Source of the DNA: Escherichia phage vB_EcoM_CQ615 | Direction: 5' to 3' (one strand) | Sequence record: PQ010280.1 | Length of the DNA stretch: 39,709 nucleotides | Shown: one piece after another, positions 1 through 39,709 of the stretch | How positions within the stretch are numbered: the first letter of the stretch is position 1 | Layout of the letters: every line of letters starts with the position of its first letter | Position numbers and translations under genes: made by a program | The notes under the pieces: generated by a model | What the model was told of the DNA's origin: nothing | The model's database searches: none | The model's input: the letters and a program-made list of their open reading frames with translations, nothing else

Positions 1-127
1 ACCTAAAGTTCCCCCATAGGGGTACCTAAAGCCCAGCCAATCACCTAAAGTCAACCTTCGGTTGACCTTGAGGGTTCCCTAGGGTTGGGATGACCCTTTG
101 GTTTACCTTTGAGTGTCTCCTTGTCCC
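1..127. repeat. Left copy of the direct terminal repeat (window starts about 14 nt inside it)
   Basis: 1..127 is identical base for base to 39583..39709; T7-type DTR with internal ACCTAAAG motifs. Confidence 0.9.
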
Positions 128-270
128 TATCTGTTCAGTCTCCTAAAGTCACCTCCTAAAGTCCATCATCAAGCCAACGCCTAAAGAATACCCTTAAAGA
201 CCCATCAAGTCAATCCCTATCTTAAAGATATTCTAAAGACCATACCTAAAGACCATACCTAAAGATGCCT
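128..270 (+). repeat. Array of short imperfect CCTAAAG/CTTAAAG repeats next to the left terminal repeat
   Basis: Repeated cctaaag-like heptamers at irregular spacing (e.g. tcctaaagtcacctcctaaagtcc, accatacctaaagaccatacctaaag); same organisation as the T7 left-end repeat region. Confidence 0.6.
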
Positions 271-310
271 TGTTGTTACCTATAAAGAGATTATCTTTAA
301 CCATTGTCTT

Positions 311-333
311 TAATACAACTCACTATAAGGAGA
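311..333 (+). promoter_or_regulatory. Phage RNAP promoter phiOL-like
   Basis: taatacaactcactataaggaga, one mismatch from the T7 23-mer consensus; same position as T7 phiOL. Confidence 0.8.
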
Positions 334-382
334 CTACTTAAAGGCCTTAAAGAGATTAATCAAAATAATTTAAAAAAGAGTA

Positions 383-411
383 TTGACTTAAGGAGTCCTA
401 GGGGTTACTAT
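383..411 (+). promoter_or_regulatory. Early sigma70 promoter A1-like
   Basis: -35 TTGACT (383-388), 17-nt spacer, -10 TACTAT (406-411), preceded by an A-rich tract. Confidence 0.75.
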
Positions 412-509
412 TCATCTCGTCAACGGGACAACGGCCTAAAAGCCACTCCCTGAGATACCGGGGTCAACCGGATAAGTAGACAGCCTGTAAGTCGCACGAA
501 AAACAGGCA

Positions 510-539
510 TTGACAACACGCAGTAACATGCAGTAAGAT
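510..539 (+). promoter_or_regulatory. Early sigma70 promoter A2-like
   Basis: -35 TTGACA (510-515), 18-nt spacer, -10 TAAGAT (534-539). Confidence 0.7.
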
Positions 540-616
540 ACACAGCGTCAACACGGTAGCACGGTGTCTTCTAGGTGACTTAAGCGCACCACGGCACATA
601 AGGTGAAACAAAACGG

Positions 617-645
617 TTGACAACATGCAGTAAACACGGTACGAT
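617..645 (+). promoter_or_regulatory. Early sigma70 promoter A3-like
   Basis: -35 TTGACA (617-622), 17-nt spacer, -10 TACGAT (640-645). Confidence 0.7.
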
Positions 646-763
646 GTACCACAAGCAGTAAGGGTGTAGGGATAGGAACCGAGAAACCTGCCCGCGACCC
701 GCCACGGATAAGGCACTAGCTATGAGTCGAATTCGGTCACTCATCGCATAAAAGAATAACAGG

Positions 764-792
764 TTGACAGCCTCCTTTAAAAGCTGTAAGAT
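764..792 (+). promoter_or_regulatory. Additional consensus-like sigma70 promoter
   Basis: -35 TTGACA (764-769), 17-nt spacer, -10 TAAGAT (787-792); same orientation as the early genes. Confidence 0.5.
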
Positions 793-1000
793 GTACCACA
801 GAAAGACACCGAGTGTCGTAGGTGTAAAAACGCGACATAGTGGATAGATGCCGAAAGCACAAGCGACCACGATAATAAAGAGCTTGTCGGAAATGTAACG
901 CAAGTGACGGCTAACACTGAAACAGCCTCGGCTCGACGAAACTGTAGCTTAAAGTTCTTTAACAATTTGGTAAATAGCTCTTGGGTGCACGAATAGCGGA

Positions 1001-1038
1001 TAACTCAAGGGTATCGCAAGGTGCCCTTTATGATATCC
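1001..1038 (+). promoter_or_regulatory. Putative RNase III processing hairpin (R0.3-like)
   Basis: ctcaagggtatcgcaaggtgccctttatgat; same ctcaagg...ccttt(a)tgat motif family recurs before other gene blocks. Confidence 0.45.
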
Positions 1039-1070
1039 ACTAACATTCACATACAATGAGGTAACACAAG

Positions 1071-1421
1071 ATGGCTATGTCTAACATGACTTATAACAAC
1101 GTTTTCGACCACGCTTACGAAATGCTGAAAGAAAACATCCGTTATGATGACATCCGTGACACTGATGACCTGCACGATGCAGTACACATGGCAGCCGATA
1201 GCGCCGTTCCGCACTATTACAGCGACATTTTCAGCGTAATGGCAAGCGAGGGCATTGACCTTGAGTTCGAAGACTCTGGTCTGATGCCGGACACCAAGGA
1301 CGTAATCCGTATCCTGCAAGCACGTATCTATGAGCAACTCACAATCGACCTTTGGGAAGACGCTGAGGACTTACTGAACGAGTATCTTGAGGAAGTCGAA
1401 GCAGAAGAGGATGAAGAGTAA
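1071..1421 (+). CDS. ocr: Ocr, DNA-mimic anti-restriction protein (gp0.3)
   Basis: 116 aa, [36 protein letters not shown]..., acidic C-terminus; near-identical to T7 gp0.3. Confidence 0.95.
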
Positions 1422-1576
1422 TGGCCAACAACACCACGCAATATGGTCTGACCGCTCAAACTGTACTGTTTTATAGTGACATGGTGCGCTGTGGATTTGA
1501 TTGGTCGCTCGCAATGGAACACCTTAAGGAACTGTATGAAAACAACAAGGCAATAGCCTTGGAGTCTGCTGAGTGA
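1421..1576 (+). CDS. 0.4: gp0.4-like small protein (FtsZ inhibitor in T7)
   Basis: 51 codons, ATG overlaps ocr stop (TAATG); [51 protein letters not shown]; below the ORF-track size cutoff. Confidence 0.75.
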   Translation: MANNTTQYGLTAQTVLFYSDMVRCGFDWSLAMEHLKELYENNKAIALESAE

Positions 1577-1577
1577 T

Positions 1578-1616
1578 AAACTCAAGGTCGCTCCTAGCGA
1601 GTGGCCTTTCATGATT
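1578..1616 (+). promoter_or_regulatory. Putative RNase III site (R0.5-like)
   Basis: ctcaaggtcgctcctagcgagtggcctttcatgatt hairpin motif. Confidence 0.5.
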
Positions 1617-1637
1617 ATCACTTTACTTACGGGAGTA

Positions 1638-1769
1638 ATGTATATGCTTACTATCGGTCTACTCACCGCTCTGGGTCTAGCTGTAGGCGCATCCTTTGGG
1701 AAGTCTTTGGGCGTAGCTGTAGGCTCTTACTTGGTCGCTTGTATCATCACGGGAGCACTGCGCAAATGA
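1638..1769 (+). CDS. 0.5: gp0.5-like small hydrophobic protein
   Basis: 43 aa, MYMLTIGLLTALGLAVGASFGKSLGVAVGSYLVACIITGALRK; SD gggag upstream; predicted single TM helix. Confidence 0.6.
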   Translation: MYMLTIGLLTALGLAVGASFGKSLGVAVGSYLVACIITGALRK

Positions 1770-1906
1770 TGAAACATTACGTTATGCCTATCCACACCAA
1801 GAACGGTGCTACAGTTTGCACACCTGATGGCTTCGCAATGAAACAACGCATTGAGCGCCTTAAGCGCGAACTGCGCATCAACCGCAAGCGTCTTCAACTA
1901 GGCTGA
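1766..1906 (+). CDS. 0.6: gp0.6-like small protein
   Basis: 46 aa, MMKHYVMPIHTKNGATVCTPDGFAMKQRIERLKRELRINRK...; start overlaps the 0.5 stop; the longer track ORF 1601..1906 is an upstream extension of this frame. Confidence 0.65.
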   Translation: MMKHYVMPIHTKNGATVCTPDGFAMKQRIERLKRELRINRKRLQLG

Positions 1907-1931
1907 AATTCTTGTAACTAAAGGCAACTGT

Positions 1932-2386
1932 ATGCTTAATTGCTCCAAAACGTGTATAGCATGTGGTGAGATGAAACCACTGAATATGTACTCGAAAAAT
2001 GCAGCATCGCGAGATGGTCACATCGGTACGTGTAAGAAATGCAAGGCAAAGCAACAAAGGGAACGAAGAGCCAAGGCAAAGGCTTCTGGTGCGCCAACTG
2101 AGAAGGCAATCAAGGATGCCAAGCGTAGACGAAACAATCACCTGAAAATTAGTTACGGTATCGACGAATCAGTGTACAAAAAGATGTACGAAGAACAACA
2201 CGGCGTCTGCGCCATATGTAAACAACCTGAAAGCATTGAGGGTAGGCGACTATGTGTTGACCATTCGCACATGACAGGAGACGTAAGGGTCTTCTGTGCT
2301 CAAACTGCAACAGAGGAATAGGCCTTCTTAAAGACTCACCTGAACTATTACGCAACGCTTTCTATTATTTAACTGGTAAACTCTAA
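1932..2386 (+). pseudogene. Endonuclease VII-family HNH (homing-type) endonuclease, interrupted by a -1 frameshift
   Basis: ATG 1932; CxxC pairs and core motif CAICKQPESIEGRRLCVDHSHMTGDVR in frame, frame lost at the GGG run 2287-2289 (in-frame stop at 2321); the +1 frame continues [32 protein letters not shown] to TAA 2384-2386, completing the HNH/Zn-finger signature. Confidence 0.7.
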
Positions 2387-2399
2387 AGGACACACTGTA

Positions 2400-3479
2400 A
2401 TGAACATTACCGACATCATGAACGCTATCGACGCAATCAAAGCACTGCCAATCTGTGAACTTGATAAGCGTCAAAGTATGCTCATTGATTTGCTGGTCGA
2501 GATGGTCAACAACGAAACGTGTGACGGTGAAATCACCAAGCTGGACAAGCCGCTTGAATATCAGGACTGGTGGACTACCTTAAGGTGCCTGACTACTGAC
2601 GCTGGCTTCACGATGCTCGGTAATGGTCACTTCTCCGCTGCATATAGTCACCCACTGCTGCCTAACAGAGTGATTAAGGTGGGCTTTAAGAAAGAGGATT
2701 CAGGCGCTGCGTATATCGCATTCTGCCGCATGTATCAGGGTCGCGCTGGTATCCCTAACGTCTACGATGTTCAACGCCATGCAGGCTGCTATACGGTGGT
2801 TCTTGATGCCCTGAATGAATGTGAGCGAGACGATAACTATGAGCACGACAAATACGCTGAGATTGCAAGCGACATCATTGACTGCAACTCTGATATGCAC
2901 GATTGGCGTGGCGGATGGGTTGGGGAGTTCGTCGAAACTTGCAAACTAATCCGCAAGTTCTTTGAGGGCATCGCTTCGTTCGACATGCACAGCGGGAACA
3001 TCATGTTCGACGATAATGACGTACCGTACATTACCGACCCTGTGTCATTCTCACAGAAGAAAGATGGTGGCGTGTTCAGCATGGACCCTGAGGAACTCAT
3101 CAAGGAAGTCGAGGAAGTCGCACGACAGAAAGAAATTGACCGCGCCAAGGAACGTAAAGAACGCCATGAGGGACGATTACAAGCGCGTAGAGTCAAACGC
3201 ATTAATCGCAAGGCACGTAAGGCACACCGCGCTAAGCGTGAAAGGATGCTTGCTGCGTGGCGCATGGCTGAGCGTCACGAACGGCGTAACCATGAGGTAG
3301 CTGTAGATGTGCTAGGAAGAACCAATAACGCTATGCTCTGGGCGCACATGTTCGCTGGGGACTTTAAGGCGCTTGAGGAACGAATCGCAGCGCACTGGTT
3401 CCAAGCTGACCGCATGGCTATAGCTAATGGTCTTCCACTAAACATTGATAAGAAACTTGACGCAATGCTAATGGGATGA
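2400..3479 (+). CDS. 0.7: Ser/Thr protein kinase and host transcription shutoff protein (gp0.7)
   Basis: 359 aa, [25 protein letters not shown]..., basic Arg/Lys-rich C-terminal region; near-identical to T7 gp0.7. Confidence 0.93.
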
Positions 3480-3549
3480 TAGTCTTATCTTACAGGTCAT
3501 CTGCGGGTGGCCTGAAATAGATACGATTACTGACCGAAAGAGGTACAAA

Positions 3550-6201
3550 ATGAGCACGATTAACATCGCTAAGAACGATTTCTCTGACATCGAACTGGCT
3601 GCTATCCCGTTCAACACTCTGGCTGACCACTATGGTGAGCGTCTAGCTCGCGAACAGTTGGCCCTTGAGCATGAGTCTTACGAGATGGGCGAGGCACGTT
3701 TCCGCAAGATGTTTGAGCGTCAACTCAAGGCCGGTGAGGTTGCAGACAATGCGGCTGCTAAGCCACTGATTACTACTCTACTGCCCAAGATGGTTACACG
3801 CATCAACGACTGGTTTGAGGAAGTGAAAGCTAAGCGTGGCAAACGTCCAACCGCTTTCCAGTTCCTGCAAGGAATCAAGCCGGAAGCCGTAGCGTATATC
3901 ACCATTAAGACTACTCTTGCTTGCCTAACGAGCGTAGACAATACAACCGTTCAGGCTGTAGCAAGCGCCATCGGACGGGCTATCGAGGAAGAGGCTCGCT
4001 TCGGTCGAATCCGTGACCTAGAAGCTAAGCACTTCAAGAAAAACGTTGAGGAACAACTAAACAAGCGCGTAGGGCACGTCTATAAGAAAGCATTCATGCA
4101 AGTAGTAGAGGCCGATATGCTCTCTAAGGGTCTACTCGGTGGCGAGGCGTGGTCTACATGGCACAAGGAAGATTCCATTCACGTAGGTGTGCGCTGCATT
4201 GAGATGCTCATTGAGTCCACCGGAATGGTTAGCTTGCACCGCCAAAATGCTGGCGTAGTGGGCCAAGACTCTGAGACTATCGAGCTGGCACACGAATACG
4301 CTGAGGCTATCGCAACACGGGCTGGGGCACTGGCGGGTATCTCTCCGATGTATCAGCCTTGCATAGTACCGCCTAAACCTTGGACCGGTGTAACTGGTGG
4401 TGGATACTGGGCCAACGGTCGCCGTCCACTGGTACTGGTGCGTACCCACAGCAAGAAGGCACTGATGCGCTACGAAGATGTTTACATGCCTGAGGTATAC
4501 AAGGCGATCAACATTGCGCAAAACACCGCTTGGAAAATCAACAAGAAAGTCCTAGCGGTCGCCAACGTAATCACCAAGTGGAAGCACTGCCCGGTCGAGG
4601 ACATCCCAGCGATTGAACGTGAAGAACTCCCGATGAAACCGGAAGACATCGACACGAATCCTGAGGCTCTCACTGCATGGAAACGTGCCGCTGCCGCTGT
4701 GTACCGTAAAGACAAGGCTCGCAAGTCTCGCCGCATAAGCCTTGAGTTCATGCTTGAGCAAGCCAATAAGTTCGCTAACCATAAGGCCATCTGGTTCCCT
4801 TACAACATGGACTGGCGCGGTCGTGTTTACGCTGTGTCAATGTTCAACCCGCAAGGTAACGACATGACCAAGGGACTGCTGACACTGGCTAAGGGTAAAC
4901 CAATCGGTAAAGAAGGTTACTACTGGCTGAAAATCCACGGTGCAAACTGTGCGGGTGTCGATAAGGTTCCGTTCCCTGAGCGCATCAAGTTCATTGAGGA
5001 CAACCACGAGAACATCATGGCTTGCGCTAAGTCTCCTCTGGAGAACACTTGGTGGGCTGAGCAAGATTCTCCGTTCTGCTTCCTTGCGTTCTGCTTTGAG
5101 TACGCTGGGGTACAACACCACGGCCTTAGCTACAACTGCTCTCTTCCGCTGGCGTTCGATGGGTCTTGCTCTGGTATTCAGCACTTCTCCGCGATGCTCC
5201 TTGATGAGATAGGTGGTCGTGCGGTTAACCTGCTGCCTAGTGAAACCGTTCAGGACATCTACGGGATTGTCGCTAAGAAAGTCAACGTGATTCTGCAAGA
5301 AGACGTAATCAACGGGACCGACAACGAAGTAGTTACCGTGACTGATGAGAACACTGGCGAAATCTCTGAGAAAGTTAAGCTGGGCACCAAGGCATTGGCT
5401 GGTCAGTGGTTGGCTTACGGTGTTACTCGCAGCGTGACTAAGCGTTCAGTCATGACGCTGGCTTACGGGTCCAAAGAGTTCGGCTTCCGTCAACAAGTGC
5501 TGGAAGATACCATTCAGCCAGCTATTGATTCCGGTAAAGGTCTGATGTTCACTCAACCGAATCAGGCCGCTGGATACATGGCGAAACTGATTTGGGAAGC
5601 TGTGAGCGTCACGGTGGTAGCTGCGGTTGAAGCAATGAACTGGCTTAAGTCTGCCGCTAAGCTGCTGGCTGCTGAGGTCAAAGATAAGAAGACTGGAGAG
5701 ATTCTTCGCAAGCGTTGCGCTGTGCATTGGGTAACTCCTGATGGGTTCCCAGTGTGGCAGGAATACAAGAAGCCAATTCAGACTCGCTTGAACCTGATGT
5801 TCCTCGGTCAGTTCCGCTTACAGCCGACCATTAACACCAACAAAGACAGCGAGATTGATGCACACAAACAGGAGTCCGGTATTGCTCCTAACTTTGTACA
5901 CAGCCAAGATGGTAGCCACCTGCGTAAGACTGTAGTGTGGGCGCATGAGAAGTACGGAATCGAATCATTTGCGTTGATTCACGACTCCTTCGGGACCATT
6001 CCGGCTGACGCTGCCAACCTGTTCAAAGCTGTTCGCGAAACTATGGTTGACACCTATGAGTCTTGCGATGTACTGGCTGACTTCTATGAGCAGTTCGCTG
6101 ACCAGTTACATGAGTCTCAATTGGATAAAATGCCAGCACTTCCGGCTAAAGGTAACTTGAATCTCCAAGACATCCTTAAGTCAGACTTCGCGTTCGCGTA
6201 A
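3550..6201 (+). CDS. 1: Single-subunit DNA-dependent RNA polymerase (gp1)
   Basis: 883 aa, near-identical to T7 RNAP including the specificity loop (QPTINTNKDSEIDAHKQESGIAPNFVHSQDGSH) and C-terminal FAFA; matches the T7-type promoters in the window. Confidence 0.98.
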   Translation: MSTINIAKNDFSDIELAAIPFNTLADHYGERLAREQLALEHESYEMGEARFRKMFERQLKAGEVADNAAAKPLITTLLPKMVTRINDWFEEVKAKRGKRPTAFQFLQGIKPEAVAYITIKTTLACLTSVDNTTVQAVASAIGRAIEEEARFGRIRDLEAKHFKKNVEEQLNKRVGHVYKKAFMQVVEADMLSKGLLGGEAWSTWHKEDSIHVGVRCIEMLIESTGMVSLHRQNAGVVGQDSETIELAHEYAEAIATRAGALAGISPMYQPCIVPPKPWTGVTGGGYWANGRRPLVLVRTHSKKALMRYEDVYMPEVYKAINIAQNTAWKINKKVLAVANVITKWKHCPVEDIPAIEREELPMKPEDIDTNPEALTAWKRAAAAVYRKDKARKSRRISLEFMLEQANKFANHKAIWFPYNMDWRGRVYAVSMFNPQGNDMTKGLLTLAKGKPIGKEGYYWLKIHGANCAGVDKVPFPERIKFIEDNHENIMACAKSPLENTWWAEQDSPFCFLAFCFEYAGVQHHGLSYNCSLPLAFDGSCSGIQHFSAMLLDEIGGRAVNLLPSETVQDIYGIVAKKVNVILQEDVINGTDNEVVTVTDENTGEISEKVKLGTKALAGQWLAYGVTRSVTKRSVMTLAYGSKEFGFRQQVLEDTIQPAIDSGKGLMFTQPNQAAGYMAKLIWEAVSVTVVAAVEAMNWLKSAAKLLAAEVKDKKTGEILRKRCAVHWVTPDGFPVWQEYKKPIQTRLNLMFLGQFRLQPTINTNKDSEIDAHKQESGIAPNFVHSQDGSHLRKTVVWAHEKYGIESFALIHDSFGTIPADAANLFKAVRETMVDTYESCDVLADFYEQFADQLHESQLDKMPALPAKGNLNLQDILKSDFAFA

Positions 6202-6209
6202 CGTCAAAT

Positions 6210-6232
6210 TAATACGACTCACTATAGAGGGG
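6210..6232 (+). promoter_or_regulatory. Phage RNAP promoter phi1.1A
   Basis: taatacgactcactatagagggg. Confidence 0.85.
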
Positions 6233-6236
6233 ACAA

Positions 6237-6276
6237 ACTCAAGGTCATTCGCAAGAGTGGCCTTTATGATTGACCT
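6237..6276 (+). promoter_or_regulatory. Putative RNase III site (R1.1-like)
   Basis: actcaaggtcattcgcaagagtggcctttatgattgacc. Confidence 0.5.
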
Positions 6277-6285
6277 TCTTCCGGT

Positions 6286-6308
6286 TAATACGACTCACTA
6301 TAGGAGAA
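6286..6308 (+). promoter_or_regulatory. Phage RNAP promoter phi1.1B
   Basis: taatacgactcactataggagaa. Confidence 0.85.
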
Positions 6309-6386
6309 CCTTAAGGTTTAACTTTAAGACCCTTAAGTGTTAATTAAAGATTTAAATTAAAGAATTACTAAGAGAGGACTTTAAGT
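6309..6386 (+). other. AT-rich region downstream of phi1.1A/B, candidate primary origin of replication
   Basis: Strongly AT-rich (ttaactttaagacccttaagtgttaattaaagatttaaattaaagaattactaag) just after the paired promoters, as at the T7 primary origin. Confidence 0.45.
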
Positions 6387-6515
6387 ATGCGTAACTTCGA
6401 AAAGATGACCAAACGTTCTACCCGTAATGCTCATGACTTCGAGGCAACTAAAGGTCGCAAGTTGAATAAGACTAAGCGTGACCGTTCCCATAAGCGTAGC
6501 TGGGAGGGTCAGTAA
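6387..6515 (+). CDS. 1.1: gp1.1-like small basic protein
   Basis: 42 aa, MRNFEKMTKRSTRNAHDFEATKGRKLNKTKRDRSHKRSWEGQ. Confidence 0.7.
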   Translation: MRNFEKMTKRSTRNAHDFEATKGRKLNKTKRDRSHKRSWEGQ

Positions 6516-6516
6516 G

Positions 6517-6774
6517 ATGGGACGTTTATACAGTGGGAACTTGAATGACTTCAAGGATGCTTGCAACAGGCTCTACCAGTTAGACTTTGCTGTTATTTGT
6601 GATGAATGGCATGATGCTTACAAACGCCTTGCGTGTATACGTCTACGCGTAGAGGACAGGGCTGGAAATCTGATTGATACCAATACGTTCTGTCACCACG
6701 ATGAAGACGTCTTGTACAATACGTGTACTGACTGGCTGAACCGTATGTACGACCAGTTGAAGGACTGGAAGTAA
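6517..6774 (+). CDS. 1.2: gp1.2, inhibitor of host dGTPase (Dgt)
   Basis: 85 aa from the internal ATG of track ORF 6478..6774; MGRLYSGNL...MYDQLKDWK conserved with T7 gp1.2. Confidence 0.85.
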   Translation: MGRLYSGNLNDFKDACNRLYQLDFAVICDEWHDAYKRLACIRLRVEDRAGNLIDTNTFCHHDEDVLYNTCTDWLNRMYDQLKDWK

Positions 6775-6794
6775 TACGACTCAGTATAGGGACA
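6772..6794 (+). promoter_or_regulatory. Phage RNAP promoter phi1.3
   Basis: taatacgactcagtatagggaca. Confidence 0.8.
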
Positions 6795-6797
6795 ATG

Positions 6798-6830
6798 CTT
6801 AAGGTCGCTCATTGAGTGGCCTTAGTCATT
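6798..6830 (+). promoter_or_regulatory. Putative RNase III site (R1.3-like)
   Basis: cttaaggtcgctcattgagtggccttagtcatt. Confidence 0.5.
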
Positions 6831-6852
6831 TAACCAATAGGAGATAAACATT

Positions 6853-7878
6853 ATGATGAACATTAAGACCAACCCATTCAAAGCCGTGTCTTTCATAGAG
6901 TCTGCCATTAAGAAAGCTCTGGATAACGCTGGGTATCTTATTGCTGACATTAAGTACGATGGTGTGCGTGGTAACATCTGCGTAGACAATACCGCTAACT
7001 GCTGCTGGCTCTCTCGTGTATCCAAACCGATTCCGGCACTGTCTTACCTTAATGGGTTCGACGCACGTTGGCAGCGTCTACTAAAGGATGACCGTTGCTT
7101 CTACCCTGATGGCTTCATGCTGGATTGCGAACTTATGGTCAAGGGAGTGGACTTCAACACTGGCTCCGGCCTTCTGCGGACCAAGTGGCTCAACAAGAAG
7201 AACATGCAGTTCGATATTGGAGGTCCGTATGAATCGTGGGACGTGAGCCTGAAGGGACTTCCTTTCGGTATTGACCCGAACTTACTAACAGTTAAACTCT
7301 ACGCTATCCTTCCGTACCACATTGTGGAATCTGGGGAAGACTGTGATGTCATGACGTTGCTCATGCAGGAACACGTTAAGAACATGCTGCCTCTGCTACA
7401 GGAATACTTTCCTGAAATCGAATGGCAAGCGGCTGAGTCTTACGAGGTTTACGACATGGTAGAACTACAGCAACTGTACGAGAAGAAGCGTGAAGAAGGG
7501 CATGAGGGTCTCATTGTGAAAGACCCGATGTGCATCTACAAGCGCGGTAAGAAGTCCGGCTGGTGGAAACTTAAGCCTCTTGAGGAAGCTGACGGTATCA
7601 TTCAAGGTGTAAACTGGGGAACCGAAGGGCTTGCTAACGAAGGTAAGGTAATTGGATTCAAGGTGCTTCTTGAGACTGGTCGTCTTGTGGATGCCAATAA
7701 CATCTCTCGCGCCTTAATGGATGAATTTACAGCTAACGTTAAAGAACATGGCGAGGACTATTATAATGGCTGGGCTTGCCAGATTGGATTTATGGAGGAA
7801 ACACCAGATGGCTCATTGCGTCACCCGTCCTTCACCTGCTTCCGAGGAACTGAGGACAATCCGAAAGAGAAAGTATAA
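6853..7878 (+). CDS. 1.3: ATP-dependent DNA ligase (gp1.3)
   Basis: 341 aa, MMNIKTNPFKAVSF..., adenylation motif KYDGVRG; T7 ligase-like but shorter (T7: 359 aa) with divergent internal patches. Confidence 0.93.
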   Translation: MMNIKTNPFKAVSFIESAIKKALDNAGYLIADIKYDGVRGNICVDNTANCCWLSRVSKPIPALSYLNGFDARWQRLLKDDRCFYPDGFMLDCELMVKGVDFNTGSGLLRTKWLNKKNMQFDIGGPYESWDVSLKGLPFGIDPNLLTVKLYAILPYHIVESGEDCDVMTLLMQEHVKNMLPLLQEYFPEIEWQAAESYEVYDMVELQQLYEKKREEGHEGLIVKDPMCIYKRGKKSGWWKLKPLEEADGIIQGVNWGTEGLANEGKVIGFKVLLETGRLVDANNISRALMDEFTANVKEHGEDYYNGWACQIGFMEETPDGSLRHPSFTCFRGTEDNPKEKV

Positions 7879-8278
7879 GTATAACCCTGCGGCTCCTTCG
7901 GGAGTCATTTCTGCCTCTGGTAAACCCATAGGGTACAAGCGGAAAGATGGGTATTGGGTTCTTTCTTATGGAGGAAAGCAGTTACTTGCACACAGGGTGG
8001 TCTGGATGCTTAACTTCGGTGCAATACCCGATGGAATGGTGATAGACCACATTAACAGAAACCCTAGCGACAACCGCATAGAGAATCTTCGAGTAGTAAC
8101 TCAATCAGCTAACCTAAGGAATGTAGGCGTCCGGTCTCACTGTAGGAGTGGAGAGAAGTTTATCTCCCTTGATGTGAGAACCGGACGTTTTTCCGTTCGT
8201 ATCAGGAGAAAATCCTATGGAACATATGGTACTCTCGAAGAGGCTATAGCTGTGCGCGATGCTAATACGACTCACTAA
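7808..8278 (+). CDS. HNH endonuclease with AP2-like DNA-binding tail (homing-endonuclease-like); start uncertain
   Basis: Open frame to TAA 8276-8278; HNH core GYWVLSYGGKQLLAHRVVWMLNFGAIPDGMVIDHINRNPSDNRIENLRVVTQSANLRN, then SVRIRRKSYGTYGTLEEAIAVRDAN; the only in-frame ATG before the HNH core with an SD (GGAGGA 7794-7799) is 7808, inside the ligase 3' end; no ATG/GTG/TTG lies between the ligase stop and the core. Confidence 0.55.
   Translation: MAHCVTRPSPASEELRTIRKRKYKYNPAAPSGVISASGKPIGYKRKDGYWVLSYGGKQLLAHRVVWMLNFGAIPDGMVIDHINRNPSDNRIENLRVVTQSANLRNVGVRSHCRSGEKFISLDVRTGRFSVRIRRKSYGTYGTLEEAIAVRDANTTH
7888..7912 (+). terminator. Weak hairpin after the ligase gene (possible early terminator TE analogue)
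   Basis: ggctcc-ttcg-ggagtc: 6-bp stem with one G-U pair and a UUCG tetraloop, followed by auuucu; position matches where T7 places TE. Confidence 0.3.
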
Positions 8279-8286
8279 AGGAGGTA
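8264..8286 (+). promoter_or_regulatory. Phage RNAP promoter phi1.5
   Basis: taatacgactcactaaaggaggt; overlaps the last codons and stop of the upstream HNH ORF. Confidence 0.8.
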
Positions 8287-8292
8287 CACATC

Positions 8293-8382
8293 ATGATGTA
8301 CTTAATGCCATTACTCATTGTCATCATAGGATGCCTTGCGCTCCACTGTAGCGATGACGATATGCCAGATGGTCATGCTTAA
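8293..8382 (+). CDS. 1.5: gp1.5-like small protein
   Basis: 29 aa, MMYLMPLLIVIIGCLALHCSDDDMPDGHA; stop overlaps phi1.6. Confidence 0.6.
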   Translation: MMYLMPLLIVIIGCLALHCSDDDMPDGHA

Positions 8383-8402
8383 TACGACTCACTAAAGGAG
8401 AC
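8380..8402 (+). promoter_or_regulatory. Phage RNAP promoter phi1.6
   Basis: taatacgactcactaaaggagac. Confidence 0.8.
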
Positions 8403-8407
8403 ACTAT

Positions 8408-8668
8408 ATGTTTCGACTTCATTACAACAAAAGCATTAAGAATTTCACGGTTCGCCGTGCTGACCGTTCAATCGTATGTGCGAGCGAGCGCCGAGCTAAG
8501 TTACCTCTTATTGGTAACACAGTTCCTTTGGCACCGAGCGTCCACATCATTATCACCCGTGGTGACTTTGAGAAAGCAGTAGATAAGAAACGTCCGGTTC
8601 TTAGCGTGGCAGTGACCCGCTTCCCGTTCGTCCGTCTGTTACTCAAACGTATCAAGGAGGTGTTCTAA
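8408..8668 (+). CDS. 1.6: gp1.6-like protein
   Basis: 86 aa, [23 protein letters not shown]...; SD aaaggagac upstream. Confidence 0.8.
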
Positions 8669-8995
8669 TGACTATTAACCATAAAGAATATTGTCGCTCC
8701 GTACTTAGCTTTGGGTCGTGCGATTGTGGTGCCACTACGAACCACGTGTCCAACAAACAACAAGACGTAGACGGTGTTCGTACTCCGAGCCATTACATGC
8801 TGTTTGACGACATTGAGGCTATTGAAGTGATTGCCCGTTCGATGACCAGTGAGCAGTTCAAAGGGTACTGCTTCGGGAACGTACTTAAATATCGCCTACG
8901 TGCTGGTAAGAAATCCGAACTGGCTTACTTAGAGAAGGACATGGCGAAAGCTGAGTTCTACGGTGAACTGTACGAGAAACATAAGGATAAGTGCT

Positions 8996-9009
<14 letters not shown>
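8668..9009 (+). CDS. 1.7: gp1.7-like protein (nucleotide kinase family in T7), short form
   Basis: 113 aa; C-terminal about 70 aa (TPSHYMLFDDIEAIEVIARSMT...KYRLRAGKKSELAYLEKD...KHKDKCY) match the T7 gp1.7 C-terminus; N-terminal 45 aa differ; T7 gp1.7 is 196 aa. Confidence 0.75.
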
Positions 9010-9329
<320 letters not shown>

Positions 9330-9332
<3 letters not shown>

Positions 9333-9352
9333 TACGACTCACTATTGGGGGA
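9330..9352 (+). promoter_or_regulatory. Phage RNAP promoter phi2.5
   Basis: taatacgactcactattggggga; variant initiating region. Confidence 0.75.
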
Positions 9353-9398
9353 AGACTCCCTCTGAGAAACTAAACGAAACCTAAAGGAGATTAACATT

Positions 9399-10097
9399 AT
9401 GGCTAAGAAGATTTTCACCTCTGCGCTGGGTACTGCTGAACCTTACGCTTACATCTCTAAGCCGGACTACGGCAACGAAGAGCGTGGCTTTGGGAACCCT
9501 CGCGGTGTCTACAAAGTTGACCTGACTATTCCCAACAAAGACCCGCGCTGCCAACGTATGGTCGATGAAATCGTGAAGTGCCACGAAGAGGCTTATGCTG
9601 CTGCCGTTGAGGAATACGAAGCGAACCCGCCTTCTGTAGCTCGTGGTAAGAAACCACTGAAACCGTATGAAGGCGACATGCCGTTCTTCGATAACGGTGA
9701 CGGTACGACTACCTTTAAGTTCAAATGCTACGCGTCTTTCCAAGACAAGAAGACCAAAGAGACCAAGCACATTAATCTGGTTGTGGTTGACTCCAAAGGT
9801 AAGAAGATGGAAGACGTTCCGATTATCGGTGGTGGCTCTAAACTGAAAGTAAAATACTCGCTGGTTCCGTACAAGTGGAACACCGCTGTAGGCGCGAGCG
9901 TTAAGCTACAACTGGAATCCGTAATGCTGGTCGAACTGGCTACCTTTGGTGGCGGTGAAGATGATTGGGCTGACGAAGTTGAAGAGAACGGCTATGTTGC
10001 CTCTGGTTCTGCCAAAGCGAGCAAACCACGCGACGAAGAAAGCTGGGACGAAGACGACGAAGAGTCCGAGGAAGTAGACGAAGACGGAGACTTCTAA
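9399..10097 (+). CDS. 2.5: Single-stranded DNA-binding protein (gp2.5)
   Basis: 232 aa, MAKKIFTSALGTAEPYAYISKPDYG..., acidic C-terminal tail ending DEDGDF. Confidence 0.95.
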   Translation: MAKKIFTSALGTAEPYAYISKPDYGNEERGFGNPRGVYKVDLTIPNKDPRCQRMVDEIVKCHEEAYAAAVEEYEANPPSVARGKKPLKPYEGDMPFFDNGDGTTTFKFKCYASFQDKKTKETKHINLVVVDSKGKKMEDVPIIGGGSKLKVKYSLVPYKWNTAVGASVKLQLESVMLVELATFGGGEDDWADEVEENGYVASGSAKASKPRDEESWDEDDEESEEVDEDGDF

Positions 10098-10553
10098 GTG
10101 GCTGGCGCATACGCTGCGCGTGGTATCAGAAAGGTCGGGACATTCCGTTCCGGCCTAGAAGATAAGGTCTCTAAGCAGCTAGAGGGTAAGGGTATTAAGT
10201 TCGATTATGAACTGTGGAAAATCCCTTACGTTGTCCCTGCGAGCAACCATGTGTATACTCCAGACTTCCTGCTGCCTAACGGAATCTTTATTGAAACCAA
10301 AGGTTTATGGGAGAGTGACGACCGAAAGAAACACTTATTGATTCGCGAACAGTTTCCTGAACTGGACATCCGTCTGGTGTTCTCAAGCTCACGCACCAAG
10401 CTATACAAAGGGTCTCCGACCAGTTACGGCGAATGGTGTGAGAAGCACGGTATTCTGTTTGCTGACAAATTAATTCCTGTAGAATGGCTCAAAGAACCCA
10501 AAAAGGAGGTGCCATTTGACAAGCTGAAACAATCGAAGGGAGGAAAGAAATAA
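10098..10553 (+). CDS. 3: Endonuclease I, Holliday-junction resolvase (gp3)
   Basis: 151 aa, GTG start right after the 2.5 stop; ...YTPDFLLPNGIFIETKGLWESDDRKKHLLIREQFPELDIRLVF... Confidence 0.93.
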   Translation: MAGAYAARGIRKVGTFRSGLEDKVSKQLEGKGIKFDYELWKIPYVVPASNHVYTPDFLLPNGIFIETKGLWESDDRKKHLLIREQFPELDIRLVFSSSRTKLYKGSPTSYGEWCEKHGILFADKLIPVEWLKEPKKEVPFDKLKQSKGGKK

Positions 10554-11008
10554 TGGCTCGTGTACAGTTTAAACAACGTGAATCCACTGACGCAATCTTT
10601 GTTCACTGCTCGGCTACCAAGCCAAGCCAGAATGTAGGTGTCCGTGAGATTCGTCAGTGGCATAAAGAGCAAGGTTGGCTTGATGTCGGGTATCACTTTA
10701 TCATCAAGCGTGATGGTACTGTAGATGAAGGCCGAGATGAGATGGCTGTAGGTTCTCACGCTAAGGGTTACAACCACAACTCTATTGGTGTCTGCCTTGT
10801 AGGTGGTATCGACGATAAAGGCAAGTTCGACGCTAACTTTACGCCAGCCCAAATGCAATCCCTTCGCTCACTGCTTGTCACACTGCTGGCTAAGTATGAA
10901 GGCGCTGTACTGAAAGCCCATCACGATGTCGCACCCAAGGCTTGCCCTTCGTTCGACCTTAAGCGTTGGTGGGAGAAGAACGAACTGGTCACTTCTGACC
11001 GTGGATAA
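10553..11008 (+). CDS. 3.5: Lysozyme / N-acetylmuramoyl-L-alanine amidase and RNAP inhibitor (gp3.5)
   Basis: 151 aa, MARVQFKQRESTDAIFVHCSATKPSQNVGVREIRQWHKEQGWLDVGYHFIIKRDG...; near-identical to T7 lysozyme. Confidence 0.95.
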   Translation: MARVQFKQRESTDAIFVHCSATKPSQNVGVREIRQWHKEQGWLDVGYHFIIKRDGTVDEGRDEMAVGSHAKGYNHNSIGVCLVGGIDDKGKFDANFTPAQMQSLRSLLVTLLAKYEGAVLKAHHDVAPKACPSFDLKRWWEKNELVTSDRG

Positions 11009-11009
11009 T

Positions 11010-11032
11010 TAATTGAACTCACTAAAGGGAGA
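11010..11032 (+). promoter_or_regulatory. Phage RNAP promoter phi3.8-like
   Basis: taattgaactcactaaagggaga, followed by ccacaacggtttccc leader. Confidence 0.75.
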
Positions 11033-11064
11033 CCACAACGGTTTCCCTTTGTTCGCGTTGTTGA

Positions 11065-12838
<1,774 letters not shown>

Positions 12839-12841
<3 letters not shown>

Positions 12842-12861
12842 TACGACTCACTAAAGGAGAC
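12839..12861 (+). promoter_or_regulatory. Phage RNAP promoter phi4.3
   Basis: taatacgactcactaaaggagac. Confidence 0.8.
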
Positions 12862-12865
12862 ACCC

Positions 12866-13078
12866 ATGTTCAAACTGATTAAGAAATTAGGCCAACTGCT
12901 GGTTCGTATGTACAACGTGGAAGCAAAACGTCTGAACGATGAGGCTCGTAAAGAGGCCACACAGTCACGCGCTCTGGCAATTCGCTCCAACGAACTGGCT
13001 GATAGCGCATCCACTAAAGTTACAGAAGCTGCCCGTGTAGCAAGCCAAGCTCAACAGCTTTCCAAATTCTTTGAGTAA
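12866..13078 (+). CDS. 4.3: gp4.3-like protein
   Basis: 70 aa, MFKLIKKLGQLLVRMYNVEAKRLNDEARKEATQSRA... Confidence 0.7.
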   Translation: MFKLIKKLGQLLVRMYNVEAKRLNDEARKEATQSRALAIRSNELADSASTKVTEAARVASQAQQLSKFFE

Positions 13079-13097
13079 TCAAACAGGAGAAACCATT

Positions 13098-13367
13098 ATG
13101 TCTAACGTAGCTGAAACTATCCGTCTATCCGATACCGCTGACCAGTGGAACCGTCGAGTCCACATCAACGTTCGCAACGGTAAGGCGACTATGGTTTACC
13201 GCTGGAAGGACTCTAAGTCCTCCAAGAATCACACTCAGCGTATGACGTTGACAGATGAGCAAGCACTGCGTCTGGTCAATGCGCTTACCAAAGCTGCCGT
13301 GACAGCGATTCATGAAGCTGGTCGCGTCAATGAAGCTATGGCTATCCTCGACAAGATTGATAGCTAA
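13098..13367 (+). CDS. 4.5: gp4.5-like protein
   Basis: 89 aa from the internal ATG with SD aacaggaga; MSNVAETIRLSDTADQWNRRVHINVRNGKATMVYRWKD... Confidence 0.8.
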   Translation: MSNVAETIRLSDTADQWNRRVHINVRNGKATMVYRWKDSKSSKNHTQRMTLTDEQALRLVNALTKAAVTAIHEAGRVNEAMAILDKIDS

Positions 13368-13408
13368 AGAGTGGTATACTCAAGGTCGCCCAAGTGGTGG
13401 CCTTCATT
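13366..13408 (+). promoter_or_regulatory. Putative RNase III site (R4.7-like)
   Basis: tactcaaggtcgcccaagtggtggccttcatt. Confidence 0.45.
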
Positions 13409-13412
13409 AATA

Positions 13413-13435
13413 CTATTCGACTCACTATAGGAGAT
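13413..13435 (+). promoter_or_regulatory. Phage RNAP promoter phi4.7
   Basis: ctattcgactcactataggagat. Confidence 0.7.
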
Positions 13436-13441
13436 ATTACC

Positions 13442-13849
13442 ATGCGTGACCCTAAAGTTATCCAAGCAGAAATCGCTAAGTTGGAAGCTGAACTGGAGGA
13501 TGTTAAGTACCATGAAGCTAAGACTCGCTCCGCTGTTCATATCTTGAAGAACTTAGGTTGGACTTGGACAAGACAGACTGGCTGGAAGAAACCAGAAGTT
13601 ACCAAGCTGAGCCACAAGGTGTTCGATAAGGACACTATGACCCACATCAAGGCTGGTGATTGGGTTAAGGTTGACATGGGAGTTGTTGGTGGGTACGGCT
13701 ATGTCCGCTCAGTGAGTGGTAAATACGCACAAGTGTCATACATCACTGGCGTTACTCCGCGAGGAGCAATCGTTGCCGACAAGACCAACATGATTCACAC
13801 AGGCTTCTTGACGGTTGTATCGTATGAAGAGATTGTTAAGTCACGATAA
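13442..13849 (+). CDS. 4.7: gp4.7-like protein
   Basis: 135 aa from ATG 13442 (the track ORF extends upstream); MRDPKVIQAEIAKLEAELEDVKYHEAKTRSAV... Confidence 0.8.
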   Translation: MRDPKVIQAEIAKLEAELEDVKYHEAKTRSAVHILKNLGWTWTRQTGWKKPEVTKLSHKVFDKDTMTHIKAGDWVKVDMGVVGGYGYVRSVSGKYAQVSYITGVTPRGAIVADKTNMIHTGFLTVVSYEEIVKSR

Positions 13850-13867
13850 TCAATAGGAGAAATCAAT

Positions 13868-15982
13868 ATGATCGTTTCTGACATCGAAGCTAACGCCCTC
13901 TTAGAGAGCGTCACTAAGTTCCACTGCGGGGTTATCTACGACTACTCCACCGCTGAGTACGTAAGCTACCGTCCGAGTGACTTCGGTGCGTATCTGGATG
14001 CGCTGGAAGCCGAGGTTGCACGAGGCGGTCTTATTGTGTTCCACAACGGTCACAAGTATGACGTTCCCGCATTGACCAAACTGGCAAAGCTACAATTGAA
14101 CCGAGAGTTCCACCTTCCTCGTGAGAACTGTATCGACACCCTTGTGCTGTCACGCTTGATTCACTCTAACCTAAAGGACACCGATATGGGTCTTCTTCGT
14201 TCCGGTAAACTGCCGGGGAAACGATTTGGGTCTCACGCTTTGGAGGCGTGGGGCTATCGCTTAGGTGAAATGAAGGGTGAATACAAAGATGACTTTAAGC
14301 GTATGCTTGAAGAGCAGGGTGAAGAATACATCGACGGAATGGAATGGTGGAACTTCAACGAAGAGATGATGGACTATAACGTTCAGGACGTTGTGGTCAC
14401 TAAGGCTCTCCTTGAGAAGCTACTCTCTGACAAACATTACTTCCCTCCTGAGATTGACTTTACGGACGTAGGTTACACTACGTTCTGGTCAGAATCCCTT
14501 GAGGCCGTTGATGTTGAACATCGCGCTGCATGGCTACTCGCTAAGCAAGAGCGCAATGGATTCCCGTTTGACACAAAAGCAATCGAAGAGTTGTACGTAG
14601 AGTTAGCTGCTAGACGCTCTGAGTTGCTACGTAAATTGACCGAAACGTTTGGCTCGTGGTATCAACCTAAAGGTGGCACCGAAATGTTCTGCCATCCACG
14701 AACAGGTAAGCCGCTGCCTAAATACCCTCGCATTAAGACACCTAAAGTTGGTGGCATCTTTAAGAAGCCTAAGAACAAGGCACAGCGAGAAGGCCGTGAG
14801 CCTTGCGAACTGGATACCCGCGAGTACGTTGCTGGTGCTCCGTATACTCCAGTAGAGCACGTAGTGTTTAACCCTTCGTCTCGTGACCACATCCAGAAGA
14901 AACTCCAAGAGGCAGGATGGGTCCCCACGAAGTACACCGATAAGGGTGCGCCTGTGGTGGACGATGAGGTACTCGAAGGAGTACGTGTAGATGACCCTGA
15001 GAAGCAAGCTGCTATCGACCTCATTAAAGAGTACCTGATGATTCAGAAGCGAATCGGACAGTCTGCTGAGGGAGACAAGGCGTGGCTTCGTTACGTTGCT
15101 GAGGATGGTAAAATTCATGGTTCTGTTAATCCCAACGGCGCTGTTACTGGGCGCGCTACTCACGCTTTCCCTAACCTCGCACAGATACCCGGTGTCCGTT
15201 CTCCTTATGGTGATAAGTGCCGCGCTGCTTTTGGCGCTGAACATCACCTAGACGGTATTACTGGTAAGCCTTGGGTTCAGGCAGGCATCGACGCATCCGG
15301 CCTTGAGTTGCGCTGCTTGGCCCACTTCATGGCTCGCTTTGATAACGGTGAGTACGCTCACGAGATTCTTAACGGTGACATCCACACTAAGAACCAGATG
15401 GCTGCCGAATTGCCTACCCGAGATAACGCTAAGACGTTCATCTATGGGTTCCTTTATGGTGCTGGTGATGAGAAGATTGGACAGATTGTCGGTGCTGGTA
15501 AAGAGCGCGGTAAGGAACTCAAGAAGAAATTCCTTGAGAACACCCCAGCGATTGCCGCACTCCGAGAGTCTATCCAACAAACACTTGTTGAGTCCTCTCA
15601 GTGGGTAGCTGGTGAACAGCAAGTCAAGTGGAAACGTCGGTGGATTAAAGGTCTGGATGGTCGTAAGGTACACGTTCGTAGTCCTCACGCTGCGCTTAAC
15701 ACCCTTCTACAATCTGCTGGTGCGCTTATCTGCAAACTGTGGATTATCAAGACCGAAGAGATGCTCGTAGAGAAAGGCTTGAAGCATGGCTGGGATGGGG
15801 ACTTTGCGTACATGGCATGGGTACATGACGAAATCCAAGTAGGTTGTCGTACCGAAGAGATTGCCCAGGTGGTCATTGAGACCGCACAGGAAGCGATGCG
15901 CTGGGTAGGGGACCACTGGAACTTCCGGTGCCTTCTTGATACCGAAGGTAAGATGGGTCCTAATTGGGCCGTATGTCACTAA
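13868..15982 (+). CDS. 5: DNA polymerase with 3'-5' exonuclease and thioredoxin-binding loop (gp5)
   Basis: 704 aa, [26 protein letters not shown]..., family A pol motifs; T7 gp5 length and sequence. Confidence 0.98.
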
Positions 15983-16001
15983 TTCTATAGGAGAGATAGT
16001 C

Positions 16002-16232
16002 ATGGCTACTTGGAAATATAGGATAGTAGAACTTGAAACCACAGAGGGTACTGTCCTGTATTCGCCACAGTTCAGGCACAAGTGGTTCCCGTTCTGGAGT
16101 CACTTTTGCAGCTATGTAGACGAGCGACGACTTGTGTTTGCCGACATCGAAGATGCTAAACGGTTTCTTAGCGAAACACGCGCTAACGATGAACCAGAAG
16201 TTAAGAAAGTAAGAAAAATCCATTCACTCTAA
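16002..16232 (+). CDS. Hypothetical 76-aa protein in the slot T7 uses for gene 5.3
   Basis: ATG 16002 with SD ataggagagatag; MATWKYRIVELETTEGTVLYSPQFRHKWFPFWSHFCSYVDERRLVFADIEDAKRFLSETRANDEPEVKKVRKIHSL; no HNH motif; no family recognised. Confidence 0.6.
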   Translation: MATWKYRIVELETTEGTVLYSPQFRHKWFPFWSHFCSYVDERRLVFADIEDAKRFLSETRANDEPEVKKVRKIHSL

Positions 16233-16245
16233 AGGAGAAATTATT

Positions 16246-16545
16246 ATGGCTATGACCAAGAAATTTAAAGTGTCCTTCGACGTTACCGCTAAGATGACAT
16301 CTGACGTTCAGGCAATCTTAGAGAAAGATATTCTGCACCTGTGTAAGCAGGTTGGCTCCGGCGCTATTGTTCCTAACGGTAAGCAGAAAGAGATGATTGT
16401 CCAGTTCCTGACGCATGGTATGGAAGGACTGATGACCTTCGTTGTTCGAACAGCTTTCCGTGAGGCTATCAAAGATATGCACGAAGAGTATTCCGATAAG
16501 GACTCCTTCAAGCTATCTCCTGCTACTGTACGGGAGGTGTTCTAA
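16246..16545 (+). CDS. 5.5: gp5.5 (H-NS-binding protein in T7)
   Basis: 99 aa, MAMTKKFKVSFDVTAKMTSDVQAILEKDILHLCKQVG... Confidence 0.9.
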   Translation: MAMTKKFKVSFDVTAKMTSDVQAILEKDILHLCKQVGSGAIVPNGKQKEMIVQFLTHGMEGLMTFVVRTAFREAIKDMHEEYSDKDSFKLSPATVREVF

Positions 16546-16754
16546 TGTCCGACTATCTGAAAGTGCTGCAAGCAATCAAGAGTTGCCCTAAGACTTTCCA
16601 GTCAAACTATGTGCGTAACAATGCGAGCCTCGTAGCGGAGGCCGCTTCCCGTGGTCACATCTCATGTCTGACTACAAGCGGACGCAATGGTGGTGCTTGG
16701 GAAATCACTGCTTCTGGTACTCGCTTTCTGAAACGAATGGGAGGGTGTGTCTGA
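16545..16754 (+). CDS. 5.7: gp5.7-like protein
   Basis: 69 aa, MSDYLKVLQAIKSCPKTFQSNYVRNNASLVAEAASRGHISCLTTSGRNGGAWEITASGTRFLKRMGGCV. Confidence 0.8.
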   Translation: MSDYLKVLQAIKSCPKTFQSNYVRNNASLVAEAASRGHISCLTTSGRNGGAWEITASGTRFLKRMGGCV

Positions 16755-16912
16755 TGGTACGTGACACTGTAACAATTCCTCGTGATGCGTGGAACGATAT
16801 GCAGGGTTATATTGATTCTCTGGAACGTGAGAACGATAGCCTTAAGAACCAACTTATGGAAGCTGACGAGTACGTGGCTGAACTAGAGGAGAAACTTAAT
16901 GGCACTTCTTGA
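16754..16912 (+). CDS. 5.9: gp5.9, RecBCD inhibitor
   Basis: 52 aa from the internal ATG overlapping the 5.7 stop; MVRDTVTIPRDAWNDMQGYIDSLERENDSLKNQLMEADEYVAELEEKLNGTS (acidic). Confidence 0.85.
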   Translation: MVRDTVTIPRDAWNDMQGYIDSLERENDSLKNQLMEADEYVAELEEKLNGTS

Positions 16913-17801
16913 CCTAAAACAATTCTACGAGTTACGTGAAGGCTGTGACGACAAGGGTATCCTCGTTATGGACGGTGACTGGTTGGTATTCCAAGCGATG
17001 AGTGCTGCTGAGTTTGATGCCTCGTGGGAGGAAGAGATTTGGCACCGCTGCTGTGACCACGCTAAGGCACGTCAGATTCTTGAGGATTCCATCAAGTCCT
17101 ATGAGACCCGTAAGAAGGCTTGGGTTGGTGCTCCGATTGTCCTTGCGTTCACAGATAGCGTCAACTGGCGTAAAGAACTGGTGGACCCGAACTACAAGGC
17201 TAACCGTAAGGCCACGAAGAAACCTGTAGGTTACTTTGAGTTCCTTGATGCTCTCTTTGAGCGTGAAGAGTTCTATTGTATTCGTGAGCCGATGCTTGAG
17301 GGCGATGATGTTATGGGAGTGATTGCTTCCAATCCGTCTGCATTCGGTGCCCGTAAAGCTGTAATTATCTCGTGCGATAAGGACTTTAAGACCATCCCTA
17401 ACTGTGACTTCCTGTGGTGTACCACTGGTAACATCCTGACACAGACAGAAGAATCAGCGGACTGGTGGCACCTATTCCAGACAATCAAGGGCGACATCAC
17501 TGATGGTTACTCAGGTATTGCTGGGTGGGGCGATACCGCTGAGGACTTCCTGAATAACCCATTCATTACCGAGCCTAAGACCTCTGTGCTTAAGTCTGGT
17601 AAGAATAAGGGGCAGGAGGTAACTAAGTGGGTTAAACGCGACCCTGAGCCACATGAGACGCTTTGGGACTGCATTAAGTCAATCGGAGCGAAGGCTGGTA
17701 TGACCGAAGAGGATGTTATTAAACAGGGCCAGATGGCTCGCATCCTACGGTTCAACGAGTACAACTTTATTGACAAGGAGATTTACCTGTGGAGACCGTA
17801 G
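16899..17801 (+). CDS. 6: 5'-3' exonuclease (gp6)
   Basis: 300 aa, MALLDLKQFYELREGCDDKGILVMDGDWLVFQAM..., FEN-like. Confidence 0.97.
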   Translation: MALLDLKQFYELREGCDDKGILVMDGDWLVFQAMSAAEFDASWEEEIWHRCCDHAKARQILEDSIKSYETRKKAWVGAPIVLAFTDSVNWRKELVDPNYKANRKATKKPVGYFEFLDALFEREEFYCIREPMLEGDDVMGVIASNPSAFGARKAVIISCDKDFKTIPNCDFLWCTTGNILTQTEESADWWHLFQTIKGDITDGYSGIAGWGDTAEDFLNNPFITEPKTSVLKSGKNKGQEVTKWVKRDPEPHETLWDCIKSIGAKAGMTEEDVIKQGQMARILRFNEYNFIDKEIYLWRP

Positions 17802-17902
17802 CATATATTGGCATTGGTCTTTGTGTTCTCGGAATGGGCCTCATTGCGTGGGGCCTTTGGGACTTAGCCCGAATAATCAAGTCGTTACACGACACTAAGT
17901 GA
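17789..17902 (+). CDS. 6.3: gp6.3-like small membrane protein
   Basis: 37 codons from GTG 17789 (SD aaggag 17775-17780), overlapping the gene 6 end; ...AYIGIGLCVLGMGLIAWGLWDLARIIKSLHDTK. Confidence 0.55.
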   Translation: METVAYIGIGLCVLGMGLIAWGLWDLARIIKSLHDTK

Positions 17903-17963
17903 TAAACTCAAGGTCCCTAAATTAATACGACTCACTATAGGGAGATAGGGGCCTTTATGATTA
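17903..17963 (+). promoter_or_regulatory. Putative RNase III site (R6.5-like) enclosing phi6.5
   Basis: aaactcaaggtccctaaat...ggggcctttatgattatt flanking the promoter. Confidence 0.4.
17923..17945 (+). promoter_or_regulatory. Phage RNAP promoter phi6.5 (class III consensus)
   Basis: taatacgactcactatagggaga. Confidence 0.85.
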
Positions 17964-17999
17964 TTACTTTAAGATTTAACTCTAAGAGGAATCTTTATT

Positions 18000-18254
18000 A
18001 TGCTAACACCTATTAACCATTTACTTAAGAACCCTAATGATATTCCAGACGTGCCTCGCGCAACCGCTGAGTATCTACAGGTTCGATTCAACTACGCGTA
18101 CCTCGAAGCGTCTGGTCATATAGGATTTATGCGTGCTAATGGTTGTAGTGAAGCCCACATCTTGGGTTTCATTCAGGGCCTACAGTATGCCTCTAACATC
18201 ATTGACGAGATTGAGTTACGCAAGGAACAACTAAGAGATGATGGGGAGGATTGA
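18000..18254 (+). CDS. 6.5: gp6.5-like protein
   Basis: 84 aa, [38 protein letters not shown]... Confidence 0.8.
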
Positions 18255-18258
18255 CCTT

Positions 18259-18525
18259 ATGTGTTTCTCACCGAAAGTTAAAGTTCCGAAGGTGGATACC
18301 AATCAGATTCGAGCCGTTGAGCCAGCGCCTCTGACCCAAGAAGTGTCAAGCGTGGAGTTCGGTGGGTCTTCTGATGAGACGGATACCGAAGGCACCGAAG
18401 TGTCTGGACGCAAAGACCTCAAGGTCGAACGCGATGATTCCGTAGCGAAGTCTAAAGCCGCTGGTACTGGCTCCGCTCGTATGAAGTCTTCAATCCGTAA
18501 GTCCGCATTCGGAGGTAAGAAGTAA
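18259..18525 (+). CDS. 6.7: gp6.7-like virion protein
   Basis: 88 aa from the internal ATG; MCFSPKVKVPKVDTNQIRAVEPAPLTQEVSSVEFGGSSDETD... Confidence 0.8.
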   Translation: MCFSPKVKVPKVDTNQIRAVEPAPLTQEVSSVEFGGSSDETDTEGTEVSGRKDLKVERDDSVAKSKAAGTGSARMKSSIRKSAFGGKK

Positions 18526-18926
18526 TGTCTGAGTTCACATGTGTGGAAGCCGAAAGTCGATTCCGTGCAATCCAGTGGACTGTAGAGCACCTTGGGTTGC
18601 CTAAGGGATTCGAAGGACACTTTATTGGCTACAGCCTCTACGTTGACGAAGTTATGGACATGTCTGGTTGCCGTGAAGAGTACATTCTGGACTCTACTGG
18701 AAAACATGTAGCGTACTTCGCGTGGTGCGTAAGCTGTGACATTCACCACAAGGGAGACATTCTGGATGTAACGTCCGTTGTTATTAATCCTGAGGCAGAC
18801 TCTAAGGGCTTACAGCGATTCCTAGCGAAACGCTTTAAGTACCTTGCAGAACTCCACGATTGCGATTGGGTGTCCCGCTGTAAACATGAAGGCGAGACAA
18901 TGCGTGTATACTTTAAGGAGGTATAA
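18525..18926 (+). CDS. 7: gp7-like host-range / virion protein
   Basis: 133 aa, MSEFTCVEAESRFRAIQWTVEHLGLPKGFEGHFIGY... Confidence 0.85.
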   Translation: MSEFTCVEAESRFRAIQWTVEHLGLPKGFEGHFIGYSLYVDEVMDMSGCREEYILDSTGKHVAYFAWCVSCDIHHKGDILDVTSVVINPEADSKGLQRFLAKRFKYLAELHDCDWVSRCKHEGETMRVYFKEV

Positions 18927-18929
18927 GTT

Positions 18930-19232
18930 ATGGGTAAGAAAATTAAGAAGGCCGTGAAGAAAGTCACTAAGTCCGTTAAGAAAGTCGTTAAGGAAGTGGC
19001 TCGTCCGGTTAAACAGGTTGCCAGTGGTCTTGCTGGTGGTGCTGGTGAAGCACAGGTAGTGGAAGTGCCACAAGCTGCTGCAACTCCCGCTGCACAGATT
19101 GTTGACGTACCTGAGAAAGAGGTTTCCACTGAGGATGAAGCACAGACCGAAAGCGGACGTAAGAAAGCTCGCGCTGGTGGTAAGAAGTCCTTGAGTGTGG
19201 CCCGTAGCTCCGGTGGCGGCATCAATATTTAA
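18930..19232 (+). CDS. 7.3: gp7.3-like tail-associated protein
   Basis: 100 aa, Lys/Val-rich MGKKIKKAVKKVTKSVKKVVKEVARPVKQ... Confidence 0.85.
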   Translation: MGKKIKKAVKKVTKSVKKVVKEVARPVKQVASGLAGGAGEAQVVEVPQAAATPAAQIVDVPEKEVSTEDEAQTESGRKKARAGGKKSLSVARSSGGGINI

Positions 19233-19246
19233 TCAGGAGGTGACAC

Positions 19247-20857
19247 ATGGCTGAGAAGCGTACAGGTCTAGCCGAGGAAGGTGCAAAGTCGGTCTATGAG
19301 CGATTAAAGAACGACCGCGCTCCTTATGAGACTCGTGCTCAAAACTGCGCTCAGTACACCATTCCGTCCCTCTTCCCTAAGGACTCCGACAACGCATCTA
19401 CAGACTACACAACTCCGTGGCAAGCTGTGGGTGCTCGCGGTCTCAATAACTTGGCCTCTAAGCTCATGCTGGCTCTCTTCCCGATGCAAACGTGGATGAA
19501 ACTAACCATCTCTGAGTTCGAGGCCAAACAGTTACTGAACGACCCCGATGGACTCGCTAAGGTTGATGAGGGCCTATCAATGGTAGAGCGTATCATCATG
19601 AACTACATTGAGTCTAACAGCTACCGAGTGACTCTCTTTGAGGCTCTCAAGCAGTTAGTCGTTGCTGGCAACGTCCTGCTGTACCTACCGGAACCAGAAG
19701 GGTCGAACTACAATCCCATGAAGCTGTACCGATTGTCTTCTTATGTGGTCCAACGAGACGCATTCGGCAACGTTCTGCAAATGGTGACTCGTGACCAGAT
19801 AGCTTTTGGTGCTCTCCCTGAGGACATCCGTAAGGCTGTAGAAGGTCAAGGTGGTGAGAAGAAAGCCGATGAGACCGTCGACGTGTACACTCACATCTAT
19901 CTGGATGAGGACTCAGGTGAATACCTCCGGTACGAAGAGGTCGAGGGTATGGAAGTTCAAGGCTCCGATGGGTCTTACCCTAAAGAGGCTTGCCCATACA
20001 TCCCGATTCGAATGGTTAGGCTTGACGGTGAATCCTATGGTCGTTCGTACATTGAGGAATACTTAGGTGACTTACGGTCCCTTGAGAATCTCCAAGAGGC
20101 TATCGTCAAGATGTCCATGATTAGCTCTAAGGTTATCGGCTTAGTGAATCCTGCTGGTATCACCCAGCCACGCCGACTGACCAAAGCTCAGACTGGTGAC
20201 TTCGTTACTGGTCGTCCAGAAGACATCTCGTTCCTCCAACTGGAGAAGCAAGCAGACTTTACTGTAGCTAAAGCCGTAAGTGACGCTATCGAGGCTCGCC
20301 TTTCGTTTGCCTTTATGTTGAACTCTGCTGTTCAGCGCACTGGTGAGCGTGTGACCGCCGAAGAGATTCGGTATGTCGCTTCTGAACTTGAAGATACTTT
20401 AGGCGGTGTCTACTCCATCCTTTCTCAAGAATTACAATTGCCTCTGGTACGAGTGCTCTTGAAGCAACTACAAGCCACGCAACAGATTCCTGAGTTACCT
20501 AAGGAAGCCGTAGAGCCAACCATTAGTACAGGTCTGGAAGCAATTGGTCGAGGACAAGACCTTGATAAGCTGGAACGCTGTGTCACTGCGTGGGCTGCTC
20601 TAGCTCCTATGCGCGATGACCCTGACATCAACCTTGCAATGATTAAGTTGCGCATTGCGAACGCTATCGGTATTGACACTTCTGGTATCCTTCTTACAGA
20701 AGAACAGAAGCAACAGAAGATGGCCCAACAGTCTATGCAAATGGGTATGGATAATGGTGCCGCTGCGCTGGCTCAAGGTATGGCTGCACAGGCTACAGCT
20801 TCACCTGAGGCTATGGCTGCTGCTGCTGATTCCGTAGGTCTACAGCCGGGCATTTAA
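19247..20857 (+). CDS. 8: Portal (head-tail connector) protein (gp8)
   Basis: 536 aa, MAEKRTGLAEEGAKSVYERLKNDRAPYETRAQNCAQYTIPSLFP... Confidence 0.97.
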   Translation: MAEKRTGLAEEGAKSVYERLKNDRAPYETRAQNCAQYTIPSLFPKDSDNASTDYTTPWQAVGARGLNNLASKLMLALFPMQTWMKLTISEFEAKQLLNDPDGLAKVDEGLSMVERIIMNYIESNSYRVTLFEALKQLVVAGNVLLYLPEPEGSNYNPMKLYRLSSYVVQRDAFGNVLQMVTRDQIAFGALPEDIRKAVEGQGGEKKADETVDVYTHIYLDEDSGEYLRYEEVEGMEVQGSDGSYPKEACPYIPIRMVRLDGESYGRSYIEEYLGDLRSLENLQEAIVKMSMISSKVIGLVNPAGITQPRRLTKAQTGDFVTGRPEDISFLQLEKQADFTVAKAVSDAIEARLSFAFMLNSAVQRTGERVTAEEIRYVASELEDTLGGVYSILSQELQLPLVRVLLKQLQATQQIPELPKEAVEPTISTGLEAIGRGQDLDKLERCVTAWAALAPMRDDPDINLAMIKLRIANAIGIDTSGILLTEEQKQQKMAQQSMQMGMDNGAAALAQGMAAQATASPEAMAAAADSVGLQPGI

Positions 20858-20877
20858 TACGACTCACTATAGGGAGA
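20855..20877 (+). promoter_or_regulatory. Phage RNAP promoter phi9 (class III)
   Basis: taatacgactcactatagggaga overlapping the gene 8 stop. Confidence 0.85.
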
Positions 20878-20954
20878 CCTCATTTGAAATGAGCGATGAC
20901 AAGAGGTTGGAGTCCTCGGTCTTCCTGTAGTTCAACTTTAAGGAGACAAGAATA

Positions 20955-21878
20955 ATGGCTGAATCTAATGCAGACGTATATGCATCTTTTGGCGTGAACT
21001 CCGCTGTGATGTCTGGTGGTTCCGTTGAGGAACATGAGCAGAATATGCTGGCTCTTGATGTTGCTGCCCGTGATGGCGATGATGCAATCGAGTTAGCGTC
21101 CGACGAAGTGGAAACAGAACGCGACCTGTATGACAACTCTGACCCATTCGGTCAAGAGGATGACGAAGGCCGCATTCAGGTTCGTATTGGTGATGGCTCT
21201 GAGCCAACCGATGTGGACACTGGGGAAGAAGGCTTTGAGGGCGCCGAAGGTTCCGAAGAGTTTACCCCACTGGGTGAGACTCCAGAAGAACTGGTAGCTG
21301 CCTCTGAGCAACTTGGTGAGCACGAAGAGGGCTTCCAAGAGATGATTAACATTGCTGCCGAGCGTGGCATGAGTGCTGAGACCATTGAGGCAATCCAGCG
21401 TGAGTACGAGGAGAACGAAGAGTTGTCCGCTGAGTCCTACGCTAAGCTGGCTGAAATTGGCTACACGAAGGCTTTCATTGACTCGTACATTCGTGGTCAA
21501 GAAGCTCTGGTGGAGCAGTACGTAAACAGTGTCATTGAGTACGCTGGTGGTCGTGAGCGTTTTGATGCGCTGTACAATCACCTTGAGACTCACAACCCTG
21601 AGGCTGCCCAATCGCTGGACAATGCGCTGACCAACCGTGACTTAGCGACCGTTAAGGCTATCATCAACTTGGCTGGCGAGTCTCGTGCTAAGGCGTTCGG
21701 TCGTAAGCCAACTCGTAGTGTGACCAGTCGGGCTATTCCGGCTAAACCTCAGGCTACCAAGCGTGAAGGCTTTGCGGACCGTAGCGAGATGATTAAAGCT
21801 ATGAGCGACCCTCGGTATCGCACAGATGCCAACTATCGTCGTCAAGTCGAACAGAAAGTAATCGATTCGAACTTCTGA
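20955..21878 (+). CDS. 9: Capsid assembly scaffold protein (gp9)
   Basis: 307 aa, highly acidic, MAESNADVYASFGVNSAVMSGGSVEEHEQNMLALDVAARDGDDAIELASDE... Confidence 0.93.
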   Translation: MAESNADVYASFGVNSAVMSGGSVEEHEQNMLALDVAARDGDDAIELASDEVETERDLYDNSDPFGQEDDEGRIQVRIGDGSEPTDVDTGEEGFEGAEGSEEFTPLGETPEELVAASEQLGEHEEGFQEMINIAAERGMSAETIEAIQREYEENEELSAESYAKLAEIGYTKAFIDSYIRGQEALVEQYVNSVIEYAGGRERFDALYNHLETHNPEAAQSLDNALTNRDLATVKAIINLAGESRAKAFGRKPTRSVTSRAIPAKPQATKREGFADRSEMIKAMSDPRYRTDANYRRQVEQKVIDSNF

Positions 21879-21891
21879 TAGACTCTGAAAT

Positions 21892-21914
21892 TAATACGAC
21901 TCACTATAGGGAGA
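21892..21914 (+). promoter_or_regulatory. Phage RNAP promoter phi10 (class III) with gene 10 leader
   Basis: taatacgactcactatagggaga followed by ccacaacggtttccctctagaaat...aagaaggagacatacatATG. Confidence 0.9.
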
Positions 21915-21976
21915 CCACAACGGTTTCCCTCTAGAAATCATTCTTTGTTTAACTTTCTTAAGAAGGAGACATACAT

Positions 21977-23011
21977 ATGGCTAACATGACTGGTGGACAG
22001 CAACTGGGTACTAACCAAGGTAAAGGCGTAAGCGGTGGTGCCGATAAACTGGCGTTGTTCTTGAAGGTATTTGGTGGTGAAGTTCTTACTGCATTCGCTC
22101 GTACCTCCGTGACCACTTCTCGCCACATGGTCCGTTCCATCTCCAGCGGTAAATCTGCTCAGTTCCCTGTTCTGGGTCGTACTCAGGCAGCGTATCTGGC
22201 TCCGGGTGAGAACCTCGACGATAAACGTAAAGACATCAAACACACCGAGAAGGTAATCACCATTGATGGTCTCCTGACGGCTGACGTTCTGATTTACGAT
22301 ATTGAGGACGCGATGAACCACTATGACGTTCGCTCTGAGTATACCTCTCAGTTGGGTGAATCTCTGGCGATGGCTGCTGACGGTGCAGTTCTGGCTGAGA
22401 TTGCCGGTCTGTGCAACTTGGTTGGCACCTCCGATGAGAACATTGCTGGTCTCGGCGCTGCCACTGTGATTGAGACTACTCAGGCCAAGACTGCAATTAC
22501 CGACCAAGTTGCTCTTGGTAAGGAGATTATTGCTGCCCTGACTAAAGCTCGTGCGGCTCTGACCAAGAACTACGTTCCGGCTGCTGACCGTGTGTTCTAC
22601 TGTGACCCAGATAGCTACTCTGCGATTCTGGCAGCACTGATGCCGAACGCTGCAAACTACGCGGCACTGATTGACCCTGAGAAGGGTTCTATCCGCAACG
22701 TTATGGGCTTTGAGGTTGTAGAAGTTCCTCACCTCACCGCTGGTGGAGCTGGAACCTCTCGCGAAGATACCACTGGTCAGAAGCACGCCTTCCCTGCCAC
22801 CAAGAGTGGTAACGACAAGGTAGCTAAAGACAACGTTATCGGCCTGTTCATGCATCGTTCTGCGGTTGGTACTGTTAAGCTGCGTGACTTGGCTCTGGAA
22901 CGTGCTCGTCGAGCTAACTTCCAAGCTGACCAAATCATCGCGAAGTACGCAATGGGCCACGGCGGTCTGCGTCCAGAAGCTGCTGGTGCTGTGGTTTTCA
23001 AGGGGGAGTAA
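21977..23011 (+). CDS. 10A: Major capsid protein 10A
   Basis: 344 aa, MANMTGGQQLGTNQGKGVSGGADKLALFLKVFGGEVLTAFARTSVTTSRHMVRSISSGKSAQFPVLGRT...; near-identical to T7 gp10A. Confidence 0.98.
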   Translation: MANMTGGQQLGTNQGKGVSGGADKLALFLKVFGGEVLTAFARTSVTTSRHMVRSISSGKSAQFPVLGRTQAAYLAPGENLDDKRKDIKHTEKVITIDGLLTADVLIYDIEDAMNHYDVRSEYTSQLGESLAMAADGAVLAEIAGLCNLVGTSDENIAGLGAATVIETTQAKTAITDQVALGKEIIAALTKARAALTKNYVPAADRVFYCDPDSYSAILAALMPNAANYAALIDPEKGSIRNVMGFEVVEVPHLTAGGAGTSREDTTGQKHAFPATKSGNDKVAKDNVIGLFMHRSAVGTVKLRDLALERARRANFQADQIIAKYAMGHGGLRPEAAGAVVFKGE

Positions 23012-23169
23012 TGCTAGGGGTGGCCTCAACGGTCGCTGCTAGTTCCGAAGAGGTGAGTATTACTTCAACAGAAGAAACCTTAACGCCAGCACAGAAGGCT
23101 GCACGTACACGCGCTGCTAACAAAGCCCGAAGGGAAGCAGAGTTGGCTGCTGCTGCCGCTGCTGAGTAA
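21977..23169 (+). CDS. 10B: Minor capsid protein 10B by -1 ribosomal frameshift near the 10A C-terminus
   Basis: Slippery-like GGTTTTC at 22993-22999; the -1 frame is open from there to TAA 23167-23169 and encodes ...MLGVASTVAASSEEVSITSTEETLTPAQKAARTRAANKARREAELAAAAAAE. Confidence 0.6.
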
Positions 23170-23179
23170 TAACTAGCAT

Positions 23180-23220
23180 AACCCCTTGGGGCCTCTAAAC
23201 GGGTCTTGAGGGGTTTTTTG
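23180..23220 (+). terminator. Tphi-type terminator for phage RNAP
   Basis: aaccccttggggcctctaaacgggtcttgaggggttttttg: GC-rich hairpin plus U-run, immediately after gene 10. Confidence 0.9.
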
Positions 23221-23239
23221 CTTTAATAGGAGGAACTAT

Positions 23240-23830
23240 ATGCGCTCATACGATATGAACGTTGAGACTGCCGCTGAGTTATCCGCTGTGAATGACATTC
23301 TGGCATCTATCGGTGAACCTCCGGTATCAACGCTGGAAGGTGACTCTAACGCAGACGTAGCGAACGCTCGGCGTATTCTCAACAAGATTAACCGTCAGAT
23401 TCAGTCTCGTGGCTGGACGTTCAACATTGAGGAAGGCATAACGCTATTACCTGATGTTTACTCCAACCTGATTGTATACAGTGACGACTATTTATCCCTA
23501 ATGGCTACTTCCGGTCAATCCATCTACGTTAACCGAGGTGGCTATGTGTATGACCGAACGAGTCAATCAGACCGCTTTGACTCTGGCATTACCGTGAACA
23601 TTATTCGTCTCCGAGACTACGATGAGATGCCTGAGTGCTTCCGTTACTGGATTGTCACCAAGGCTTCCCGTCAGTTCAACAACCGATTCTTTGGGGCACC
23701 GGAAGTAGAGGGTGTACTCCAAGAAGAGGAAGATGAGGCTCGACGTCTCTGTATGGAGTACGAAGTGGACTACGGTGGGTACAATATGCTGGACGGTGAT
23801 GCATTCACTTCTGGTCTACTGACTCGCTAA
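23240..23830 (+). CDS. 11: Tail tubular protein A (gp11)
   Basis: 196 aa, [35 protein letters not shown]... Confidence 0.95.
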
Positions 23831-23850
23831 TAATCAATAAGGAGGCTCTA

Positions 23851-26241
23851 ATGGCACTCATTAGCCAATCAATCAAGAACTTGAAGGGTGGTATCAGTCA
23901 ACAGCCTGACATCCTTCGTTATCCCGACCAAGGGTCACGCCAAGTTAACGGTTGGTCTTCGGAGACCGAGGGCCTCCAAAAGCGTCCACCTATGGTTTTC
24001 CTTAAGACACTAGGAGGAAGTGGTGACTTAGGACAAGCACCTCTCATTCACCTGATAAACCGTGACGAGTACGAGCGGTACTACGCAGTGTTTACAGGAA
24101 GTACCATCCGAGTTTTCGATTTAGCTGGTAACGAGAAACAAGTGCGTTTCCCTACAGGGGCAGCATATGTACAGACAGCTAACCCAAGGAATGACCTTCG
24201 GATGGTAACAGTTGCCGACTACACGTTTGTCGTTAACAGGAACGTCACTGTAACCGAGTCCACAGAAATTTCAACTGGTGGTAACTTTCGGGATAAAGGT
24301 GACGCGCTTGTTAACGTGCGAGGTGGTCAGTACGGACGAACGTTGAAGGTTCTTATTAATGGAACAGTATATGCATCGTACACAATCCCCAACGGGTCCG
24401 CTCCAGAACACGTCAATAATACCGATGCGCAATGGCTGGCTAACGAGTTGGCTAATCAGCTCAGGAACAACCTAGGACCCCACGGGTGGACATTCAATGT
24501 TGGTCAAGGGTTCATTCATGTAATAGCTCCTGCAAATGGTGAGGTAGCCTACATATCAACCGAGGATGGATACGCAGACCAGCTAATTAACCCTGTCACT
24601 CACTATGCTCAGTCGTTCTCTAAGTTGCCACCAAATGCTCCAGACGGCTACATGGTTAAGATTGTGGGAGATTCCTCAAAGTCCGCTGACCAGTATTACG
24701 TTCAGTATGATTCCAGTCGTAAGGTATGGAAGGAAGTTGTTGGGTGGAACACCAAGCTGCACTACACTCATGATACGATGCCTCACGCTCTCATTAGGGC
24801 CTCTGACGGTAACTTTGAGTTCAAGACCATCTCGTGGAACCCTAGGGTGTGCGGTGATGCTGATACTAACCCGTATCCTTCATTCGTAGGCTCTACGATT
24901 AATGATGTCTTCTTCTTCCGTAACCGTTTAGGATTCCTTAGCGGAGAGAACATCATATTGAGTCGTACTGCAAAATACTTCAACTTCTTCCCAGCGTCGG
25001 TTGCTAACCTAAGTGATGACGACCCTATAGACGTAGCTGTGAGTACCAACCGAATAGCAATCCTTAAGTACGCCGTTCCGTTCTCAGAAGAGTTACTCAT
25101 CTGGTCCGATGAAGCACAATTCGTCCTGACTGCTTCTGGGACTCTCACGTCGAAGTCGGTTGAGTTGAACCTAACGACTCAGTTTGACGTACAGGACCGA
25201 GCGAGACCTTTTGGGATTGGACGCAATGTCTACTTTGCTAGTCCGAGGTCCAGCTTCACGTCCATCCACAGATACTATGCTGTGCAGGACGTAAGTTCCG
25301 TTAAGAACGCTGAGGACATTACAGCACACGTTCCTAACTACATTCCAAATGGTGTGTTTAGTATTTGTGGTAGTGGTACTGAAAACTTCTGTTCTGTACT
25401 ATCTCACGGGGACCCTAGCAAAATCTTCATGTACAAATTCCTTTACCTTAACGAAGAGCTAAGGCAACAGTCATGGTCTCACTGGGACTTTGGGGCAAAC
25501 GTGCAGGTTTTGGCATGTCAGAGCATCAACTCAGATATGTTCATTATTCTACGTAACGAGTTCAATACGTTCCTTGCGAGAGTTTCCTTTACGAAGAACG
25601 CCATTGACTTACAGGGAGAACCCTATCGGGCCTTTATGGATATGAAGATTCGCTACACGATTCCAAGCGGAACGTACAACGATGACACCTACGAAACTTC
25701 CATTCACATACCAACCATTTATGGTGCGAACTTCGGGAGGGGCAAAATCACTGTATTGGAGCCTGATGGTAAGATAACCGTATTTGAGCAACCAACTGCT
25801 GGGTGGAACAATGACCCATGGTTGAGGCTTAGTGGTAACTTAGAGGGACGAACGGTATACATTGGGTTCAACATTAACTTCGTCTATGAGTTCTCTAAGT
25901 TTCTCATCAAGCAGACTGCCGACGATGGGTCAACCTCAACGGAAGACATTGGTCGCTTGCAGTTACGCCGAGCGTGGGTTAACTATGAGGAGTCTGGTAC
26001 GTTTGACATTTATGTTGAGAACCAATCATCCAACTGGAAGTATACTATGGCTGGTGCTCGCTTAGGCTCTAACACTCTGAGGGCTGGGCGATTGAACTTA
26101 GGGACAGGACAATACCGATTCCCTGTGGTTGGTAACGCCAAGTTCAATACCGTGTCTATCTTGTCTGATGAGACTACCCCGCTGAACATCATTGGTTGTG
26201 GCTGGGAAGGTAACTACTTACGGAGAAGTTCCGGTATTTAA
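23851..26241 (+). CDS. 12: Tail tubular protein B (gp12)
   Basis: 796 aa, MALISQSIKNLKGGISQQPDILRYPDQGSRQVNGWSSETEGLQKRPP... Confidence 0.96.
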   Translation: MALISQSIKNLKGGISQQPDILRYPDQGSRQVNGWSSETEGLQKRPPMVFLKTLGGSGDLGQAPLIHLINRDEYERYYAVFTGSTIRVFDLAGNEKQVRFPTGAAYVQTANPRNDLRMVTVADYTFVVNRNVTVTESTEISTGGNFRDKGDALVNVRGGQYGRTLKVLINGTVYASYTIPNGSAPEHVNNTDAQWLANELANQLRNNLGPHGWTFNVGQGFIHVIAPANGEVAYISTEDGYADQLINPVTHYAQSFSKLPPNAPDGYMVKIVGDSSKSADQYYVQYDSSRKVWKEVVGWNTKLHYTHDTMPHALIRASDGNFEFKTISWNPRVCGDADTNPYPSFVGSTINDVFFFRNRLGFLSGENIILSRTAKYFNFFPASVANLSDDDPIDVAVSTNRIAILKYAVPFSEELLIWSDEAQFVLTASGTLTSKSVELNLTTQFDVQDRARPFGIGRNVYFASPRSSFTSIHRYYAVQDVSSVKNAEDITAHVPNYIPNGVFSICGSGTENFCSVLSHGDPSKIFMYKFLYLNEELRQQSWSHWDFGANVQVLACQSINSDMFIILRNEFNTFLARVSFTKNAIDLQGEPYRAFMDMKIRYTIPSGTYNDDTYETSIHIPTIYGANFGRGKITVLEPDGKITVFEQPTAGWNNDPWLRLSGNLEGRTVYIGFNINFVYEFSKFLIKQTADDGSTSTEDIGRLQLRRAWVNYEESGTFDIYVENQSSNWKYTMAGARLGSNTLRAGRLNLGTGQYRFPVVGNAKFNTVSILSDETTPLNIIGCGWEGNYLRRSSGI

Positions 26242-26271
26242 TTAAACGTTCTCCCTGTGGTGGCTCGAAAT

Positions 26272-26294
26272 TAATACGACTCACTATAGGGAGA
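26272..26294 (+). promoter_or_regulatory. Phage RNAP promoter phi13 (class III)
   Basis: taatacgactcactatagggaga. Confidence 0.85.
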
Positions 26295-26321
26295 ACAATA
26301 CGACTACGGGAGGGTTTTCTT

Positions 26322-26738
26322 ATGATGACAATAAGACCTACTAAAAGTACAGACTTTGAGGTATTCACTCCGGCTCACCATGACATTCTTGAAGCTAAGG
26401 CTGCTGGTATTGAGCCGAGTTTCCCAGATGCTTCCGAGTGTGTCACGTTGAGCCTATATGGGTTCCCTCTAGCCATTGGTGGTAATTGTGGGGACCAGTG
26501 CTGGTTCGTTACGAGTGACCAAGTGTGGCGACTTAGTGGAAAAGCTAAGCGAGAGTTCCGTAAGTTAATCATGGAGTATCGCGATAAGATGCTTGAGAAG
26601 TATGATACTCTTTGGAATTACGTGTGGGTAGGCAATACGTCTCACATTCGTTTCCTCAAGACTATCGGTGCGGTATTCCATGAAGAGTACACACGCGATG
26701 GTCAATTTCAATTATTCACAATAACGAAAGGAGGATGA
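26322..26738 (+). CDS. 13: Internal virion protein A (gp13)
   Basis: 138 aa, MMTIRPTKSTDFEVFTPAHHDILEAKAAGIEPSFPDASE... Confidence 0.9.
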   Translation: MMTIRPTKSTDFEVFTPAHHDILEAKAAGIEPSFPDASECVTLSLYGFPLAIGGNCGDQCWFVTSDQVWRLSGKAKREFRKLIMEYRDKMLEKYDTLWNYVWVGNTSHIRFLKTIGAVFHEEYTRDGQFQLFTITKGG

Positions 26739-26742
26739 TTAT

Positions 26743-27333
26743 ATGTGTTGGCCTGCTGCAATACCAATCGCACTAGCTGGTGCTCAGGCTATCGGTAGCC
26801 AGAACGCTCAAGCTAAAATGATAGCTTCACAGACCGCCGCTGGTCGTCGTCAAGCAATAGAACTTATGAAGCAGACGAACATCCAGAATGCTGACCTATC
26901 GCTGCAAGCTCGAAGTAAACTTGAGGAAGCGTCCGCTGAGTTGACCTCACAGAACATGCAGAAGGTCCAAGCTATGGGGTCTATCCGAGCGGCTATCGGA
27001 GAAAGTATGCTTGAAGGTTCCTCAATGGACCGCATTAAGCGAGTCTCAGAAGGTCAGTTCATTCGGGAAGCCAATATGGTCACGGAGAACTACCGTAGAG
27101 ACTACCAAGCAATCTTCGCACAGCAACTTGGTGGTACTCAAAGTGCTGCAAGTCAGATTGACGAAATCTACAAGGGCGAACAGAAACAGAAGAGTAAGCT
27201 ACAGATGGTTCTTGACCCACTGGCTATCATGGGGTCATCTGCTGCTAGTGCTTATGCGTCTGGGGCGTTCGACTCTAAGCCAACCACTAAGGCACCTATT
27301 GTTGCCGCTAAAGGAACCAAGACGGGGAGGTAA
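26743..27333 (+). CDS. 14: Internal core protein B (gp14)
   Basis: 196 aa, MCWPAAIPIALAGAQAIGSQNAQAKMIASQTAAGRRQAIE... Confidence 0.9.
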   Translation: MCWPAAIPIALAGAQAIGSQNAQAKMIASQTAAGRRQAIELMKQTNIQNADLSLQARSKLEEASAELTSQNMQKVQAMGSIRAAIGESMLEGSSMDRIKRVSEGQFIREANMVTENYRRDYQAIFAQQLGGTQSAASQIDEIYKGEQKQKSKLQMVLDPLAIMGSSAASAYASGAFDSKPTTKAPIVAAKGTKTGR

Positions 27334-27339
27334 TGAATT

Positions 27340-29583
27340 ATGAGTAAAATTGAATCTGCCCTTCAAGCGGCACAACCGGGACTCTCTCGGTTACGTGGTG
27401 GCGCTGGCGGTATGGGCTATCGTGCAGCAACCACTCAGGCCGAACAGCCAAAGTCAAGCCTATTGGACACCATTGGTCGGTTCGCTAAGGCTGGTGCCGA
27501 TATGTATACCGCTAAGGAGCAACGAGCGCGAGACCTAGCTGACGAACGCTCTAACGAGATTATCCGTAAGCTGACACCTGAGCAACGCCGAGAGGCCCTC
27601 AACAACGGGACCCTTCTGTATCAGGATGACCCATACGCTATGGAAGCACTCCGAGTCAAGACTGGGCGTAACGCTGCGTACCTTGTTGACGACGACGTTA
27701 TGCAGAAGGTCAAAGAAGGCGTCTTCCGTACTCGTGAAGAGATGGAACAGTATCGCCATAGTCGTCTTCAAGAGGGCGCTAAGGCTTACGCTGAGCAGTT
27801 CGGGATTGACCCTGAGGACGTTGATTATCAGCGTGGTTTCAACGGGGACATCACTGAGCGTAACATCTCACTGTATGGCGCACACGATAACTTCTTGAGC
27901 CAACAAGCTCAGAAGGGTGCCATCATGAACAGCCGAGTGGAACTCAACGGTGTCCTTCAAGACCCTGATATGCTTCGCCGCCCAGACTCTGCTGACTTCT
28001 TTGAGAAGTACATCGACAATGGTCTGGTTACTGGGGCAATCCCATCTGATGCTCAAGCCACACAGCTTATAAGCCAAGCGTTCAGTGACGCTTCTAGCCG
28101 TGCTGGTGGTGCGGACTTCCTGATGCGAGTCGGGGACAAGAAGGTAACACTTAACGGAGCCACTACGACTTACCGAGAGTTGATGGGTGAGGAACAGTGG
28201 AATGCTCTAATGGTGACAGCACAACGCTCTCAGTTTGAGACTGACGCTAAGCTGAACGAGCAGTATCGCTTGAAGATTAACTCTGCGCTGAACCAAGAGG
28301 ACCCTCGTACTGCGTGGGAGATGCTTCAAGGTATCAAGGCTGAACTAGATAAGGTCCAACCTGATGAGCAGATGACACCACAACGTGAGTGGCTAATCTC
28401 CGCACAGGAACAAGTTCAGAATCAGATGAATGCATGGACGAAAGCTCAGGCCAAGGCTCTGGACGATTCCATGAAGTCAATGAACAAACTTGACGTAATC
28501 GACAAGCAATTCCAGAAGCGAATCAACGGTGAGTGGGTCTCAACGGATTTTAAGGATATGCCAGTCAACGAGAACACTGGTGAGTTCAAGCATAGCGATA
28601 TGGTTAACTACGCCAATAAGAAGCTCGCTGAGATTGACCGTATGGATATTCCAGATGGCGCTAAGGACGCTATGAAGCTGAAGTACCTTCAAGCGGACTC
28701 TAAGGACGGTGCATTCCGTACAGCAATCGGGACTATGGTAACAGATGCTGGTCAAGAGTGGTCTGCCGCTGTGATTAACGGTAAGTTACCGGACAATACC
28801 CCAGCTTTGGATGCTCTACGTAGAATCCGTAATGCCGACCCTCAGTTGATTGCTGCGCTATACCCAGACCAAGCTGAGTTATTCCTGACGATGGACATGA
28901 TGGACAAGCAAGGTCTCGACCCTCAGCTTCTTCTTGATGCCGACCGACTGACTGTTAAGCGGTCCAAAGAGCAACGCTTTGAGGACGATAAAGCATTTGA
29001 GTCTGCACTGAATGCGTCTAAGGCTCCTGAGATTGCCCGTATGCCAGCGTCACTGCGCGAATCTGCACGTAAGATTTATGACTCAGTTAAGTATCGCTCA
29101 GGGAACGAAAGCATGGCTATGGAGCAGATGACCAAGTTCCTTAAGGAATCTACCTACACGTTCACTGGTGACGATGTTGACGGTGATACTATTGGTGTAA
29201 TTCCGAAGAACATGATGCAAGTCAACTCTGACCCGAAATCATGGGAGCAAGGTCGTGATATTCTGGAGGAAGCACGTAAGGGAATCATTGCGAGCAACCC
29301 TTGGATAACCAATAAGCAACTGACCATGTATTCACAAGGTGACTCCATTTACCTTATGGATACCACTGGTCAAGTTCGAGTCCGATACGACAAAGAGTTA
29401 CTCTCGAAGGTCTGGAGTGAGAACCAGAAGAAACTCGAAGAGAAGGCTCGCGAGAAGGCTCTGGCTGATGTTAACAAGCGAGCACCTATAGTTGCCGCTA
29501 AGAAGGCCCGTGAAGCTGCTGCTAAACGAGTCCGAGAGAAACGTAAACAGACTCCTAAGTTCATCTATGGACGTAAGGAGTAA
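27340..29583 (+). CDS. 15: Internal core protein C (gp15)
   Basis: 747 aa, MSKIESALQAAQPGLSRLRGGAGGMGYRAATTQAEQP... Confidence 0.95.
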   Translation: MSKIESALQAAQPGLSRLRGGAGGMGYRAATTQAEQPKSSLLDTIGRFAKAGADMYTAKEQRARDLADERSNEIIRKLTPEQRREALNNGTLLYQDDPYAMEALRVKTGRNAAYLVDDDVMQKVKEGVFRTREEMEQYRHSRLQEGAKAYAEQFGIDPEDVDYQRGFNGDITERNISLYGAHDNFLSQQAQKGAIMNSRVELNGVLQDPDMLRRPDSADFFEKYIDNGLVTGAIPSDAQATQLISQAFSDASSRAGGADFLMRVGDKKVTLNGATTTYRELMGEEQWNALMVTAQRSQFETDAKLNEQYRLKINSALNQEDPRTAWEMLQGIKAELDKVQPDEQMTPQREWLISAQEQVQNQMNAWTKAQAKALDDSMKSMNKLDVIDKQFQKRINGEWVSTDFKDMPVNENTGEFKHSDMVNYANKKLAEIDRMDIPDGAKDAMKLKYLQADSKDGAFRTAIGTMVTDAGQEWSAAVINGKLPDNTPALDALRRIRNADPQLIAALYPDQAELFLTMDMMDKQGLDPQLLLDADRLTVKRSKEQRFEDDKAFESALNASKAPEIARMPASLRESARKIYDSVKYRSGNESMAMEQMTKFLKESTYTFTGDDVDGDTIGVIPKNMMQVNSDPKSWEQGRDILEEARKGIIASNPWITNKQLTMYSQGDSIYLMDTTGQVRVRYDKELLSKVWSENQKKLEEKAREKALADVNKRAPIVAAKKAREAAAKRVREKRKQTPKFIYGRKE

Positions 29584-29609
29584 CTAAAGGCTACATAAGG
29601 AGGCCCTAA

Positions 29610-32600
29610 ATGGATAAGTACGATAAGAACGTACCAAGTGATTATGATGGTCTGTTCCAAAAGGCGGCTGATGCCAACGGGGTCTCTTATGACCTTTTAC
29701 GTAAAGTCGCTTGGACGGAATCACGCTTTGTACCCACAGCAAAATCTAAGACTGGACCATTAGGTATGATGCAGTTCACCAAGGCAACCGCTAAGGCCCT
29801 TGGTCTGCGAGTCACCGATGGTCCAGATGACGACCGACTGAACCCTGAGTTAGCTATCAACGCTGCTGCTAAGCACCTTGCAGGTCTGGTTGGTAAATTC
29901 GATGGTGATGAACTCAAAGCTGCCCTTGCGTATAACCAAGGCGAGGGACGCTTGGGCAATCCTCAACTTGAGGCGTACTCAAAGGGAGACTTCGCGTCCA
30001 TCTCTGAGGAGGGGCGTAATTACATGCGTAGCCTTCTGGATGTTGCTAAGTCACCTATGGCTGGACAGTTGGAAACTTTTGGAGGTATCACCCCAAAGGG
30101 TAAAGGCATTCCGGCTGAGGTAGGATTGGATGGAATTGGTCATAAGCAGAAGGTGACACAGGAACTACCTGAGTCCACAAGTTTTGACGTTAAGGGTATC
30201 GAACAGGAGGCTCCGGCGAAACCATTCGCCAAGGACTTTTGGGAGACCCACGGAGAAACGCTTGACGAATACAACAGTCGTTCAACCTTCTTCGGATTCA
30301 AAAATGCTGCCGAAGCTGAACTCTCCAACTCAGTCGCTGGGATGGCTTTCCGTGCTGGTCGTCTCGATAATGGTTTTGACGTGTTTAAAGACACCATTAC
30401 GCCGACTCGCTGGAACTCTCACATCTGGACTCCAGAAGAGTTAGAGAAGATTAGAACAGAGGTTAAGAACCCTGCGTACATCAACGTGGTAACTGGTGGT
30501 TCCCCTGAGAATCTTGACGACCTCATTAAGCTGGCTAACGAGAACTTTGAGAATGACTCACTCGCTGCCGAAGCTGGTCTAGGTGCAAAACTGAGTGCTG
30601 GTATTATTGGTGCTGGCGTGGACCCTCTTAGCTATGTCCCTATGGTCGGTGTCACTGGTAAGGGCTTTAAGTTAATCAATAAGGCTCTTGTAGTTGGTGC
30701 AGAAAGTGCTGCTCTGAACGTTGCATCCGAAGGTCTCCGTACCTCCGTAGCTGGTGGTGACGCAGACTACGCTGGTGCGGCCTTAGGTGGCTTTGTGTTT
30801 GGCGCTGGTATGTCTGCAATCAGTGACGCTGTAGCTGCTGGACTGAAACGCAGTAAACCAGAAGCTGAGTTCGACAATGAGTTCATCGGCCCTATGATGC
30901 GAATGGAAGCCCGTGAGACAGCACGCAACGCCAACTCTGCTGACCTCTCTCGGATGAACACTGAGAACATGAAGTTTGAAGGTGAACATAATGGTGTCCC
31001 TTATGAGGACTTATCAACCGAGAAAGGTGCCGTGGTGTTACATGATGGCTCCGTTCTAAGTGCAAGCAACCCAATCAACCCTAAGACCCTCAAAGAGTTC
31101 TCTGAGGTTGACCCTGAGAAGGCTGCGCGAGGAATCCAGCTTGCTGGGTTCACCGAGATTGGCTTGAAGACCTTGGGGTCTGATAATGCTGATATTCGTA
31201 GAGTGGCTATCGACCTTGTTCGCTCTCCTACTGGTATGCAGTCTGGTGCCTCCGGTAAGTTCGGTGCAACAGCTTCTGACATCCATGAGAGACTTCATGG
31301 TACTGACCAACGTACCTATAATGACCTGTACAAAGCTATGTCTGACGCTATGAAAGACCCTGAGTTCTCTACTGGCGGTGCTAAGATGTCCCGTGAAGAA
31401 ACTCGCTACACTATCTATCGTAGAGCGGCACTGGCTATTGAGCGCCCAGAGTTGCAGAAGGTACTTACTCCGTCTGAGAGAATAGTCATGGACATTATTA
31501 AGCGTCACTTTGACACCAAGCGTGAACTCATGGAGAATCCTGCAATCTTCGGCAATACGAAGGCTGTTAGTATTTTCCCTGAGAGTCGCCACAAAGGGAC
31601 TTACGTTCCTCATGTTTACGACCGTCATGCTAAAGCACTGATGATTCAACGCTACGGTGCCGAAGGTTTACAGGAAGGTATTGCTCGTTCGTGGATGAAC
31701 AGCTACGTCTCCAGACCTGAGGTCAAGGCCAGAGTCGATGAGATGCTTAAGGAAGTACACGGGGTGAAGGAAGTAACGCCAGAGATGGTAGAGAAGTATG
31801 CTATGGATAAGGCTTATGGTATCTCCCATTCCGACCAGTTCACCAACAGTTCCATCATTGAAGAGAACATTGAGGGCTTAGTAGGTATCGAGAACAACTC
31901 ATTCCTTGAGGCACGTAACTTGTTTGATTCGGACCTATCCATCACTATGCCAGACGGACAGCAATTCTCGGTGAACGACCTAAGGGACTTCGATATGTTC
32001 CGCATCATGCCAGCGTATGACCGCCGTATTAATGGTGACATCGCCATCATGGGGTCTACTGGTAAAACCACTAAGGAACTTAAGGATGAGATTTTGGCTC
32101 TCAAGGCGAAAGCTGAGGGTGACGGTAAGAAGACTGGCGAGGTTCATGCTCTAATGGATACCGTTAAGATTCTTACTGGTCGTGCTCGACGCAATCAGGA
32201 CACTGTGTGGGAAACCTCACTGCGTTCCATCAATGACCTAGGGTTCTTCGCTAAGAACGCCTACATGGGTGCTCAGAACCTTACGGAGATTGCTGGTATG
32301 ATTGCCACGGGCAACGTTCGTGCTCTAGGCCACGGTATCCCAATTCTGCGTGATACACTCTACAAGTCTAAACCAGTTTCCGCTAAGGAACTCAAGGAAC
32401 TCCATGCGTCTCTGTTCGGTAAGGAGGTGGACCAGTTGATTCGCCCTAAACGTGCTGACATTGTGCAGCGCCTAAGGGAAGCAACTGATACTGGACCTGC
32501 TGTGGCTAACATCGTAGGGACCTTGAAGTATTCCACACAGGAACTGGCTGCTCGCTCTCCGTGGACTAAGATGCTGAACGGGACCACTAACTACCTTCTG

Positions 32601-33566
32601 GATGCGGCACGTCAAGGTATGCTAGGGGACGTTATTAGTGCCACCCTAACAGGTAAGACTACCCGCTGGGAGAAAGAAGGATTCCTTCGTGGCGCCTCCG
32701 TAACTCCTGAGCAGATGGCTGGCATCAAGTCTCTCATCAAGGAACATATGGTACGTGGTGAGGACGGGAAGTTTACCGTCAAGGACAAGCAAGCGTTCTC
32801 TATGGACCCACGGGCTATGGACTTATGGCGACTTGCTGACAAGGTAGCTGATGAGGCAATGCTGCGTCCACACAAGGTGTCCTTACAGGATTCCCATGCG
32901 TTCGGAGCATTAGGTAAAATGGTTATGCAGTTTAAGTCTTTCACTATCAAGTCACTTAACTCTAAGTTCCTGCTAACCTTCTACGATGGGTACAAGAACA
33001 ACCGAGCGATTGACGCTGCGTTGACTGGTATCATCTCTATGGGTCTCGCTGGGGGTTACTACGCTATGGCTGCACACGTCAAAGCATATGGGATGCCTAA
33101 GGAAAAACGTAGGGAGTACTTGGAGAGAGCACTGGACCCAACCATGATTGCCCACGCTTCGTTGTCTCGTAGTTCTCAATTGGGTGCTCCTTTGGCTATG
33201 GCTGACCTAGTTGGCGGTGTTTTAGGGTTCGAGTCCTCCAAGATGGCTCGCTCTACGATTCTACCTAAGGACACCATGAAGGAACGTGACCCAAACAAAC
33301 CGTACACCTCTAGAGAGGTAATGGGCGCTATGGGTTCAAACCTTCTGGAACAGATGCCTTCTGCTGGCTTTGTGGCTAACGTAGGGGCTACCTTAATGAA
33401 TGCTGCTGGCGTGGTAAACTCGCCTAACAAAGCAACTGAGCAGGACTTCATGACTGGCTTGATGAACTCTACCAAGGAGTTAGTACCTAACGACCCTCTT
33501 ACTCAACAGCTTGTGATTAAGATTTATGAGGCCAATGGTGTTAACTTGAGGGAACGTAGGAAATAA
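29610..33566 (+). CDS. 16: Internal core protein D with N-terminal lytic transglycosylase domain (gp16)
   Basis: 1318 aa; N-terminal SLT-like motif (VAWTESRFVPTAKSKTGPLGMMQFTKATAKALG). Confidence 0.96.
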   Translation: MDKYDKNVPSDYDGLFQKAADANGVSYDLLRKVAWTESRFVPTAKSKTGPLGMMQFTKATAKALGLRVTDGPDDDRLNPELAINAAAKHLAGLVGKFDGDELKAALAYNQGEGRLGNPQLEAYSKGDFASISEEGRNYMRSLLDVAKSPMAGQLETFGGITPKGKGIPAEVGLDGIGHKQKVTQELPESTSFDVKGIEQEAPAKPFAKDFWETHGETLDEYNSRSTFFGFKNAAEAELSNSVAGMAFRAGRLDNGFDVFKDTITPTRWNSHIWTPEELEKIRTEVKNPAYINVVTGGSPENLDDLIKLANENFENDSLAAEAGLGAKLSAGIIGAGVDPLSYVPMVGVTGKGFKLINKALVVGAESAALNVASEGLRTSVAGGDADYAGAALGGFVFGAGMSAISDAVAAGLKRSKPEAEFDNEFIGPMMRMEARETARNANSADLSRMNTENMKFEGEHNGVPYEDLSTEKGAVVLHDGSVLSASNPINPKTLKEFSEVDPEKAARGIQLAGFTEIGLKTLGSDNADIRRVAIDLVRSPTGMQSGASGKFGATASDIHERLHGTDQRTYNDLYKAMSDAMKDPEFSTGGAKMSREETRYTIYRRAALAIERPELQKVLTPSERIVMDIIKRHFDTKRELMENPAIFGNTKAVSIFPESRHKGTYVPHVYDRHAKALMIQRYGAEGLQEGIARSWMNSYVSRPEVKARVDEMLKEVHGVKEVTPEMVEKYAMDKAYGISHSDQFTNSSIIEENIEGLVGIENNSFLEARNLFDSDLSITMPDGQQFSVNDLRDFDMFRIMPAYDRRINGDIAIMGSTGKTTKELKDEILALKAKAEGDGKKTGEVHALMDTVKILTGRARRNQDTVWETSLRSINDLGFFAKNAYMGAQNLTEIAGMIATGNVRALGHGIPILRDTLYKSKPVSAKELKELHASLFGKEVDQLIRPKRADIVQRLREATDTGPAVANIVGTLKYSTQELAARSPWTKMLNGTTNYLLDAARQGMLGDVISATLTGKTTRWEKEGFLRGASVTPEQMAGIKSLIKEHMVRGEDGKFTVKDKQAFSMDPRAMDLWRLADKVADEAMLRPHKVSLQDSHAFGALGKMVMQFKSFTIKSLNSKFLLTFYDGYKNNRAIDAALTGIISMGLAGGYYAMAAHVKAYGMPKEKRREYLERALDPTMIAHASLSRSSQLGAPLAMADLVGGVLGFESSKMARSTILPKDTMKERDPNKPYTSREVMGAMGSNLLEQMPSAGFVANVGATLMNAAGVVNSPNKATEQDFMTGLMNSTKELVPNDPLTQQLVIKIYEANGVNLRERRK

Positions 33567-33586
33567 TACGACTCACTATAGGGAGA
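33564..33586 (+). promoter_or_regulatory. Phage RNAP promoter phi17 (class III)
   Basis: taatacgactcactatagggaga overlapping the gene 16 stop. Confidence 0.85.
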
Positions 33587-33638
33587 GGCGAAGGAATCTT
33601 CTCCCTGTAGTCTCTTAGATTTACTTTAAGGAGGTCAA

Positions 33639-35300
33639 ATGGCTAACGTAATTAAGACCGTTTTGACTTACCAGTTAGATGGCTCCACTCGTGATTTTAA
33701 TATCCCGTTTGAGTATCTAGCCCGTAAGTTCGTAGTGGTGACTCTTATTGGTGTAGACCGTAAGGTCCTCACGATTAATACAGACTATCGCTTTGCTACA
33801 CGTACTACCATCTCTCTGACCAAGGCTTGGGGTCCAGCCGATGGCTACACGACCATCGAGTTGCGTCGAGTAACCTCCACGACCGACCGATTGGTTGACT
33901 TTACGGACGGCTCAATCCTCCGTGCGTATGACCTTAACGTCGCTCAGATTCAAACGATGCACGTAGCGGAAGAGGCCCGTGACCTGACTGCTGATACCAT
34001 CGGTGTCAATAATGATGGTCACTTGGATGCCCGTGGTCGTCGAATTGTGAACCTTGCTAACGCCGTGGATGACCGTGATGCTGTTCCGCTGGGGCAACTC
34101 AAGACCATGAACCAGAACTCGTGGCAGGCGCGTAATGAGGCCCTACAGTTCCGTAATGAGGCTGAGACTTTCAGAAATCAAGCGGAGGGCTTTAAGAACG
34201 AGTCTAGCACTAACGCTACGAACACTAATCAGTGGCGTAATGAGGCTAAGGGGTTCCGTGATGAAGCAGAGCAGTTCAAGAATACGGCTGGTCAATATGC
34301 TACATCTGCTGGGAACTCTGCTACTGCCGCACATCAATCTGAGGTGAACGCTGCTAACTCCGCAACTGCTTCCGCTAACTCTGCTACTCTGGCAGAACAG
34401 CAAGCAGACCGCGCCGAGCGTGAGGCTGATAAACTTGGTAACTGGAATGGACTTGCTGGTGCTGTAGATAGTGTTCAGGGTGATAGTGTATTCTGGAAAG
34501 GAAGCGGCTATTGGGTCGGAGGTCCCGTATACCAACTACAAACGAACCACGCGTTTAGGTTCCGTATGGGTCTTTGGGAAGAAGGCGACTTCCTTAAGTC
34601 TGACTTCGCTATGGACAGACCGGACGGCATAGGGTTCATAGAGTATGCAGCGGACAAGACTGGGCAACATTGTCACCAGATTCGACTTAATCAGTTAACA
34701 ATAGCTGGCGGTGTGTTAGAGTCAGATGCTGATGATCGCATAGCTCACGCTTTCGCTGACCAGTACAACACTAAAGCTCCTTTCTTCCAACAGATTCGTG
34801 CACAATCTACAAGCTCATATCACCCAATAATAAAGCAACGAACTTACCAATCTGGACGGTGGGCAGGATGCTGGTCTATCGGTACATTGCTGACTGGAAC
34901 GAGTCCGTCATTCCACATACATATGAAAGACGAAGGGATAGATGGGAAACTTTGGACGTTCAATACCAATGGAGACTTCCGCGCCCCTGGGGAGATTTGG
35001 GCCGATGGTGGACGTGTGGTTGTACAGAATGGCTCTTTTAACCCTGCTGGTAGAGTGTGGGGTACTGCGTATGATTCCGGATACCTTGACGACTGGGTTC
35101 GAAGACATTTCATAGGGGATGTATACCTAGGTCCTCATGTGTGGCAACAACAAACTGGAGGTTATCAGGACATTATAGCACCATCTGGGCATGTGCAAAC
35201 AGGTACAACCGCTAGTAATGGAGCCGTTGCGGGTATCTTTGTAAGACCGGTATGGCTTGGTTTCCATAACGGCACAAAAAGAATCATTGCGTCGCAGTAA
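33639..35300 (+). CDS. 17: Tail fiber protein (gp17) with a non-T7 distal (receptor-binding) half
   Basis: 553 aa; N-terminal about 270 aa (MANVIKTVLTYQLDGSTRDFNIPFEYLARKFVVVTLIG...; repeat region FRNEAETFRNQAEGFKNE) match T7 gp17; from about residue 272 (nt 34455) the sequence diverges (GSGYWVGGPVYQLQ...GIFVRPVWLGFHNGTKRIIASQ). Confidence 0.93.
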   Translation: MANVIKTVLTYQLDGSTRDFNIPFEYLARKFVVVTLIGVDRKVLTINTDYRFATRTTISLTKAWGPADGYTTIELRRVTSTTDRLVDFTDGSILRAYDLNVAQIQTMHVAEEARDLTADTIGVNNDGHLDARGRRIVNLANAVDDRDAVPLGQLKTMNQNSWQARNEALQFRNEAETFRNQAEGFKNESSTNATNTNQWRNEAKGFRDEAEQFKNTAGQYATSAGNSATAAHQSEVNAANSATASANSATLAEQQADRAEREADKLGNWNGLAGAVDSVQGDSVFWKGSGYWVGGPVYQLQTNHAFRFRMGLWEEGDFLKSDFAMDRPDGIGFIEYAADKTGQHCHQIRLNQLTIAGGVLESDADDRIAHAFADQYNTKAPFFQQIRAQSTSSYHPIIKQRTYQSGRWAGCWSIGTLLTGTSPSFHIHMKDEGIDGKLWTFNTNGDFRAPGEIWADGGRVVVQNGSFNPAGRVWGTAYDSGYLDDWVRRHFIGDVYLGPHVWQQQTGGYQDIIAPSGHVQTGTTASNGAVAGIFVRPVWLGFHNGTKRIIASQ

Positions 35301-35309
35301 GGAGGAACA

Positions 35310-35687
35310 ATGCGAGTATTTACTAACTGGAAGTGGACCGAAGGGTCTTACTTTGGAAAACCCATCTATGAGATTCGCGACAACAGTAACGTTGATTGGT
35401 ACACCTTAATGGATGAACTAGATGAGCGCCAAGAAACATGGGTGGTAGGTATTGGGCCTAGAGGAGACGTTATGTGGTTCACTGATGGACCCGTGTCTGG
35501 ACTGTACGTGCCTGTAGATGGAGGGACCGTTGTAGTAACTGATTCTTTCGAGTTCTCTGACAACTGGCGAGGGTGTACATGGGACGGTAAGAAATTCCAC
35601 GCACCAGAAGAAGCCCAGAAGCGAACTAAGGAGGACATTGAGCAGGACTTACTGAAACTCATGGCTGAGTTGAAGGGTCTAGAATAA
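35310..35687 (+). CDS. Hypothetical 125-aa protein between tail fiber and holin; candidate fiber-associated factor
   Basis: ATG 35310 with strong SD (taaggagg) overlapping the gene 17 stop; MRVFTNWKWTEGSYFGKPIYEIRDNSNVDWY...DNWRGCTWDGKKFHAPEEAQKRTKEDIEQDLLKLMAELKGLE; no gene sits here in canonical T7. Confidence 0.65.
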   Translation: MRVFTNWKWTEGSYFGKPIYEIRDNSNVDWYTLMDELDERQETWVVGIGPRGDVMWFTDGPVSGLYVPVDGGTVVVTDSFEFSDNWRGCTWDGKKFHAPEEAQKRTKEDIEQDLLKLMAELKGLE

Positions 35688-35708
35688 TTATAACAAGGAA
35701 AGGCGTGT

Positions 35709-35724
35709 GGTCCACGGATGGACC
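35709..35724 (+). promoter_or_regulatory. Short hairpin upstream of the holin gene
   Basis: ggtcca-cgga-tggacc: perfect 6-bp inverted repeat in the 17.5 leader. Confidence 0.35.
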
Positions 35725-35743
35725 CTTTAAGGGAGGACGCTAC

Positions 35744-35947
35744 ATGCTGTCTTTAGATTTTAACAATGAGTTAGTCAAGGCTGCACCTATTGTTGGCACA
35801 GGTGTGGCTGATGGCGCTGCGAGGCTTTTCTTCGGGCTGAGTCTTAATGAGTGGTTCTATGTTGCCGCTATCGCCTATACAGTGGTTCAGATTGGTGCCA
35901 AGGTAGTCGATAAGATGATTGACTGGAAGAAAGCTAATAAGGAGTGA
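35744..35947 (+). CDS. 17.5: Class II holin (gp17.5)
   Basis: 67 aa from the internal ATG with SD aagggagg; MLSLDFNNELVKAAPIVGTGVADGAARLFFGLSLNEWFYVAAIAYTVVQIGAKVVDKMIDWKKANKE. Confidence 0.85.
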   Translation: MLSLDFNNELVKAAPIVGTGVADGAARLFFGLSLNEWFYVAAIAYTVVQIGAKVVDKMIDWKKANKE

Positions 35948-35952
35948 TGCAT

Positions 35953-36222
35953 ATGGAAAAAGATAAGAGCCTTATCACGTTCTTAGAGATGTTGGACACT
36001 GCTATGGCGCAACGTATGCTTGCAGACCTTTCGGACCCTGAGCGGCGTTCTCCACAACTCTACAACGCCATCAACAAACTGTTAGACCGCCATAAGTTCC
36101 AGATTGGTAAGCTGCAACCAGATGAGCACATCTTGGGCGGTCTCGCTGGTGCTCTGGATGAGTACAAGTCTAAAGTTGGAGACGATGGTCTCACTGATGA
36201 CGATATTTACACTTTACAGTGA
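35953..36222 (+). CDS. 18: Terminase small subunit (gp18)
   Basis: 89 aa from the ATG after SD aaggag; MEKDKSLITFLEMLDTAMAQRMLADLSDPERRSPQLYNAINKLLDRHKFQIGKLQPDEHILGG... Confidence 0.85.
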   Translation: MEKDKSLITFLEMLDTAMAQRMLADLSDPERRSPQLYNAINKLLDRHKFQIGKLQPDEHILGGLAGALDEYKSKVGDDGLTDDDIYTLQ

Positions 36223-36262
36223 TATACTCAAGGCCACTATAGATAGTGGTCTTCATGGATGT
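36221..36262 (+). promoter_or_regulatory. Putative RNase III site (R18.5-like)
   Basis: gatatactcaaggccactatagatagtggtcttcatggatg hairpin. Confidence 0.45.
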
Positions 36263-36316
36263 CATTGTCTACACGAGATGCTCCTACGTGAAATCTGAAA
36301 TTTAACGGGAGGCATT

Positions 36317-36763
36317 ATGCTGCAATTTTTACGTAAGCTGGTCCCTTGGGTTCTCGCTGGGATGCTATTCGGATGGGGATGGCACCTTGGGGCAGACTCA
36401 ATGGACGCCAAGTGGAAACAGGAGGTACAGAATGAGTACGTTAAGAGAGTTGAGGCTACAGCGAGCACTCAAAGAGCAATCAATGAAATATCGGCTAAGT
36501 ATCAAGAAGACCTTGCCGCGTTGGAAGGGAGCACTGATAGGATTATTTCTGATTTGCGTAGCGACAATAAGCGGCTGCGTGTCAGAGTCAAAACTACCGG
36601 AACCTCCGATGGTAAGTGTGGATTCGAGCCTGATGGTCGAGCCGAACTTGACGACCGAGATGCTAAAAGTATTCTCGCAGTGACCCAACGGGGTGACGCT
36701 TGGATTCGTGCCCTACAGGACACTATACTAGAGCTACAGAATAAGCAGGAGGTTAAACAATGA
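36317..36763 (+). CDS. 18.5: i-spanin (Rz-like, gp18.5)
   Basis: 148 aa, N-terminal TM ([25 protein letters not shown]) plus coiled-coil periplasmic domain. Confidence 0.88.
36432..36683 (+). CDS. 18.7: o-spanin (Rz1-like lipoprotein, gp18.7), embedded in 18.5 in the +1 frame
   Basis: 83 aa from the internal ATG; lipobox-like [10 protein letters not shown] and proline-rich stretch; [59 protein letters not shown]... Confidence 0.75.
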   Translation: MSTLRELRLQRALKEQSMKYRLSIKKTLPRWKGALIGLFLICVATISGCVSESKLPEPPMVSVDSSLMVEPNLTTEMLKVFSQ

Positions 36764-38532
36764 GGAAAGGTGTATCCGCTCAGTCCAATCGTAATGCGCT
36801 CGTTGTGGCGCAACTAAAGGGCGACTTCGTGGCGTTCCTGTTCGTCTTATGGAAGGCGTTAAACCTACCAGTGCCTACTAAGTGTCAAATTGACATGGCT
36901 AAGGTACTGGCGAATGGGGACAACAAGAAGTTCATCTTACAGGCTTTCCGTGGTATCGGTAAGTCGTTCATCACTTGTGCGTTCGTTGTGTGGTCATTAT
37001 GGAGGGACCCTCAGTTGAAGATACTTATCGTATCAGCTTCTAAAGAACGTGCAGACGCTAACTCCATATTCATCAAGAACATCATCGACCTGCTACCGTT
37101 TCTCAGTGAGTTGAAGCCGAGACCCGGACAGCGTGACTCTGTGATTAGTTTTGATGTTGGCCCTGCTAGTCCTGACCACTCTCCTAGTGTGAAATCAGTA
37201 GGTATCACTGGTCAGTTAACTGGTAGTCGTGCTGATATTATCATTGCGGATGACGTTGAGATTCCGTCTAACAGTGCGACTATGGGTGCCCGTGAGAAGC
37301 TATGGACTCTAGTTCAGGAGTTCGCTGCGTTGCTTAAACCGCTGCCTACGTCTCGTGTTATCTACCTTGGTACTCCTCAGACTGAGATGACTCTGTATAA
37401 GGAACTGGAAGATAACCGTGGGTATACAACCATTATCTGGCCTGCTCTGTACCCAAGGACTCGTGAGGAGAACCTCTACTACTCTCAGCGTCTGGCTCCA
37501 ATGCTCCGTGCGGAGTACGATGAGAACCCTGAGGCACTCGCTGGGACTCCTACGGACCCTGTGCGCTTCGACCGTGATGACCTACGTGAGCGTGAGTTGG
37601 AATATGGTAAGGCTGGCTTTACGTTGCAGTTCATGCTTAACCCGAACCTGAGTGATGCCGAGAAGTACCCTCTGAGGCTCCGTGACGCTATCGTAGCGGC
37701 CTTAGACTTAGAGAAGGCCCCGATGCATTACCAGTGGCTTCCGAACCGTCAGAACATCATTGAGGACCTTCCTAACGTTGGCCTTAAGGGTGATGACCTT
37801 CATACATACCATGAGTGCTCAAATAACTCTGGTCAGTATCAACAGAAGATTCTGGTCATTGACCCTAGTGGTCGCGGTAAGGATGAAACAGGTTACGCTG
37901 TACTGTATACCCTAAACGGTTACATCTACCTCATGGAAGCTGGTGGTTTCCGTGATGGCTACTCCGATAAGACCCTTGAGTTGCTCGCTAAGAAAGCTAA
38001 GCAATGGGGAGTCCAGACGGTTGTCTACGAGAGTAACTTCGGTGACGGTATGTTTGGTAAGGTATTCAGTCCTATCCTTCTTAAACACCACAACTGTGCG
38101 ATGGAAGAGATTCGTGCCCGTGGTATGAAGGAGATGCGCATTTGTGATACCCTTGAGCCAGTCATGCAGACTCACCGCCTTGTCATTCGAGATGAGGTCA
38201 TTCGGGCAGACTATCAGTCCGCTCGTGACATAGACGGTAAGCATGACGTTAAGTATTCGCTGTTCTACCAGATGACCCGTATCACTCGTGAGAAGGGTGC
38301 TCTGGCTCATGATGACCGATTGGATGCCCTTGCGTTAGGCATTGAGTACCTCCGTGAGTCCATGCAATTAGATTCCGTTAAGGTCGAAGGTGAAGTGCTT
38401 ACTGACTTCCTTGAGGAACACATGATGCGTCCTACGGTTGCTGCTACGCATATCATTGAGATGTCTGTAGGAGGAGTTGATGTGTACTCTGAGGACGATG
38501 AGGGTTACGGTACGTCTTTCATTGAGTGGTGA
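36760..38532 (+). CDS. 19: Terminase large subunit (gp19)
   Basis: 590 aa; ATPase Walker A-like region (FRGIGKSF), nuclease domain; near-identical to T7 gp19 after the first residues. Confidence 0.97.
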
Positions 38533-38569
38533 TTTATGAGGCCAAGGAAGGCCGCTTTAAGGAGGTAAT

Positions 38570-39013
38570 ATGATAAGCAAGAAGAAGTATGTTGTCGATA
38601 AGGAGACTGGTTGCTGGAACTTTAAGGGATGTAAGACTAAGACTGGTTATGGTCGTATTCGCGTGAATGGAGTCCATTGGATGGCCCACAGGTATTCCCT
38701 GAGTTGTCATCTAGGCAGACCGATAGCTGACGAAATGGTTGTGATGCACATGTGTGATAACCCCTCATGTGTTAACCCTGAGCACCTTAAGGAAGGGACT
38801 CAGAAGGAAAACATAGAGGACTGCATATCAAAAGGTCGCGCAACTAAGGCCACAGGTAAACGCGATGCGTCGAAGAGAGACCCTAGCGAGGAACGTAAGG
38901 CTATAGTTATTCGTAGATACCATAAAGGCTGGACCGCAACGTCCATAGCGAGATACCATAAGCTCTCTGTGGCGTGGGTCAAGAGGGTCATTGAGGATTA
39001 CCTAAGTGATTGA
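38570..39013 (+). CDS. HNH endonuclease with C-terminal helix-turn-helix, directly downstream of the terminase
   Basis: ATG 38570 with SD aaggagg; 147 aa; GCWNFKGCKTKTGYGRIRVNGVHWMAHRYS...MHMCDNPSCVNPEHLKEGTQKENIEDC (classic HNH), then basic linker and HTH-like RRYHKGWTATSIARYHKLSVAWVKRVI. Confidence 0.8.
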   Translation: MISKKKYVVDKETGCWNFKGCKTKTGYGRIRVNGVHWMAHRYSLSCHLGRPIADEMVVMHMCDNPSCVNPEHLKEGTQKENIEDCISKGRATKATGKRDASKRDPSEERKAIVIRRYHKGWTATSIARYHKLSVAWVKRVIEDYLSD

Positions 39014-39064
39014 TATTTGAAATTAGTGATACAGGTCTAAGTGTATGATTACAGACCATTATTC

Positions 39065-39087
39065 TAATTCGACTCACTATAGGGAGA
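39065..39087 (+). promoter_or_regulatory. Phage RNAP promoter phiOR-like
   Basis: taattcgactcactatagggaga (one mismatch from consensus). Confidence 0.75.
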
Positions 39088-39178
39088 AGCCTACCTAAAG
39101 ATTACTATAAGACTTAAAGTTGCCTATAAGGTAGGTTGTTATTATTGTTAATACAACCAACATAAAGGGAGGAGACTC

Positions 39179-39328
39179 ATGTTCCGCTTATTGTTGAACC
39201 TACTGCGGCATAGAGTCACCTATCGCTTTCTTGTGGTACTTTGTGCTGCCCTTGGGTACGCATCTCTTAATGGAGACCTCAGTTCACTGGAGTCTACCGT
39301 TTGCTCTTTACTCACTTGTAGTGATTAA
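39179..39328 (+). CDS. 19.5: gp19.5-like small membrane protein
   Basis: 49 aa, SD aaagggaggag; MFRLLLNLLRHRVTYRFLVVLCAALGYASLNGDLSSLESTVCSLLTCSD. Confidence 0.75.
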   Translation: MFRLLLNLLRHRVTYRFLVVLCAALGYASLNGDLSSLESTVCSLLTCSD

Positions 39329-39399
39329 GGTATTCCTGACCGACTGACGGCTCACCGAGGGATTCGTAGGTATGATTACATCACACCAACTCATCCCTA

Positions 39400-39582
39400 T
39401 ATAGTCAAGTCCTAAGGTATACCCATAAAGAGCCTCTAATGGTCTATCCTAAGGTCTATACCTAAAGATAGGCCATCCTATCAGTGTCACCTAAAGAGGG
39501 TCTTAGAGAGGGCCTAGGGAGTTCCTAGAGGGTCCTTTAAAATATACCATAAAAATCTGAGTGACTATCTCACAATGTACGG
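39400..39582 (+). repeat. Right-end array of short CCTAAAG/CCTAAGG-type repeats preceding the terminal repeat
   Basis: agtcctaaggtatacc...atcctaaggtctatacctaaagataggcc...gtcacctaaagaggg; mirrors the left-end array. Confidence 0.5.
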
Positions 39583-39709
39583 ACCTAAAGTTCCCCCATA
39601 GGGGTACCTAAAGCCCAGCCAATCACCTAAAGTCAACCTTCGGTTGACCTTGAGGGTTCCCTAGGGTTGGGATGACCCTTTGGTTTACCTTTGAGTGTCT
39701 CCTTGTCCC
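39583..39709. repeat. Right copy of the direct terminal repeat (runs to the window end)
   Basis: Identical to 1..127; upstream 39569-39582 (tctcacaatgtacgg) resembles the start of the T7 terminal repeat, so the true repeat is probably about 141 nt or more. Confidence 0.9.

Follow-up and report, generated by a model that had tools for sequence, protein, structure and literature searches.

The window, by which we mean the whole 39,709-nt stretch of Escherichia phage vB_EcoM_CQ615 (PQ010280.1) that was analyzed, appears from its sequence to be a complete-looking genome of a T7-like phage, resembling members of Teseptimavirus. When the window was searched by tblastn with 53 T7 proteins, the T7 gene order was recovered from 0.3 (1071-1421) to 19.5, and gene 1 encoding RNA polymerase (3550-6201), 4A, 5, 8, 12, 15, 16, and 19 each gave a single full-length match in one frame. 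The nearest GenBank phages, namely N30, C5, 04922B, WW2, and Yep_9, are only 91-95% identical to it. The window starts at T7 position 16, and its nucleotides 1-127 are exactly the same as 39583-39709, a redundancy that has the appearance of a k-mer overlap left by an assembler and not of a true direct terminal repeat, which is 160 bp long in T7. As for individual genes, gp1.7 (8668-9009) is a short DUF3310 form of 113 aa, matching T7 gp1.7 over residues 119-195 only, and the tail-fiber gene 17 (34505-35744) matches its T7 counterpart up to residue 289, its C-terminal receptor-binding part being unrelated to T7.

Between genes 0.6 and 0.7, where the tblastn matches with T7 proteins place it in agreement with the first-pass annotation, lies a nuclease gene whose reading frame is broken (Table 1). 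The ATG at 1932 opens a 129-aa ORF (1932-2321), which reads ...CVDHSHMTGDVR to codon 119 (AGG, 2286-2288), the same stretch before the break, through codon 119, also being given as ...CAICKQPESIEGRRLCVDHSHMTGDVR. It then continues with the out-of-frame residues VFCAQTATEE and a stop. As can be seen in the translations of both frames, the ORF indeed leaves frame at the GGG run to which the first-pass annotation had pointed. The frame that begins at 2288 is free of stops for 32 codons and ends with a TAA at 2384-2386, with which the ribosome-binding region of gene 0.7 also opens. These 32 stop-free codons had previously been described as lying in the +1 frame; their number stands, but the direction does not, since the continuation lies one base back and would require a -1 shift of the ribosome. 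When a repaired protein in which one G is restored was compared with the window by tblastn, it gave two adjoining matches in frames 3 and 2 (1932-2303 and 2285-2383), and the same search of the window revealed no other, intact gene of the Endo VII type that might stand in for the broken one. Separate translation of the 3′ fragment was considered and rejected: its frame has no start codon, and the list of ORFs of ≥25 aa contains none that ends at 2386.

Table 1. Features of the nuclease locus between genes 0.6 and 0.7 of the window
Feature	Position	Strand	Evidence
Gene 0.6 (46 aa)	1766..1906	+	tblastn with T7 gp0.6A; PF26851 on the identical gene in L010-L012
Optional nuclease cassette, ~494 bp	1890..2383	+	Alignments with WW2, Yep_9, T7, and 04922B
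Putative Shine-Dalgarno-like AAAGG, 7 nt 5′ of ATG 1932	1920..1924	+	Read off the sequence
Nuclease gene part 1, codons 1-119, native frame	1932..2288	+	Translation, Pfam, T4 Endo VII alignment, conserved columns
Part 1, N-terminal Cys4 zinc ribbon (C8, C11, C34, C37)	1953-2042	+	Translation, conserved columns
Part 1, C93/C96	2208-2219	+	Translation, T4 alignment
Part 1, D110-H111-S112-H113	2259-2270	+	Translation, T4 alignment
Part 1, R119	2286-2288	+	Translation, T4 alignment
GGG run, one G short of wild-type GGGG (AGG GGT = R119 G120)	2287..2289	+	Alignment and blastn against 20 related loci
Out-of-frame ORF tail, then TAG	2289..2321	+	ORF list
Nuclease gene part 2, codons 120-151 and TAA, frame one base back	2288..2386	+	Translation, T4 Endo VII C58/C61/N62 alignment
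Part 2, C123	2297-2299	+	Translation, T4 alignment
Part 2, C126	2306-2308	+	Translation, T4 alignment
Part 2, N127	2309-2311	+	Translation, T4 alignment
Gene 0.7 protein kinase, conserved right-hand neighbor	2400..3479	+	tblastn with T7 proteins, ORF list, identical on public contigs

The family to which the gene belongs is clear. With one G restored, the 151-aa protein scores 86.6 bits against PF02945 (Endonuclease_7), with profile positions 3-81 of 82 covered, and passes the gathering threshold of 23.6 bits over the full domain, while the ORF as encoded scores 44.6 bits over positions 3-55 only. The Pfam scan of the frame-corrected translation, proposed as a check in the first-pass annotation, thus returned a match over the whole profile. 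A PHROGs match to "endonuclease VII" (8.5e-39), a PDB sequence search whose best matches among solved structures were Hpy99I (1e-6) and T4 Endo VII (1e-4), and a Foldseek search with Hpy99I and T4 Endo VII as the top matches all agree with the earlier reading of the product as an Endo VII/HNH protein with zinc fingers. In an AF2 model of an intact allele (P0016, 99% identical), as opposed to the truncated product, strands span residues 108-111 and 118-122 and a helix spans 124-132, with a mean pLDDT of 94.4, and this intact relative is predicted to adopt the beta-beta-alpha-Me (HNH) fold. Alignment with T4 Endo VII pairs C93/C96 with C23/C26, D110-H111-S112-H113 with D40-H41-D42-H43, R119 with R54, C123/C126 with C58/C61, and N127 with N62; the roles of these T4 residues are summarized in PMC6083498. 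In an alignment of 60 homologues, the catalytic and zinc residues are invariant or nearly so, and a second nearly invariant Cys4 set (C8, C11, C34, and C37) is found toward the N terminus. This N-terminal Cys4 zinc ribbon presumably binds DNA.

The break lies in the second strand of the catalytic motif, at a point that corresponds to the step from R54 to G55 in T4 Endo VII. The 129-aa product keeps C93/C96, D110, H111, H113, and R119 and is without C123, C126, and N127. A complete CX2C...D-H-x-H...R...CX2C-N motif in one polypeptide, which the 129-aa product does not possess, is present once the G is restored, as in the naturally occurring protein P0082. Judging from the sequence, the product of the three-G allele should be catalytically dead, because the frameshift removes the second CxxC pair, i.e., two of the four zinc ligands, together with the metal-binding catalytic Asn.

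Intact alleles of the gene exist in relatives. Contigs were found in public assemblies via exact occurrence of the gp0.7 and gp0.6 proteins of the window, and each contig that fully covers the gene has, between 0.6 and 0.7, an Endonuclease_7 gene for a protein of 151 aa; the exception is the short contig L028, in which A5 is reduced to A4 at 1995-1999, close to the contig end. Five independent samples (SRR27143248, SRR14663583, SRR14663215, SRR14573573, and SRR14654592) match 1932-2386 (455 nt) without mismatch, their one difference being GGGG in place of GGG, and a 151-aa protein is encoded in each. The repaired protein is itself present in the protein collection as P0082, on 6 contigs. This vindicates the claim that one extra G would restore an enzyme of ~150 aa, and the comparison with homologous genes in related phages that had been suggested as a check has yielded identical alleles with GGGG. 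One of the contigs, L010 (SRR27143248), is identical to the window over 1580-4661 (3.08 kb) save for the one G. The identical block spans 0.5, 0.6, the cassette with the nuclease gene, 0.7, and one third of gene 1 at its 5′ end; within gene 1, there is a sharp switch at 4662 to sequence that is ~9% divergent. L010 is therefore a different phage from the window, and position 4662 is a recombination boundary, which would fit co-conversion around a homing site. Two other contigs, L011 and L012, differ from the window at a few other sites.

At the G-run, all 20 related loci that were compared by blastn and alignment are longer than the window by one base or more, and the 129-aa product is absent from 15 billion proteins and from every database searched. 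Four Gs are therefore wild type, and the three-G allele is private to the window genome. Exact-pattern scans for G-run variants returned nothing from IMG/VR viral contigs or JGI metagenome contigs; all of the close relatives come from Logan, ENA, and GenBank. We found 57 distinct proteins falling into five clusters at ≥81% identity, nearly all of them 150-155 aa in length and a few 160-180 aa. The dN/dS of the intact alleles is 0.06-0.13, which indicates that the nuclease gene is normally functional. Such strong purifying selection could reflect, instead of homing, a function useful to the phage, such as exclusion of competitors or attack on host DNA.

The missing G may have been lost by the phage or by its assembly. 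In the latter case, the phage would truly have GGGG and an intact 151-aa nuclease, one G having dropped out of the consensus through an assembly or sequencing error. This would account for a single base at a homopolymer being all that separates the window from the five samples (455 nt) and from L010 (3.08 kb), as well as for a three-G allele that is known nowhere else. However, the window contains 60 G4 runs and 179 homopolymer runs of at least 4 nt, and no other frame break was found in the T7-homologous genes that align full-length, from which it follows that the homopolymer error rate of the assembly is very low; were the platform apt to call four bases as three, other genes should have been struck as well. 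Moreover, the exact 127-nt overlap of the ends, which we take to be typical of a SPAdes k=127 Illumina assembly, suggests a platform on which consensus indels in 4-base runs are rare. Last, frameshifts in relatives' copies of the nuclease gene are demonstrably common in nature; some of them are of +2 bases and one is present on 8 contigs, which is hard to put down to errors. Because of the lack of other frame breaks, the SPAdes/Illumina-like overlap, and the frameshifts seen in relatives, we consider an error rather unlikely and favor, on these sequence comparisons, a real and very recent loss of one G, which we regard as probable.

A genuine three-G allele might still give rise to the full-length enzyme, were the two frames joined by programmed -1 frameshifting or by transcriptional slippage. 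The downstream frame is open and perfectly conserved, a Shine-Dalgarno-like AGGAG is found at 2276-2280, and the codon at the break, AGG, is rare in E. coli, all of which would suit recoding. Yet GUA AGG GUC offers no X XXY YYZ heptamer, and a shift from AGG to AAG would allow the tRNA-Arg to re-pair at 2/3 positions only. The next 100 nt downstream form no stronger structure than shuffled sequences do (z = +0.68), the AGGAG with its flanks also occurs in alleles with a contiguous ORF, where it encodes T-G-D, and a run of three Gs is too short for the polymerase to slip on. Relatives that are nearly identical do without recoding altogether: copies from 17 loci are in frame at the aligned site, and the few frameshifted relatives vary in the size of the indel, so that no shift is conserved. 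In summary, under the head "PROGRAMMED FRAMESHIFTING", the site shows none of the hallmarks of a programmed -1 site, i.e., heptamer, stimulatory structure, and conserved shift. With the signal absent and the orthologues intact, we view recoding as extremely improbable, just as the first-pass annotation had ranked programmed frameshifting least likely of its explanations.

Alignments with relatives show that the nuclease gene sits in a cassette with defined edges. On the left, homology with WW2, Yep_9, T7, and 04922B stops at AACCGCAAGC (1880-1889) inside gene 0.6, and the last ~6 codons of this gene (from ~1890, ...RLQLG and the stop) come from the cassette rather than from the 0.6 shared by the relatives. 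On the right, homology is back at TAAAGGACACA (2384 onward), in the ribosome-binding region of 0.7. The junction exists in three states: empty in WW2 and Yep_9, with ~30 bp between 0.6 and 0.7; T7-type in T7 and 04922B, with an unrelated 0.6A tail and 0.6B; and occupied by the cassette in the window, WX1/WX2, and Logan/ENA contigs. Orthologues are found 5′ of 0.7 in three genera, Teseptimavirus, Teetrevirus, and Przondovirus. The gene had been proposed to be an insertion absent from T7 at this position. While it is indeed absent from T7, the T7 site is not empty, since it holds the 0.6A tail and 0.6B, and the difference from T7 is thus a cassette replacement; the empty state is that of WW2 and Yep_9. 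The "possible gene 0.6B" of T7, a frameshift extension, was considered as a nuclease remnant and rejected, an alignment of T7 1630-2045 showing no homology beyond what forced alignment gives. The three junction states are in keeping with an F-CphI-type, free-standing homing endonuclease.

The ribosome-binding site of the nuclease gene and the surroundings of its start at 1915-1934 (TAACTAAAGGCAACTGTATG) resemble those of gene 0.7 at 2381-2402 (CTCTAAAGGACACACTGTAATG), a likeness that may be a junction duplication from insertion of the cassette.

Elsewhere in the window, an ORF at 7721-8278 (+) with a strong match to the HNH_3 domain (PF13392, 72.9 bits) is probably another free-standing homing endonuclease. 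It lies between the ligase gene 1.3 and gene 1.5, in the place of T7 gene 1.4, and shares the 3′ end of 1.3, which it reads in a different frame; its true start is probably 3′ of 7878. Following terminase gene 19 is an inserted 147-aa ORF (38570-39013, +) that combines HNH_3 and HTH_23 domains; its relatives in T7, gp2.8/gp7.7 (39-44% identity), are encoded at other positions. At the positions that 2.8, 3.8, 5.3, and 7.7 occupy in T7, the window lacks any counterpart of these HNH-like or optional genes. The set of homing endonuclease-like genes is wholly unlike that of T7, the backbone being ~90-99% similar at the protein level.

Next to the intact alleles, several relatives carry independently broken copies of the nuclease gene. 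In PDP351P2 (L003, Teseptimavirus, OZ035763; locus at ~2400-2770), the G-run has gone from 4 to 5, i.e., it has one extra base, and a 5′ deletion has joined codon 39 of gene 0.6 in frame to codon 70 of the nuclease; the resulting fusion protein (P0040) has both Phage_T7_0_6 and Endonuclease_7 Pfam domains. In L013 (ERR3648472), the G-run has gone from 5 to 7 and an A5 run has been cut to A4. To judge from the protein tails, P0090 (...GDVRGASMLKLQQRNRPT) fits a change from G5 to G6, P0101 (...GDVRGVFCAQTATEE) would have a net +2 at the same G-run, and P0104, a 78-aa protein found on 8 contigs, would have gained one A in an A4 run. The more distant KpV92 has a frameshift after CNRG. Altogether, five events fall at the same G-run, in the window (4 to 3), PDP351P2, P0090, P0101, and L013, while three other homopolymer runs in the closest alleles have one event each. 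The nuclease gene is therefore one that is normally functional and has been lost repeatedly, and the G-run appears from these sequences to be a mutational hotspot. No adaptive explanation is needed for it, because the run follows from coding a conserved Arg-Gly as AGG/CGG plus GGN.

The clustering of these events could alternatively mean that the G-run is a reversible contingency switch, by which the nuclease is turned on and off in phage populations, the three-G allele being the "off" phase. If this were true, populations could toggle a nuclease that is useful in co-infection and costly otherwise. Five independent length variants at one run (3, 5, 6, 6, and 7 G vs. a wild type of 4 or 5), set beside the single events at each of the three other runs in the closest alleles, and the strong purifying selection on intact alleles would be in keeping with a switch. 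However, 4-5 G is short for a contingency locus, the conserved Arg-Gly codons already explain the run, no reversion was observed, and the further lesions in PDP351P2 (the 5′ deletion) and L013 (a second frameshift) point to one-way decay. We therefore deem a switch very unlikely.

Which of the known Endo VII-motif enzymes does the intact protein resemble most? In PMC6083498, an "endonuclease clade" is distinguished by a C-terminal Endo VII motif and by occurrence in phages that have a separate resolvase. In the protein studied here, the motif occupies residues 93-127 of 151, i.e., it is C-terminal, and a separate resolvase gene, that of gp3 endonuclease I, is intact at 10104-10550; moreover, the gene is optional, some close relatives having it and others not, and its neighbors are conserved genes. 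Since the motif is C-terminal and the phage also encodes T7 endonuclease I, we group the protein with F-CphI and Hpy99I and not with the resolvases. F-CphI (cyanophage S-PM2 ORF177; Mob DNA 2018, PMC6083498) similarly has a C-terminal CX2C...DHxH...CX2C-N behind an N-terminal extension, and is a free-standing optional gene between conserved genes of a phage with its own Holliday-junction resolvase, the likeness being one by published criteria. According to the same article, F-CphI differs in that it experimentally cleaves intron-less psbA and works with a group I intron, whereas the window gene has no intron and is frameshifted.

Hpy99I, a type II restriction enzyme (PDB 3fc3), is the best match both by sequence (1e-6, residues 92-147) and by fold (Foldseek 1.2e-5), although global superposition is poor, with an rmsd of ~14 Å over 156 columns. 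It is described in PMC2699513 as having two Cys4 zinc modules, the second of which carries the catalytic motif, as in the protein studied here. It differs in being a bacterial enzyme paired with a methylase and in having an extra beta-barrel, whereas no methylase adjoins the window gene. With T4 Endo VII (gp49; PDB 1en7, 1e7l, and 2qnf), the catalytic core aligns and the folds superpose with an rmsd of 2.9-3.7 Å over 86-91 columns. In contrast to the window protein, T4 Endo VII has its motif at the N terminus, followed by a C-terminal dimerization domain to which the phmmer sequence search returned no counterpart, its match being to T4 residues 12-70 only; the window protein carries a zinc ribbon at its N terminus and extends 24 residues beyond N127, and the resolvase of this phage is a T7-type gp3. 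A T4-type Holliday-junction resolvase was accordingly rejected, the motif not being N-terminal and the likeness to gp49 not extending over its whole length.

Orthologues are already annotated as "endonuclease VII" in vB_YenP_WX1/WX2 (Yersinia), Klebsiella phage 31, Shigella phage ESh12, and Escherichia phage HZP2/HZ2R8. They too are located 5′ of gene 0.7, share 73-89% aa identity with the protein, are 147-166 aa long, and are all intact, while the window copy lacks one G. The literature searched contained no experimental characterization of these orthologues, and no published cleavage or inheritance data for the protein or its close homologues. Some GenBank product names at this locus are shifted or wrong: in vB_YenP_WX1 (L001), the kinase is labeled "DNA-directed RNA polymerase," and in vB_YenP_WX2 (L002), the Endo VII gene is labeled "protein kinase."

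Taken together, these findings are probably best explained by an Endo VII-motif nuclease of the F-CphI/Hpy99I clade, carried in an optional 0.6/0.7 cassette and inactivated by a genuine, very recent loss of a G. The intact 151-aa protein is most likely a homing or marker-exclusion nuclease. It would combine an N-terminal Cys4 zinc ribbon with a C-terminal catalytic module stabilized by the second Cys4 set. We infer that such a nuclease would cut related phage genomes without the cassette, and that repair of the cut from a cassette-bearing genome would copy the cassette in. Loss of one G from the GGGG that spans codons Arg119-Gly120 would then have left the window genome with a 129-aa product ending inside the second catalytic beta-strand.

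The locus is provisionally best described as a just-inactivated gene for a free-standing homing endonuclease. For annotation, it should be labeled as a pseudogene of the endonuclease VII (HNH) family with a frameshift, or marked for a check of the reads, and not entered as a 129-aa "hypothetical protein." What is new is the frameshifted allele; the kind of gene is known, related phages having it annotated as "endonuclease VII." Indels have struck one short G-run again and again, which is a modest novelty that leaves the understanding of phage biology unchanged, and the locus is otherwise an ordinary example of mobile-gene decay. It nevertheless provides a snapshot, within one small cassette of T7-like phages, of the life cycle of a homing endonuclease (invasion, maintenance, decay, and loss), all stages of which are seen among close relatives as empty sites, intact genes under selection, single and double frameshifts, and a 5′-deleted copy fused to 0.6.

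Follow-up and report, generated by a model that had tools for sequence, protein, structure and literature searches.

A probable homing-endonuclease gene of the gene 1.45 type between the DNA ligase gene and promoter phi1.5 of Escherichia phage vB_EcoM_CQ615

The free-standing endonuclease genes of phage T4 (mobE, segF, segC, mobA, mobC and segG) are cassettes that carry no promoter of their own and share 11-24 bp with the ORF in front of them (PMC2988022). Intrinsic terminators lie at the 5' end of the mobE and segF coding sequences, promoters of downstream genes are embedded in the endonuclease ORF of segG and others, and the mobility of these genes is accompanied by co-conversion of their flanks (PMC2988022). 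A closer counterpart of the locus described here is gene 1.45 of Yersinia phage phiYeO3-12 (NC_001271; NP_052076). Its annotated CDS begins 71 nt inside the ligase gene 1.3, a putative early terminator (TE) lies within it, and phi1.5 lies over its 3' end.

We analyzed a 39,709-nucleotide stretch of Escherichia phage vB_EcoM_CQ615 (PQ010280.1), referred to below as the window, in which an ORF has the arrangement of gene 1.45. Judged by sequence comparison, this ORF is an intact, orthologous copy of gene 1.45, and the arrangement is already known. It lies between ligase gene 1.3 and phi1.5, and we consider it likely to be a functional HNH homing-endonuclease gene of the free-standing kind. The features of the locus are as follows.

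6853..7878, + strand: DNA ligase gene (T7 gene 1.3 equivalent), 341 aa; from the ORF list and Pfam
7527..8262, no strand: apparent gene-conversion patch covering the 3' third of the ligase gene and the endonuclease gene; from the window compared with contig L087
7794..7799, + strand: Shine-Dalgarno-like GGAGGA, made by the ligase codons Met-Glu-Glu; from the sequence
7808..8278, + strand: ORF of 156 codons and a stop, read in the +1 frame relative to the ligase; probable HNH homing endonuclease of the gene 1.45 type
7808..7878, + strand: ligase/endonuclease overlap of 71 nt, endonuclease residues 1-23; from AlphaFold2 and the sequence
7891..7906, + strand: hairpin GGCUCC-UUCG-GGAGUC, followed by the tail AUUUCUGCC (7907-7915); from alignment with the T7/13a TE
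7985..8119, + strand: HNH_3 catalytic domain (AHR...IDHINRNPSDNRIENLR...N..N); from Pfam PF13392
8162..8269, + strand: predicted AP2-like C-terminal DNA-binding module, residues 119-154; from AlphaFold2 and the family profile
8263..8285, + strand: phage-RNAP promoter phi1.5 (TAATACGACTCACTAAAGGAGGT); from pattern search and T7/13a alignment

The endonuclease ORF and its product

The upstream ORF matched both ligase Pfam domains, DNA_ligase_A_M (E = 5.5e-31) and DNA_ligase_C (E = 1.9e-38). The +1 frame that carries the endonuclease ORF is open from the TAA at 7715-7717 onward. The encoded protein is 82.2% identical to phiYeO3-12 gp1.45 over residues 1-152 and 95% identical to the homologue of JeanTinguely. 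Annotated orthologues include those of KP32, CLB_P1, JeanTinguely (Bas64) and MeretOppenheim (Bas102), and the last two are annotated with the same start. Homologues were found in 94 phage records. The match covers 80% or more of the protein in 89 of these, and almost all of the 60 homologues among the matches listed overlap an annotated ligase. Some 90 other records from the Autographiviridae share the arrangement. Public records disagree on its extent: some start it 68 nt before the ligase stop (-68), some use internal ATGs that give truncated products of 64-126 aa, and others miss the gene. Our literature search, which covered papers other than the phiYeO3-12 genome paper, returned nothing on gp1.45 or gene 1.45; the phage-genome papers in it mention HNH genes merely as present or absent.

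The first-pass annotation of this DNA, made from the letters alone, had described an HNH core with an AP2-like tail, and domain, profile and structure searches agree with this description. Pfam HNH_3 (PF13392) matched residues 89-133 of a 185-aa ORF (E = 1.6e-20, 72.9 bits against a cut-off of 24.8), and PHROG_99, 'HNH endonuclease', matched with E = 2e-42. Across a 68-sequence alignment, D80, H81, N93, L94, R95 and N105 are invariant and H62 of the AHR motif is near-invariant. The AlphaFold2 model has a pLDDT of 89.7, and its top Foldseek match is I-HmuI (1u3e; E = 1e-4, probability 1.00, 36% identity over 90 columns), a structure that the family profile also matched (E = 9.8e-12). In the tail, AlphaFold2 predicts strands at residues 119-122, 127-132 and 135-140, then a helix at 143-154. 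The family profile matches the AP2/ERF structures WRI1 (9.3e-9), TEM1 (3.3e-6) and ERF096 (4.2e-4), and PF00847 is present in the precomputed domains of many homologues. Pfam AP2 itself matched neither the full protein at E <= 0.1 nor the tail alone at E <= 10. We therefore use the label 'AP2-like' on the basis of the profile matches, the PF00847 of the homologues and the predicted three-strand-plus-helix fold.

The other end of the gene had been read as formed by the promoter, and the sequence and our pattern search bear this out. The final codons are gct aat acg act cac taa, with the stop at 8276-8278, and phi1.5 supplies the last four codons (N-T-T-H) as well as the TAA. There is an exact T7-type promoter match at 8263-8281; the window contains 17 such matches, against 0.02 expected by chance.

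We also considered where the native protein begins. A profile of distant homologues aligns with residues 36-153 only, and the 13a/T7 DNA alignment had suggested that the protein is native from about residue 36, with the DNA upstream of about 7920 being foreign. This reading is contradicted by PHROG_99 and by paralogues at other genome positions, which align from residue 22-23, and it goes against the confident AlphaFold2 helix at residues 10-21. A free-standing paralogue in CR44b reads MLSDYYKVDQASPSGLV... and starts merely 6 residues before the YK.D motif. Because this paralogue carries it, the YK.D..APSG segment is native to the protein. Within the overlap, residues 1-5 are disordered in the model, helix 10-21 follows, and residues 2-8 vary freely between relatives and follow the ligase sequence.

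The hairpin at the early-terminator position

The hairpin at 7891-7906 has a 6-bp stem, a UUCG loop and a folding energy of -9.6 kcal/mol, and it is translated as Ala-Pro-Ser-Gly-Val. It had been noted to lie where T7 places its early terminator. Alignment with T7 and 13a supports this placement, since the hairpin has the position of their TE and resembles it in sequence, including the TTTCTGC tail; the annotation of a putative TE inside phiYeO3-12 gene 1.45 is consistent with it. Taken alone, the window hairpin does not exceed shuffled sequence in stability (z = -0.37, with 63 of 200 shuffles folding equally well), and it is the weakest copy among those compared. Its significance comes from its conservation in relatives. 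The hairpin is conserved with compensatory changes across 20 loci, four pairs being altered on both sides, and 86% of alignment cells are paired, compared with 78% in shuffles (0/500) and 34-49% when the alignment is slid. The CR44b paralogue, which lies elsewhere in its genome, has the same A-S-P-S-G motif and no hairpin. A consensus terminator scan of the + strand from 6000 to 9500 made no call; the U-tract of the window hairpin is poor. The T7 TE would probably be missed by the same scan too, its tail having by count only 4 T in the 8 nt that the scan considers. An Rfam scan of 7600-8450 gave matches at chance level only.

It is possible, though we find it rather doubtful, that the conserved hairpin is not an early terminator and acts on the endonuclease gene or the ligase message otherwise, for example by stabilizing the 3' end of processed ligase mRNA, by causing pausing or processing, or as a signal at the level of DNA. 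The weakness of the window copy and its lack of a good U-tract fit such roles. P483- and JacobBurckhardt-type genes likewise have a strong hairpin with no U-tract, and four phages (JacobBurckhardt, PVN09, pO111 and Rambo) have a separate T7-type TE downstream of the endonuclease gene, so the hairpin may not be a terminator in all lineages. However, it has the position of the T7/13a TE and resembles it in sequence, and the copies in NC-A and pEp_SNUABM_11 are textbook terminators with a 9-bp stem and a T-rich tail (TTTTTGCGTTT in NC-A; TTTTCGCGTT in pEp_SNUABM_11). In phages of the window type there is no other TE candidate between the ligase gene and phi1.5, and natural deletion remnants of the endonuclease gene keep exactly the hairpin and the promoter.

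The first-pass annotation had further proposed that the hairpin, as a structured 5' region, restrains translation. Our results do not support this role: the hairpin lies 83 nt past the start and leaves the Shine-Dalgarno sequence and the ATG untouched. Nor is the Shine-Dalgarno region unusually structured, as folding of 7765-7850 (z = +0.9 against shuffles) revealed no structure hiding the Shine-Dalgarno sequence or ATG of the kind found at T4 I-TevI or Aeh1 mobE.

How a terminator and a promoter came to lie within a coding sequence is a separate matter. One reading, which we regard as unlikely, is that the endonuclease gene absorbed TE, now in the codons of the conserved Ala-Pro-Ser-Gly turn, together with phi1.5. 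In a stronger version, the intergenic TE of T7 and 13a may itself be what is left of the 5' end of a gene resembling 1.45; the +1 frame of 13a still reads ...KRKCNHTGSPSGG..., and its gp1.45 counterpart reads ...KRKYKYNPAAPSGV.... If the elements were indeed absorbed, expression would be timed by the change from host to phage RNAP, and clean deletion of the gene would be costly.

The start codon inside the ligase gene

As the first-pass annotation had stated, no start codon lies in frame between the ligase stop and the HNH core; after the ATG at 7808, the endonuclease frame of the window contains no ATG, GTG or TTG until the GTG at 7997. It had also correctly placed a GGAGGA at 7794-7799, 8 nt before this ATG. 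Its further claim that 7808 is the only plausible initiator holds in part. Other in-frame starts exist upstream in the window (ATG at 7721, 7748 and 7766; TTG at 7784), and ATG 7808 is singled out from them because it is conserved. Both the Shine-Dalgarno sequence and the ATG arise incidentally from codons conserved in the ligase (M-E-E...D-G), and GGAGG is found in nearly all ligase genes, whether the HNH gene is present or absent. Because the ligase codons supply both elements, and about half of HNH-less phages have the ATG, their presence in any one genome proves nothing.

A comparison of where homologues begin had been proposed, and we made it across 23 homologue-bearing loci, which come from six genera, span 40-100% protein identity and have an open +1 frame in every case. 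In all 23, a start codon stands precisely 68 nt ahead of the stop codon of the ligase; it is ATG in 20 and GTG in three. The three GTG codons arise because the ligase codon there is AGT (Ser) and not GAT (Asp). At the same position, the 72 distinct 3' ends of HNH-less ligases have ATG in 34 and ACG in 38. The +1 frame is open in 60 of these 72, and a start and an open frame occur together in 28 (Fisher p = 5e-8, a test that ignores phylogeny, there being about 13 independent lineages). The third base of the ligase codon at -68 has an entropy of 0 in HNH-bearing loci and 1.0 in HNH-less loci, compared with 1.5-1.8 bits, near saturation, at neighboring third positions in the HNH-bearing loci. 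We looked for a dual-coding signature over the entire overlap as well. Synonymous variability of the ligase drops slightly there, to 0.98 from 1.22 bits in HNH-bearing loci and to 1.13 from 1.27 in HNH-less loci; this trend is weak, and clear constraint is confined to the start-codon position. As far as the comparative evidence goes, the ATG at 7808 inside the ligase gene is the real initiator.

Initiation elsewhere seems improbable to us. The candidates are ATG 8006, which would give 90 aa, the upstream ATGs at 7721, 7748 and 7766, and the near-cognate codons CTG 7850, ATC 7859 and ATT 7907. The upstream ATGs are in frame in the window, one public cluster representative has 170 aa, the length expected from the ATG at 7766 (inferred from length), and several others have 90 aa. 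The short N-terminus of the CR44b paralogue also implies that fewer N-terminal residues may suffice. However, a stop at -77..-75 severs the upstream ATGs in at least five orthologues, so that every upstream start is ruled out in several homologue-bearing loci. The downstream starts occur sporadically and none of the near-cognate codons is conserved, while a protein begun at 8006 would lose the near-invariant H62 of the AHR motif along with strands 50-60.

If the ORF were instead a decaying pseudogene that had lost its own start and was open into the ligase gene by chance, the lack of a start codon from the ligase stop to the HNH core would be accounted for. The frame is open anyway in most HNH-less phages, annotators differ on the start or miss the gene, and real remnants do exist. 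Nevertheless, we judge this explanation, which the first-pass annotation had offered in calling the gene a possible decaying remnant, to be very improbable. Outside the ligase overlap, dN/dS is 0.07-0.2, the catalytic residues are all intact and the predicted fold is confident. The start at -68 is kept in every one of the 23 loci, switches from ATG to GTG included. Genuine remnants look different: in L091, L101 and L107 the core is deleted or interrupted by in-frame stops. By these comparative measures, the endonuclease gene is intact and under purifying selection.

A ligase-HNH fusion made by programmed +1 ribosomal frameshifting in the ligase 3' end would fit the constant +1 frame of the HNH gene in every locus and the lack of a start past the ligase stop, but it is the reading to which we give least credence, since no prfB-type shift site is seen by eye in 7808-7878 or at the ligase stop, the kept ATG or GTG at -68 is explained by initiation and not by frameshifting, and the sequence right after -68 is highly variable.

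Mobility, expression and likeness to known systems

The slot between ligase and phi1.5 is occupied in some phages and empty in others. In 13a, T7 and L087 this slot lacks the HNH gene, which is present in only 4 of 80 IMG/VR ligase loci. Compared with L087, the window has one mismatch in 6916-7526 and 79 mismatches in 7501-7878; the HNH gene follows, absent from L087, and identity resumes at 8263. Thus a patch of about 735 bp at 7527-8262, of JeanTinguely-like origin, sits in a backbone near-identical to this HNH-less contig. On this comparison, the patch is the footprint of homing with co-conversion. The polymorphism in presence and absence, together with the conversion patch, upholds the earlier description of the ORF as a homing-endonuclease gene.

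We propose the following course of expression and spread. Initiation at ATG 7808 would take place on ligase mRNA and would probably be inefficient, because ribosomes translating the ligase run across the site. Early host-RNAP transcripts would tend to end at the TE hairpin, and full-length 1.45 mRNA would come mainly from phage-RNAP read-through transcripts (phi1.1A/B and phi1.3). As a result, endonuclease synthesis would be delayed and limited. Restrained or delayed expression of this kind is plausible by analogy with the free-standing endonuclease genes of T4 (PMC2988022). The enzyme may then cut HNH-less genomes in or near the ligase 3' region, and repair off a co-infecting HNH-bearing genome would copy the gene and the ligase 3' end together.

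The value of these results lies mainly in annotation and method; GenBank already contains the gene, unusual start included, as gene 1.45 of phiYeO3-12. The comparative test, with its conserved position and its ATG-to-GTG switches, argues that the -68 start is right for the entire orthologue group. For the engineering of T7-like phages, the ligase/phi1.5 slot should be regarded as a recombination hot spot, and a mobile endonuclease in this position may bring about conversion of co-infecting genomes through the 3' end of the ligase gene.

The closest known system is gene 1.45 of phiYeO3-12, with which the window ORF shares the slot between ligase 1.3 and phi1.5, the +1-frame start 71 nt inside the ligase gene, the TE hairpin within the ORF and the stop within the promoter CACTAA. 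The 3' promoter is of the T7 type in the window (TAATACGACTCAC) and of the T3 type in phiYeO3-12 (ATTAACCCTCAC), and because of this difference the last residues are NTTH in the former and AINPH in the latter. Relative to gene 1.45 orthologues, the window hairpin has a G-to-A change at 7907, which leaves a stem of 6 bp in place of 8. The T7 TE, which follows gene 1.3 at nt 7588 of T7, likewise lies just past the ligase stop and has a cUUCGg-capped GC stem and the TTTCTGC tail. In T7 and 13a, however, it is intergenic and has an 8-bp stem of -15.4 kcal/mol, whereas the window hairpin is translated, shorter and less stable, with a weaker distal U-tract.

At the protein level, gp1.45 shares N-terminal strands and the HNH motif with I-HmuI (PDB 1U3E) of the Bacillus phage SPO1. 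Unlike gp1.45, I-HmuI is encoded in an intron, and its DNA-binding modules at the C-terminus are helical, in place of the AP2-like sheet-helix. I-HmuI nicks one strand. The HNH-AP2 endonucleases of phages and bacteria (PF13392 plus PF00847) share with the window protein an HNH_3 domain followed by a three-strand-plus-helix module; the window tail differs in falling below Pfam AP2 detection and in having its C-terminal helix shortened where the promoter begins.

The likeness to the free-standing endonuclease genes of T4 is one of organization. Compared with T4, the overlap in the window is longer (71 nt), and its Shine-Dalgarno sequence and ATG are ligase codons and not a termination-reinitiation arrangement. 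The switch from host to phage RNAP replaces the early, middle and late promoter logic of T4, and the window protein belongs to another family than the T4 endonucleases, with an AP2-like tail. T7-group phages have nevertheless arrived at the same three-part organization as the free-standing endonuclease genes of T4.

An intact HNH gene overlapping the ligase gene

The window genome is T7-like, with 17 matches to the T7-type promoter in a pattern search against 0.02 expected by chance. The features at the 3' end of its ligase gene are as follows.

6853-7878, + strand: gene for the DNA ligase, equivalent to T7 gene 1.3, from the ORF list
7794-7799, + strand: GGAGGA (SD), 8 nt ahead of ATG 7808
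7891-7906, + strand: hairpin with a 6-bp stem and a UUCG cap, from folding

The endonuclease frame is +1 relative to the ligase, opens after TAA 7715-7717 and closes with TAA 8276-8278. Between ATG 7808 and GTG 7997, the latter already past the conserved AHR-motif His, the frame contains no ATG, GTG or TTG. The SD and ATG 7808 both arise as by-products of ligase codons. The ORF matches Pfam HNH_3 (E 1.6e-20). An exact phi1.5-type promoter, whose first base is 8263, runs over its 3' codons (gct aat acg act cac taa). The first-pass annotation had described this arrangement accurately: start gap, SD, HNH core, promoter overlap and hairpin were all found. Its overall interpretation, a homing-endonuclease gene under restraint or a decaying remnant, is partly supported.

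The feature is already known as gene 1.45 of Yersinia phage phiYeO3-12 (NC_001271), with about 90 annotated orthologues. Megablast against phage records places the same block in many Autographiviridae. In phiYeO3-12 the block is annotated as gene 1.45, 'HNH endonuclease', with a CDS that starts 71 nt within gene 1.3, a 'putative early transcriptional terminator TE' inside it and 'promoter phi1.5' over its 3' end. The overlapping start is annotated likewise in the BASEL phages Bas102 (MeretOppenheim) and Bas64 (JeanTinguely). By tblastn, homologues occur in 94 phage records, and in 89 of these the match covers at least 80% of the protein; in nearly all of the 60 records listed the homologue overlaps a DNA ligase annotation. 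The genera represented are Teetrevirus, Teseptimavirus, Przondovirus, Kayfunavirus, Berlinvirus and Elunavirus.

We rejected the proposal that the window ORF is a decaying remnant. Over the non-overlapping part, dN/dS against six relatives is 0.07-0.2; a 68-sequence alignment shows no variation at D80, H81, N93, L94, R95 or N105; the AlphaFold2 model is confident (mean pLDDT 89.7); and true remnants look different. In structure the protein comes closest to I-HmuI, an HNH homing endonuclease (Foldseek E 1e-4; profile E 1e-11); together with the HNH_3 match, this bears out the HNH half of the 'HNH+AP2-like' description. The AP2-like half stands at the family level: the C-terminal tail is a module of three strands and a helix, and the family profile finds AP2/ERF domains of solved structure (WRI1 9e-9, TEM1 3e-6), but the tail alone gives no match to Pfam AP2. 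At ~0-110 nt past the ligase stop, two KP32-like IMG/VR contigs (L101, L107) carry natural remnants of the gene: the HNH core (~300 bp) is gone, and the 5' hairpin, with its T-tract, and the promoter-bearing 3' end persist. A third locus, L091, carries a scrambled remnant at ~0-170 nt past the ligase stop, with many in-frame stops and a duplicated ligase end.

The start codon at 7808

ATG 7808 had been called the only plausible initiator. Three further ATGs (7721, 7748, 7766) and TTG 7784 lie upstream in frame, so that wording was too strong, but the choice of codon is upheld by comparison of 23 homologue-bearing loci (40-100% protein identity). In all 23 the endonuclease is read in an open frame, +1 relative to the ligase, and a start codon stands exactly 68 nt ahead of the ligase stop (-68). 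This codon is ATG in 20 and GTG in three (pO111, CHRF_30111, PH1061), the latter being the loci with ligase codon AGT (Ser) in place of GAT/AAT. A stop at -77..-75 removes all upstream starts in at least 5 of the 23, and starts downstream of -68 are sporadic. We looked for RNA structure sequestering the SD of ATG 7808 and found none.

The comparison set, 72 distinct IMG/VR ligase 3' ends without the HNH gene, has ATG at position -68 in 34 cases and ACG in 38. Start and open frame occur together in only 28 of the 72 (Fisher p = 5e-8, with phylogeny ignored and ~13 independent lineages). The third base of the -68 ligase codon is fixed in HNH-bearing loci (entropy zero) and has 1.0 bit in HNH-less loci, while neighbouring third positions in the HNH-bearing loci approach saturation (1.5-1.8 bits). 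The pattern is therefore not explained by hitch-hiking on a recent transfer.

Residues directly after the start differ freely and track the ligase sequence (MAHCVTRP, METLDIRP, MVHCGIPH and others). In the AlphaFold2 model residues 1-5 are disordered; residues 10-21, still in the overlap, form a confident helix that agrees with the family's typical N-terminal helix. Annotation is inconsistent among ten GenBank records (L004, L167, L169, L172-L174, L176-L179). Internal starts are called in Yep15, CLB_P1, P483, Rambo, PE3-1, CHRF_30111 and KKP 3708, PH1061 is also among the ten, and the gene is not called at all in pO111 and pEp_SNUABM_11. The internal-start products (64-126 aa) lack conserved N-terminal parts of the fold and, in most cases, the AHR motif.

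The embedded hairpin and promoter

In phage 13a and in L087, an HNH-less IMG/VR contig (IMGVR_UViG_2974599467_000001), TE (GGCTCACCTTCGGGTGGGCC TTTCTGCGTT) follows the ligase stop and directly adjoins phi1.5; in T7, gene 1.4 lies between TE and phi1.5. The TE position is occupied in the window by GGCTCCTTCGGGAGTC ATTTCTGCC, which has its loop and TTTCTGC tail in common with the TE of 13a and T7, in agreement with the first-pass placement of the hairpin. Shuffled sequence folds as well as the window hairpin taken by itself (z -0.37). The Ala-Pro-Ser-Gly codons retain a hairpin, with differing stems, throughout a comparison of 20 homologue-bearing loci.

GGCTCC/GGAGTC: window type
CCAGTCC/GGGCTGG, with a T-rich tail: NC-A, L1, pEp_SNUABM_11
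GGAGGC/GCCTCT, with Ser as AGT/AGC: P483, JacobBurckhardt

Codon-anchored alignment gives 86% paired cells, versus 78% when shuffled (0/500) and 34-49% with the partner slid, and four hairpin pairs show both-sided changes. A paralogue in Citrobacter phage CR44b encodes the A-S-P-S-G motif without a comparable hairpin, indicating that the hairpin is superimposed on native coding sequence. The window copy is the weakest of its type, at -9.6 kcal/mol (Bas102, -13; T7 TE, -15.4). Position 7907 is A in the window and G in JeanTinguely, MeretOppenheim, Yep15, KKP 3708, phiYeO3-12, KP32 and Ebrios; with A the residue is Ile instead of Val, and the stem has 6 bp instead of 8.

We infer a TE role for the window hairpin from where it lies, what it resembles and how phiYeO3-12 is annotated. 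This role is weakened by some lineages in which a T7-type TE follows the gene and the internal hairpin lacks a U-tract. JacobBurckhardt (L170), PVN09 (L171), Rambo (L172) and pO111 (L173), which carry a more distant gene type (~40-58% identity), have TAACCACACTGGCTCACCTTCGGGT... directly after the endonuclease stop. This is the stop-plus-TE context found after the ligase in 13a, so these phages have a separate T7-type TE in addition to the internal hairpin. Among the HNH-less ligase loci, 13a (L005, 809-919) has a +1 frame that begins at its counterpart of ATG 7808 and runs open across TE as far as the phi1.5 TAA. The 36-aa product in 13a, METLDTHPSPASVAPRTTLKRKCNHTGSPSGGPFCV, resembles the gp1.45 N-terminus (KRK..., PSG) and could be a relic or chance.

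The claim that phi1.5 itself forms the last codons and stop held, with the overlap beginning at 8263. Comparing L001, L010, L168, L175 and L179 with window 8258-8278, we found that the ORF ends inside phi1.5 in at least five promoter-specificity groups (T7-, T3-, KP32-, L1- and pEp-type), the local promoter setting the final residues (NTTH, AINPH, VIN, LIKTH, AIRTH).

Mobility, proposed working and comparison with T4

The window differs from L087 by one mismatch over 6916-7526 and by 79 over 7501-7878; the endonuclease gene is absent from L087, and near identity resumes at 8263, the first base of phi1.5. Per 50-nt bin, 7527-8262 is about 96-100% identical to JeanTinguely. As read from these alignments, the patch is the footprint expected of homing in which the 3' third of the ligase gene was co-converted, and it would suggest a cleavage site in or near that third. 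The window is mosaic relative to L087, with other divergent blocks from around 8675 and 9000. The CR44b paralogue (L180, 386-823; also L181) lies between genes 18.5 and 19, a different genome position, indicating that the HNH family entered at least two slots in Studiervirinae. It is 42% identical, matches from residue 23, and has its own TAAGGAGG SD and a GTG start six residues ahead of the YKVD..SPSG motif.

The locus holds an intact, selected HNH/AP2-like gene with a conserved internal start and SD, an embedded hairpin and promoter, and a conversion patch. Initiation at 7808 would take place on ligase mRNA, probably held low by ribosomes translating the ligase. Early host-RNAP transcripts would tend to stop at the hairpin, and phage-RNAP transcripts would then supply the full-length message, making expression delayed and limited. 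The predicted endonuclease would cut HNH-less genomes, and repair would copy the cassette. That the gene has captured the phage early terminator and a promoter, or even that T7 TE descends from such a gene, seems unlikely to us. Modest but new are the comparative argument fixing the start codon for the whole orthologue group, support from covariation for a terminator-like hairpin that is translated, and a clean conversion patch in the window genome.

Free-standing endonuclease genes of T4 overlap the upstream ORF (segC by 20 bp, segF 11, mobA 23, mobC 24), and several, including segG, contain promoters for downstream genes (PMC2988022). With the terminators in the 5' coding ends of mobE and segF, these make three features, all of which a review of T4 mobile elements reads as down-regulation and as favouring retention (PMC2988022). 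The window, a T7-type genome, shows counterparts of all three, the terminator being a putative one, with a longer overlap and with a polymerase switch proposed in place of the T4 promoter classes.

What the first reader, a model, noticed from the sequence alone, without database searches (positions are those of the whole stretch)
8668..9009. Short gp1.7 variant: conserved C-terminal module with a different, shorter N-terminus
Only the C-terminal about 70 residues match T7 gp1.7 (TPSHYMLFDDIEAIEVIARSMT..EQFKGYCFGN.LKYRLRAGKKSELAYLEKD); the N-terminal 45 residues are unrelated and the protein is 113 aa against 196 in T7. If the nucleotide kinase activity needs the missing region, dideoxynucleoside sensitivity and nucleotide metabolism would differ from T7.
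Basis: partly seen in the sequence, partly recalled or inferred. Interest (0 to 1): 0.35.

Follow-up and report, generated by a model that had tools for sequence, protein, structure and literature searches.

The report
Ordinary short-form T7 gp1.7 nucleotide kinase
This is an intact, ordinary short version of the phage T7 gene 1.7 nucleotide kinase: the conserved C-terminal domain is complete, and the small cysteine-rich N-terminal piece is one of many interchangeable pieces seen on this protein in related phages.

Summary
ORF 8668-9009 (+) encodes 113 aa. Residues 32-110 match T7 gp1.7 residues 117-195 at 85% identity, and the first 31 residues show no detectable similarity to T7's N-terminal 116 residues by BLASTP or hhalign.

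The shortness is not unusual.
- Among the 120 closest 90%-identity clusters, lengths run 98-197 aa and 50 are 125 aa or shorter.
- Among 150 representatives at 50% identity, the extension before the core runs 4-269 aa.
- Short forms are already annotated in phages Berlin (104 aa), BA14 (123 aa) and SWJM-03 (116 aa), and CR44b's entry reads "lacks the N-terminal region".

The window is a Teseptimavirus (about 94% identical to phage C5). A 116-bp stretch (8675-8790) replaces the T7/C5 N-terminal coding DNA with a module also found in Berlinvirus, Kayfunavirus and Przondovirus. That module has an invariant H-x3-C-x8-C-x-C motif.

The DUF3310 core keeps every family-invariant residue and has dN/dS 0.05-0.10. 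It folds confidently as a helical hairpin domain with no solved analogue.

Most likely this is a working dTMP/dGMP kinase. Activity of a short form has not been shown directly. Low novelty.

The parts
8380..8402 (+). T7-type class II promoter phi1.6 (TAATACGACTCACTAAAGGAGAC). It drives genes 1.6-1.7-1.8-2. A second copy, phi1.5, lies at 8263-8285.
   Evidence: Sequence read. blastn matches to the T7 phi1.5/phi1.6 positions. T7 annotation.
8408..8668 (+). Gene 1.6 (86 aa, BC10 family). Its TAA stop overlaps the ATG of gene 1.7.
   Evidence: ORF. (Pfam BC10, 7.2e-23). 97-98% nucleotide identity to T7/C5.
8654..8661 (+). Shine-Dalgarno sequence AAGGAGGT, six nt upstream of the gene 1.7 ATG.
   Evidence: Sequence.
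8668..9009 (+). Gene 1.7, short form: 113 aa, 13.06 kDa, pI 6.4. DUF3310 / gp1.7-family nucleotide kinase.
8675..8790 (+). Swapped DNA segment encoding the N-terminal module. It has no nucleotide similarity to T7 or to the closest backbone relative C5. It is 89% identical to a metagenomic T7-like contig (L006) and about 80% identical to Berlinvirus JSS2.
   Evidence: blastn breakpoints: T7/C5 similarity stops at 8670-8674 and resumes at 8790-8791.
8680..8727 (+). H5-x3-C9-x8-C18-x-C20 motif of the N-terminal module, a putative metal (zinc) knuckle. The metal-binding role is inferred, not shown.
   Evidence: H5, C9, C18 and C20 are the only invariant columns in 12 module sequences of 28-77% identity. 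The motif is intact in all 32 occurrences among 269 homologues, including divergent ones. AlphaFold confidence here is low.
8761..8997 (+). Conserved core, residues 32-110, which equals T7 gp1.7 residues 117-195. The Pfam DUF3310 match covers residues 37-98 (nt 8776-8961). Predicted elements: short strands/helix at 35-57, then helices 61-81 and 85-108, with the invariant R78-x-G80-K81-K82-S83 at the hairpin turn.
8996..9136 (+). Gene 1.8 (46 aa from ATG 8996). It overlaps the last 14 nt of gene 1.7, as in T7.
   Evidence: ORF frame. Sequence. T7 layout.
15443..15445 (+). Codon for Tyr526 of the gene 5 DNA polymerase (gene 13868..15982, 704 aa). This is the residue that lets T7 DNA polymerase accept dideoxynucleotides.
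   Evidence: Motif [14 protein letters not shown] found at nt 15419. ORF. The role of Y526 is from established knowledge (Tabor & Richardson 1995), not tested here.

Best explanation
Gene 8668-9009 is a functional short allele of T7 gene 1.7. It is transcribed from the phage promoters phi1.5/phi1.6 and translated from a strong ribosome-binding site in translational coupling with gene 1.6.

The product has two parts.
1. A complete C-terminal DUF3310 core (residues about 32-110). In T7 gp1.7 this domain is associated with the metal-independent phosphorylation of dTMP and dGMP to the diphosphates. That activity feeds nucleotides salvaged from degraded host DNA into phage replication.
2. A 31-residue N-terminal module with an invariant His-Cys3 motif. 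It was acquired by recombination between the conserved gene start and the conserved start of the core.

The N-terminal region of this family is a swappable accessory, not part of the catalytic unit. I therefore expect the protein to retain dTMP/dGMP kinase activity. Because the DNA polymerase keeps Tyr526, I expect the phage to remain dideoxythymidine-sensitive.

Shown here: gene integrity, homology, conservation, selection, the module swap and the length distribution. Inferred: kinase activity, metal binding by the HCCC motif, and an active site built by oligomerisation around the basic hairpin tip (R78, K81, K82, K74, K94).
For: - Pfam DUF3310 at 79 bits against a cut-off of 24. PHROG 2585 'nucleotide kinase' at 2.5e-54.
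- 85% identity to T7 gp1.7 over the core.
- All family-invariant residues in an alignment of 71 diverse relatives are present: Y43, G66, G70, N71, K74, Y75, R78, K82, K94.
- dN/dS is 0.05-0.10 for the core and 0.23-0.38 for the N-terminal module.
- Synteny, ribosome-binding site and promoters are identical to T7.
- The core is predicted confidently (pLDDT 86-98) and independently of the N-terminus.
- Lengths are 98-197 aa among the 120 closest clusters, with 50 at 125 aa or less. N-termini are mosaics of at least eight short modules, and some proteins have none.
- 2394 clusters match family-wide. The core is C-terminal in 134 of 150 representatives, and the N-extension runs 4-269 aa.
- Short forms are annotated as nucleotide kinase in RefSeq phages.
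- T7 has an SD-like AAAGGAG seven nt before the Met42 ATG. Computed masses are 22,184 and 17,711 Da, consistent with the two active forms I recall from Tran et al. 2010.
- Four mycobacteriophage proteins of different length, sharing only the C-terminal DUF3310, are all highly toxic on overexpression (PMC11797047).
- DNA polymerase Y526 is retained.
Against: - No natural short form has, to my knowledge, been assayed for kinase activity.
- The key T7 truncation and isoform data rest on my memory of papers I could not open.
- The catalytic residues and the structure of the family are unknown. There is no PDB relative by sequence or by fold.
- 'Core intact' is therefore judged from conservation only.
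- The N-terminal module is itself under purifying selection with invariant H/C positions. It does something, and could modulate activity, oligomeric state or partners.
Confidence: 0.75

Rival explanations
1. The region of T7 gp1.7 that is missing here contributes to kinase activity, substrate choice or the roughly 12-mer assembly. The short protein would then be inactive or kinetically different, and ddT sensitivity and dNTP supply would differ from T7.
For: The window protein lacks any counterpart of T7 residues 1-116. No short form has been assayed. Monomer models give no active site, so an oligomer is probably needed, and N-terminal parts could influence it.
Against: The T7-type N-terminal region is absent or replaced in a large share of relatives, including 98-aa and 82-aa proteins. 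The core stays invariant and under strong purifying selection. From memory, the T7 form starting at Met42 and the C-terminal half of T7 gp1.7 retain function.
Confidence: 0.12
2. The main role of the protein is not nucleotide phosphorylation but an interaction with host factors, either takeover or toxicity, or the defence interface. Examples for DUF3310 proteins are lactococcal SaV and the activation of Avs5 by T7 gp1.7. On this view the interchangeable Cys-rich N-terminal modules set the partner, or help evade sensors.
For: - DUF3310 proteins SaV and several mycobacteriophage proteins are toxic to their hosts, and SaV determines AbiV sensitivity (PMC8306868; PMC11373665; PMC11797047).
- T7 gp1.7 activates EfAvs5 (PMC11897194).
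- Gene 1.7 is mutated in T7 escapers of retron Ec48 (bioRxiv 10.1101/2020.06.21.156273).
- The N-terminus shows extreme modular variability with conserved metal-ligand-like residues.
Against: The core is 85% identical to an enzyme with reported kinase activity. No evidence links any N-terminal module to a partner or to immune evasion. In the retron study gp1.7 expression did not trigger the system. This reading is compatible with, rather than exclusive of, kinase activity.
Confidence: 0.1
3. The short gene is a decaying remnant (pseudogene) of a longer gene 1.7 after a deletion.
For: Gene 1.7 is dispensable in the laboratory (PMC9712115). One database entry, CR44b, flags its short form as a pseudogene 'lacking the N-terminal region'.
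Against: - The frame is intact, with a strong SD and T7-like coupling.
- dN/dS is well below 1 in both parts.
- The N-terminus is a conserved module shared across four genera, not a deletion scar.
- An identical protein and 86-89% identical relatives exist in other assemblies.
Confidence: 0.03

Closest known systems
Bacteriophage T7 gp1.7 (NP_041967, 196 aa), dTMP/dGMP kinase
   Same: Same genomic slot between genes 1.6 and 1.8, with the same promoters and translational coupling. The core is 85% identical over 79 residues. All family-invariant residues are shared.
   Different: The window protein lacks T7 residues 1-116: the leader, the CxxC...HxC module, the helix plus Cx4Cx4CxxC module, and the linker. 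It carries an unrelated 31-residue HCCC module instead. It ends ...CYDAW rather than ...CYA.
Short gp1.7 of Berlinvirus Salmonella phages (SWJM-03, JSS2, LPST144, DS_BP2; 116 aa)
   Same: Same two-part architecture (HCCC module plus core). 77-80% identity over the full length. Same gene order.
   Different: The genus backbone differs: Berlinvirus against Teseptimavirus here. Their linker between the motif and the core is 5 residues longer.
Metagenomic T7-like contigs with 112-113-aa gp1.7 (P0001 100%, P0002-P0004 86-89%; locus L006)
   Same: Same allele on a T7-like genome. 89% nucleotide identity across 8300-9400.
   Different: They are unnamed assemblies. L006 carries an HNH gene between 2.5 and 3 that the window lacks.
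Other natural length variants: Yersinia phage Berlin (104 aa), BA14 (123 aa), C5/K1F type (155 aa), T3 (163 aa), and 98-aa forms with no Cys module
   Same: Same conserved C-terminal core and same locus.
   Different: They carry different N-terminal modules or none. The 155-aa type corresponds to T7 from its internal Met42.
Lactococcal phage SaV and mycobacteriophage DUF3310 proteins
   Same: They share the DUF3310 domain, usually at the C-terminus, with variable N-termini.
   Different: They are distant in sequence. They are known for host toxicity or AbiV sensitivity, not for demonstrated kinase activity. They were not compared directly here.

Membership tests
T7 gp1.7 / DUF3310 (PF11753) family | Significant match to the DUF3310 profile above Pfam's gathering score | tested here: met
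   79 bits against a cut-off of 24, E = 2.6e-22, residues 37-98 covering profile positions 1-58 of 60. PHROG 2585 'nucleotide kinase' at 2.5e-54.
T7 gp1.7 / DUF3310 (PF11753) family | Presence of the residues that are invariant across diverse family members | tested here: met
   Y43, G66, G70, N71, K74, Y75, R78, K82 and K94 are invariant in 71 sequences and all present. The nearly invariant V37, P40, H42, E50, I52, I55, A56, C68, R76, G80, Y98 and L101 are also present.
T7 gp1.7 / DUF3310 (PF11753) family | Position in the Studiervirinae class II gene block (1.6 - 1.7 - 1.8 - 2 - 2.5), downstream of phi1.5/phi1.6 | tested here: met
T7 gp1.7 / DUF3310 (PF11753) family | T7-type N-terminal region (T7 residues 1-116) | tested here: not met
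   No BLASTP or hhalign similarity. This feature does not define the family. It is absent or replaced in a large fraction of members.
T7 gp1.7 / DUF3310 (PF11753) family | Metal-independent phosphorylation of dTMP and dGMP using dTTP/dGTP/GTP as donors; high-order oligomer | not testable with these tools
   Biochemical properties reported for T7 gp1.7 (Tran et al. 2010, 2012, as cited in PMC7693777 and PMC11897194). They require an enzyme assay and sizing of the recombinant 113-aa protein.
Classical P-loop nucleoside-monophosphate kinases (Tmk, Gmk, Adk) | P-loop NTPase fold and Walker A motif GxxxxGK[ST] | tested here: not met
Zinc-knuckle / zinc-ribbon modules (for the N-terminal 31 residues) | Four conserved metal ligands with fixed spacing | tested here: inconclusive
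   H-x3-C-x8-C-x-C is invariant in every occurrence. No Pfam zinc-domain match was found. The structure model has low confidence there. Metal content needs measurement.

The most novel reading that the evidence does not exclude
The N-terminus of gp1.7 in T7-like phages may be a recombination cassette. Small metal-binding (His/Cys) modules would be exchanged between genera at two conserved junctions, the gene start and the '(D/E)GV(R/T)xPSHY' start of the core. The driver would be selection from host factors or immune sensors that recognise gp1.7, such as Avs5. The window would carry one allele (HCCC) newly combined with a Teseptimavirus backbone. The module would tune partner binding, oligomerisation or sensor evasion rather than catalysis.
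Probability: 0.15. Interest if true: 0.5.

Novelty: already known. Interest (0 to 1): 0.13.

Why it matters
It matters little for this genome. The gene is an ordinary, intact member of the gp1.7/DUF3310 family. Its shortness reflects the family's normal N-terminal variability, so there is no reason to expect unusual nucleotide metabolism or ddT resistance.

There are two modestly useful by-products.
- Natural 98-125-aa forms point to roughly 80 C-terminal residues as the minimal conserved unit of this unusual, structurally uncharacterised, reportedly metal-independent kinase. That makes them attractive targets for structure determination.
- The mosaic of Cys/His modules at the N-terminus is a tidy example of domain shuffling. 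It could be examined in the light of recent reports that gp1.7 is sensed by the defence protein Avs5.

Tried and rejected
- **Primary T7 gp1.7 papers.** I could not read Tran et al. 2008, 2010, 2012 or 2014. PubMed ids, PMC ids and the DOI were all not held, and full-text searches did not surface their content. Statements about the two T7 isoforms and the sufficiency of the C-terminal half are therefore from memory. The only cross-check is the computed masses and the internal SD in T7. The short-form mass I recall, 17,782 Da, differs by 71 Da from the computed 17,711 Da.
- **Solved structures.** Sequence searches with the protein and with a 71-sequence profile found nothing.
- **NCBIfam.** No meaningful hit.
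- **MAFFT's N-terminal alignment.** MAFFT placed the window's cysteines against T7's Cx4Cx4CxxC cluster, which suggested a possible relationship. The profile-profile test rejected it.
- **Local signals.** The sigma-70 promoter and terminator scan of 7800-9500 found nothing relevant.
- **Pseudogene reading.** Rejected on dN/dS and module conservation.

Full report
**What is in the window**

The 39,709-bp window is a complete T7-like phage genome. Its first 25 kb are 93.8% identical, over 93% of their length, to Escherichia phage C5 and N30 of genus Teseptimavirus. It carries T7-consensus promoters throughout.

The finding sits in the class II gene block. Ligase is at 6853-7878, followed by an HNH_3 endonuclease ORF at 7721-8278. 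Then come promoter phi1.5 (8263-8285), a small gene 1.5, and promoter phi1.6 (8380-8402). After these are gene 1.6 (8408-8668, BC10 family), the ORF in question (8668-9009), gene 1.8 (from 8996), gene 2 and gene 2.5.

**Observation check**

The ORF is exactly as described: 113 aa with an ATG at 8668. A strong AAGGAGGT lies six nt upstream, and the ATG overlaps the stop codon of gene 1.6, as in T7.

BLASTP against T7 gp1.7 (196 aa) aligns residues 32-110 with T7 117-195 at 85% identity (E = 2e-50) and nothing else. The conserved block is about 79 residues and the unmatched N-terminus is 31 residues.

MAFFT placed the N-terminal cysteines against a T7 cysteine cluster. A profile-profile test of 12 module sequences against 10 T7-type N-terminal regions found no relationship (probability 0.08%). 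'Unrelated to T7's N-terminus' therefore stands.

**Family assignment**

The protein matches Pfam DUF3310 (79 bits, cut-off 24, residues 37-98) and PHROG 2585 'nucleotide kinase' (2.5e-54). An alignment with 70 diverse relatives gives the invariant columns Y43, G66, G70, N71, K74, Y75, R78, K82 and K94, plus a dozen nearly invariant ones. All are present here.

**Is the short length unusual?**

No.
- The 120 closest clusters (90% identity) from a 5.8-billion-protein collection range from 98 to 197 aa: 50 are 98-125 aa, 35 are 140-167 aa, and 35 are 174-197 aa.
- One cluster is 100% identical to the window protein, and three 112-aa clusters are 86-89% identical.
- An exhaustive HMMER scan of 1.84 billion cluster representatives found 2394 relatives at E <= 0.001.
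- In the best 150 of these, the match is always to the core. The core is C-terminal in 134. The extension before it runs from 4 to 269 aa (median 78), and 34 proteins are 125 aa or shorter.
- Public phage records already annotate short forms. Yersinia phage Berlin has 104 aa, noted as 'similar to T7p14 at C-terminus'. BA14 has 123 aa. Salmonella phages JSS2 and SWJM-03 have 116 aa, 77-80% identical over the full length. CR44b is noted as 'lacks the N-terminal region'. T3 has 163 aa and C5 has 155 aa.

**The N-terminus is modular**

Listing the residues before the core for the 120 close relatives shows a mosaic of short modules:
- the leader MGLLDGEAWEKENPP;
- CIACLEKDDRYPHTC;
- a helix plus Cx4Cx4CxxC;
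- the ITLGEIRAMDPRKP... linker;
- HSGESMCNCERDYDTRDGHALDC;
- SRNYKRCDSTTYCEACNGDDRFPH;
- HYCxxC...DCTC;
- the window's NHKEYCRSVLSFGSCDCGA.

These occur singly, in combinations, or not at all. The 98-aa proteins consist of leader plus core.

The window's module has H5, C9, C18 and C20 as its only invariant positions across 12 sequences of 28-77% identity. The H-x3-C-x8-C-x-C pattern is intact in all 32 occurrences among 269 homologues, and one protein carries it twice. I infer a small metal-binding knuckle, but this is not shown. Pfam recognises no zinc domain and AlphaFold is unconfident there.

The module occurs in Berlinvirus, Kayfunavirus, Przondovirus and Escherichia, Salmonella, Klebsiella and Citrobacter phages. 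There are 51 records, all at most 66% identical to the window's version.

**Origin of the allele**

At the DNA level the window is 97-98% identical to T7 and C5 up to 8670-8674, and 81-92% identical again from 8790-8791. The 116 bp in between have no counterpart in T7 or C5. They match a metagenomic T7-like contig (L006, 89% over 8300-9400) and Berlinvirus JSS2 (about 80%).

The breakpoints coincide with the gene start and the start of the core. This is a clean module replacement, not a deletion scar.

**Is it functional?**

Nei-Gojobori estimates against L006, JSS2, BA14 and CR44b give dN/dS of 0.05-0.10 for the core and 0.23-0.38 for the N-terminal part. The N-terminal counts are small.

With a diverse alignment, AlphaFold2 models residues about 40-110 at pLDDT 86-98: a short beta/helix element followed by helices 61-81 and 85-108. 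The invariant R78-x-G80-K81-K82-S83 lies at the hairpin turn. Residues 1-33 stay near pLDDT 50. A shallower alignment gave the same helices.

A roughly 70-residue hairpin can hardly form a nucleotide site alone. I infer that the site is formed in an oligomer and lined by the conserved basic residues.

**What is known about T7 gp1.7**

- It phosphorylates dTMP and dGMP independently of divalent cations (as cited in PMC7693777 and PMC11897194).
- It is non-essential in the laboratory (PMC9712115).
- It activates the defence protein EfAvs5 (PMC11897194).
- It was found mutated in T7 escapers of retron Ec48, without itself triggering the system.
- From memory of Tran et al. 2010 (Mol Microbiol 77:492, which I could not open): the protein occurs as forms of about 22.2 and about 17.8 kDa with the same kinase activity, and the C-terminal half suffices for dideoxythymidine sensitivity.
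- Consistent with that, T7 has AAAGGAG seven nt before the Met42 ATG. The computed masses are 22,184 and 17,711 Da. Many relatives, including C5 and K1F at 155 aa, begin at the equivalent position.
- Four mycobacteriophage proteins that share only a C-terminal DUF3310 are all highly toxic on overexpression (PMC11797047). This again places the function in the core.

The other determinant of dideoxynucleotide sensitivity is Tyr526 of the phage DNA polymerase. It is conserved here ([14 protein letters not shown], gene 13868-15982). If the short gp1.7 is active, as I expect, the phage should behave like T7.

**Verdict**

This is an ordinary, intact, short-form gp1.7/DUF3310 nucleotide kinase gene with a recombinationally swapped HCCC N-terminal module. 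The suggestion of functional loss is unlikely but not experimentally excluded.

Novelty is low. The kind, the short architecture and even the identical protein are already in public data.

The only mildly interesting residue is the family-wide shuffling of Cys/His modules at the N-terminus, whose purpose is unknown. Its possible link to immune sensing of gp1.7 is speculative (probability about 0.15).

**Caveats**

- Length statistics count cluster representatives, not phages.
- Some metagenomic start codons may be miscalled. However, the short forms examined at the DNA level (window, L006, JSS2, BA14, Berlin) all start at the gene 1.6 stop.

Noticed in passing
window 7721-8278 (+): An HNH_3 homing-endonuclease-like ORF (Pfam 1.6e-20) lies between the ligase gene and promoter phi1.5. 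T7 has the early terminator TE and gene 1.4 in this position. Counted from its first ATG, the ORF overlaps the ligase 3' end by 158 nt. Its last codons and stop lie inside the phi1.5 promoter (…GCTAATACGACTCACTAA). The terminator scan found no TE-like site in 7800-9500.
   Followed up: partly
window 10097-10098; compare T7 (L004 3858-4277) and L006 4411-4878: The window has no HNH gene (T7 gene 2.8) between gene 2.5 and gene 3. Gene 3 (GTG 10098) starts directly after the gene 2.5 stop. T7 and the metagenomic relative L006 each carry an HNH ORF there. Homing-endonuclease content therefore differs between otherwise close genomes.
   Followed up: no
window 13394-13849 (+): A 151-aa ORF (GTG start) immediately upstream of the DNA polymerase gene has no Pfam match at E <= 0.01. 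It was not examined further.
   Followed up: no
homologues P0058, P0125, P0007, P0042: Some gp1.7 relatives carry duplicated or concatenated N-terminal modules. P0058 has one module plus a second '...QDKEGV' junction, followed by leader, CxxC module and core. P0125 has two HCCC motifs. This looks like the product of repeated recombination at the junction sequence that precedes the core.
   Followed up: partly
T7 record, L004 2260-2295 (T7 8259-8294): T7 gene 1.7 contains an internal Shine-Dalgarno-like AAAGGAG seven nt before the Met42 ATG. The 155-aa product would equal the full-length gp1.7 of C5/K1F-type phages, so T7 may naturally make both the long and the intermediate architecture from one gene.
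   Followed up: partly
window 8990-9009: The C-terminus of gp1.7 is ...CYDAW instead of T7's ...CYA. This stretch holds the tandem ATGATG start of the overlapping gene 1.8, so the two extra residues probably reflect constraints of the overlap.
   Followed up: no

Follow-up and report, generated by a model that had tools for sequence, protein, structure and literature searches.

The DNA analysed here (the window, meaning the whole stretch of 39,709 bp) carries the homing-endonuclease-free allele of the junction between genes 2.5 and 3, of the type seen in phages 13a, phiA1122 and N30. Lack of gene 2.8 at this junction is usual in the genus and also in T3; T7 with a few sporadic carriers is the exception. 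Taken together, the observations described below are very probably to be read as follows: the window is a complete Teseptimavirus genome with a cassette-free junction, the T7 lineage gained the gene 2.8 cassette together with its downstream flank, and the window never had it. The junction feature is ordinary and previously annotated, and its discovery value is small; only the take-over of a resident start codon by the cassette and the abrupt change of identity at the cassette of T7 are mildly interesting extras.

The window is a complete genome of the T7 group (Teseptimavirus), with a backbone 88–95% identical to those of T7 and its relatives. Blastn blocks shared with T7 (NC_001604) are collinear, at 79–97% identity over nearly the whole 39.7 kb, and the collinear T7 gene order and high genome-wide nucleotide identity place the window in this genus. 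It contains 11 T7-type promoters, and its closest database relatives are 92–95% identical to it. The alignment with T7 is broken at gene 2.8 (T7 9860 to 10278, window 10101 to 10122), gene 3.8 (T7 11213 to 11586, window 11060 to 11095), gene 5.3 (T7 16485 to 16834, window 16004 to 16229) and gene 7.7 (T7 19843 to 20240, window 19241 to 19247); genes 2.8, 3.8 and 7.7 are absent, and unrelated DNA is found in place of gene 5.3. In tblastn searches of the window, no homologues of T7 gp1.4 and gp5.3 were found, and no close homologue of gp3.8, the sole match of which (37% over half of the query) lies inside a 1.45-like HNH gene. T7 gp2.8 (NP_041971), which profile searches identify as an HNH_3/His-Me finger protein, matched the window only at 38606–38851, in a different slot and at 39% identity.

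At the junction itself, window positions 10090–10105 read TTCTAA/GTGGCTGGCG (here and below, the slash marks the boundary). The gene 2.5 product ends in an acidic tail (...DEDGDF) followed by TAA at 10095–10097, and the GTG start codon of gene 3 at 10098–10100 abuts this stop with a spacer of 0 nt. Since there is no intergenic base between the two genes, there is no room for another gene, and an HNH_3 or His-Me finger ORF of about 139 aa, as T7 has between genes 2.5 and 3, was not found there in any frame. The absence of gene 2.8 is a deterministic comparative observation, to which a chance statistic is inapplicable. Both claims that the initial annotation had made about this site were borne out: gene 3 starts with GTG directly after the gene 2.5 stop, leaving out gene 2.8, and T7 does have gene 2.8 here, its map placing gene 2.5 at 9158–9856, gene 2.8 at 9857–10276 (420 nt) and gene 3 at 10257–10706.

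Gene 3 does start with GTG, and this start deserves annotation. Residues 1–149 of gp3 align to positions 1–148 of the 149 positions of the Pfam Phage_endo_I profile (PF05367; E=6.7e-82, 272.9 bits against a cut-off of 29.1), a full-length match that assigns the protein to the phage endonuclease I family of T7 gp3. The translated ORF at 10098–10553 has no internal Met. The GGAG motif, which sits 8 nt upstream of the GTG within the final codons of gene 2.5, would probably serve for translation of gene 3, either coupled or re-initiating. GTG starts are often mis-called, and the initial annotation was made without comparison; the arrangement could in principle reflect an assembly deletion, or a gene 3 start elsewhere with a short hidden gene in between. 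However, neither a hidden ORF nor an alternative start was found at the junction, where the profile aligns from residue 1, an in-frame downstream Met is lacking and not a single intergenic base remains, the curated 13a record annotates the identical start, and 70 independent database records are contiguous at this point. Such an artefact is therefore extremely improbable.

The anatomy of the occupied site in T7 could be read directly against the empty one. T7 has GACGGAGACTTCTAA/GTGGAACTGCGG... and the window has GACGGAGACTTCTAA/GTGGCTGGCGCA..., so that the shared GGAG and GTG form the start of gene 2.8 in T7 and of gene 3 in the window. Six relatives, namely 13a, N30, 04922B, C5, CICC 80001 and phiA1122, share GACGGAGACTTCTAA/GTG, and in these, too, it serves gene 3; all six are annotated with a 456-nt gene 3 starting with GTG at the base after the gene 2.5 stop. 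At its 3′ end, the T7 cassette reads ...AAAGGGAGGCGAC/ATGGCAGGTTACGGCGCTAAAGG and provides gene 3 with an ATG and a strong GGGAGG site; the 2.8 frame stops at a TAA within gene 3 codons 6–7. The cassette extends in T7 over about 9861–10256, roughly 400 nt, plus the replaced 5′ end of gene 3. The T7 cassette and its copies in other phages thus occupy the exact spot that is uninterrupted in the window and use the same GGAG and the same start-codon position; gene 3 begins with GTG and the N-terminus AGAYAARG in the window, whereas it begins with GGGAGG, ATG and MAGYGAKG in the carriers. A cassette-type gene 3 start, consisting of GGGAGG, ATG and the 5′ end ATGGCAGGTTACGGCGCTAAAGG, is not present in the window, which reads GTGGCTGGCGCATACGCTGCGCGTGG. 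The cassette would have been inserted exactly at the point between genes 2.5 and 3, after which the resident GGAG and GTG would start gene 2.8 and the incoming GGGAGG and ATG would replace them for gene 3. If this is true, an essential neighbour loses its resident start codon to the cassette and is given another in return.

A junction query of 300 nt (window 9948–10247) was compared with the phage collection. It matched 193 phage records, 70 of them unbroken across the junction, although some 100 T7 laboratory derivatives swell these counts, which are not population frequencies. The unbroken matches include 04922B (99.0%), N30 (98.7%), phiA1122, 13a and NC-A, and isolates from Yersinia, Salmonella, Shigella and Serratia are also among the junction-spanning records. 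The remaining records, about 120, match query positions 1–154 only, that is, from window position 9948 up to 10101, and those breaking at 10101 among the 60 listed are T7 laboratory lines and AH67C600_Q5. In T3, the junction is an equivalent TAATG overlap. Because the same TAA/GTG junction is found in the relatives and 70 records are contiguous across it, the absence of gene 2.8 is the usual state and T7 is exceptional. Gene 3 directly behind gene 2.5 is already known from curated records, including 13a, phiA1122, T3 and many newer isolates. The nearest precedent is 13a (NC_011045), which has the junction GACGGAGACTTCTAA/GTGGCTGGCGCATA... and a 151-aa gp3 at 100% protein identity to that of the window; the corresponding values are 98% for phiA1122 and 86% for T7.

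The DNA flanking the junction differs from T7 on one side only up to the next gene. In 100-nt windows, identity to T7 is 93–99% in gene 2.5, 72–78% throughout gene 3 (10108–10557) and 86–96% in gene 3.5, where T7 identity recovers. Six cassette-free relatives are 93–100% identical to the window throughout, gene 3 included. The window accordingly combines a gene 3 start right after the gene 2.5 stop, with no intervening ORF, and a 151-aa gp3 that begins with (V)AGAYAARG and whose gene is at least 93% identical at the nucleotide level to those of cassette-free relatives. Since T7 gene 3 is only 72–78% identical to that of the window while gene 2.5 is 93–99% identical, the cassette appears to have brought its own gene 3 allele along; as the identity profile suggests, it may in the T7 lineage have arrived with, or protected, a whole diverged allele. 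On a smaller scale, the cassette probably carries along the first codons of gene 3, if not more. The string ATGGCAGGTTACGGCGCTAAAGG at the gene 3 start is common to all seven carriers, and gene 3 of the carrier FE44 differs from that of cassette-free Berlin by two synonymous changes in the first 15 nt and matches it from there on; it is because of this nucleotide string and the FE44/Berlin comparison only that co-transfer of the first 15–23 nt or so is proposed. The N-terminus MAGYGAKG of gp3 was also considered as a protein-level marker of the cassette and was rejected, since it also occurs in Berlin, K11 and KP32, which are cassette-free. When K11, KP32, Berlin, FE44 and PMBT12 were considered as donors of the T7 allele, none was nearer to it in gene 3 than the window-type allele is.

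These alleles also bear on the direction of the change. An ancestor could have carried gene 2.8 and lost it secondarily, by a precise deletion that joined gene 3 to the start codon of 2.8. Loss of homing-endonuclease genes is common, and T7 without 2.8 is viable; moreover, Berlin has a 19-nt spacer (..GGGAGGTCAC/ATG) before gene 3 that resembles the cassette 3′ end and could be a deletion remnant, so loss may have occurred in some lineages. For the window, however, a deletion in a T7-like ancestor would leave a T7-type gene 3 with ATG and MAGYGAKG, while its gene 3 is 72–78% identical to that of T7 along the full length and 93–100% identical to those of cassette-free phages, and the scar-free junction is common to T3 and seven cassette-free Teseptimavirus genomes. 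Secondary loss is thus improbable here, and gain in T7 rather than loss elsewhere is preferred on the grounds of parsimony and the absence of a scar. Considering that T7 gene 3 is diverged over its whole length and that the cassette is sporadic in three genera, the T7 lineage most likely gained the cassette together with downstream flanking DNA, and the phage of the window, like most of its relatives, would never have carried it.

A close relative of gp2.8 (E<=1e-40) was found in only 129 of 50,697 records, more than 100 of which are T7 derivatives. The non-T7 carriers examined were AH67C600_Q5 and KKE5P (Teseptimavirus), FE44 and RN5i1 (Berlinvirus), and PMBT12 and Kp_Pokalde_002 (Przondovirus). 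All seven carriers examined, T7 included, have a 420-nt ORF between genes 2.5 and 3 that overlaps gene 3 by 20 nt and begins at the resident start-codon position, although Kp_Pokalde_002 is annotated with a later start; in FE44 the ORF is annotated as a ‘putative homing endonuclease’. Klebsiella phage 066028 has a more distant gp2.8 homologue (49%) between other genes. The sporadic occurrence across three genera and the fixed insertion geometry are therefore the expected signature of a free-standing homing-endonuclease gene, and T7 gene 2.8 is best described as a putative free-standing HNH homing-endonuclease cassette. A full-text literature search for gp2.8 or gene 2.8 matched only a preprint on the GAPS4 defence and gave no report of gp2.8 cleavage or homing.

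Marker exclusion in T-even phages is an exchange boundary of the kind associated with homing endonucleases. The exchange boundaries beside phage homing endonucleases (Barth et al. 2023, PMC10448857) resemble the present case in that a nuclease gene lies at a sharp change of identity; they differ from it in that the window is the nuclease-free partner and that gp2.8 cleavage and gene conversion are putative. A gp2.8-type enzyme may cut at sites such as the uninterrupted sequence at about 10090–10125. We tentatively suggest, at slightly below even confidence, that gp2.8-family nucleases have an intact homing site, open to cleavage, at about 10085–10125, and that co-infection with T7 would replace the gene 3 allele of the window by the block of 2.8 and gene 3; the suggestion is made because of the family, distribution and flanking divergence of gp2.8. 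If it is true, the junction of genes 2.5 and 3 would be a defined genetic-exchange boundary across three Studiervirinae genera. The phage of the window and T7 form a clean natural pair of empty and occupied sites for testing gp2.8 homing.

The activity of gp2.8 has some added interest, since T7 homing endonucleases have been reported to blunt GAPS4. T7 genes 2.8, 7.7 and 3.8, treated as homing endonucleases, were deleted jointly and the mutant was viable (bioRxiv 10.1101/2025.09.07.674715); it was outcompeted by the wild type only on GAPS4 hosts, and catalytically dead gp3.8 still blunted GAPS4 (same preprint). The three genes are therefore dispensable and may bring a benefit. On this basis, gp2.8-type nucleases could be kept as counter-defence, and their absence from the window could reflect host defence systems instead of chance spread; elsewhere, the window also retains nuclease genes, two of HNH_3 type and one of the endonuclease VII family. 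Nevertheless, the GAPS4 result comes from the joint deletion of 2.8, 3.8 and 7.7 and not from that of 2.8 alone, and no sequence feature links the nuclease set of the window to a particular host defence. We regard this functional explanation as unlikely, though less so than secondary loss; a counter-defence role would in any case be compatible with a mobile cassette, with no conflict between the two.

Patchy spread of HNH genes is well known among T7-like phages, and the other slots of the window fit this pattern (Table 1). The initial annotation had listed the 3.8, 5.3 and 7.7 slots as empty and had counted three HNH genes at other sites. The 3.8 slot indeed holds only a promoter and leader ahead of the gene 4A ATG at 11080, and the 7.7 slot is reduced to 14 nt. 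The 5.3 slot lacks a T7 5.3 homologue but is filled by a gp5.1-like ORF, which is 87% identical to an unannotated ORF of NC-A and 53% identical to gp5.1 of Cronobacter phage Dev2, where it adjoins the DNA polymerase gene. Two of the three supposed HNH genes belong to HNH_3, but the third, between genes 0.6 and 0.7, is of the Endonuclease_7 family. Comparison with T7 and relatives by blastn and tblastn upheld the broader view that a conserved T7 backbone here bears another set of accessory and homing-endonuclease genes; the nuclease set does differ, but the missing gene 2.8 is no peculiarity of this genome, because its relatives share it. An alignment with gene tabulation, as the initial annotation had proposed, found 2.8 and 5.3 in T7 only among the eight whole genomes compared, and N30 and CICC 80001, like the window, to be without all four of 2.8, 3.8, 5.3 and 7.7. 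T7 is thus a poor default gene map for annotating its relatives.

Table 1. Features of the window at the junction of genes 2.5 and 3 and at other accessory slots
Feature	Position	Strand	Basis
Endonuclease VII-family gene in the interval of genes 0.6/0.7, not in T7	1932..2321	+	PF02945 E=1.3e-11; phrog_2633
HNH_3 gene of 1.45 type, in the 1.4 slot	7808..8278	+	PF13392 E=1.6e-20
Gene 2.5, single-stranded DNA-binding protein, 232 aa	9399..10097	+	ORF list and translation
GGAG, ribosome-binding site for gene 3 (putative Shine–Dalgarno function)	10086..10089	+	Sequence reading
Gene 3, endonuclease I, Holliday-junction resolvase, 151 aa	10098..10553	+	PF05367
Site of the T7 gene 2.8 cassette, uninterrupted here	10101..10102	.	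blastn breakpoints and record matches
Gene 3.5, amidase/lysozyme	10553..11008	+	ORF list; T7 identity recovers here
Empty 3.8 slot, phi3.8-type promoter AATTAATTGAACTCACTAAAGGGAGA and leader only	11009..11079	+	blastn against T7; sequence reading
76-aa gp5.1-like ORF in the T7 5.3 slot, not a nuclease	16002..16232	+	AGGAGA Shine–Dalgarno and ATG; phrog_18049 E=6.9e-27
Empty 7.7 slot, 14 nt with Shine–Dalgarno, from gene 7.3 stop to gene 8 ATG	19233..19246	+	blastn against T7
125-aa ORF after the tail-fibre gene, absent from T7, not a nuclease	35310..35687	+	phrog_136 E=3.4e-5
HNH_3 and HTH gene of 19.4 type, after gene 19	38570..39013	+	PF13392 and PF13384; phrog_6254 E=2.9e-59

All the extra genes have homologues in related phages, and the three that were checked (the 1.45-like, 19.4-like and gp5.1-like genes) are at matching positions. 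The endonuclease VII-family gene is 84% identical to its counterparts in Yersinia phages WX1 and WX2 and about 77% identical to those of several Klebsiella phages. The 1.45-like HNH gene overlaps the 3′ end of the ligase gene and has its stop inside the phi1.5 promoter; its start at 7808 was chosen from a GGAGGA 9 nt upstream, the longest ORF beginning at 7721. It is 95% identical to its counterpart in JeanTinguely, 92% in Bas102 and 82% to gene 1.45 of phiYeO3-12, all of which lie at the end of the ligase gene. The 19.4-like HNH gene encodes a protein of the same family as T7 gp2.8 and gp7.7 (39–44% identity) at a different site. The ORF after the tail-fibre gene has a weak similarity to tail-fibre assembly proteins and no Pfam match; ORFs at the same position are 97% identical in N30 and 38–47% identical in 04922B, C5 and CICC 80001. 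The empty 3.8 and 7.7 slots, the refilled 5.3 slot and the 1.45-like, 19.4-like and endonuclease VII genes would thus represent the usual shuffling of selfish nucleases on a T7 backbone.

The accessory complement of the window is shared only in part with the phages that share its junction. Like the window, 13a is without genes 2.8 and 5.3 and has an HNH gene, 19.4, after gene 19 (69% identical to 38570–39013). Unlike in the window, its 3.8 slot holds a gene, gene 7.7 is present and gene 5 has an intron carrying an HNH; on the other hand, 13a has neither the 1.45-like HNH gene nor the endonuclease VII gene, and gene 0.7 is mostly missing. N30 (NC_048078) and CICC 80001 (NC_027387) have the 19.4-like HNH gene at 96%, and N30 also resembles the window in the ORF after the tail-fibre gene. 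In contrast, both are without the 1.45-like HNH gene, the endonuclease VII gene and the gp5.1-like ORF, an additional HNH lies between genes 4 and 4.3 of N30, and the overall DNA identity of the two to the window is only 92–95%.

Behind the 3.8 slot, at 11058–11307, T7, 13a, phiA1122 and 04922B, all of which have a 3.8-slot gene, are 44–70% identical to the window, and N30, C5 and CICC 80001 are 93–100% identical to it. This drop in identity is similar to the one at the 2.8 site.

At the 3.8 slot, where T7 carries an accessory gene, the first ~200 nt of the downstream primase gene (4A) fall in a stretch of low identity, with the 5′ end of gene 4A (window 11058-11307) showing only 44-70% identity to T7, 13a, phiA1122 and 04922B, the relatives that hold a gene in this slot. 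N30, C5 and CICC 80001, which have no 3.8-slot gene, are 93-100% identical to the window over the same stretch (mostly 97-100%). By alignment, a nuclease gene at the 3.8 slot is linked to a diverged downstream flank, the same pattern as at the 2.8 site between genes 2.5 and 3. At the latter junction, the spacer of the cassette-free Yersinia phage Berlin is similar to the final ~20 nt (…GATATACGAAATGGGAGGACAC) of the gp2.8 homing-endonuclease cassette in its relative FE44, and it may be what a cassette left behind when it was lost, or else the ancestral setting in which the cassette arose.

Accessory and variable features of the window, and the spacer in phage Berlin
Feature	Position	Strand	Remarks
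1.45-like HNH gene	7721-8278 (probable start 7808)	+	Longest ORF from 7721
Gene 1.7, short	8668-9009	+	113 aa, DUF3310 only
76-aa ORF	16002-16232	+	Good ribosome-binding site; occupies T7 gene 5.3 slot
Tail-fibre gene	33639-35300		C-terminal ~270 codons without alignment to T7
125-aa ORF 3′ of tail-fibre gene	35310-35687		Weak tail-fibre-assembly similarity
19-nt spacer TATATGATAGGGAGGTCAC	L016 629-647		Yersinia phage Berlin, gene 2.5 to gene 3, cassette-free

The 3′-terminal 71 nt of the ligase gene are shared, in a different frame, with the 1.45-like HNH gene, whose stop codon lies within the phi1.5 promoter (TAATACGACTCACTAAAGGAGG). Its real start looks to be ATG 7808 rather than the start of the longest ORF, because GGAGGA is located 9 nt upstream of this codon. 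A hairpin inside the reading frame (GGCTCC-TTCG-GGAGTC, ~7891-7906), which the HNH gene reads through, resembles the early terminator. Gene 1.7 is shorter than its T7 counterpart (196 aa), and 8658-8807 aligned poorly to all seven relatives compared. The product of the ORF in the 5.3 slot matched phrog_18049, and is 87% identical to an unannotated ORF of phage NC-A and 53% to gp5.1 of Cronobacter phage Dev2. A ~50% homolog carries the label 'putative homing endonuclease' in two database records; no nuclease domain was found in the 76-aa product, and the label is unsupported by the sequence.

The genome combines known Teseptimavirus modules in a mosaic, its left half being best matched by 04922B and C5 and its right half by N30. 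When each half was used as a query against the phage collection, no record exceeded ~95% identity. The usual species threshold is 95%, and the phage may lie at or under it. The region 34503-35690, comprising the unaligned C-terminal part of the fibre and then the 125-aa ORF (97% to its N30 counterpart), looks like an exchanged receptor-binding tip with a possible chaperone.

What the first reader, a model, noticed from the sequence alone, without database searches (positions are those of the whole stretch)
16002..16232. Unrecognised 76-aa ORF replaces the gene 5.3 slot after the DNA polymerase
Between gene 5 and 5.5, T7 carries gene 5.3 (HNH-like). Here that slot holds a different small protein (MATWKYRIVELETTEGTVLYSPQFRHKWFPFWSHFCSYVDERRLVFADIEDAKRFLSETRANDEPEVKKVRKIHSL) with good SD and no HNH signature. 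It lies in the block that in T7 encodes host-takeover and counter-defense proteins (5.5 H-NS binder, 5.7, 5.9 RecBCD inhibitor), so a host-interaction or anti-defense function is plausible but unproven.
Basis: partly seen in the sequence, partly recalled or inferred. Interest (0 to 1): 0.6.

Follow-up and report, generated by a model that had tools for sequence, protein, structure and literature searches.

The report
Conserved small accessory gene after T7-like polymerase
The 76-codon reading frame is a real gene of a T7-like phage; it belongs to an already catalogued, widespread family of tiny phage proteins of unknown function that comes, goes and swaps alleles in one fixed genome slot, which fits a host-interaction role but does not prove it.

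Summary
The ORF at 16002-16232 (+) exists as described: ATG start, AGGAG 8 nt upstream, and a position between the DNA polymerase gene and gene 5.5 of a T7-type phage. It is not unrecognised. It matches PHROG 18049 (E 7e-27, unknown function). Homologues occupy the same slot in at least five Studiervirinae genera (gp5.1 of Dev2, 5.01 of CR8). A profile search finds 214 clusters of ~70-aa phage proteins sharing the motif KYRI..E..G..YyPQyk..FW...F.sleeA..fI. No Pfam family, solved structure or characterised protein matches it. AlphaFold gives a small beta-sheet plus one helix.

The slot is polymorphic: empty in most close relatives, a PD-(D/E)XK gene 5.3 in T7 (not HNH), this family in a few. 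The empty form equals a deletion between two ribosome-binding-site repeats that flank the gene. Among close alleles omega is ~0.6, against ~0.01 for genes 5.7 and 6. The changes avoid the family-conserved core, and deeply diverged alleles sit in near-identical flanks.

Best reading, inferred and not shown: a dispensable, fast-evolving middle-gene binder of a host or defence factor. It is a new member of a known, uncharacterised family. Interest is modest.

The parts
13868..15982 (+). Gene 5, T7-type DNA polymerase (704 aa); conserved upstream flank of the slot
   Evidence: 98% aa identity to phage NC-A gp5
15985..15994 (+). Upstream repeat CTATAGGAGA. It contains the ORF's Shine-Dalgarno AGGAG (15989-15993), 8 nt before the ATG
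16002..16232 (+). 76-aa ORF, member of PHROG 18049 (equivalent to gp5.1 of Dev2 and 5.01 of CR8). Predicted beta-hairpin 4-12/18-26, short strands 32-46, helix 49-61, and a conserved N-D-E-P-E-V-K tail
16229..16238 (+). Downstream repeat CTAAAGGAGA, which overlaps the ORF stop codon and is the SD of gene 5.5. A deletion between the two repeats (244 bp) reproduces exactly the empty-slot junction of phage 04922B
16246..16545 (+). Gene 5.5 (PF11247, H-NS-binding family); downstream flank, itself allelically dimorphic among close relatives
16545..16754 (+). Gene 5.7 homologue (99-100% aa identity among relatives; omega 0.01)
16754..16912 (+). Gene 5.9 homologue (RecBCD inhibitor family PF25708). 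The start is inferred from the 52-aa gene in relatives
16899..17801 (+). Gene 6 exonuclease, end of the co-transcribed middle block
17923..17945 (+). First perfect T7 RNA polymerase promoter downstream (phi6.5 position). No promoter match lies between gene 5 and gene 6, so the ORF is read as part of the class II (middle) transcripts

Best explanation
What it is (confidence about 0.9). The ORF is a genuine protein-coding accessory gene of a Teseptimavirus, a T7-type phage that uses T7 promoters. It belongs to the uncharacterised family PHROG 18049, called gp5.1 or 5.01 in related phages. That family is one branch of a much larger, Pfam-less superfamily of ~70-residue phage proteins with the motif KYRI-x-E..G...YyPQyk....FW...F-s-l-e-e-A-x-x-f-I.

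How it most likely works (inferred; confidence about 0.4).
- It is co-transcribed by T7 RNA polymerase with genes 5 to 6 in the middle period and translated from its own AGGAG.
- It folds into a compact non-enzymatic domain: a beta-hairpin, two or three short strands and one helix. It has no catalytic motif, no metal or cysteine cluster and no membrane segment.
- It acts stoichiometrically by binding a host macromolecule, a host factor or an anti-phage defence component, in the way its neighbours gp5.5, gp5.7 and gp5.9 do.
- The invariant aromatic core (W4, Y6, R7, Y20, P22, Q23, F31, W32) keeps the fold.
- The hairpin turn (13-15), the 33-48 segment and the subfamily-specific tail (N-D-E-P-E-V-K...) would be the contact surfaces that change as targets change.
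- The gene is dispensable under many conditions. It is lost by deletion between the two flanking ribosome-binding-site repeats and is replaced by divergent alleles through recombination in the conserved flanks.
For: Shown:
- The ORF, its SD and its slot.
- Family membership.
- The same slot in Teseptimavirus (NC-A, EG1), Berlinvirus (BP12A), Kayfunavirus (Dev2), Caroctavirus (CR8), Elunavirus (SK1) and two metagenomic T7-like contigs.
- 214 clusters at E<=1e-3 among 1.84 billion representatives, almost all stand-alone proteins of 54-148 aa, median 76.
- AlphaFold models with the same topology from two alignments (pLDDT 83 and 74).
- Slot polymorphism: most close relatives are empty, T7 and 64795_ec1 carry gene 5.3, and a few carry this family.
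- Dev2 has gp5.1 while the near-identical SH4 and SH5 lack it (PMC4925675).
- The empty junction equals a deletion between the two repeats.
- Omega is 0.62 for six close alleles, against 0.010 for gp5.7 and 0.012 for gp6. Pairwise dN/dS is 0.28-1.67, against 0.02-0.05 for gp5.
- The 22 variable residues avoid positions conserved in distant homologues (Fisher p 0.017, Mann-Whitney p 0.004) and cluster in the turn, the 33-48 segment and the tail.
- EG1 has flanks 93-100% identical but an allele only 50% identical. L011 has gp5 85% identical but an ORF only 34% identical.
- The adjacent host-interaction gene 5.5 shows the same allele dimorphism.
- No copy was found in 185,579 bacterial species genomes or in plasmids, as expected for a gene of virulent phages.
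Against: - There is no direct evidence of any partner, phenotype or expression.
- Omega is not significantly different from 1 (p 0.083; six sequences, 76 codons). Recombination violates the single-tree assumption, so relaxed constraint on a marginally useful gene would look much the same.
- The fixed position next to the replication genes, kept across genera and near RNAP/primase in Pectobacterium phage PP1, fits a replication-linked role equally well.
- No anti-defence library was available. PADLOC, a defence library, gave nothing.
- Silas et al.'s accessory-gene screen supplements do not contain the family's characteristic peptides.
Confidence: 0.4

Rival explanations
1. A replication or DNA-metabolism accessory factor. 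It would be a small nucleic-acid- or replisome-binding domain, possibly a miniature WGR-like fold, that assists or modulates the phage DNA polymerase or replisome under some conditions.
For: - It lies immediately downstream of gene 5 in every Studiervirinae carrier, with start codons abutting or overlapping the gene 5 stop in BP12A and CR8.
- In PP1 it lies between the RNAP and primase/helicase genes.
- In other phages it lies among nucleotide-metabolism genes: dNMP kinase and NUDIX.
- There is a weak profile similarity to the WGR domain of PARP3: PDB profile E 0.1, hhalign probability 44%, and one of 82 relatives hits Pfam WGR at E 0.04.
Against: - Most Teseptimaviruses, including T7, replicate without it.
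- Omega is about 50 times that of the replication genes beside it.
- The WGR hit was picked post hoc from a database-wide scan.
- Neighbours outside T7-like phages are not consistent.
Confidence: 0.2
2. A weapon or shield in phage-versus-phage competition, or a companion of mobile elements. For example, a small DNA-binding protein that guards the gene 5 / 5.5 junction against the homing endonucleases that use this slot, or a relic DNA-binding module of such an endonuclease.
For: - The slot holds endonuclease-type genes in T7 (PD-(D/E)XK) and in phiYeO3-12/SH2, where it is annotated as a homing endonuclease (PMC4925675).
- Three database records label homologues 'putative homing endonuclease'.
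- The alleles behave as exchangeable cassettes.
Against: - There is no nuclease or known DNA-binding domain. The AP2 comparison gives hhalign probability below 1%.
- It is unrelated to T7 gp5.3.
- The family is a stand-alone ~70-aa protein in hundreds of clusters, never fused to a nuclease.
- The 'homing endonuclease' labels look like positional annotation transfer.
Confidence: 0.1
3. A decaying or functionless ORF: a leftover that is drifting and on its way to deletion, with no present role.
For: - Omega is not significantly below 1 among close alleles.
- Loss is frequent.
- It is unannotated in the NC-A RefSeq record.
Against: - The reading frame is intact with no frameshift or stop in all six close alleles and in homologues down to 30% identity.
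- The SD is kept in most carriers.
- Substitutions avoid family-conserved positions.
- Long-range identity (54% to Dev2) equals that of the DNA polymerase (55%).
- The PHROG match is E 7e-27.
Confidence: 0.05

Closest known systems
PHROG 18049, annotated as gp5.1 of Cronobacter phage Dev2, 5.01 of Citrobacter phage CR8 and hypothetical proteins of Salmonella phage BP12A, Escherichia phages EG1, P483 and PhiV-1, and Shigella phage A7
   Same: Full-length HMM match (E 6.9e-27). Length of 73-77 aa. The same slot between gene 5 and gene 5.5. The same invariant residues and the same N-D-E-P-E-V-K tail. The Foldseek match to the CR8 model has TM 0.89.
   Different: Identity to these annotated members is only 45-54%. 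The window allele belongs to a separate sub-lineage seen so far only in NC-A (87%, unannotated there) and five metagenomic sequences (81-89%).
Related uncharacterised PHROGs 12822, 24605, 8363, 34121 and 13062. These are small proteins of Vequintavirinae (GAP31), KVP40-like Vibrio phages, Pectobacterium phages PP1 and phiTE, and many metagenomic phages
   Same: The same KYRI..G..YyPQ..FW...F.sleeA motif, size and predicted fold.
   Different: They have a different genome context (early or nucleotide-metabolism gene clusters) and no DEPEVK tail. Seven of 165 carry an N-terminal membrane anchor and one is a tandem duplicate.
T7 gene 5.3
   Same: It occupies the same slot, bounded by the same conserved flanks and the same gene 5.5 ribosome-binding site. 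It is non-essential in T7 (bioRxiv 10.1101/2024.11.17.624010).
   Different: It is 118 aa and matches PD-(D/E)XK endonuclease-like PF11645 (E 1e-10). It has no detectable relation to the 76-aa protein (hhalign probability 1%).
T7 gp5.5, gp5.7 and gp5.9 (small host-interaction proteins encoded just downstream)
   Same: Small size, middle-gene expression and no enzymatic motifs. gp5.5 shares the allele-replacement behaviour.
   Different: There is no sequence or fold relation, and their targets (H-NS, RecBCD and so on) are known from experiments whereas none is known here. gp5.7 is almost invariant (omega 0.01), unlike this ORF.
Small beta-sheet-plus-helix domains of unknown or adaptor function: UPF0339/DUF1508 (YegP-like), E. 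coli YaiA, the PH-like domain of EROS, and the WGR domain
   Different: None reaches a score that indicates homology: Foldseek against the PDB has a best E of 0.26, and no Pfam match was found. The defining motifs are absent.

Membership tests
PHROG 18049 (Studiervirinae gp5.1 / 5.01) | Significant full-length match to the family HMM | tested here: met
   E 6.9e-27, residues 3-76 on profile positions 2-75 of 75. 68 of 82 superfamily members also match it.
PHROG 18049 (Studiervirinae gp5.1 / 5.01) | Conserved position between the DNA polymerase gene and gene 5.5 | tested here: met
   The same slot in NC-A, EG1, BP12A, Dev2, CR8, SK1 and contigs L011, L016, L018, L019 and L021.
T7 gp5.3 / PD-(D/E)XK endonuclease (PF11645) | Match to PF11645 or to T7 gp5.3 | tested here: not met
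   No Pfam hit at E<=10. hhalign of the family profile against T7 gp5.3 gives probability 1%.
HNH or other homing endonuclease (the label given to homologues in three GenBank records) | A nuclease domain (HNH, GIY-YIG, LAGLIDADG or PD-(D/E)XK) | tested here: not met
   No Pfam or NCBIfam nuclease match for the protein or for 82 relatives. At 76 aa with a single Cys, there is no metal-binding motif.
WGR domain (PF05406) | Pfam match above threshold, the conserved Trp-Gly-Arg motif, and a WGR fold | tested here: inconclusive
AP2 / integrase-arm type DNA-binding domain | Profile similarity to an AP2 domain | tested here: not met
UPF0339 / DUF1508 (YegP-like) | Sequence match to the family, or a fold match clearly above background | tested here: inconclusive
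Known anti-phage defence proteins (PADLOC-DB) | Match to any defence-system model | tested here: not met
   0 families at E<=10.
Known anti-defence proteins (Ocr, Gad, Tad, Acb, Acr and others) | Match to a curated anti-defence family | not testable with these tools
   No anti-defence library (dbAPIS, AntiDefenseFinder) was available. Pfam, PHROGs, BFVD and PDB searches returned only uncharacterised proteins.

The most novel reading that the evidence does not exclude
The ORF represents a large superfamily of ~70-residue phage proteins that no domain database describes. The superfamily has at least 214 clusters at 50% identity, spans six PHROGs, has no Pfam entry and has no solved structure. 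In this reading its members are rapidly evolving inhibitors of a host defence or host factor, that is, a new anti-defence or host-takeover family spread across podo- and myoviruses of many hosts. The T7-like branch would be an experimentally tractable entry point.
Probability: 0.25. Interest if true: 0.7.

Novelty: new member of a known kind. Interest (0 to 1): 0.35.

Why it matters
- If the protein binds a host or defence component, it would add a factor to the best-studied counter-defence block of any phage (T7 genes 5.5-5.9).
- It would also give a function to a superfamily of hundreds of tiny phage proteins that no domain database currently describes.
- The T7 system would make the test easy, because natural ORF-plus, ORF-minus and allele-swapped phages already exist.
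- As it stands, the finding corrects annotation. The gene is missed in the NC-A RefSeq record and mislabelled 'homing endonuclease' in others.
- It also documents a neat mechanism of gene loss by recombination between ribosome-binding sites.

Tried and rejected
- **Domain libraries.** Pfam, NCBIfam and PADLOC scans of the protein gave nothing useful. The only hit was an NCBIfam N-glycosylase match at E 0.088, far below its cutoff.
- **Pfam scan of 82 relatives.** It gave only scattered weak hits (NDUS4 for 4 members at 2e-3, WGR for 1, Arm-DNA-bind for 1). These appear to share a strand-then-helix 'F-x-S/T-x-E-E-A' motif (my reading, seen in the one alignment printed), so I treat them as noise.
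- **Third word-indexed protein search**, with the broad profile. It added only one protein and no domain fusions.
- **Profile comparisons.** Homology to T7 gp5.3 was rejected and homology to AP2 was rejected. WGR was left as an untested lead.
- **The search for related loci.** With a narrower alignment it returned only the already known isolates in IMG/VR and nothing in bacterial genomes. There were no plasmid matches.
- **Literature.** The supplements of the accessory-gene screen of Silas et al. (bioRxiv 10.1101/2023.04.06.535777) do not contain the family's peptides. The only mention found of gp5.1 is its absence from SH4 and SH5 relative to Dev2.
- **RNA element or promoter in the slot.** There were no Rfam hits in the whole window. 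No T7 promoter lies between genes 5 and 6. Sigma-70-like and terminator-like sites were at chance level.
- **Antisense 87-aa ORF.** It is not conserved.

Full report
**The observation**

The window is an almost complete genome of a T7-type phage. Its best overall match is Escherichia phage 04922B, at 94.8% identity over the first 20 kb. It carries eleven sites within three mismatches of the T7 promoter consensus, five of them perfect.

ATG is at 16002 and TAA at 16230-16232, and the 76 residues are identical to the quoted translation. AGGAG lies at 15989-15993, 8 nt upstream. Gene 5 (704-aa DNA polymerase) stops at 15982. Gene 5.5 (PF11247, E 1e-65) starts at 16246 and is followed by 5.7, 5.9 (PF25708) and the gene 6 exonuclease.

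The ORF alone would not be evidence of a gene. 67 ORFs of at least 30 aa lie in the surrounding 6 kb, among them an antisense 87-aa ORF across the same DNA. That antisense ORF is interrupted or lacks a start codon in close relatives. The sense ORF is conserved.

**It is a member of a catalogued family**

The protein matches PHROG 18049 over its whole length (E 6.9e-27) and PHROG 8363 more weakly. Both have unknown function. Pfam, NCBIfam and PADLOC give nothing.

tblastn against 50,697 phage records finds 33 full-length matches:
- Phage NC-A at 87% identity, where the gene is not annotated (the RefSeq record has a gap between gp20 and gp21).
- Matches of 45-54% identity in phages such as Salmonella phage BP12A (Berlinvirus), Cronobacter phage Dev2 (Kayfunavirus, 'gp5.1'), Citrobacter phage CR8 (Caroctavirus, '5.01') and Escherichia phage EG1 (Teseptimavirus).
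- A 35% match in Pantoea phage SK1 (Elunavirus).

In every record and contig I examined, the gene lies between the DNA polymerase gene and gene 5.5. In SK1 the downstream gene is annotated only as hypothetical. The same holds for the metagenomic T7-like contigs that carry homologues of 30-89% identity. So 'unrecognised' is not correct. The gene is known as a hypothetical protein, and only its function is unknown.

**A much wider superfamily**

A profile of 19 sequences was searched against 1.84 billion cluster representatives. It finds 214 clusters at E<=1e-3. Apart from one spurious repeat protein, they are 54-148 aa long with a median of 76.

They share the motif KYRI-x-E...G...YyPQyk....FW, then a variable segment, then F-s-l-e-e-A-x-x-f-I. 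Members fall into PHROGs 18049, 12822, 24605, 8363, 34121 and 13062, all of unknown function, and none has a credible Pfam domain.

Cultured carriers include:
- GAP31-like Vequintavirinae and KVP40-like Vibrio phages.
- Pectobacterium phages PP1 and POP72. In PP1 the gene lies between the RNA polymerase and primase/helicase genes.
- Pectobacterium phage phiTE and Vibrio phage 1.170.O.

Seven of 165 proteins carry an N-terminal hydrophobic anchor and one is a tandem duplicate. No fusion to a known domain was seen. Contexts outside T7-like phages are clusters of small early genes or nucleotide-metabolism genes. The T7-like branch was not found in bacterial genomes or plasmids.

**Structure**

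AlphaFold2 with the 19-sequence alignment gives pLDDT 83 and pTM 0.67. It predicts a beta-hairpin (4-12, 18-26), short strands between 32 and 46, a helix at 49-61 and a less confident tail. The 82-sequence alignment gives the same topology at pLDDT 74, with the tail (65-76) below 50.

The family profile hits the PARP3 WGR domain at E 0.1 in the PDB sequence search, and hhalign gives 44% probability. The W-G-R motif is absent and the hit was chosen post hoc, so this is a lead only. AP2 and T7 gp5.3 are rejected.

The protein is 9.3 kDa with pI 7.9. It is rich in aromatics (12 of 76 residues), has a single cysteine and has no membrane segment. Nothing suggests catalysis.

**The slot and how it changes**

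An alignment of the junction shows three states among close relatives:
- Empty: 04922B, IME390, Pila, N30, phiA1122, YpP-Y and others. This was the commonest natural state among the records listed.
- T7-type gene 5.3: T7 and 64795_ec1.
- This family: NC-A, EG1 and the window.

T7 gp5.3 matches PD-(D/E)XK PF11645 (E 1e-10), not HNH. It is non-essential (bioRxiv 10.1101/2024.11.17.624010).

The cassette is bracketed by CTATAGGAGA (15985-15994, its own SD) and CTAAAGGAGA (16229-16238, the SD of gene 5.5). The empty junction of 04922B, CTATAGGAGAAATTATTATG, is exactly what a 244-bp deletion between these repeats would leave.

The literature reports the same polymorphism in Kayfunavirus. Dev2 has gp5.1, while SH4 and SH5, whose polymerase is 99% identical, lack it (PMC4925675).

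**How it evolves**

I compared five to six close alleles (window, NC-A and four metagenomic contigs).

| Gene | Pairwise dN/dS | One-ratio omega |
|---|---|---|
| 76-aa ORF | 0.28-1.67 | 0.62 (not significantly below 1, p 0.083) |
| gp5 | 0.02-0.05 | not fitted |
| gp5.7 | about 0.01 | 0.010 |
| gp6 | about 0.01 | 0.012 |

The sample is small and the gene trees disagree, which indicates recombination, so these numbers are indicative only.

The changes are not random. The 22 variable residues lie in the hairpin turn (13-15), the 33-48 segment, the exposed helix face and the tail. They avoid positions that are conserved in the distant Studiervirinae homologues (1 of 17 conserved positions varies, against 21 of 59 others; Fisher p 0.017, Mann-Whitney p 0.004). 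The frame is intact in every allele. This argues against simple decay and for a constrained core with fast-changing surfaces.

Over longer distances the alleles are uncoupled from their flanks:
- EG1 has gp5.5 93% and gp5.7 100% identical to the window, but the ORF is only 50% identical.
- Contig L011 has gp5 at 85% but the ORF at 34%.
- Dev2 has gp5 at 55% and the ORF at 54%.

The neighbouring gene 5.5, an experimentally established host-interaction gene according to the T7 record, behaves the same way. Two contigs with gp5, gp5.7 and gp6 98-100% identical to the window carry a gp5.5 only 50-53% identical.

**Interpretation**

With high confidence, this is a real, dispensable accessory gene of the middle (class II) transcription unit and a member of PHROG 18049. 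No T7 promoter match lies between gene 5 and gene 6, and the next perfect promoter is at 17923.

The mechanism is inferred. The likeliest is a non-enzymatic binder of a host factor or defence component, like its downstream neighbours. It would be gained, lost and swapped as hosts change. I put this at about 0.4.

A replication-linked nucleic-acid or replisome-binding role is the main rival, at about 0.2. It is supported by the persistent position next to replication genes and by the weak WGR lead. It is weakened by the gene's dispensability and its relaxed or diversifying evolution. A role in competition with the endonuclease genes that use the same slot (0.1) and plain decay (0.05) are less likely.

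**Novelty and score**

The family is already catalogued and annotated as hypothetical, so this is a new member (a distinct sub-lineage) of a known, uncharacterised kind. The broader point is that a superfamily of hundreds of ~70-aa phage proteins has no Pfam entry, no structure and no function, and that its T7-like branch shows an accessory-gene signature in a tractable system. That point is of moderate interest, but nothing here is surprising to a T7 specialist. Interest is 0.35.

Noticed in passing
window 16246-16545 (gene 5.5); loci L018 3245-3541 and L019 3245-3541: Gene 5.5 is allelically dimorphic. Two metagenomic phages whose gp5, gp5.7 and gp6 are 98-100% identical to the window carry a gp5.5 only 50-53% identical (dN about 0.44). 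The variable patch therefore spans both the 76-aa ORF and gene 5.5, between almost invariant flanks.
   Followed up: partly
L009 699-1055 (T7 gene 5.3, V01146 16483-16839): T7 gp5.3 matches Pfam PF11645, a PD-(D/E)XK endonuclease (E 1e-10). It is not an HNH domain as the finding assumed.
   Followed up: yes
L001 3205-3435 (NC_048163 15883-16113): The RefSeq and GenBank records of phage NC-A leave the homologous 76-aa gene unannotated. There is a 265-bp 'intergenic' gap between the DNA polymerase gene and gene 5.5.
   Followed up: yes
GenBank MZ501064 (ErnstBeyeler), MZ501055 (CarlSpitteler), OP161218 (vB_YenP_WW1): Homologues of the 76-aa protein are labelled 'putative homing endonuclease' in these records. 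No nuclease domain is detectable in the family, so the label looks like positional transfer from gene 5.3.
   Followed up: partly
window 15985-15994 and 16229-16238: Two near-identical ribosome-binding-site repeats (CTATAGGAGA and CTAAAGGAGA) bracket the gene. Recombination between them gives exactly the empty-slot sequence seen in phage 04922B, a simple route for repeated gene loss.
   Followed up: yes
window 311-333, 6210-6308, 6772-6794, 9330-9352, 17923-17945, 20855-20877, 21892-21914, 26272-26294, 33564-33586, 39065-39087: There are eleven matches to the T7 RNA polymerase promoter consensus, five of them perfect, against none expected by chance. The phage therefore uses T7-specific promoters and the window is close to a whole genome.
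   Followed up: no
proteins P0028, P0031, P0102, P0120, P0157, P0160, P0166; P0053: A minority of distant family members carry an N-terminal hydrophobic (membrane-anchor-like) segment in front of the domain. One (P0053) is a tandem duplication of the domain.
   Followed up: partly
window 13394-13849: The ORF upstream of gene 5 (151 aa counted from a GTG) gave no Pfam hit here. The corresponding genes of relatives are recorded as PF26857 (Phage_T7_4_7) with 130-172 aa, so the true start in the window is uncertain.
   Followed up: no

What the first reader, a model, noticed from the sequence alone, without database searches (positions are those of the whole stretch)
19225..19250. No gene 7.7 (HNH-like in T7) between 7.3 and the portal gene
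Gene 8 starts 14 nt after the 7.3 stop, whereas T7 has the 130-aa gp7.7 here. This is another empty canonical homing-endonuclease site; presence-absence polymorphism at such sites is the expected signature of endonuclease gene mobility.
Basis: established knowledge. Interest (0 to 1): 0.35.

Follow-up and report, generated by a model that had tools for sequence, protein, structure and literature searches.

The report
Empty homing-endonuclease site before portal gene
This T7-like phage lacks the selfish nuclease gene that T7 carries just before its portal gene, which is the usual state in this phage group; the only unusual feature is a short foreign-looking stretch at the start of the portal gene that is never found next to that nuclease gene.

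Summary
Gene 7.3 stops at 19232, a 14-nt spacer (TCAGGAGGTGACAC) carries the ribosome-binding site, and gene 8 starts at 19247. T7 has its 393-nt HNH gene 7.7 exactly there.

This is ordinary. Only 5 of about 79 related loci in IMG/VR are occupied, and the closest GenBank relatives (N30, 04922B, JB01) have the same junction.

The window does encode 7.7 homologues: HNH genes at 38570-39013 (gene 19.4 type) and about 7808-8278 (gene 1.45 type). They are paralogues, not a relocated 7.7.

New here: occupancy goes with a haplotype block in gene 8.
- All 10 occupied genomes, carrying four HNH lineages 43-51% identical, have allele "P".
- All 13 close empty genomes, including the window, have allele "m".
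- All 17 fixed differences lie in gene 8 nt 12-254 (33 up to nt 293 in a smaller set); none lie in 2.6 kb upstream.
- Outgroups show that m is the foreign allele (dS 1.57 against 0.19 in the rest of the gene).

So the site is a real homing site. Whether the window's allele is refractory or susceptible to the enzyme cannot be settled by computation. Interest is low.

The parts
18930..19232 (+). Gene 7.3 (100 aa, virion/tail assembly protein); TAA stop at 19230-19232.
   Evidence: ORF list; Pfam PF11653, E 7e-51. No differences fixed between occupied and empty genomes anywhere in the 2.6 kb upstream of the site.
19233..19246 (+). 14-nt intergenic spacer TCAGGAGGTGACAC, with the Shine-Dalgarno sequence AGGAGGT at 19235-19241, 5 nt before the gene 8 ATG. 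This is the unoccupied state of the 7.7 site.
   Evidence: Sequence. Identical or nearly identical in N30 and other empty relatives. In T7 and C5 the same Shine-Dalgarno sequence serves the HNH gene instead.
19247..19250 (+). ATGG, the insertion point. In C5-type genomes a 393-nt HNH cassette lies between two copies of ATGG (ATGG-AGAAT...TCTA-ATGG-CTGAG).
   Evidence: Alignment of the window, N30, T7 and C5; junction sequences.
19247..20857 (+). Gene 8, head-tail connector (portal), 536 aa.
   Evidence: Pfam PF12236, E 7e-113.
19247..19539 (+). The 'm' haplotype tract (gene 8 nt 1-293). All differences fixed between occupied and empty genomes fall here. It is 18.5% diverged from the 'P' allele of occupied genomes, against 5.4% in the rest of the gene. 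The core sites at nt 12, 15, 21, 24 and 27 lie in 19258-19273.
   Evidence: P about 1e-10 for the clustering. Outgroup comparison shows m is the foreign allele. dS is 1.57 in the tract against 0.185 in the rest.
38570..39013 (+). HNH endonuclease gene of the gene 19.4 type (147 aa, HNH_3 plus a C-terminal HTH_23). It is a paralogue of gp7.7, 44% identical over the nuclease domain.
   Evidence: At least 92% identical copies at the same position in N30, JB01, IME390 and others, and 69% to 13a gp19.4. It lies in a 618-nt stretch where T7 has 230 nt.
7808..8278 (+). HNH endonuclease gene of the gene 1.45 type, overlapping the 3' end of the ligase gene (6853-7878). The ORF is open from 7721 and the true start is uncertain.
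   Evidence: Pfam HNH_3, E 1.6e-20; 82% identical to phiYeO3-12 gene 1.45 and 95% to phage JeanTinguely; replaces the T7 gene 1.4 region.
10098..10121 (+). Junction between genes 2.5 and 3; T7 gene 2.8 (HNH) is absent here.
   Evidence: blastn against T7: window 10101/10122 joins T7 9860/10278.
11009..11094 (+). Interval between genes 3.5 and 4; T7 gene 3.8 (HNH) is absent here.
   Evidence: blastn against T7: window 11060/11095 joins T7 11213/11586.

Best explanation
The 14-nt spacer between genes 7.3 and 8 is the ordinary, unoccupied state of a homing site. A family of free-standing HNH endonuclease genes uses this site: T7 gene 7.7 and at least three other lineages.

Shown: in occupied genomes a cassette of about 393-402 nt sits exactly between the end of gene 7.3 and the gene 8 ATG. 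It either takes over the gene 8 Shine-Dalgarno sequence (T7 and C5 types) or overlaps the 7.3 stop codon (13a and pO111 types). It always ends ...KTWRHI* with TAATG overlapping the gene 8 start.

Inferred: the W-R codons of that conserved end contain GGAG 9 nt before the ATG, which would act as a replacement ribosome-binding site for gene 8.

The window has none of this. It carries the 'm' allele of the first ~293 nt of gene 8. This is a patch that begins at the insertion point, is phylogenetically foreign to the T7 clade, and is never found next to an HNH gene.

My reading (inferred) is that the patch is a footprint of endonuclease-provoked break repair at this site, copied from a divergent phage that lacked the gene. 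I lean towards m being refractory to 7.7-family enzymes, so the site would be stably empty rather than awaiting invasion. The direction, refractory or susceptible, is not shown.
For: - Precise cassette boundaries.
- Sporadic occupancy: 5 of about 79 IMG/VR loci. The closest relatives are empty.
- Four HNH lineages 43-51% identical to each other occupy the same site. They are under purifying selection (pN/pS 0.25 for T7 against C5; dN/dS 0.15 for UViG1011 against pO111) and have an intact HNH_3 domain.
- Link to the haplotype: 10 of 10 occupied genomes are P and 13 of 13 m genomes are empty. All 17 fixed differences lie in gene 8 nt 12-254, none in nt 255-1560, and none in 2.6 kb upstream. The probability of that clustering is about 1e-10.
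- A degenerate-pattern scan of metagenomes found only the two pure haplotypes at nt 12-27.
- m is the foreign allele: the Vi06 clade is 11-13% from P but 17.6-18.5% from m in the tract, and 9-10% from both elsewhere. dS is 1.57 in the tract against 0.185 in the rest.
- Independent replicate in another genus: L052 (occupied) against L031 (empty), 84% identity in nt 1-100 against 95.5% in nt 301-1500.
- P-type empty sites are few in the genomes sequence-checked here: PDP351P2 and the Vi06 clade.
- The literature treats T7 genes 2.8, 3.8 and 7.7 as homing endonucleases, and the triple deletion is viable (10.1101/2025.09.07.674715).
Against: - No cleavage or homing data exist for gp7.7, and its recognition site is unknown.
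- Tight physical linkage alone would keep nt 12-27 tied to the cassette, and 18% divergence would suppress crossovers within the tract. The association therefore does not need selection.
- Three occupied genomes (LNA7, pO111, AH67C600_Q5) have P near the cassette and m-like sites further away. No empty genome shows the reciprocal pattern. That asymmetry (3 of 10 against 0 of 13) is what homing into m recipients would produce, and it favours the rival reading.
- No donor lineage for the m patch was found; the next best hits are about 82% identical.
- The sample of natural isolates is small and partly redundant.
Confidence: 0.6

Rival explanations
1. Classical free-standing homing, as with T4 SegF and SegG. 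The m allele in the window is the naive, cleavable target. The enzyme cuts within the first ~100-300 nt of gene 8 of genomes lacking the gene. Repair from a carrier copies the HNH gene plus the intervening P sequence, and P is the self-immune allele.
For: - The linked tract is one-sided and lies downstream only.
- Occupied genomes LNA7, pO111 and AH67C600_Q5 are P near the cassette and m-like further away, like co-conversion tracts of different lengths. No reciprocal mosaics occur among 13 empty genomes.
- nt 1-32 of gene 8 are invariant in all 10 occupied genomes across four HNH lineages.
- From established knowledge: SegF and SegG cut 200-330 bp from their own genes.
Against: - The allele linked to the endonuclease gene (P) is the native one and m is the import. 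This is the opposite of what co-conversion from a foreign donor predicts.
- The left edge of the m patch at the insertion point is left unexplained.
- A susceptible allele being the commonest natural state (42 GenBank records at least 90% identical to the m tract) requires weak or rare homing.
Confidence: 0.25
2. Neutral history with no current mobility. The HNH genes at this site are resident or domesticated, for example serving anti-defence roles. The m patch is an unrelated recombination import. The association reflects only tight linkage and suppressed recombination in a divergent block.
For: - The association does not require selection, because the core sites are 12-27 nt from the cassette.
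- A fitness role for T7 homing endonucleases that does not depend on homing has been reported (10.1101/2025.09.07.674715).
- The HNH alleles are ancient (synonymous sites saturated between T7 and C5).
Against: - The patch edge falls within 12 nt of the insertion point in a 40-kb genome.
- The same phenomenon appears in an unrelated lineage pair, L052 and L031.
- Occupancy is scattered with respect to relatedness in the rest of gene 8; the window's nearest neighbour there is an occupied genome.
- Four divergent HNH alleles sit in near-identical flanks, which implies repeated replacement.
Confidence: 0.15
3. The nucleotide differences at the start of gene 8 (nt 12-27) are an adaptation of translation initiation. 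Gene 8 has a strong AGGAGGT in empty genomes and a weak GGAG with stop-start coupling in occupied genomes.
For: In two of three chimeric contexts, HNH 3' end plus m, the predicted accessibility of the start region drops (T7 0.56 to 0.44; C5 0.50 to 0.31).
Against: - No change in the 13a context or in the empty context.
- P-type starts occur naturally behind the strong Shine-Dalgarno sequence in PDP351P2 and the Vi06 clade.
- It cannot explain a 293-nt block with dS 1.57.
Confidence: 0.05

Closest known systems
T7 gene 7.7 and its sister genes 2.8 and 3.8 (free-standing HNH homing-endonuclease genes of T7)
   Same: Same genomic position. The window's junction is what T7 would look like after removing the 393 nt between the Shine-Dalgarno sequence and the gene 8 ATG. 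gp7.7 matches HNH_3 and is dispensable (10.1101/2025.09.07.674715).
   Different: The window has no gene there. The sites of 2.8 and 3.8 are also empty. It instead carries HNH genes of the 1.45 and 19.4 types at other sites.
T4 SegF, SegG and MobE: intronless homing with marker exclusion and co-conversion of flanking DNA (established knowledge: Belle et al. 2002; Liu et al. 2003)
   Same: A free-standing endonuclease gene beside an essential, conserved gene. There is a one-sided flank of a few hundred nucleotides whose haplotype goes with the presence of the gene.
   Different: Here the flank linked to the endonuclease gene is the native allele and the flank without the gene is the foreign one. 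No cleavage site is known for gp7.7.
Homing-endonuclease genes at boundaries of genetic exchange, and loci that accept distinct such genes in an unchanged context (Barth, Dunham and Seed 2023, PMC10448857)
   Same: Four HNH lineages 43-51% identical occupy one site with flanks 94-100% identical. A recombination boundary sits at the endonuclease site.
   Different: That work concerns ICP1 and other phages and the T5orf172 and IPA-HNH families. The T7-group 7.3/8 site was not analysed there, as far as my text search of it showed.
Escherichia phage N30 and relatives (04922B, JB01, NC-A, CICC 80001)
   Same: An identical 107-nt junction in N30 (100%). Same gene order 7.3 then 8, annotated in RefSeq without 7.7. 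Same 19.4-type HNH gene.
   Different: None relevant. The window is another member of this group.

Membership tests
Unoccupied homing site of a free-standing HNH endonuclease gene (T7 7.7 family) | The same position is occupied by an endonuclease gene in close relatives, with precise and reproducible boundaries. | tested here: met
   T7, phiA1122, C5, HZ2R8, LNA7, 13a, AH67C600_Q5, pO111, UViG1011 and contig ERZ807347 all carry a cassette of about 393-402 nt that ends TAATG on the gene 8 start.
Unoccupied homing site of a free-standing HNH endonuclease gene (T7 7.7 family) | Sporadic distribution that does not follow the relatedness of the host genomes. | tested here: met
   5 of about 79 IMG/VR loci are occupied. 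In gene 8 nt 295-1560, divergence between the two groups equals divergence within them (5.4% against 4.7% and 5.6%), and nearest neighbours are mixed.
Unoccupied homing site of a free-standing HNH endonuclease gene (T7 7.7 family) | The occupying ORF is an intact nuclease with a catalytic HNH motif and a DNA-binding module, and is under purifying selection. | tested here: met
   Pfam HNH_3, E 2.6e-13 for gp7.7. The H..N..H motif is conserved in all lineages. pN/pS is 0.25 and dN/dS is 0.15. The C-terminal helix-turn-helix is inferred from sequence only.
Unoccupied homing site of a free-standing HNH endonuclease gene (T7 7.7 family) | The flanking haplotype is linked to occupancy (a co-conversion or immunity tract). 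| tested here: met
   All 17 fixed differences lie in gene 8 nt 12-254 and none lie upstream. Replicated in the L052/L031 pair.
Unoccupied homing site of a free-standing HNH endonuclease gene (T7 7.7 family) | The enzyme cleaves the allele that lacks the gene, and the gene is copied into it in mixed infection. | not testable with these tools
   No biochemical or genetic data on gp7.7 were found. This needs cleavage assays and phage crosses.
gp7.7 orthologue relocated elsewhere in the window | Full-length similarity to proteins at the 7.7 site, including the conserved C-terminus KTWRHI. | tested here: not met
   ORF 38570-39013 is 44-48% identical to three of the four 7.7-site HNH proteins over only the 80-85-aa nuclease core (37% over 126 aa to L052), has a different C-terminus, and belongs to the 19.4 type. 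The ORF at 7808-8278 is 30-44% identical and belongs to the 1.45 type. Proteins at the 7.7 site align with each other over 130-136 aa.
Pfam HNH_3 (PF13392) endonucleases, for the two other ORFs of the window | Score above the Pfam gathering threshold of 24.8 bits. | tested here: met
   32.6 bits for 38570-39013 and 72.9 bits for 7721-8278.

The most novel reading that the evidence does not exclude
The first ~293 nt of the window's portal gene may be a resistance allele. In this reading the patch was copied from a divergent phage during repair of an endonuclease-made break at the 7.3/8 site. It then spread through T7-group phages because it makes them refractory to all four 7.7-family HNH lineages. 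If so, this small, essential-gene-adjacent locus would record an arms race between a selfish nuclease and its target, and that could be tested directly with T7 genetics.
Probability: 0.35. Interest if true: 0.4.

Novelty: already known. Interest (0 to 1): 0.18.

Why it matters
The absence of gene 7.7 has little importance in itself. It is the majority state in the T7 group, it is already visible in public annotation of the closest relatives, and T7 without 7.7 is viable. The comparative result around it is of modest use. It defines two sharply separated alleles of the portal gene's 5' end that go with the presence or absence of the endonuclease gene. It narrows the probable recognition or immunity determinant to the first ~130 nt of gene 8, with core sites at nt 12-27. 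It also gives a simple, testable system for intronless homing and target-site resistance in the best-studied phage, using T7 crossed with N30-like phages and the PDP351P2-type junction.

Tried and rejected
- Relocated 7.7 in the window: rejected. The two HNH ORFs are the 19.4 and 1.45 types, with different C-termini.
- My first reading, that the P tract is foreign DNA co-converted with the endonuclease gene: weakened. The Vi06-clade outgroup shows that P is native and m is the outlier.
- Donor of the m patch: not found. The next best matches are about 82% identical.
- Mixed haplotypes at gene 8 nt 12-27: none among IMG/VR and metagenome contigs, using a pattern that allows all 32 combinations.
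- An empty junction joined to the P haplotype: a chimeric query found one natural case, PDP351P2.
- Translation-context explanation: RNA accessibility of native against chimeric starts was inconsistent.
- Solved structures related to gp7.7 by sequence: none useful.
- Literature on gp7.7 cleavage or homing: none found. The only relevant paper uses a 2.8/3.8/7.7 triple deletion.
- Promoter at the junction: none.

Full report
**What the window is.** The 39,709-nt window is a complete T7-group (Teseptimavirus) genome with terminal repeats. It aligns with T7 along its whole length at 74-97% identity in blocks. Its closest GenBank relatives over the 1.3 kb around the finding are phages 04922B, JB01, vB_Yep_15 and N30, at about 96%.

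**Checking the observation.**
- Gene 7.3 is at 18930-19232 (100 aa; Pfam VirionAssem_T7, E 7e-51) and ends with TAA at 19230-19232.
- The spacer at 19233-19246 is TCAGGAGGTGACAC, 14 nt, with AGGAGGT five nucleotides before the start codon.
- Gene 8 begins at 19247 (536 aa; Pfam Head-tail_con, E 7e-113).
- T7 has gene 7.7 at this place (130 aa, NC_001604 19848-20240; Pfam HNH_3, E 2.6e-13).
- No T7-type promoter lies at the junction. Genes 7.3 and 8 lie between the promoters at 17923 and 20855.

**Anatomy of the occupied site.** I aligned the window, N30, T7 and C5 and then read the junctions of ten occupied genomes.
- The HNH cassette of about 393-402 nt lies exactly between the end of gene 7.3 and the gene 8 ATG.
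- In the T7 and C5 types, the HNH gene uses the Shine-Dalgarno sequence that serves gene 8 in empty genomes. In C5 the insert is bounded by a repeated ATGG.
- In the 13a and pO111 types, the spacer is gone and the HNH ATG overlaps the 7.3 stop codon (ATATGA).
- All alleles, including one in a distant genus (L052), end ...KTWRHI* with TAATG overlapping the gene 8 start.
- The W-R codons contain GGAG nine nucleotides before the ATG. I infer that this serves as a replacement ribosome-binding site for gene 8, and that this need explains why the last ~25 nt of the cassette are conserved.

**How common the empty state is.**
- Among 80 IMG/VR loci that encode gp8 relatives across the Studiervirinae, only five are occupied.
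- In GenBank phages, 42 records carry the window's version of the gene 8 start at 90% identity or more.
- N30 has an identical 107-nt junction and is annotated in RefSeq with 7.3 directly followed by 8.
- Occupied natural isolates include T7, the Yersinia pestis phages of the phiA1122 group, C5, HZ2R8, LNA7, 13a, AH67C600_Q5 and pO111.
- About 100 further records are laboratory T7 derivatives.

The absence of 7.7 is therefore the norm and is already known.

**The claim that there is no homologue elsewhere.** This claim is wrong at the level of the protein family.
- A tblastn search with T7 gp7.7 finds window 38612-38851 (44% identity over 80 aa, E 3.5e-16) and 7931-8251 (30% over 111 aa, E 2.4e-7). 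Both ORFs pass the Pfam HNH_3 threshold.
- The first (38570-39013) is the gene 19.4 type. It is at least 92% identical to copies in N30, JB01, IME390 and others, and 69% identical to 13a gp19.4.
- The second (about 7808-8278) is the gene 1.45 type of phiYeO3-12 (82%). It overlaps the 3' end of the ligase gene.
- Neither is a relocated 7.7. Proteins at the 7.7 site align with each other over their full 130-136 aa and share the KTWRHI end. The window's ORFs share only the nuclease core.
- The sites of T7's other two HNH genes, 2.8 and 3.8, are also empty in the window.

The phage therefore carries a different set of endonuclease genes rather than none.

**A haplotype block tied to occupancy.**
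- I first compared four occupied and nine empty close relatives, plus the window. There were 33 fixed differences, all in gene 8 nt 12-293. None lay in the next ~2,800 nt and none in 2.6 kb upstream.
- I then enlarged the sample to ten occupied genomes, which carry four HNH lineages 43-51% identical to each other, and 13 empty genomes. All 17 remaining fixed differences (8 occupied against 13 empty genomes over 1,560 nt) lie in nt 12-254.
- Given where the variable sites lie, the chance of that clustering is about 1e-10.
- Divergence between the two groups is 18.5% in nt 1-294. In nt 295-1560 it is 5.4%, the same as within the groups.
- Most of the differences are synonymous. dS is 1.57 in the tract against 0.185 in the rest of the gene, for T7 against the window.
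- I call the allele of occupied genomes P and the allele of the window m.
- A degenerate-pattern scan of metagenomes, which allowed any mixture at nt 12-27, returned only the two pure haplotypes. Each had the expected junction.
- A second lineage pair shows the same thing. L052 (occupied) and L031 (empty) are 95.5% identical in nt 301-1500 but 84% identical in nt 1-100.

**Which allele is native.** I first read P as foreign DNA dragged in with the endonuclease gene. The outgroup comparison contradicts this.
- Three Salmonella phages of the Vi06 clade all have empty sites.
- They are 11-13% from P but 17.6-18.5% from m in the tract. They are 9-10% from both alleles in the rest of the gene.
- So m is the phylogenetic outlier. 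It is a patch of about 293 nt whose left edge lies within 12 nt of the insertion point.
- Its donor is not among sequenced phages; the next best matches are about 82% identical.
- One natural genome, PDP351P2, has an empty junction followed by a full P tract.
- The HNH alleles themselves are ancient. Synonymous sites are saturated between T7 and C5 (pS 0.80), and the ORFs are under purifying selection (pN 0.20). Yet both flanks are 94-100% identical. This implies cassette-like replacement within constant flanks, as described for other phages (PMC10448857).

**Interpretation.**
- The site is a real homing site, and the window has its unoccupied state.
- The foreign patch starts at the insertion point, is never linked to an HNH gene, and is the commonest allele, while P-type empty sites are few among the genomes examined here. 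This is best explained as a product of break repair from a divergent template that lacked the gene.
- I lean towards m being refractory to the 7.7-family enzymes.
- The classical alternative is that m is the naive target and P is the self-immune flank that is obligatorily co-converted. It keeps real support. Three occupied genomes are P near the cassette and m-like further away, and no empty genome shows the reciprocal pattern.
- A purely neutral linkage model cannot be excluded.
- A translation-context explanation found no consistent support.
- No cleavage or homing data for gp7.7 exist in the searchable literature. The only relevant paper deletes 2.8, 3.8 and 7.7 together and reports an anti-defence effect (10.1101/2025.09.07.674715).

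**Verdict.**
- The feature is ordinary and already known. Interest is low (0.18).
- The linked haplotype block is a modest, testable by-product of the analysis.

Noticed in passing
window 38570-39013 (+): HNH endonuclease gene (147 aa, HNH_3 plus HTH_23) between gene 19 (terminase large subunit, ends 38532) and the right-end promoter at 39065. T7 has only 230 nt here where the window has 618 nt. It is the gene 19.4 type, shared with N30, JB01, IME390, pO111 and others.
   Followed up: yes
window 7721-8278 (+), probable start near 7808: HNH endonuclease gene of the phiYeO3-12 gene 1.45 type. It overlaps the 3' end of the ligase gene (6853-7878) in another reading frame and replaces the T7 gene 1.4 region. 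The true start codon was not determined.
   Followed up: partly
window 10098-10121 and 11009-11094: The sites of T7's other HNH genes, 2.8 and 3.8, are also unoccupied. All three T7 endonuclease sites are empty while two other sites are filled.
   Followed up: partly
window 16004-16229: T7 gene 5.3 (349 nt in T7) is replaced by about 225 nt with no blastn similarity to T7. Content not examined.
   Followed up: no
window 34503-35690: The 3' part of the tail-fibre gene 17 and the following interval do not align with T7 (1,187 nt against 805 nt in T7). This is probably a host-range module swap.
   Followed up: no
L106 (Teseptimavirus PDP351P2, OZ035763.1 around 23988-24094): A natural genome with an empty 7.3/8 junction followed by the full P haplotype of gene 8. 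It is either a precise loss of the HNH cassette or a P-type site that was never invaded. It would be a useful substrate for cleavage tests.
   Followed up: partly
L006, L097, L098, L099, L010, L008 (the 7.7 site in UViG1011, 13a, pO111, AH67C600_Q5, C5 and T7): Four HNH lineages, 43-51% identical and saturated at synonymous sites, sit in flanks that are 94-100% identical. The last ~25 nt of every allele are conserved (AAGACATGGAGRCAYATYTAATGG) and contain GGAG 9 nt before the gene 8 ATG.
   Followed up: partly
GenBank MZ375281, MZ375290, MZ375294, PV223881 (T7 laboratory derivatives): These T7 records match only the gene 8 part of the query, so they seem to lack 7.7 while keeping the P haplotype. 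They are probably deletions that were engineered or arose in laboratory evolution. Junctions not inspected.
   Followed up: no

Follow-up and report, generated by a model that had tools for sequence, protein, structure and literature searches.

Gene 17 of Escherichia phage vB_EcoM_CQ615 (PQ010280.1; CQ615 below) encodes a tail fibre that begins like that of T7 and ends differently, which raises the questions of where the T7-like part stops, what has taken the place of the rest, and what the replacement may do for the phage. The window analysed, 39,709 bp long, is a complete linear genome, since it carries a perfect direct terminal repeat of 127 bp (1-127 and 39583-39709; that of T7, at 160 bp, is longer). 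It is T7-like (Teseptimavirus), follows the T7 gene order and contains 11 T7-type promoters. Nucleotide identity to Escherichia phages C5 and N30 is ~93-94% over the first 25 kb, which makes CQ615 a distinct phage; the exact sequences of gp17 and of the open reading frame (ORF) downstream of it have no identical entry in a collection of 15 billion proteins, and it is therefore a distinct isolate.

Boundaries of the replaced segment

An initial annotation had read gene 17 as a chimera of a T7-like proximal part and an unrelated distal half. Comparison with T7 bears this out, with 93% identity over residues 1-289 and loss of similarity beyond. The features that define the segment are as follows.

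33639..35300, + strand: gene 17, chimeric tail fibre protein of 553 aa (ORF, Pfam and PHROG evidence)
33639..34503, + strand: T7-orthologous proximal part, aa 1-289, with tail-attachment domain, coiled coil and hinge (93% aa and 92% nt identity)
35688..35743, + strand: right junction, conserved 17/17.5 intergenic sequence, where the T7 alignment resumes at AA..ACAAGGAAAGGCGTGTGGTCCACGGATGGAC, directly behind the TAA stop of the downstream ORF
35744..35947, + strand: gene 17.5, class II holin, in the flank outside the cassette (PF10746, E 2e-35)

The kept proximal part is unambiguous. Residues 1-162 match the tail-attachment domain Phage_T7_tail (PF03906, E 1e-73), the protein matches PHROG 4242 'tail fiber protein' (E 1e-164), and BLASTP of gp17 (33639-35297) against T7 gp17 (NC_001604) gives 269/289 identities (93%) over residues 1-289. 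Identity to T7 is 97-100% for aa 1-150 and 87-97% for aa 151-270, and a T7-like coiled coil and hinge are present at about aa 150-280; in T7 gp17 the proximal coiled coil spans ~160-250 and the hinge ~250-280 (PMC13485008). The T7 repeat region FRNEAETFRNQAEGFKNE, which the initial annotation had pointed out, is there and identical to T7.

Base-by-base alignment places the left breakpoint at residue 289/290 (nt 34503/34504), directly after the V-F-W-K-G codons, and beyond residue 289 BLASTP against T7 gp17 returns nothing significant (next best E 0.2). The breakpoint had previously been put at about residue 272 (nt 34455), 17 residues too early, as residues 272-289 are still T7-like; its description as the end of the coiled shaft was roughly right, the junction sitting just distal to the fibre hinge, and the whole distal half-fibre has been exchanged. 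On the DNA level, similarity to T7 holds at 92% until 34503 and resumes at 35690 at 87% (blastn). The replaced cassette (34504-35689) thus measures 1186 bp where T7 has 804 bp, and comprises the distal 264 residues of gp17 together with a 125-aa downstream ORF (35310-35687). It does not end with gene 17 at 35300, as had been assumed, but runs through this ORF, and the suggestion that the swap pairs with an extra downstream ORF proved correct. The right flank is set by the T7 alignment, in which gene 17.5 starts at the ATG at 35744 (67 aa, MLSLDFNNE as in T7 gp17.5); a longer, GTG-started holin ORF of 80 aa (35705-35947) was rejected because the same alignment puts the real start at that ATG.

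Composition and relatives of the distal fibre

Within gp17 the cassette divides into two parts, joined inside a conserved linker.

34504..35078, + strand: sub-module M1, aa 290-480, shaft or knob region of the distal fibre, unlike T7 (from identities)
35049..35111, + strand: linker motif GRVWGTAYDSGYLDDWVRRHF, aa 471-491, conserved wherever a fibre gene is followed by a relative of the downstream ORF
35079-35096, + strand: internal recombination joint GYLDDW, aa 481-486 (from codon-level alignment)
35097..35297, + strand: sub-module M2a, aa 487-553, small domain at the C-terminal tip, presumed to bind the receptor (from identities)

The linker qualifies the earlier description of the distal half as entirely different from the T7 tip. 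The T7-like distal half (pyramid and tip, T7 aa 371-553) is indeed absent, and pairwise alignment shows the distal half not to be collinear with T7 gp17, with the exception of this ~38-residue motif, the sole similarity beyond aa 289: residues 471-508 align with T7 443-480 at a z of 5.2, better than all 2000 shuffles, and also give a weak HMM match. The T7 distal half (PDB 4A0T) occupies the same fibre position, follows the same proximal part and likewise has the linker before its terminal domain.

M1 is 85-92% identical at the amino acid level to its counterparts in N30, AV103, C5, 04922B and Bas104, and only 32-40% to those in Pila, Koku and D226. More distant relatives lie in other kinds of phage fibre. 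Both the N-terminal part of T-even gp37 and segments of gp34 match residues 332-475 at ~34% identity, and a lambda-like side tail fibre of a Limnobaculum prophage (P0001) matches residues 369-519 at 35%. The last 225 aa of a Pragia fontium prophage fibre run collinear with residues 337-538; the gene for that fibre is flanked by a Baseplate_J gene on one side and by a gene for a classical Caudo_TAP tail fibre assembly (Tfa) protein on the other. More generally, the C-terminal ~200 residues of Mu/P2-like prophage fibres (Pragia fontium, Enterobacter sp.) and of the lambda-like Limnobaculum Stf (P0001) are collinear with CQ615 at 28-36% identity. A YHP(I/L)IKQ segment, a G-x-V-x-G-x-x-W linker and a small tip recur in all of them, with a Tfa gene behind the fibre gene. 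They differ from CQ615 in two respects: the prophage N-termini are of the baseplate-collar type (PF12571) and not T7 tail adaptors, and the prophage Tfa proteins are classical Caudo_TAP proteins, which the CQ615 ORF is not.

The tip, M2a, is 82-94% identical to those of N30, AV103 and Serratia phage Pila, and ~52-54% to those of C5, 04922B and Bas104. Against the C-terminus of Mu S it reaches a Smith-Waterman score of 71 (z 8.1), a value attained by 0/2000 shuffles, and the alignment has the motifs APSGHV-TG and (I/V)RPV common to both. This likeness rests on a targeted pairwise test, because a tip-only profile matched no PDB sequence, and it is limited to the CQ615/Pila type of tip, those of the C5 type giving no signal.

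Database searches with the distal half returned little. As a single sequence it drew only noise (antibody chains) from PDB, and as a profile only T7 gp17, weakly; in a word-indexed protein search P0001 was the sole relative, and a 6-sequence alignment as query found none. These nearly empty word-indexed searches meant that no deep alignment was available for structure prediction, and an AlphaFold2 monomer of aa 272-553, built with one usable homologue, reached a pLDDT of 29 and gave no usable fold.

The downstream ORF encodes a predicted short Mu-like tail fibre assembly protein

Three features concern the second gene of the cassette and its expression.

33564..33586, + strand: class III promoter phi17, driving gene 17 and the genes downstream (exact match to TAATACGACTCACTATAGGGAGA)
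35301..35307, + strand: Shine-Dalgarno sequence AGGAGGA of the downstream ORF, which overlaps the stop region of gene 17 (read as ...GCAGTAAGGAGGAACAATG...)
35310..35687, + strand: sub-module M2b, a short Mu-like Tfa protein of 125 aa that T7 lacks

The ORF starts 9 nt past the gene 17 stop, as the very next gene after that of the fibre, and a strong Shine-Dalgarno sequence, AAGGAGG, stands before it. The T7 annotation has phi17 at the same relative place. We found no T7-type promoter between phi17 and 39065, so that the ORF would be co-transcribed with gene 17 from phi17. T7 lacks a separate chaperone gene between 17 and 17.5, where CQ615 has this predicted one.

Several comparisons identify the protein. 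Its match to PHROG 136 'tail fiber assembly protein' is weak (E 3e-5), and an HMM of 30 members of its family matches Mu Tfa (PDB 5YVQ chain B) by sequence at E 8e-4. An AlphaFold2 model based on 11 homologues has a pLDDT of 89, and its N-terminal alpha/beta domain has the Mu Tfa fold (structural alignment to 5YVQ chain B, 13% identity). A Foldseek search with the ORF against viral models returned annotated Tfa proteins, and hhalign of the ORF family against the annotated Tfa of Bas103 gives a probability of 95%. The family is small: 1.84 billion representatives, searched exhaustively with HMMER, yielded only 29 clusters (50% identity), whose members are almost all 113-143 aa long and end in a strikingly conserved C-terminal helix, R-TKEDI-x-DL-x-KL-x-EL.

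What the family lacks is equally consistent. No Pfam or NCBIfam family covers the 125-aa ORF or its 29 clusters. Caudo_TAP (PF02413) has no match to the ORF at E <= 0.1 and matches 0/30 family members at E <= 1, under conditions in which Mu U (E 7e-37) and two prophage Tfa proteins (E 3e-32 and 3e-18) were recovered as positive controls. BLASTP of the ORF against Mu U and the prophage Tfa proteins shows no similarity, and a bacterial genome scan with ORF patterns found no relatives. Two large proteins, P0028 (5792 aa) and P0036 (1066 aa), match the core of the ORF profile (23-74) 11 and 6 times; we discarded both as probably spurious, repeat-driven hits, P0036 being a secreted protein made of Ig_7 repeats and a Por secretion tail.

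Because its N-terminal domain is of the Mu Tfa type by fold and profile and Caudo_TAP is not matched, we describe the ORF as a short Mu-like Tfa, possessing the N-terminal domain of classical Tfa proteins without their C-terminal domain. The closest structural reference is the Mu S/U pair (PDB 5YVQ), in which Mu U has 175 aa including a Caudo_TAP C-terminal domain, compared with 125 aa and no such domain in CQ615. Mu is a myovirus, and its S and U genes lie on an invertible segment. With one C-terminal helix in the ORF and a longer helical domain in classical Tfa proteins, the mechanism of action may differ.

Distribution and mosaicism of the cassette

That T7-like phages have mosaic gp17 genes is textbook knowledge, and this cassette is itself already present in GenBank. 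The Teseptimaviruses N30 (NC_048078) and AV103 (OR352934) share the gene 17 architecture of CQ615, down to identical junctions; their cassettes are 95.5% and 91% identical to that of CQ615 in nucleotide sequence, the distal parts of gp17 93% and 89%, and the ORFs 97% and 89%. Other phages hold only one part of it. The tip-proximal part alone occurs in C5, 04922B, JB01, UFV01 and Bas104, and the tip-distal part with the ORF alone in Serratia phage Pila. M2, that is, the tip and the ORF together, is 82-97% identical in N30, AV103 and Pila, and 46-54% in C5, 04922B and Bas104. The two kinds of partial match meet at GYLDDW: 04922B is near-identical to CQ615 until about 35096 and divergent beyond, and Pila is divergent before about 35075 and similar beyond.

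Across ten phages, pairwise identities of the tip and of the Tfa correlate at r 0.94 (Mantel p 2e-4), compared with r 0.39 for M1 and the Tfa. Tip and Tfa move as one unit, and the co-variation is in part simple physical linkage. The arrangement of a fibre gene followed by a short Tfa is found in Teseptimavirus, Teetrevirus (Klebsiella phage Koku) and Berlinvirus (D226, P694), and in 12/12 IMG/VR loci the gene next to a long fibre ORF, on its downstream side, is a relative of the ORF, all 12 of those fibres carrying a G-x-(I/V)-x-G-x-x-W...L-x-x-(W/F) linker and then a tip of ~65-70 residues. The T4-like Erwinia phage Cronus shows the same order, its homologue coming after the distal long-tail-fibre gene, and this conserved context speaks for a pairing of fibre and ORF. 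In most related GenBank records, including N30 and AV103, the ORF is annotated as a 'hypothetical protein'.

Teseptimaviruses with a fibre and a separate Tfa have also been described before. Among the phages of the BASEL collection, Bas103 (EmilieLinder) has a separate Mu-like Tfa after the fibre gene, and Bas102-104 require restored O16 O-antigen (PMC11990801). In Bas103 and Bas104 (AnnaIndermaur), as in CQ615, the distal part of gp17 is replaced and a Tfa gene follows it. Bas104 is 85% identical in M1 and 77% over the distal half, but its tip and Tfa are of the other type (~54% and 47%), and its coiled-coil shaft (596 aa) is not that of CQ615. In Bas103 the Tfa is of full length (175 aa) and homologous to the CQ615 ORF at the profile level, and the fibre end differs. 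Literature searches on N30, C5, AV103 and Bas104 turned up no receptor data for these fibres beyond the O16 dependence of Bas102-104.

The proximal part of the gene is patchy as well, over 33800-34460 (gp17 aa about 55-270). 04922B is 98-100% identical to CQ615 over 34100-34520, N30, AV103 and C5 are only 70-80% identical in bins 34220-34279 and 34340-34459, and the coiled coil of Bas104 is wholly different. These identities suggest additional recombination within the gp17 shaft.

Relative to the initial annotation, the probable Mu-type character of the distal half, the Tfa-like predicted chaperone encoded by the ORF and the two-part mosaic structure of the cassette are new. Relative to what was already known, our addition is modest: the exact junctions, the two-part structure with its conserved joint, and the recognition of a 'hypothetical' ORF as a member of a short Tfa subfamily without Caudo_TAP.

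A probable recombinant host-range cassette and its alternatives

We consider gene 17 of CQ615 to be a natural recombinant, in which aa 1-289 of the T7 type were kept and a Mu/P2-type fibre end was acquired together with a short Tfa as a 1.19-kb host-range cassette (probability roughly 0.8). Our data show directly where the breakpoints lie, that the segment is mosaic, which fold and homologues the ORF has, that the distal half is collinear with prophage fibres, that tip and Tfa are linked, and which expression signals are present; for chaperone activity, stoichiometry, retention on the virion and the identity of the receptor we infer from Mu S/U as a model. On that model, gene 17 and the ORF would be transcribed from phi17, the ORF being translated from its strong ribosome binding site just past the gene 17 stop. 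Its N-terminal alpha/beta domain would dock on the small C-terminal tip (aa 487-553), the conserved helix R-TKEDI-x-DL-x-KL-x-EL could bring three copies together, and this three-copy assembly would nucleate a fibre trimer that folds from its distal end, after which the short Tfa may remain attached to the finished fibre, like that of Mu. The tip would then bind a glycan on the cell surface, in the LPS core or the O-antigen, other than the target of T7, and the earlier prediction of a receptor other than that of T7 is plausible. The one experimental clue is indirect, namely the need of Bas104 for O16 O-antigen (PMC11990801), in a phage that has M1 in common with CQ615 and a tip of the other type. 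The cassette appears to be exchanged among Studiervirinae at V-x-W-K-G (aa 285-289), at GYLDDW (aa 481-486) and in the 17/17.5 intergenic sequence, and these three conserved joints would allow M1 and M2 (tip and chaperone) to reassort independently.

A broader form of this proposal, to which we would give somewhat less than even odds, is that a mini-Tfa subfamily (the Mu Tfa N-terminal domain, with the Caudo_TAP domain replaced by one helix) constitutes with the ~65-residue tip a minimal, self-contained receptor-binding unit, which podoviruses of several genera and T4-like myoviruses reassort at GYLDDW and which perhaps stays on the virion as part of the adhesin.

The alternative that survives best, though we think it unlikely, is that the small ORF is mainly an adhesin resembling gp38 of the T2/S16 type, which would cap the tip and contact the receptor, so that the ORF and not gp17 would set the host range. 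In the T4-like Erwinia phage Cronus the homologue of the ORF does occupy the gp38 position, after the distal long-tail-fibre gene, and two ORF types (about 46% identical) accompany the two tip types. Tfa proteins are, moreover, modular in design, and that of Mu is reported to stay on the mature fibre and to contribute to receptor recognition (PMC9608196).

It is far less probable that the distal half is a diverged but collinear T7 orthologue, the product of ordinary rapid evolution with no module replaced. Both gp17 proteins are 553 aa long and the linker aligns with its T7 counterpart; we regard the equal length as coincidence, and the abrupt junctions refute the reading, since identity falls from ~90% to undetectable within a few codons in protein and DNA alike, and the junction recurs, equally sharp, in several isolates obtained independently. 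Nor would divergence account for a segment of 1186 bp in place of 804 bp, with a whole extra gene, or for a distal half that resembles segments of prophage, Mu and T-even fibres instead.

We give practically no credence to an assembly artefact or a contig chimeric between two phages, for which the one precedent is the evidently mixed assembly of the ST2 record with its ORF relative, given that the CQ615 genome is complete, with its 127-bp terminal repeat and T7 gene order, that the reading frame is unbroken across the junction, and that N30, AV103, C5, 04922B, JB01, UFV01 and Bas104, from different laboratories and countries, have the same junctions. That record (Escherichia phage ST2, OM982647.1, L004 in our set, a 'partial genome' of 171 kb) had appeared to be a second large-phage host of the ORF and was discounted as probably a mixed assembly: it is labelled Kagunavirus, yet a T7-like class II holin, small terminase and primase/helicase adjoin its ORF homologue.

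Implications for fibre exchange

The recombinant cassette is the likely host-range determinant of CQ615 and is therefore the part to exchange or engineer when a T7 chassis is to be retargeted. Three natural splice points present themselves: after V-F-W-K-G (aa 289), inside GYLDDW (aa 481-486) and in the 17/17.5 intergenic sequence. In gp17 swaps the terminal tip must go with its small predicted chaperone gene; such swaps often fail when the chaperone is left behind. Our analysis assigns a predicted function to an ORF recorded as a 'hypothetical protein' and introduces no new kind of biology.

Two further features lie near the right end of the genome. Just after the gene for the terminase large subunit is an ORF of 147 aa (38570-39013, + strand) that resembles an HNH homing endonuclease (PF13392 HNH_3, E 6e-8) and has a C-terminal helix-turn-helix (HTH_23, E 3e-6). 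T7 is not known to have an HNH gene at the corresponding position, and the ORF looks like a mobile insertion. It is followed at 39065-39087 by a T7-type promoter with one mismatch (TAATTCGACTCACTATAGGGAGA), which we take to correspond by position to T7 phiOR.

Follow-up and report, generated by a model that had tools for sequence, protein, structure and literature searches.

A probable short-form tail-fiber assembly gene between the fiber and holin genes of a T7-like phage covaries with the C-terminal end of the fiber

We analyzed a 39,709-nucleotide stretch of DNA from Escherichia phage vB_EcoM_CQ615 (accession no. PQ010280.1; one strand, 5' to 3'; the window, below), a Teseptimavirus whose closest relative in GenBank is phage N30 (94.6% nucleotide identity over positions 30000 to 39709). 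All the features discussed here lie on the plus strand. The tail-fiber region begins with a T7 class III promoter in the phi17 position (33564 to 33586), which has no mismatches to the 23-nt consensus; in the T7 annotation, phi17 likewise stands just upstream of gene 17. The next T7 consensus promoter is at 39065, none lies between gene 17 and the open reading frame (ORF) that concerns us, and neither a plus-strand sigma-70-like promoter nor a terminator was found around this ORF. Judged from these signals, the promoter at 33564 to 33586 is the one that drives gene 17 and, with no signal intervening, the ORF. Gene 17 is composed of three parts. Codons 1 to 270 (33639 to 34448) encode a T7-type N-terminal tail-attachment domain and shaft (Pfam Phage_T7_tail, E = 1e-73), in which 26 to 30 residues of each 30-residue block are identical to T7 gp17; codons 271 to 487 (34449 to 35099) encode a foreign tip body, recognized by its divergence from T7 and presumed to bind the receptor; and codons 488 to 553 (35100 to 35297) encode a C-terminal end resembling that of the phage Mu S fiber, which is the putative docking site of the ORF product. 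The first-pass annotation of this DNA had described the distal half of gp17 as swapped, and the comparison agrees, with at least 87% identity to T7 per block up to residue 270 and divergence thereafter. The ORF (35310 to 35687; ATG at 35310, TAA at 35685 to 35687) follows, and its 125-aa product, in all probability a short-form tail-fiber assembly protein (see below), has a beta-rich N-terminal domain (aa ~1 to 100) and a C-terminal heptad helix (aa 107 to 124; 35628 to 35681). A spacer (35688 to 35743), which in a side-by-side comparison is homologous to the T7 17-17.5 spacer, then leads to the class II holin gene 17.5 (35744 to 35947; ATG at 35744), which is nearly invariant whatever type of ORF precedes it. 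As had been pointed out earlier, T7 passes from gene 17 directly to gene 17.5: in its annotation, gene 17 (34624 to 36285) is followed by a 58-nt spacer and gene 17.5 at 36344, with no gene between them. The spacer contains a hairpin, GTCCACGGATGGAC (~35711 to 35724), that is conserved in T7 ahead of gene 17.5 and possibly serves in RNA processing or translational control.

The gene 17 stop codon (TAA, 35298 to 35300) is separated by 9 nt from the ATG of the ORF, which is in the same reading frame, and is overlapped by a Shine-Dalgarno sequence, TAAGGAGG (35298 to 35305), placed 4 nt 5' of that ATG. The coordinates, the translation, and this overlap all agree with the initial description of the gene, and the overlap suggests that translation of the ORF is coupled to that of gp17. 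A readthrough fusion of gp17 and the ORF, for which the shared frame in the window might speak, was rejected because in phages WW2, Koku, and D226 the gap measures 10, 11, or 13 nt, none of them a multiple of 3. Intramolecular chaperones of the K1F and T5 pb1 type form the C-terminal part of the fiber polypeptide and are cleaved off; the ORF is not of this type, being a separate gene with its own Shine-Dalgarno sequence and ATG after a TAA stop. That the ORF is more than a chance reading frame follows from its dN/dS of 0.10 to 0.15 (against N30, AV103, and Pila) together with its homologs in 55 phage records and ~27 representative clusters. The product is an acidic, soluble protein of 14.5 kDa (pI 4.5) with no transmembrane segment or signal sequence. 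The GC content of the ORF (47.7% versus 48.6% for the window) and its typical GC3 give no convincing signal of foreign composition. The fiber-end codons (35100 to 35297) have a GC3 of 33% versus ~50% in neighboring genes, at a normal overall GC and over 66 codons only.

Homologs of the ORF were recovered in at least 55 GenBank phage records (tblastn, E <= 0.01), with N30 carrying the same gene at 96.8% amino acid identity; 1,039 records match the region, and in the whole phage collection, the ORF is carried by only 55. An exhaustive HMMER search of 1.84 billion representative proteins yielded 29 matching clusters, of which ~27 are true members of 113 to 143 aa. Hence, the label "orphan" that the ORF had first been given does not hold. 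Two very large proteins, P0030 (5,792 aa) and P0038 (1,066 aa), reached E values of 1e-20 and 7e-7 against the family profile by way of 11 and 6 weak repeated matches to aa ~23 to 74 of the ORF, and both were rejected as homologs and judged to be repeat-summed artifacts, the evidence for this coming from P0038 alone, in which Ig_7 repeats accompany a T9SS sorting domain. A scan of IMG/VR with family peptide patterns matched N30 alone, and word-index homolog searches returned close relatives only, for short and classical forms alike. The gene is kept across several Studiervirinae genera and in Straboviridae.

We inspected 17 loci, namely, the window and those of N30, AV103, Pila, C5, Bas104, 04922B, UFV01, Koku, YSYH, D226, pEp_SNUABM_09, Bumbleweed, WW2, JA10, Cronus, and ST2 (whose record is probably chimeric, with no more than a fragment of the fiber gene ahead of the ORF). 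In all 17, the homolog starts 2 to 18 nt after the stop of the tail-fiber gene, and a holin gene follows it wherever downstream sequence is present. The sequence TAAGGAG overlaps the fiber stop in 9 of 12 pairs, the exceptions being Bumbleweed, Lecl302, and Cronus. The record of "Escherichia phage ST2" (accession no. OM982647.1) is a 171-kb "partial genome" filed under Kagunavirus, in which positions 161593 to 171086 hold an endolysin, a gp16-like transglycosylase, the fiber fragment, the short tail-fiber assembly (Tfa) gene, a class II holin, and a small-terminase fragment; this T7-like block beside T4-like genes looks like a chimeric or misbinned assembly.

The short form is little recognized in databases. 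Among the 49 GenBank records listed at E <= 0.01, 43 call it "hypothetical protein" or "ssDNA-binding protein" or leave it without annotation, and a few pipeline-annotated records name it "tail fiber assembly protein." The Bas104 short form, from the same study as Bas103 (see below), is likewise a "hypothetical protein" in GenBank. The label "ssDNA-binding protein" is attached to short Tfa homologs in phage VAC1 (accession no. MZ428229, 5959 to 6342) and phage HZP2 (MK542821/NC_048164, 197 to 595) and is almost certainly a misannotation. In phage CICC 80001 (NC_027387, 1268 to 1471), tblastn matches only aa 1 to 68, and the BFVD version has 109 aa; this copy may be truncated or frameshifted. 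In the literature, we found no experimental study of the short form.

Sequence searches of Pfam, NCBIfam, and the Protein Data Bank (PDB) with the ORF or its profile gave only subthreshold noise (CspC/CspE, S-layer, and MdcH), and the sole library match of the ORF was phrog_136, "tail fiber assembly protein" (E = 3.4e-5). An AlphaFold2 model from 12 sequences (mean pLDDT, 89; pTM, 0.71) has a beta-rich domain with one helix, followed by the C-terminal helix of residues 107 to 124. Foldseek comparison of the model with solved structures recovered chain B of 5YVQ (probability 1.00; TM, 0.58/0.69), with all others at E > 2; this chain is the phage Mu tail-fiber assembly protein, crystallized on its fiber. 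Structure prediction of the ORF alone thus gave the N-terminal domain a TfaMu fold, with 5YVQ chain B as the only real match. Among predicted viral structures, the neighbors from outside the family are proteins of 137 to 199 aa, mostly named tail fiber assembly protein. At the sequence level, when a profile made from 14 diverse short forms was compared by hhalign with one of the classical Tfa proteins, the two aligned over ~93 columns (residues 24 to 121 of the short form and 34 to 139 of 174 in the classical form; E = 1.7e-5) at a probability of 78%, where 90 to 95% is usual for certainty. The classical profile in turn matches Mu Tfa by sequence (E = 9e-12). The W-x-G-x-x-(W/F) pattern that had suggested a loose likeness to Tfa chaperones is recovered in this alignment, where W-D-G-K-K-F of the ORF falls on WWWDGEKLTW of classical Tfa. 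Of the profile relationships considered at the outset, that to classical Tfa is suggested by hhalign and phrog_136, and that to the Pfam domain Caudo_TAP (PF02413) was not found.

The window ORF is unmatched by Caudo_TAP at E <= 1, as are the tested short forms of C5, Koku, SNUABM09, Cronus, JA10, and D226, and the short forms P0037, P0041, and P0033 are unmatched at E <= 0.01. In contrast, SPLA4 and Leclercia phage 10164-302 encode 174- to 175-aa proteins at this position, and these match it with E values of 3e-11 and 2e-10. What the short form lacks is the last ~35 residues of classical Tfa, i.e., the ..AWRxYR...VDLS..P...WPxKPE motif. A conserved role in oligomerization has been proposed for this C-terminal motif in its general form, ..L..W..YR..L..VD.S..P...WP..PE. 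The ORF ends after a single helix, RTKEDIEQDLLKLMAELKGLE. No other part of the family is as well conserved (RTKEDIxxDLxKLxxEL is kept in the most distant members), and the helix has a clean heptad a/d register (I110, L114, L117, L121, and L124). Without the proposed oligomerization motif, the short form may work differently. Another class of proteins encoded next to fibers, the gp38 adhesins of T2, T6, and S16, are ~260 aa long, about twice the length of the ORF, and have glycine-rich motifs and hypervariable loops at the receptor-binding tip; the ORF was rejected as a candidate adhesin of this type, having 125 aa, no glycine-rich repeats, and a fold that matches TfaMu only.

The partner of the ORF product can be approached from the fiber side. 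A profile built from the C-terminal ~100 residues of 12 such fibers, run against PDB, matched Mu S at residues 437 to 503 of 504 (E = 2e-3, a weak match restricted to the extreme C terminus) and T7 gp17 at residues 434 to 480 (E = 5e-4, the junction motif described below); when the single gp17 tip sequence served as the PDB query instead, only antibody noise came back. The fiber end of the window, which we assign to the Mu S/P2 H type, has the sequences APSGHVxTG, (V/I)RPV, and NGT...AS in common with Mu S. With a structural homolog of the ORF on the one side and a sequence homolog of the fiber end on the other, the two correspond to the two chains of one crystallized complex. Parts of the gp17 tip weakly resemble segments of T4-like gp34 and gp37.

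A second kind of evidence comes from covariation, measured as Pearson and Mantel correlations with ORF identity over 16 fiber/ORF pairs. ORF identity follows that of the fiber end (aa 481 to 553) closely (r = 0.91, P = 1e-4), that of the tip body (aa 271 to 480) less so (r = 0.61, P = 1e-4), and that of the N-terminal domain of the fiber weakly (r = 0.32, P = 0.06). In partial correlations, the fiber end retains its signal when the body is controlled for (r = 0.87, P = 1e-4), whereas the body has none when the end is controlled for (r = -0.37, not significant). Within the ORF, the N-terminal domain carries the covariation signal (r = 0.91), and the C-terminal helix is more uniformly conserved. 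Two contrasts illustrate why we regard the ORF as coupled to the fiber end rather than to the tip body. Pila has only 29% identity to the window in the tip body but 84% in the fiber end and 86% in the ORF; conversely, C5, 04922B, UFV01, and Bas104 have 84 to 92% identity in the tip body but 55 to 57% in the fiber end and 41 to 44% in the ORF. Thus, the tip body, as far as the alignments go, recombines independently of the ORF.

The nucleotide alignments place the limits of what is exchanged. Against 04922B and C5, the window has 83 to 100% identity up to ~35100 and 27 to 67% from there to ~35760, with recovery within the holin gene; against Pila, it has 35 to 55% over 34500 to 35100 and 75 to 97% from 35100 on. 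The right junction is at the ORF stop in the comparison with T7, and divergence extends to about 35760 to 35880 in those with C5 and 04922B; the downstream holin is nearly invariant across phages and, therefore, lies outside the cassette. Given the breakpoints at ~35100 and after the ORF stop, the invariant holin, and the T7-type spacer, the exchange unit is the last ~65 fiber codons plus the ORF (about 35100 to 35690, ~590 bp). Covariation of adjacent DNA can stem from linkage alone, but the invariant holin and the recurrent left junction would count against this. The left edge of the cassette lies inside the motif G(T)xW..YLDDWVRRHF. A longer form, DGxIxGTxW..WLDxxLRxxF, is seen at 34998 to 35120 of the window (gp17 aa ~454 to 494) and at aa 434 to 480 of T7 gp17 and is common to Mu-S-like and T4-like fibers. 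As this junction motif coincides with the recurrent recombination junction, it may be a natural linker for tip exchange. The first-pass annotation had envisaged a gene acquired with a new receptor-binding domain; the part of that proposal that stands is travel with the last ~65 fiber residues (from ~35100 on), and the part that does not is travel with the tip body.

The same cassette slot can also be filled differently. Fibers of SPLA4, Leclercia 10164-302, ESh2, and Bas103 combine a similar tip body with a different end (...QWRVMQYxRNxGQRxNxY), and in these phages a classical Tfa of 174 to 175 aa occupies the slot. Fibers that match at least 80% of the tip occur in 21 phage records, of which 20 were matched by name; every one of the 20 has a Tfa-like gene: 16 have the short ORF (seen at the locus or by tblastn), and 4 have a classical Tfa (2 at directly inspected loci and 2, a duplicate Leclercia 10164-302 record and 10164RH, by tblastn). 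Co-occurrence of a gene of this kind with the fiber tip, on which the chaperone proposal had been staked, was thus found throughout the named records. In the BASEL-2 study, Bas102 to Bas104 are reported to depend on the restored O16 O-antigen of Escherichia coli K-12; given the 84 to 92% identity of the tip body to those of Bas104 and its like, a glycan of the O-antigen type may be the target of the window fiber as well.

Tfa genes after gene 17 are already known in T7-like phages. Gene 17.2 of Kvp1 was annotated as a Tfa gene in 2008 (PMC2579914), and for the Tfa of the Teseptimavirus Bas103 EmilieLinder ("Gp60"; accession no. PQ850602), a Mu-like hexameric fiber-Tfa complex was predicted in the BASEL-2 study in 2025 (PMC11990801). 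Both are of the classical form. Together with those of SPLA4, Leclercia 10164-302, and ESh2, they share the gene 17-Tfa-holin order with the window but differ from its ORF in size (174 to 175 aa), in matching PF02413 (E, ~1e-10), and in a C terminus of the form ...AWRxYRLAxxKVDLSVLPFYDWPEKPE, and they are 16 to 19% identical to it; their partner fibers resemble that of the window in parts of the tip body (aa 271 to 498) and have a different end. TfaMu (U), which pairs with S in 5YVQ, has 175 aa and a conserved two-helix C-terminal domain, in contrast to the 125 aa and single heptad helix of the ORF, at an identity of 12 to 13%; moreover, Mu deploys the pair on a myovirus side fiber with an invertible G segment, whereas the window has a podovirus T7 gp17 and no G segment. 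A further connection leads to T4-like phages. In Cronus, a T4-like Erwinia phage, a homolog 40% identical to the ORF occupies the gp38 slot, flanked by the genes for the distal long tail fiber and the holin; Cronus and the T7-like phages have 42 to 50% identity in the fiber end (with one group) and 40 to 44% in the ORF but only 9 to 17% in the rest of the fiber. IT22 gives a tblastn match similar to that of Cronus, and the "tail fiber assembly proteins" of Klebsiella T4-like phages give weak full-length matches. The likeness to T4 gp38 and lambda Tfa is one of locus position. Gp25 of the myocyanophage Pam3, a simplified relative of TfaMu likened here to the ORF by its description, follows the same two-part logic, with an N-terminal beta domain that holds the distal fiber and a helical C-terminal part that trimerizes in a 3:3 complex (PMC9608196); it differs from the ORF product with its single helix in having a multihelix C-terminal domain and a fiber that is TNF-like with a glycine-rich part.

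The fold, the profile homology, the invariant position, and the covariation with the fiber together argue that the ORF product is very probably a chaperone of tail-fiber assembly, a shortened version of the Mu/lambda/P2 Tfa type. The role of fiber chaperone, one of those proposed for the gene from the start, thus gains from the TfaMu fold, the Tfa profile homology, the position in 17 of 17 loci, and a covariation of r = 0.91. Against it count the lack of a Caudo_TAP match and of the classical C-terminal motif, the modest hhalign probability, the weak match of the fiber end to Mu S, and the native tip of T7, which folds without any chaperone. We envisage that the ORF would be made late from the gene 17 transcript and coupled to gp17 translation by the Shine-Dalgarno sequence overlapping the stop. 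Its variable N-terminal domain (aa ~1 to 100, TfaMu fold) would bind the last ~65 residues of gp17 (~488 to 553), and the C-terminal heptad helix, RTKEDIEQDLLKLMAELKGLE, would gather three chaperone-bound chains. The foreign distal fiber might then trimerize in register from its C terminus, as proposed for Mu Tfa and Pam3 gp25. In the Mu Tfa class, a variable N-terminal domain is likewise combined with a conserved C-terminal helical part, and in-register trimer folding is proposed to start from the C terminus (PMC9608196). Binding, its stoichiometry, the need for the ORF product in fiber folding, and its fate after assembly would, by analogy, follow these systems.

On this last point the known systems diverge: Mu and Ur-lambda Tfa stay on the virion fiber, and T4 gp38 and Pam3 gp25 are absent from virions (PMC9608196). 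The ORF product could likewise stay on the mature fiber tip as a cap or adaptor, aiding receptor recognition or transiently masking the tip, a reading that extends the chaperone role and does not exclude it. In favor of this, Mu Tfa, the one relative recovered by structure, reportedly remains attached to the distal fiber of mature particles (PMC9608196), a transient "chaperone cap" has been described for Alteromonas phages (PMC10579305), and the Shine-Dalgarno sequence overlapping the stop suggests near-equimolar synthesis with gp17. Nevertheless, we consider such a cap or adaptor the less likely course, since virions contain neither T4 gp38 nor Pam3 gp25, which are of the same functional class (PMC9608196), and cassettes of one type are joined to unrelated tip bodies in phages of different hosts. 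Because Pila (Serratia) and N30 (E. coli) have this cassette type in common, host specificity seems to reside in the tip body and not in the cassette.

The early suggestion that the ORF is a moron (for superinfection exclusion or antidefense), or another accessory gene that has no link with the fiber and lies in a permissive intergenic site, would account for the absence of the gene from T7 and most T7-like records and for the annotation of most copies as "hypothetical protein." Morons are recognized by an autonomous promoter and/or terminator and an atypical composition. Neither a promoter nor a terminator was found that would serve the ORF alone, which would be transcribed late with structural genes; its product has no transmembrane segment or signal sequence and no match in PADLOC, its Tfa-fold N-terminal domain covaries with the fiber end, and the gene also follows the fiber gene in T4-like phages, whose fiber is unrelated; this suggestion has accordingly become highly improbable. 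Equally slight is the chance that the ORF is a decaying, nonfunctional remnant of a classical 175-aa Tfa retained by linkage to the fiber end, as might be read from its alignment to only residues 34 to 139 of classical Tfa without the terminal motif and from the CICC 80001 copy, matched over aa 1 to 68 only and perhaps truncated further, given the dN/dS of 0.10 to 0.15, the uniform 113 to 143 aa of ~27 clusters, whose highly conserved C-terminal helix has stayed intact down to the most distant of them, the retention across several Studiervirinae genera and Straboviridae, and the confident AlphaFold2 fold.

Taken as a Tfa-type chaperone, the gene can be annotated as a tail-fiber assembly protein (short form). 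For Tfa biology, it offers a compact natural variant without the Caudo_TAP motif and, with that, a simple means of testing what in Tfa is essential. More speculatively, and improbably in our judgment, it might represent a minimal Tfa lacking the Caudo_TAP C-terminal domain, in which either a helix of ~20 residues suffices or the protein acts differently, e.g., as a removable cap, and the ~590-bp cassette might be portable as a means of mounting foreign tips on T7 gp17, joined at DGxIxGTxW..WLDxW(L/V)R. T7 is the standard chassis for host-range reprogramming by gp17 swaps. The data indicate that tips with a Mu-S-like end need the cognate chaperone gene to be moved along with them, and they supply a natural, repeatedly used junction at gp17 aa ~488 (nucleotide ~35100), with the right bound at or just after the ORF stop. 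Current understanding is not overturned, and a specialist would not be surprised: the gene belongs to an ordinary phage class, here in a little-recognized short form, and is useful for annotation and for the engineering of T7 fibers.
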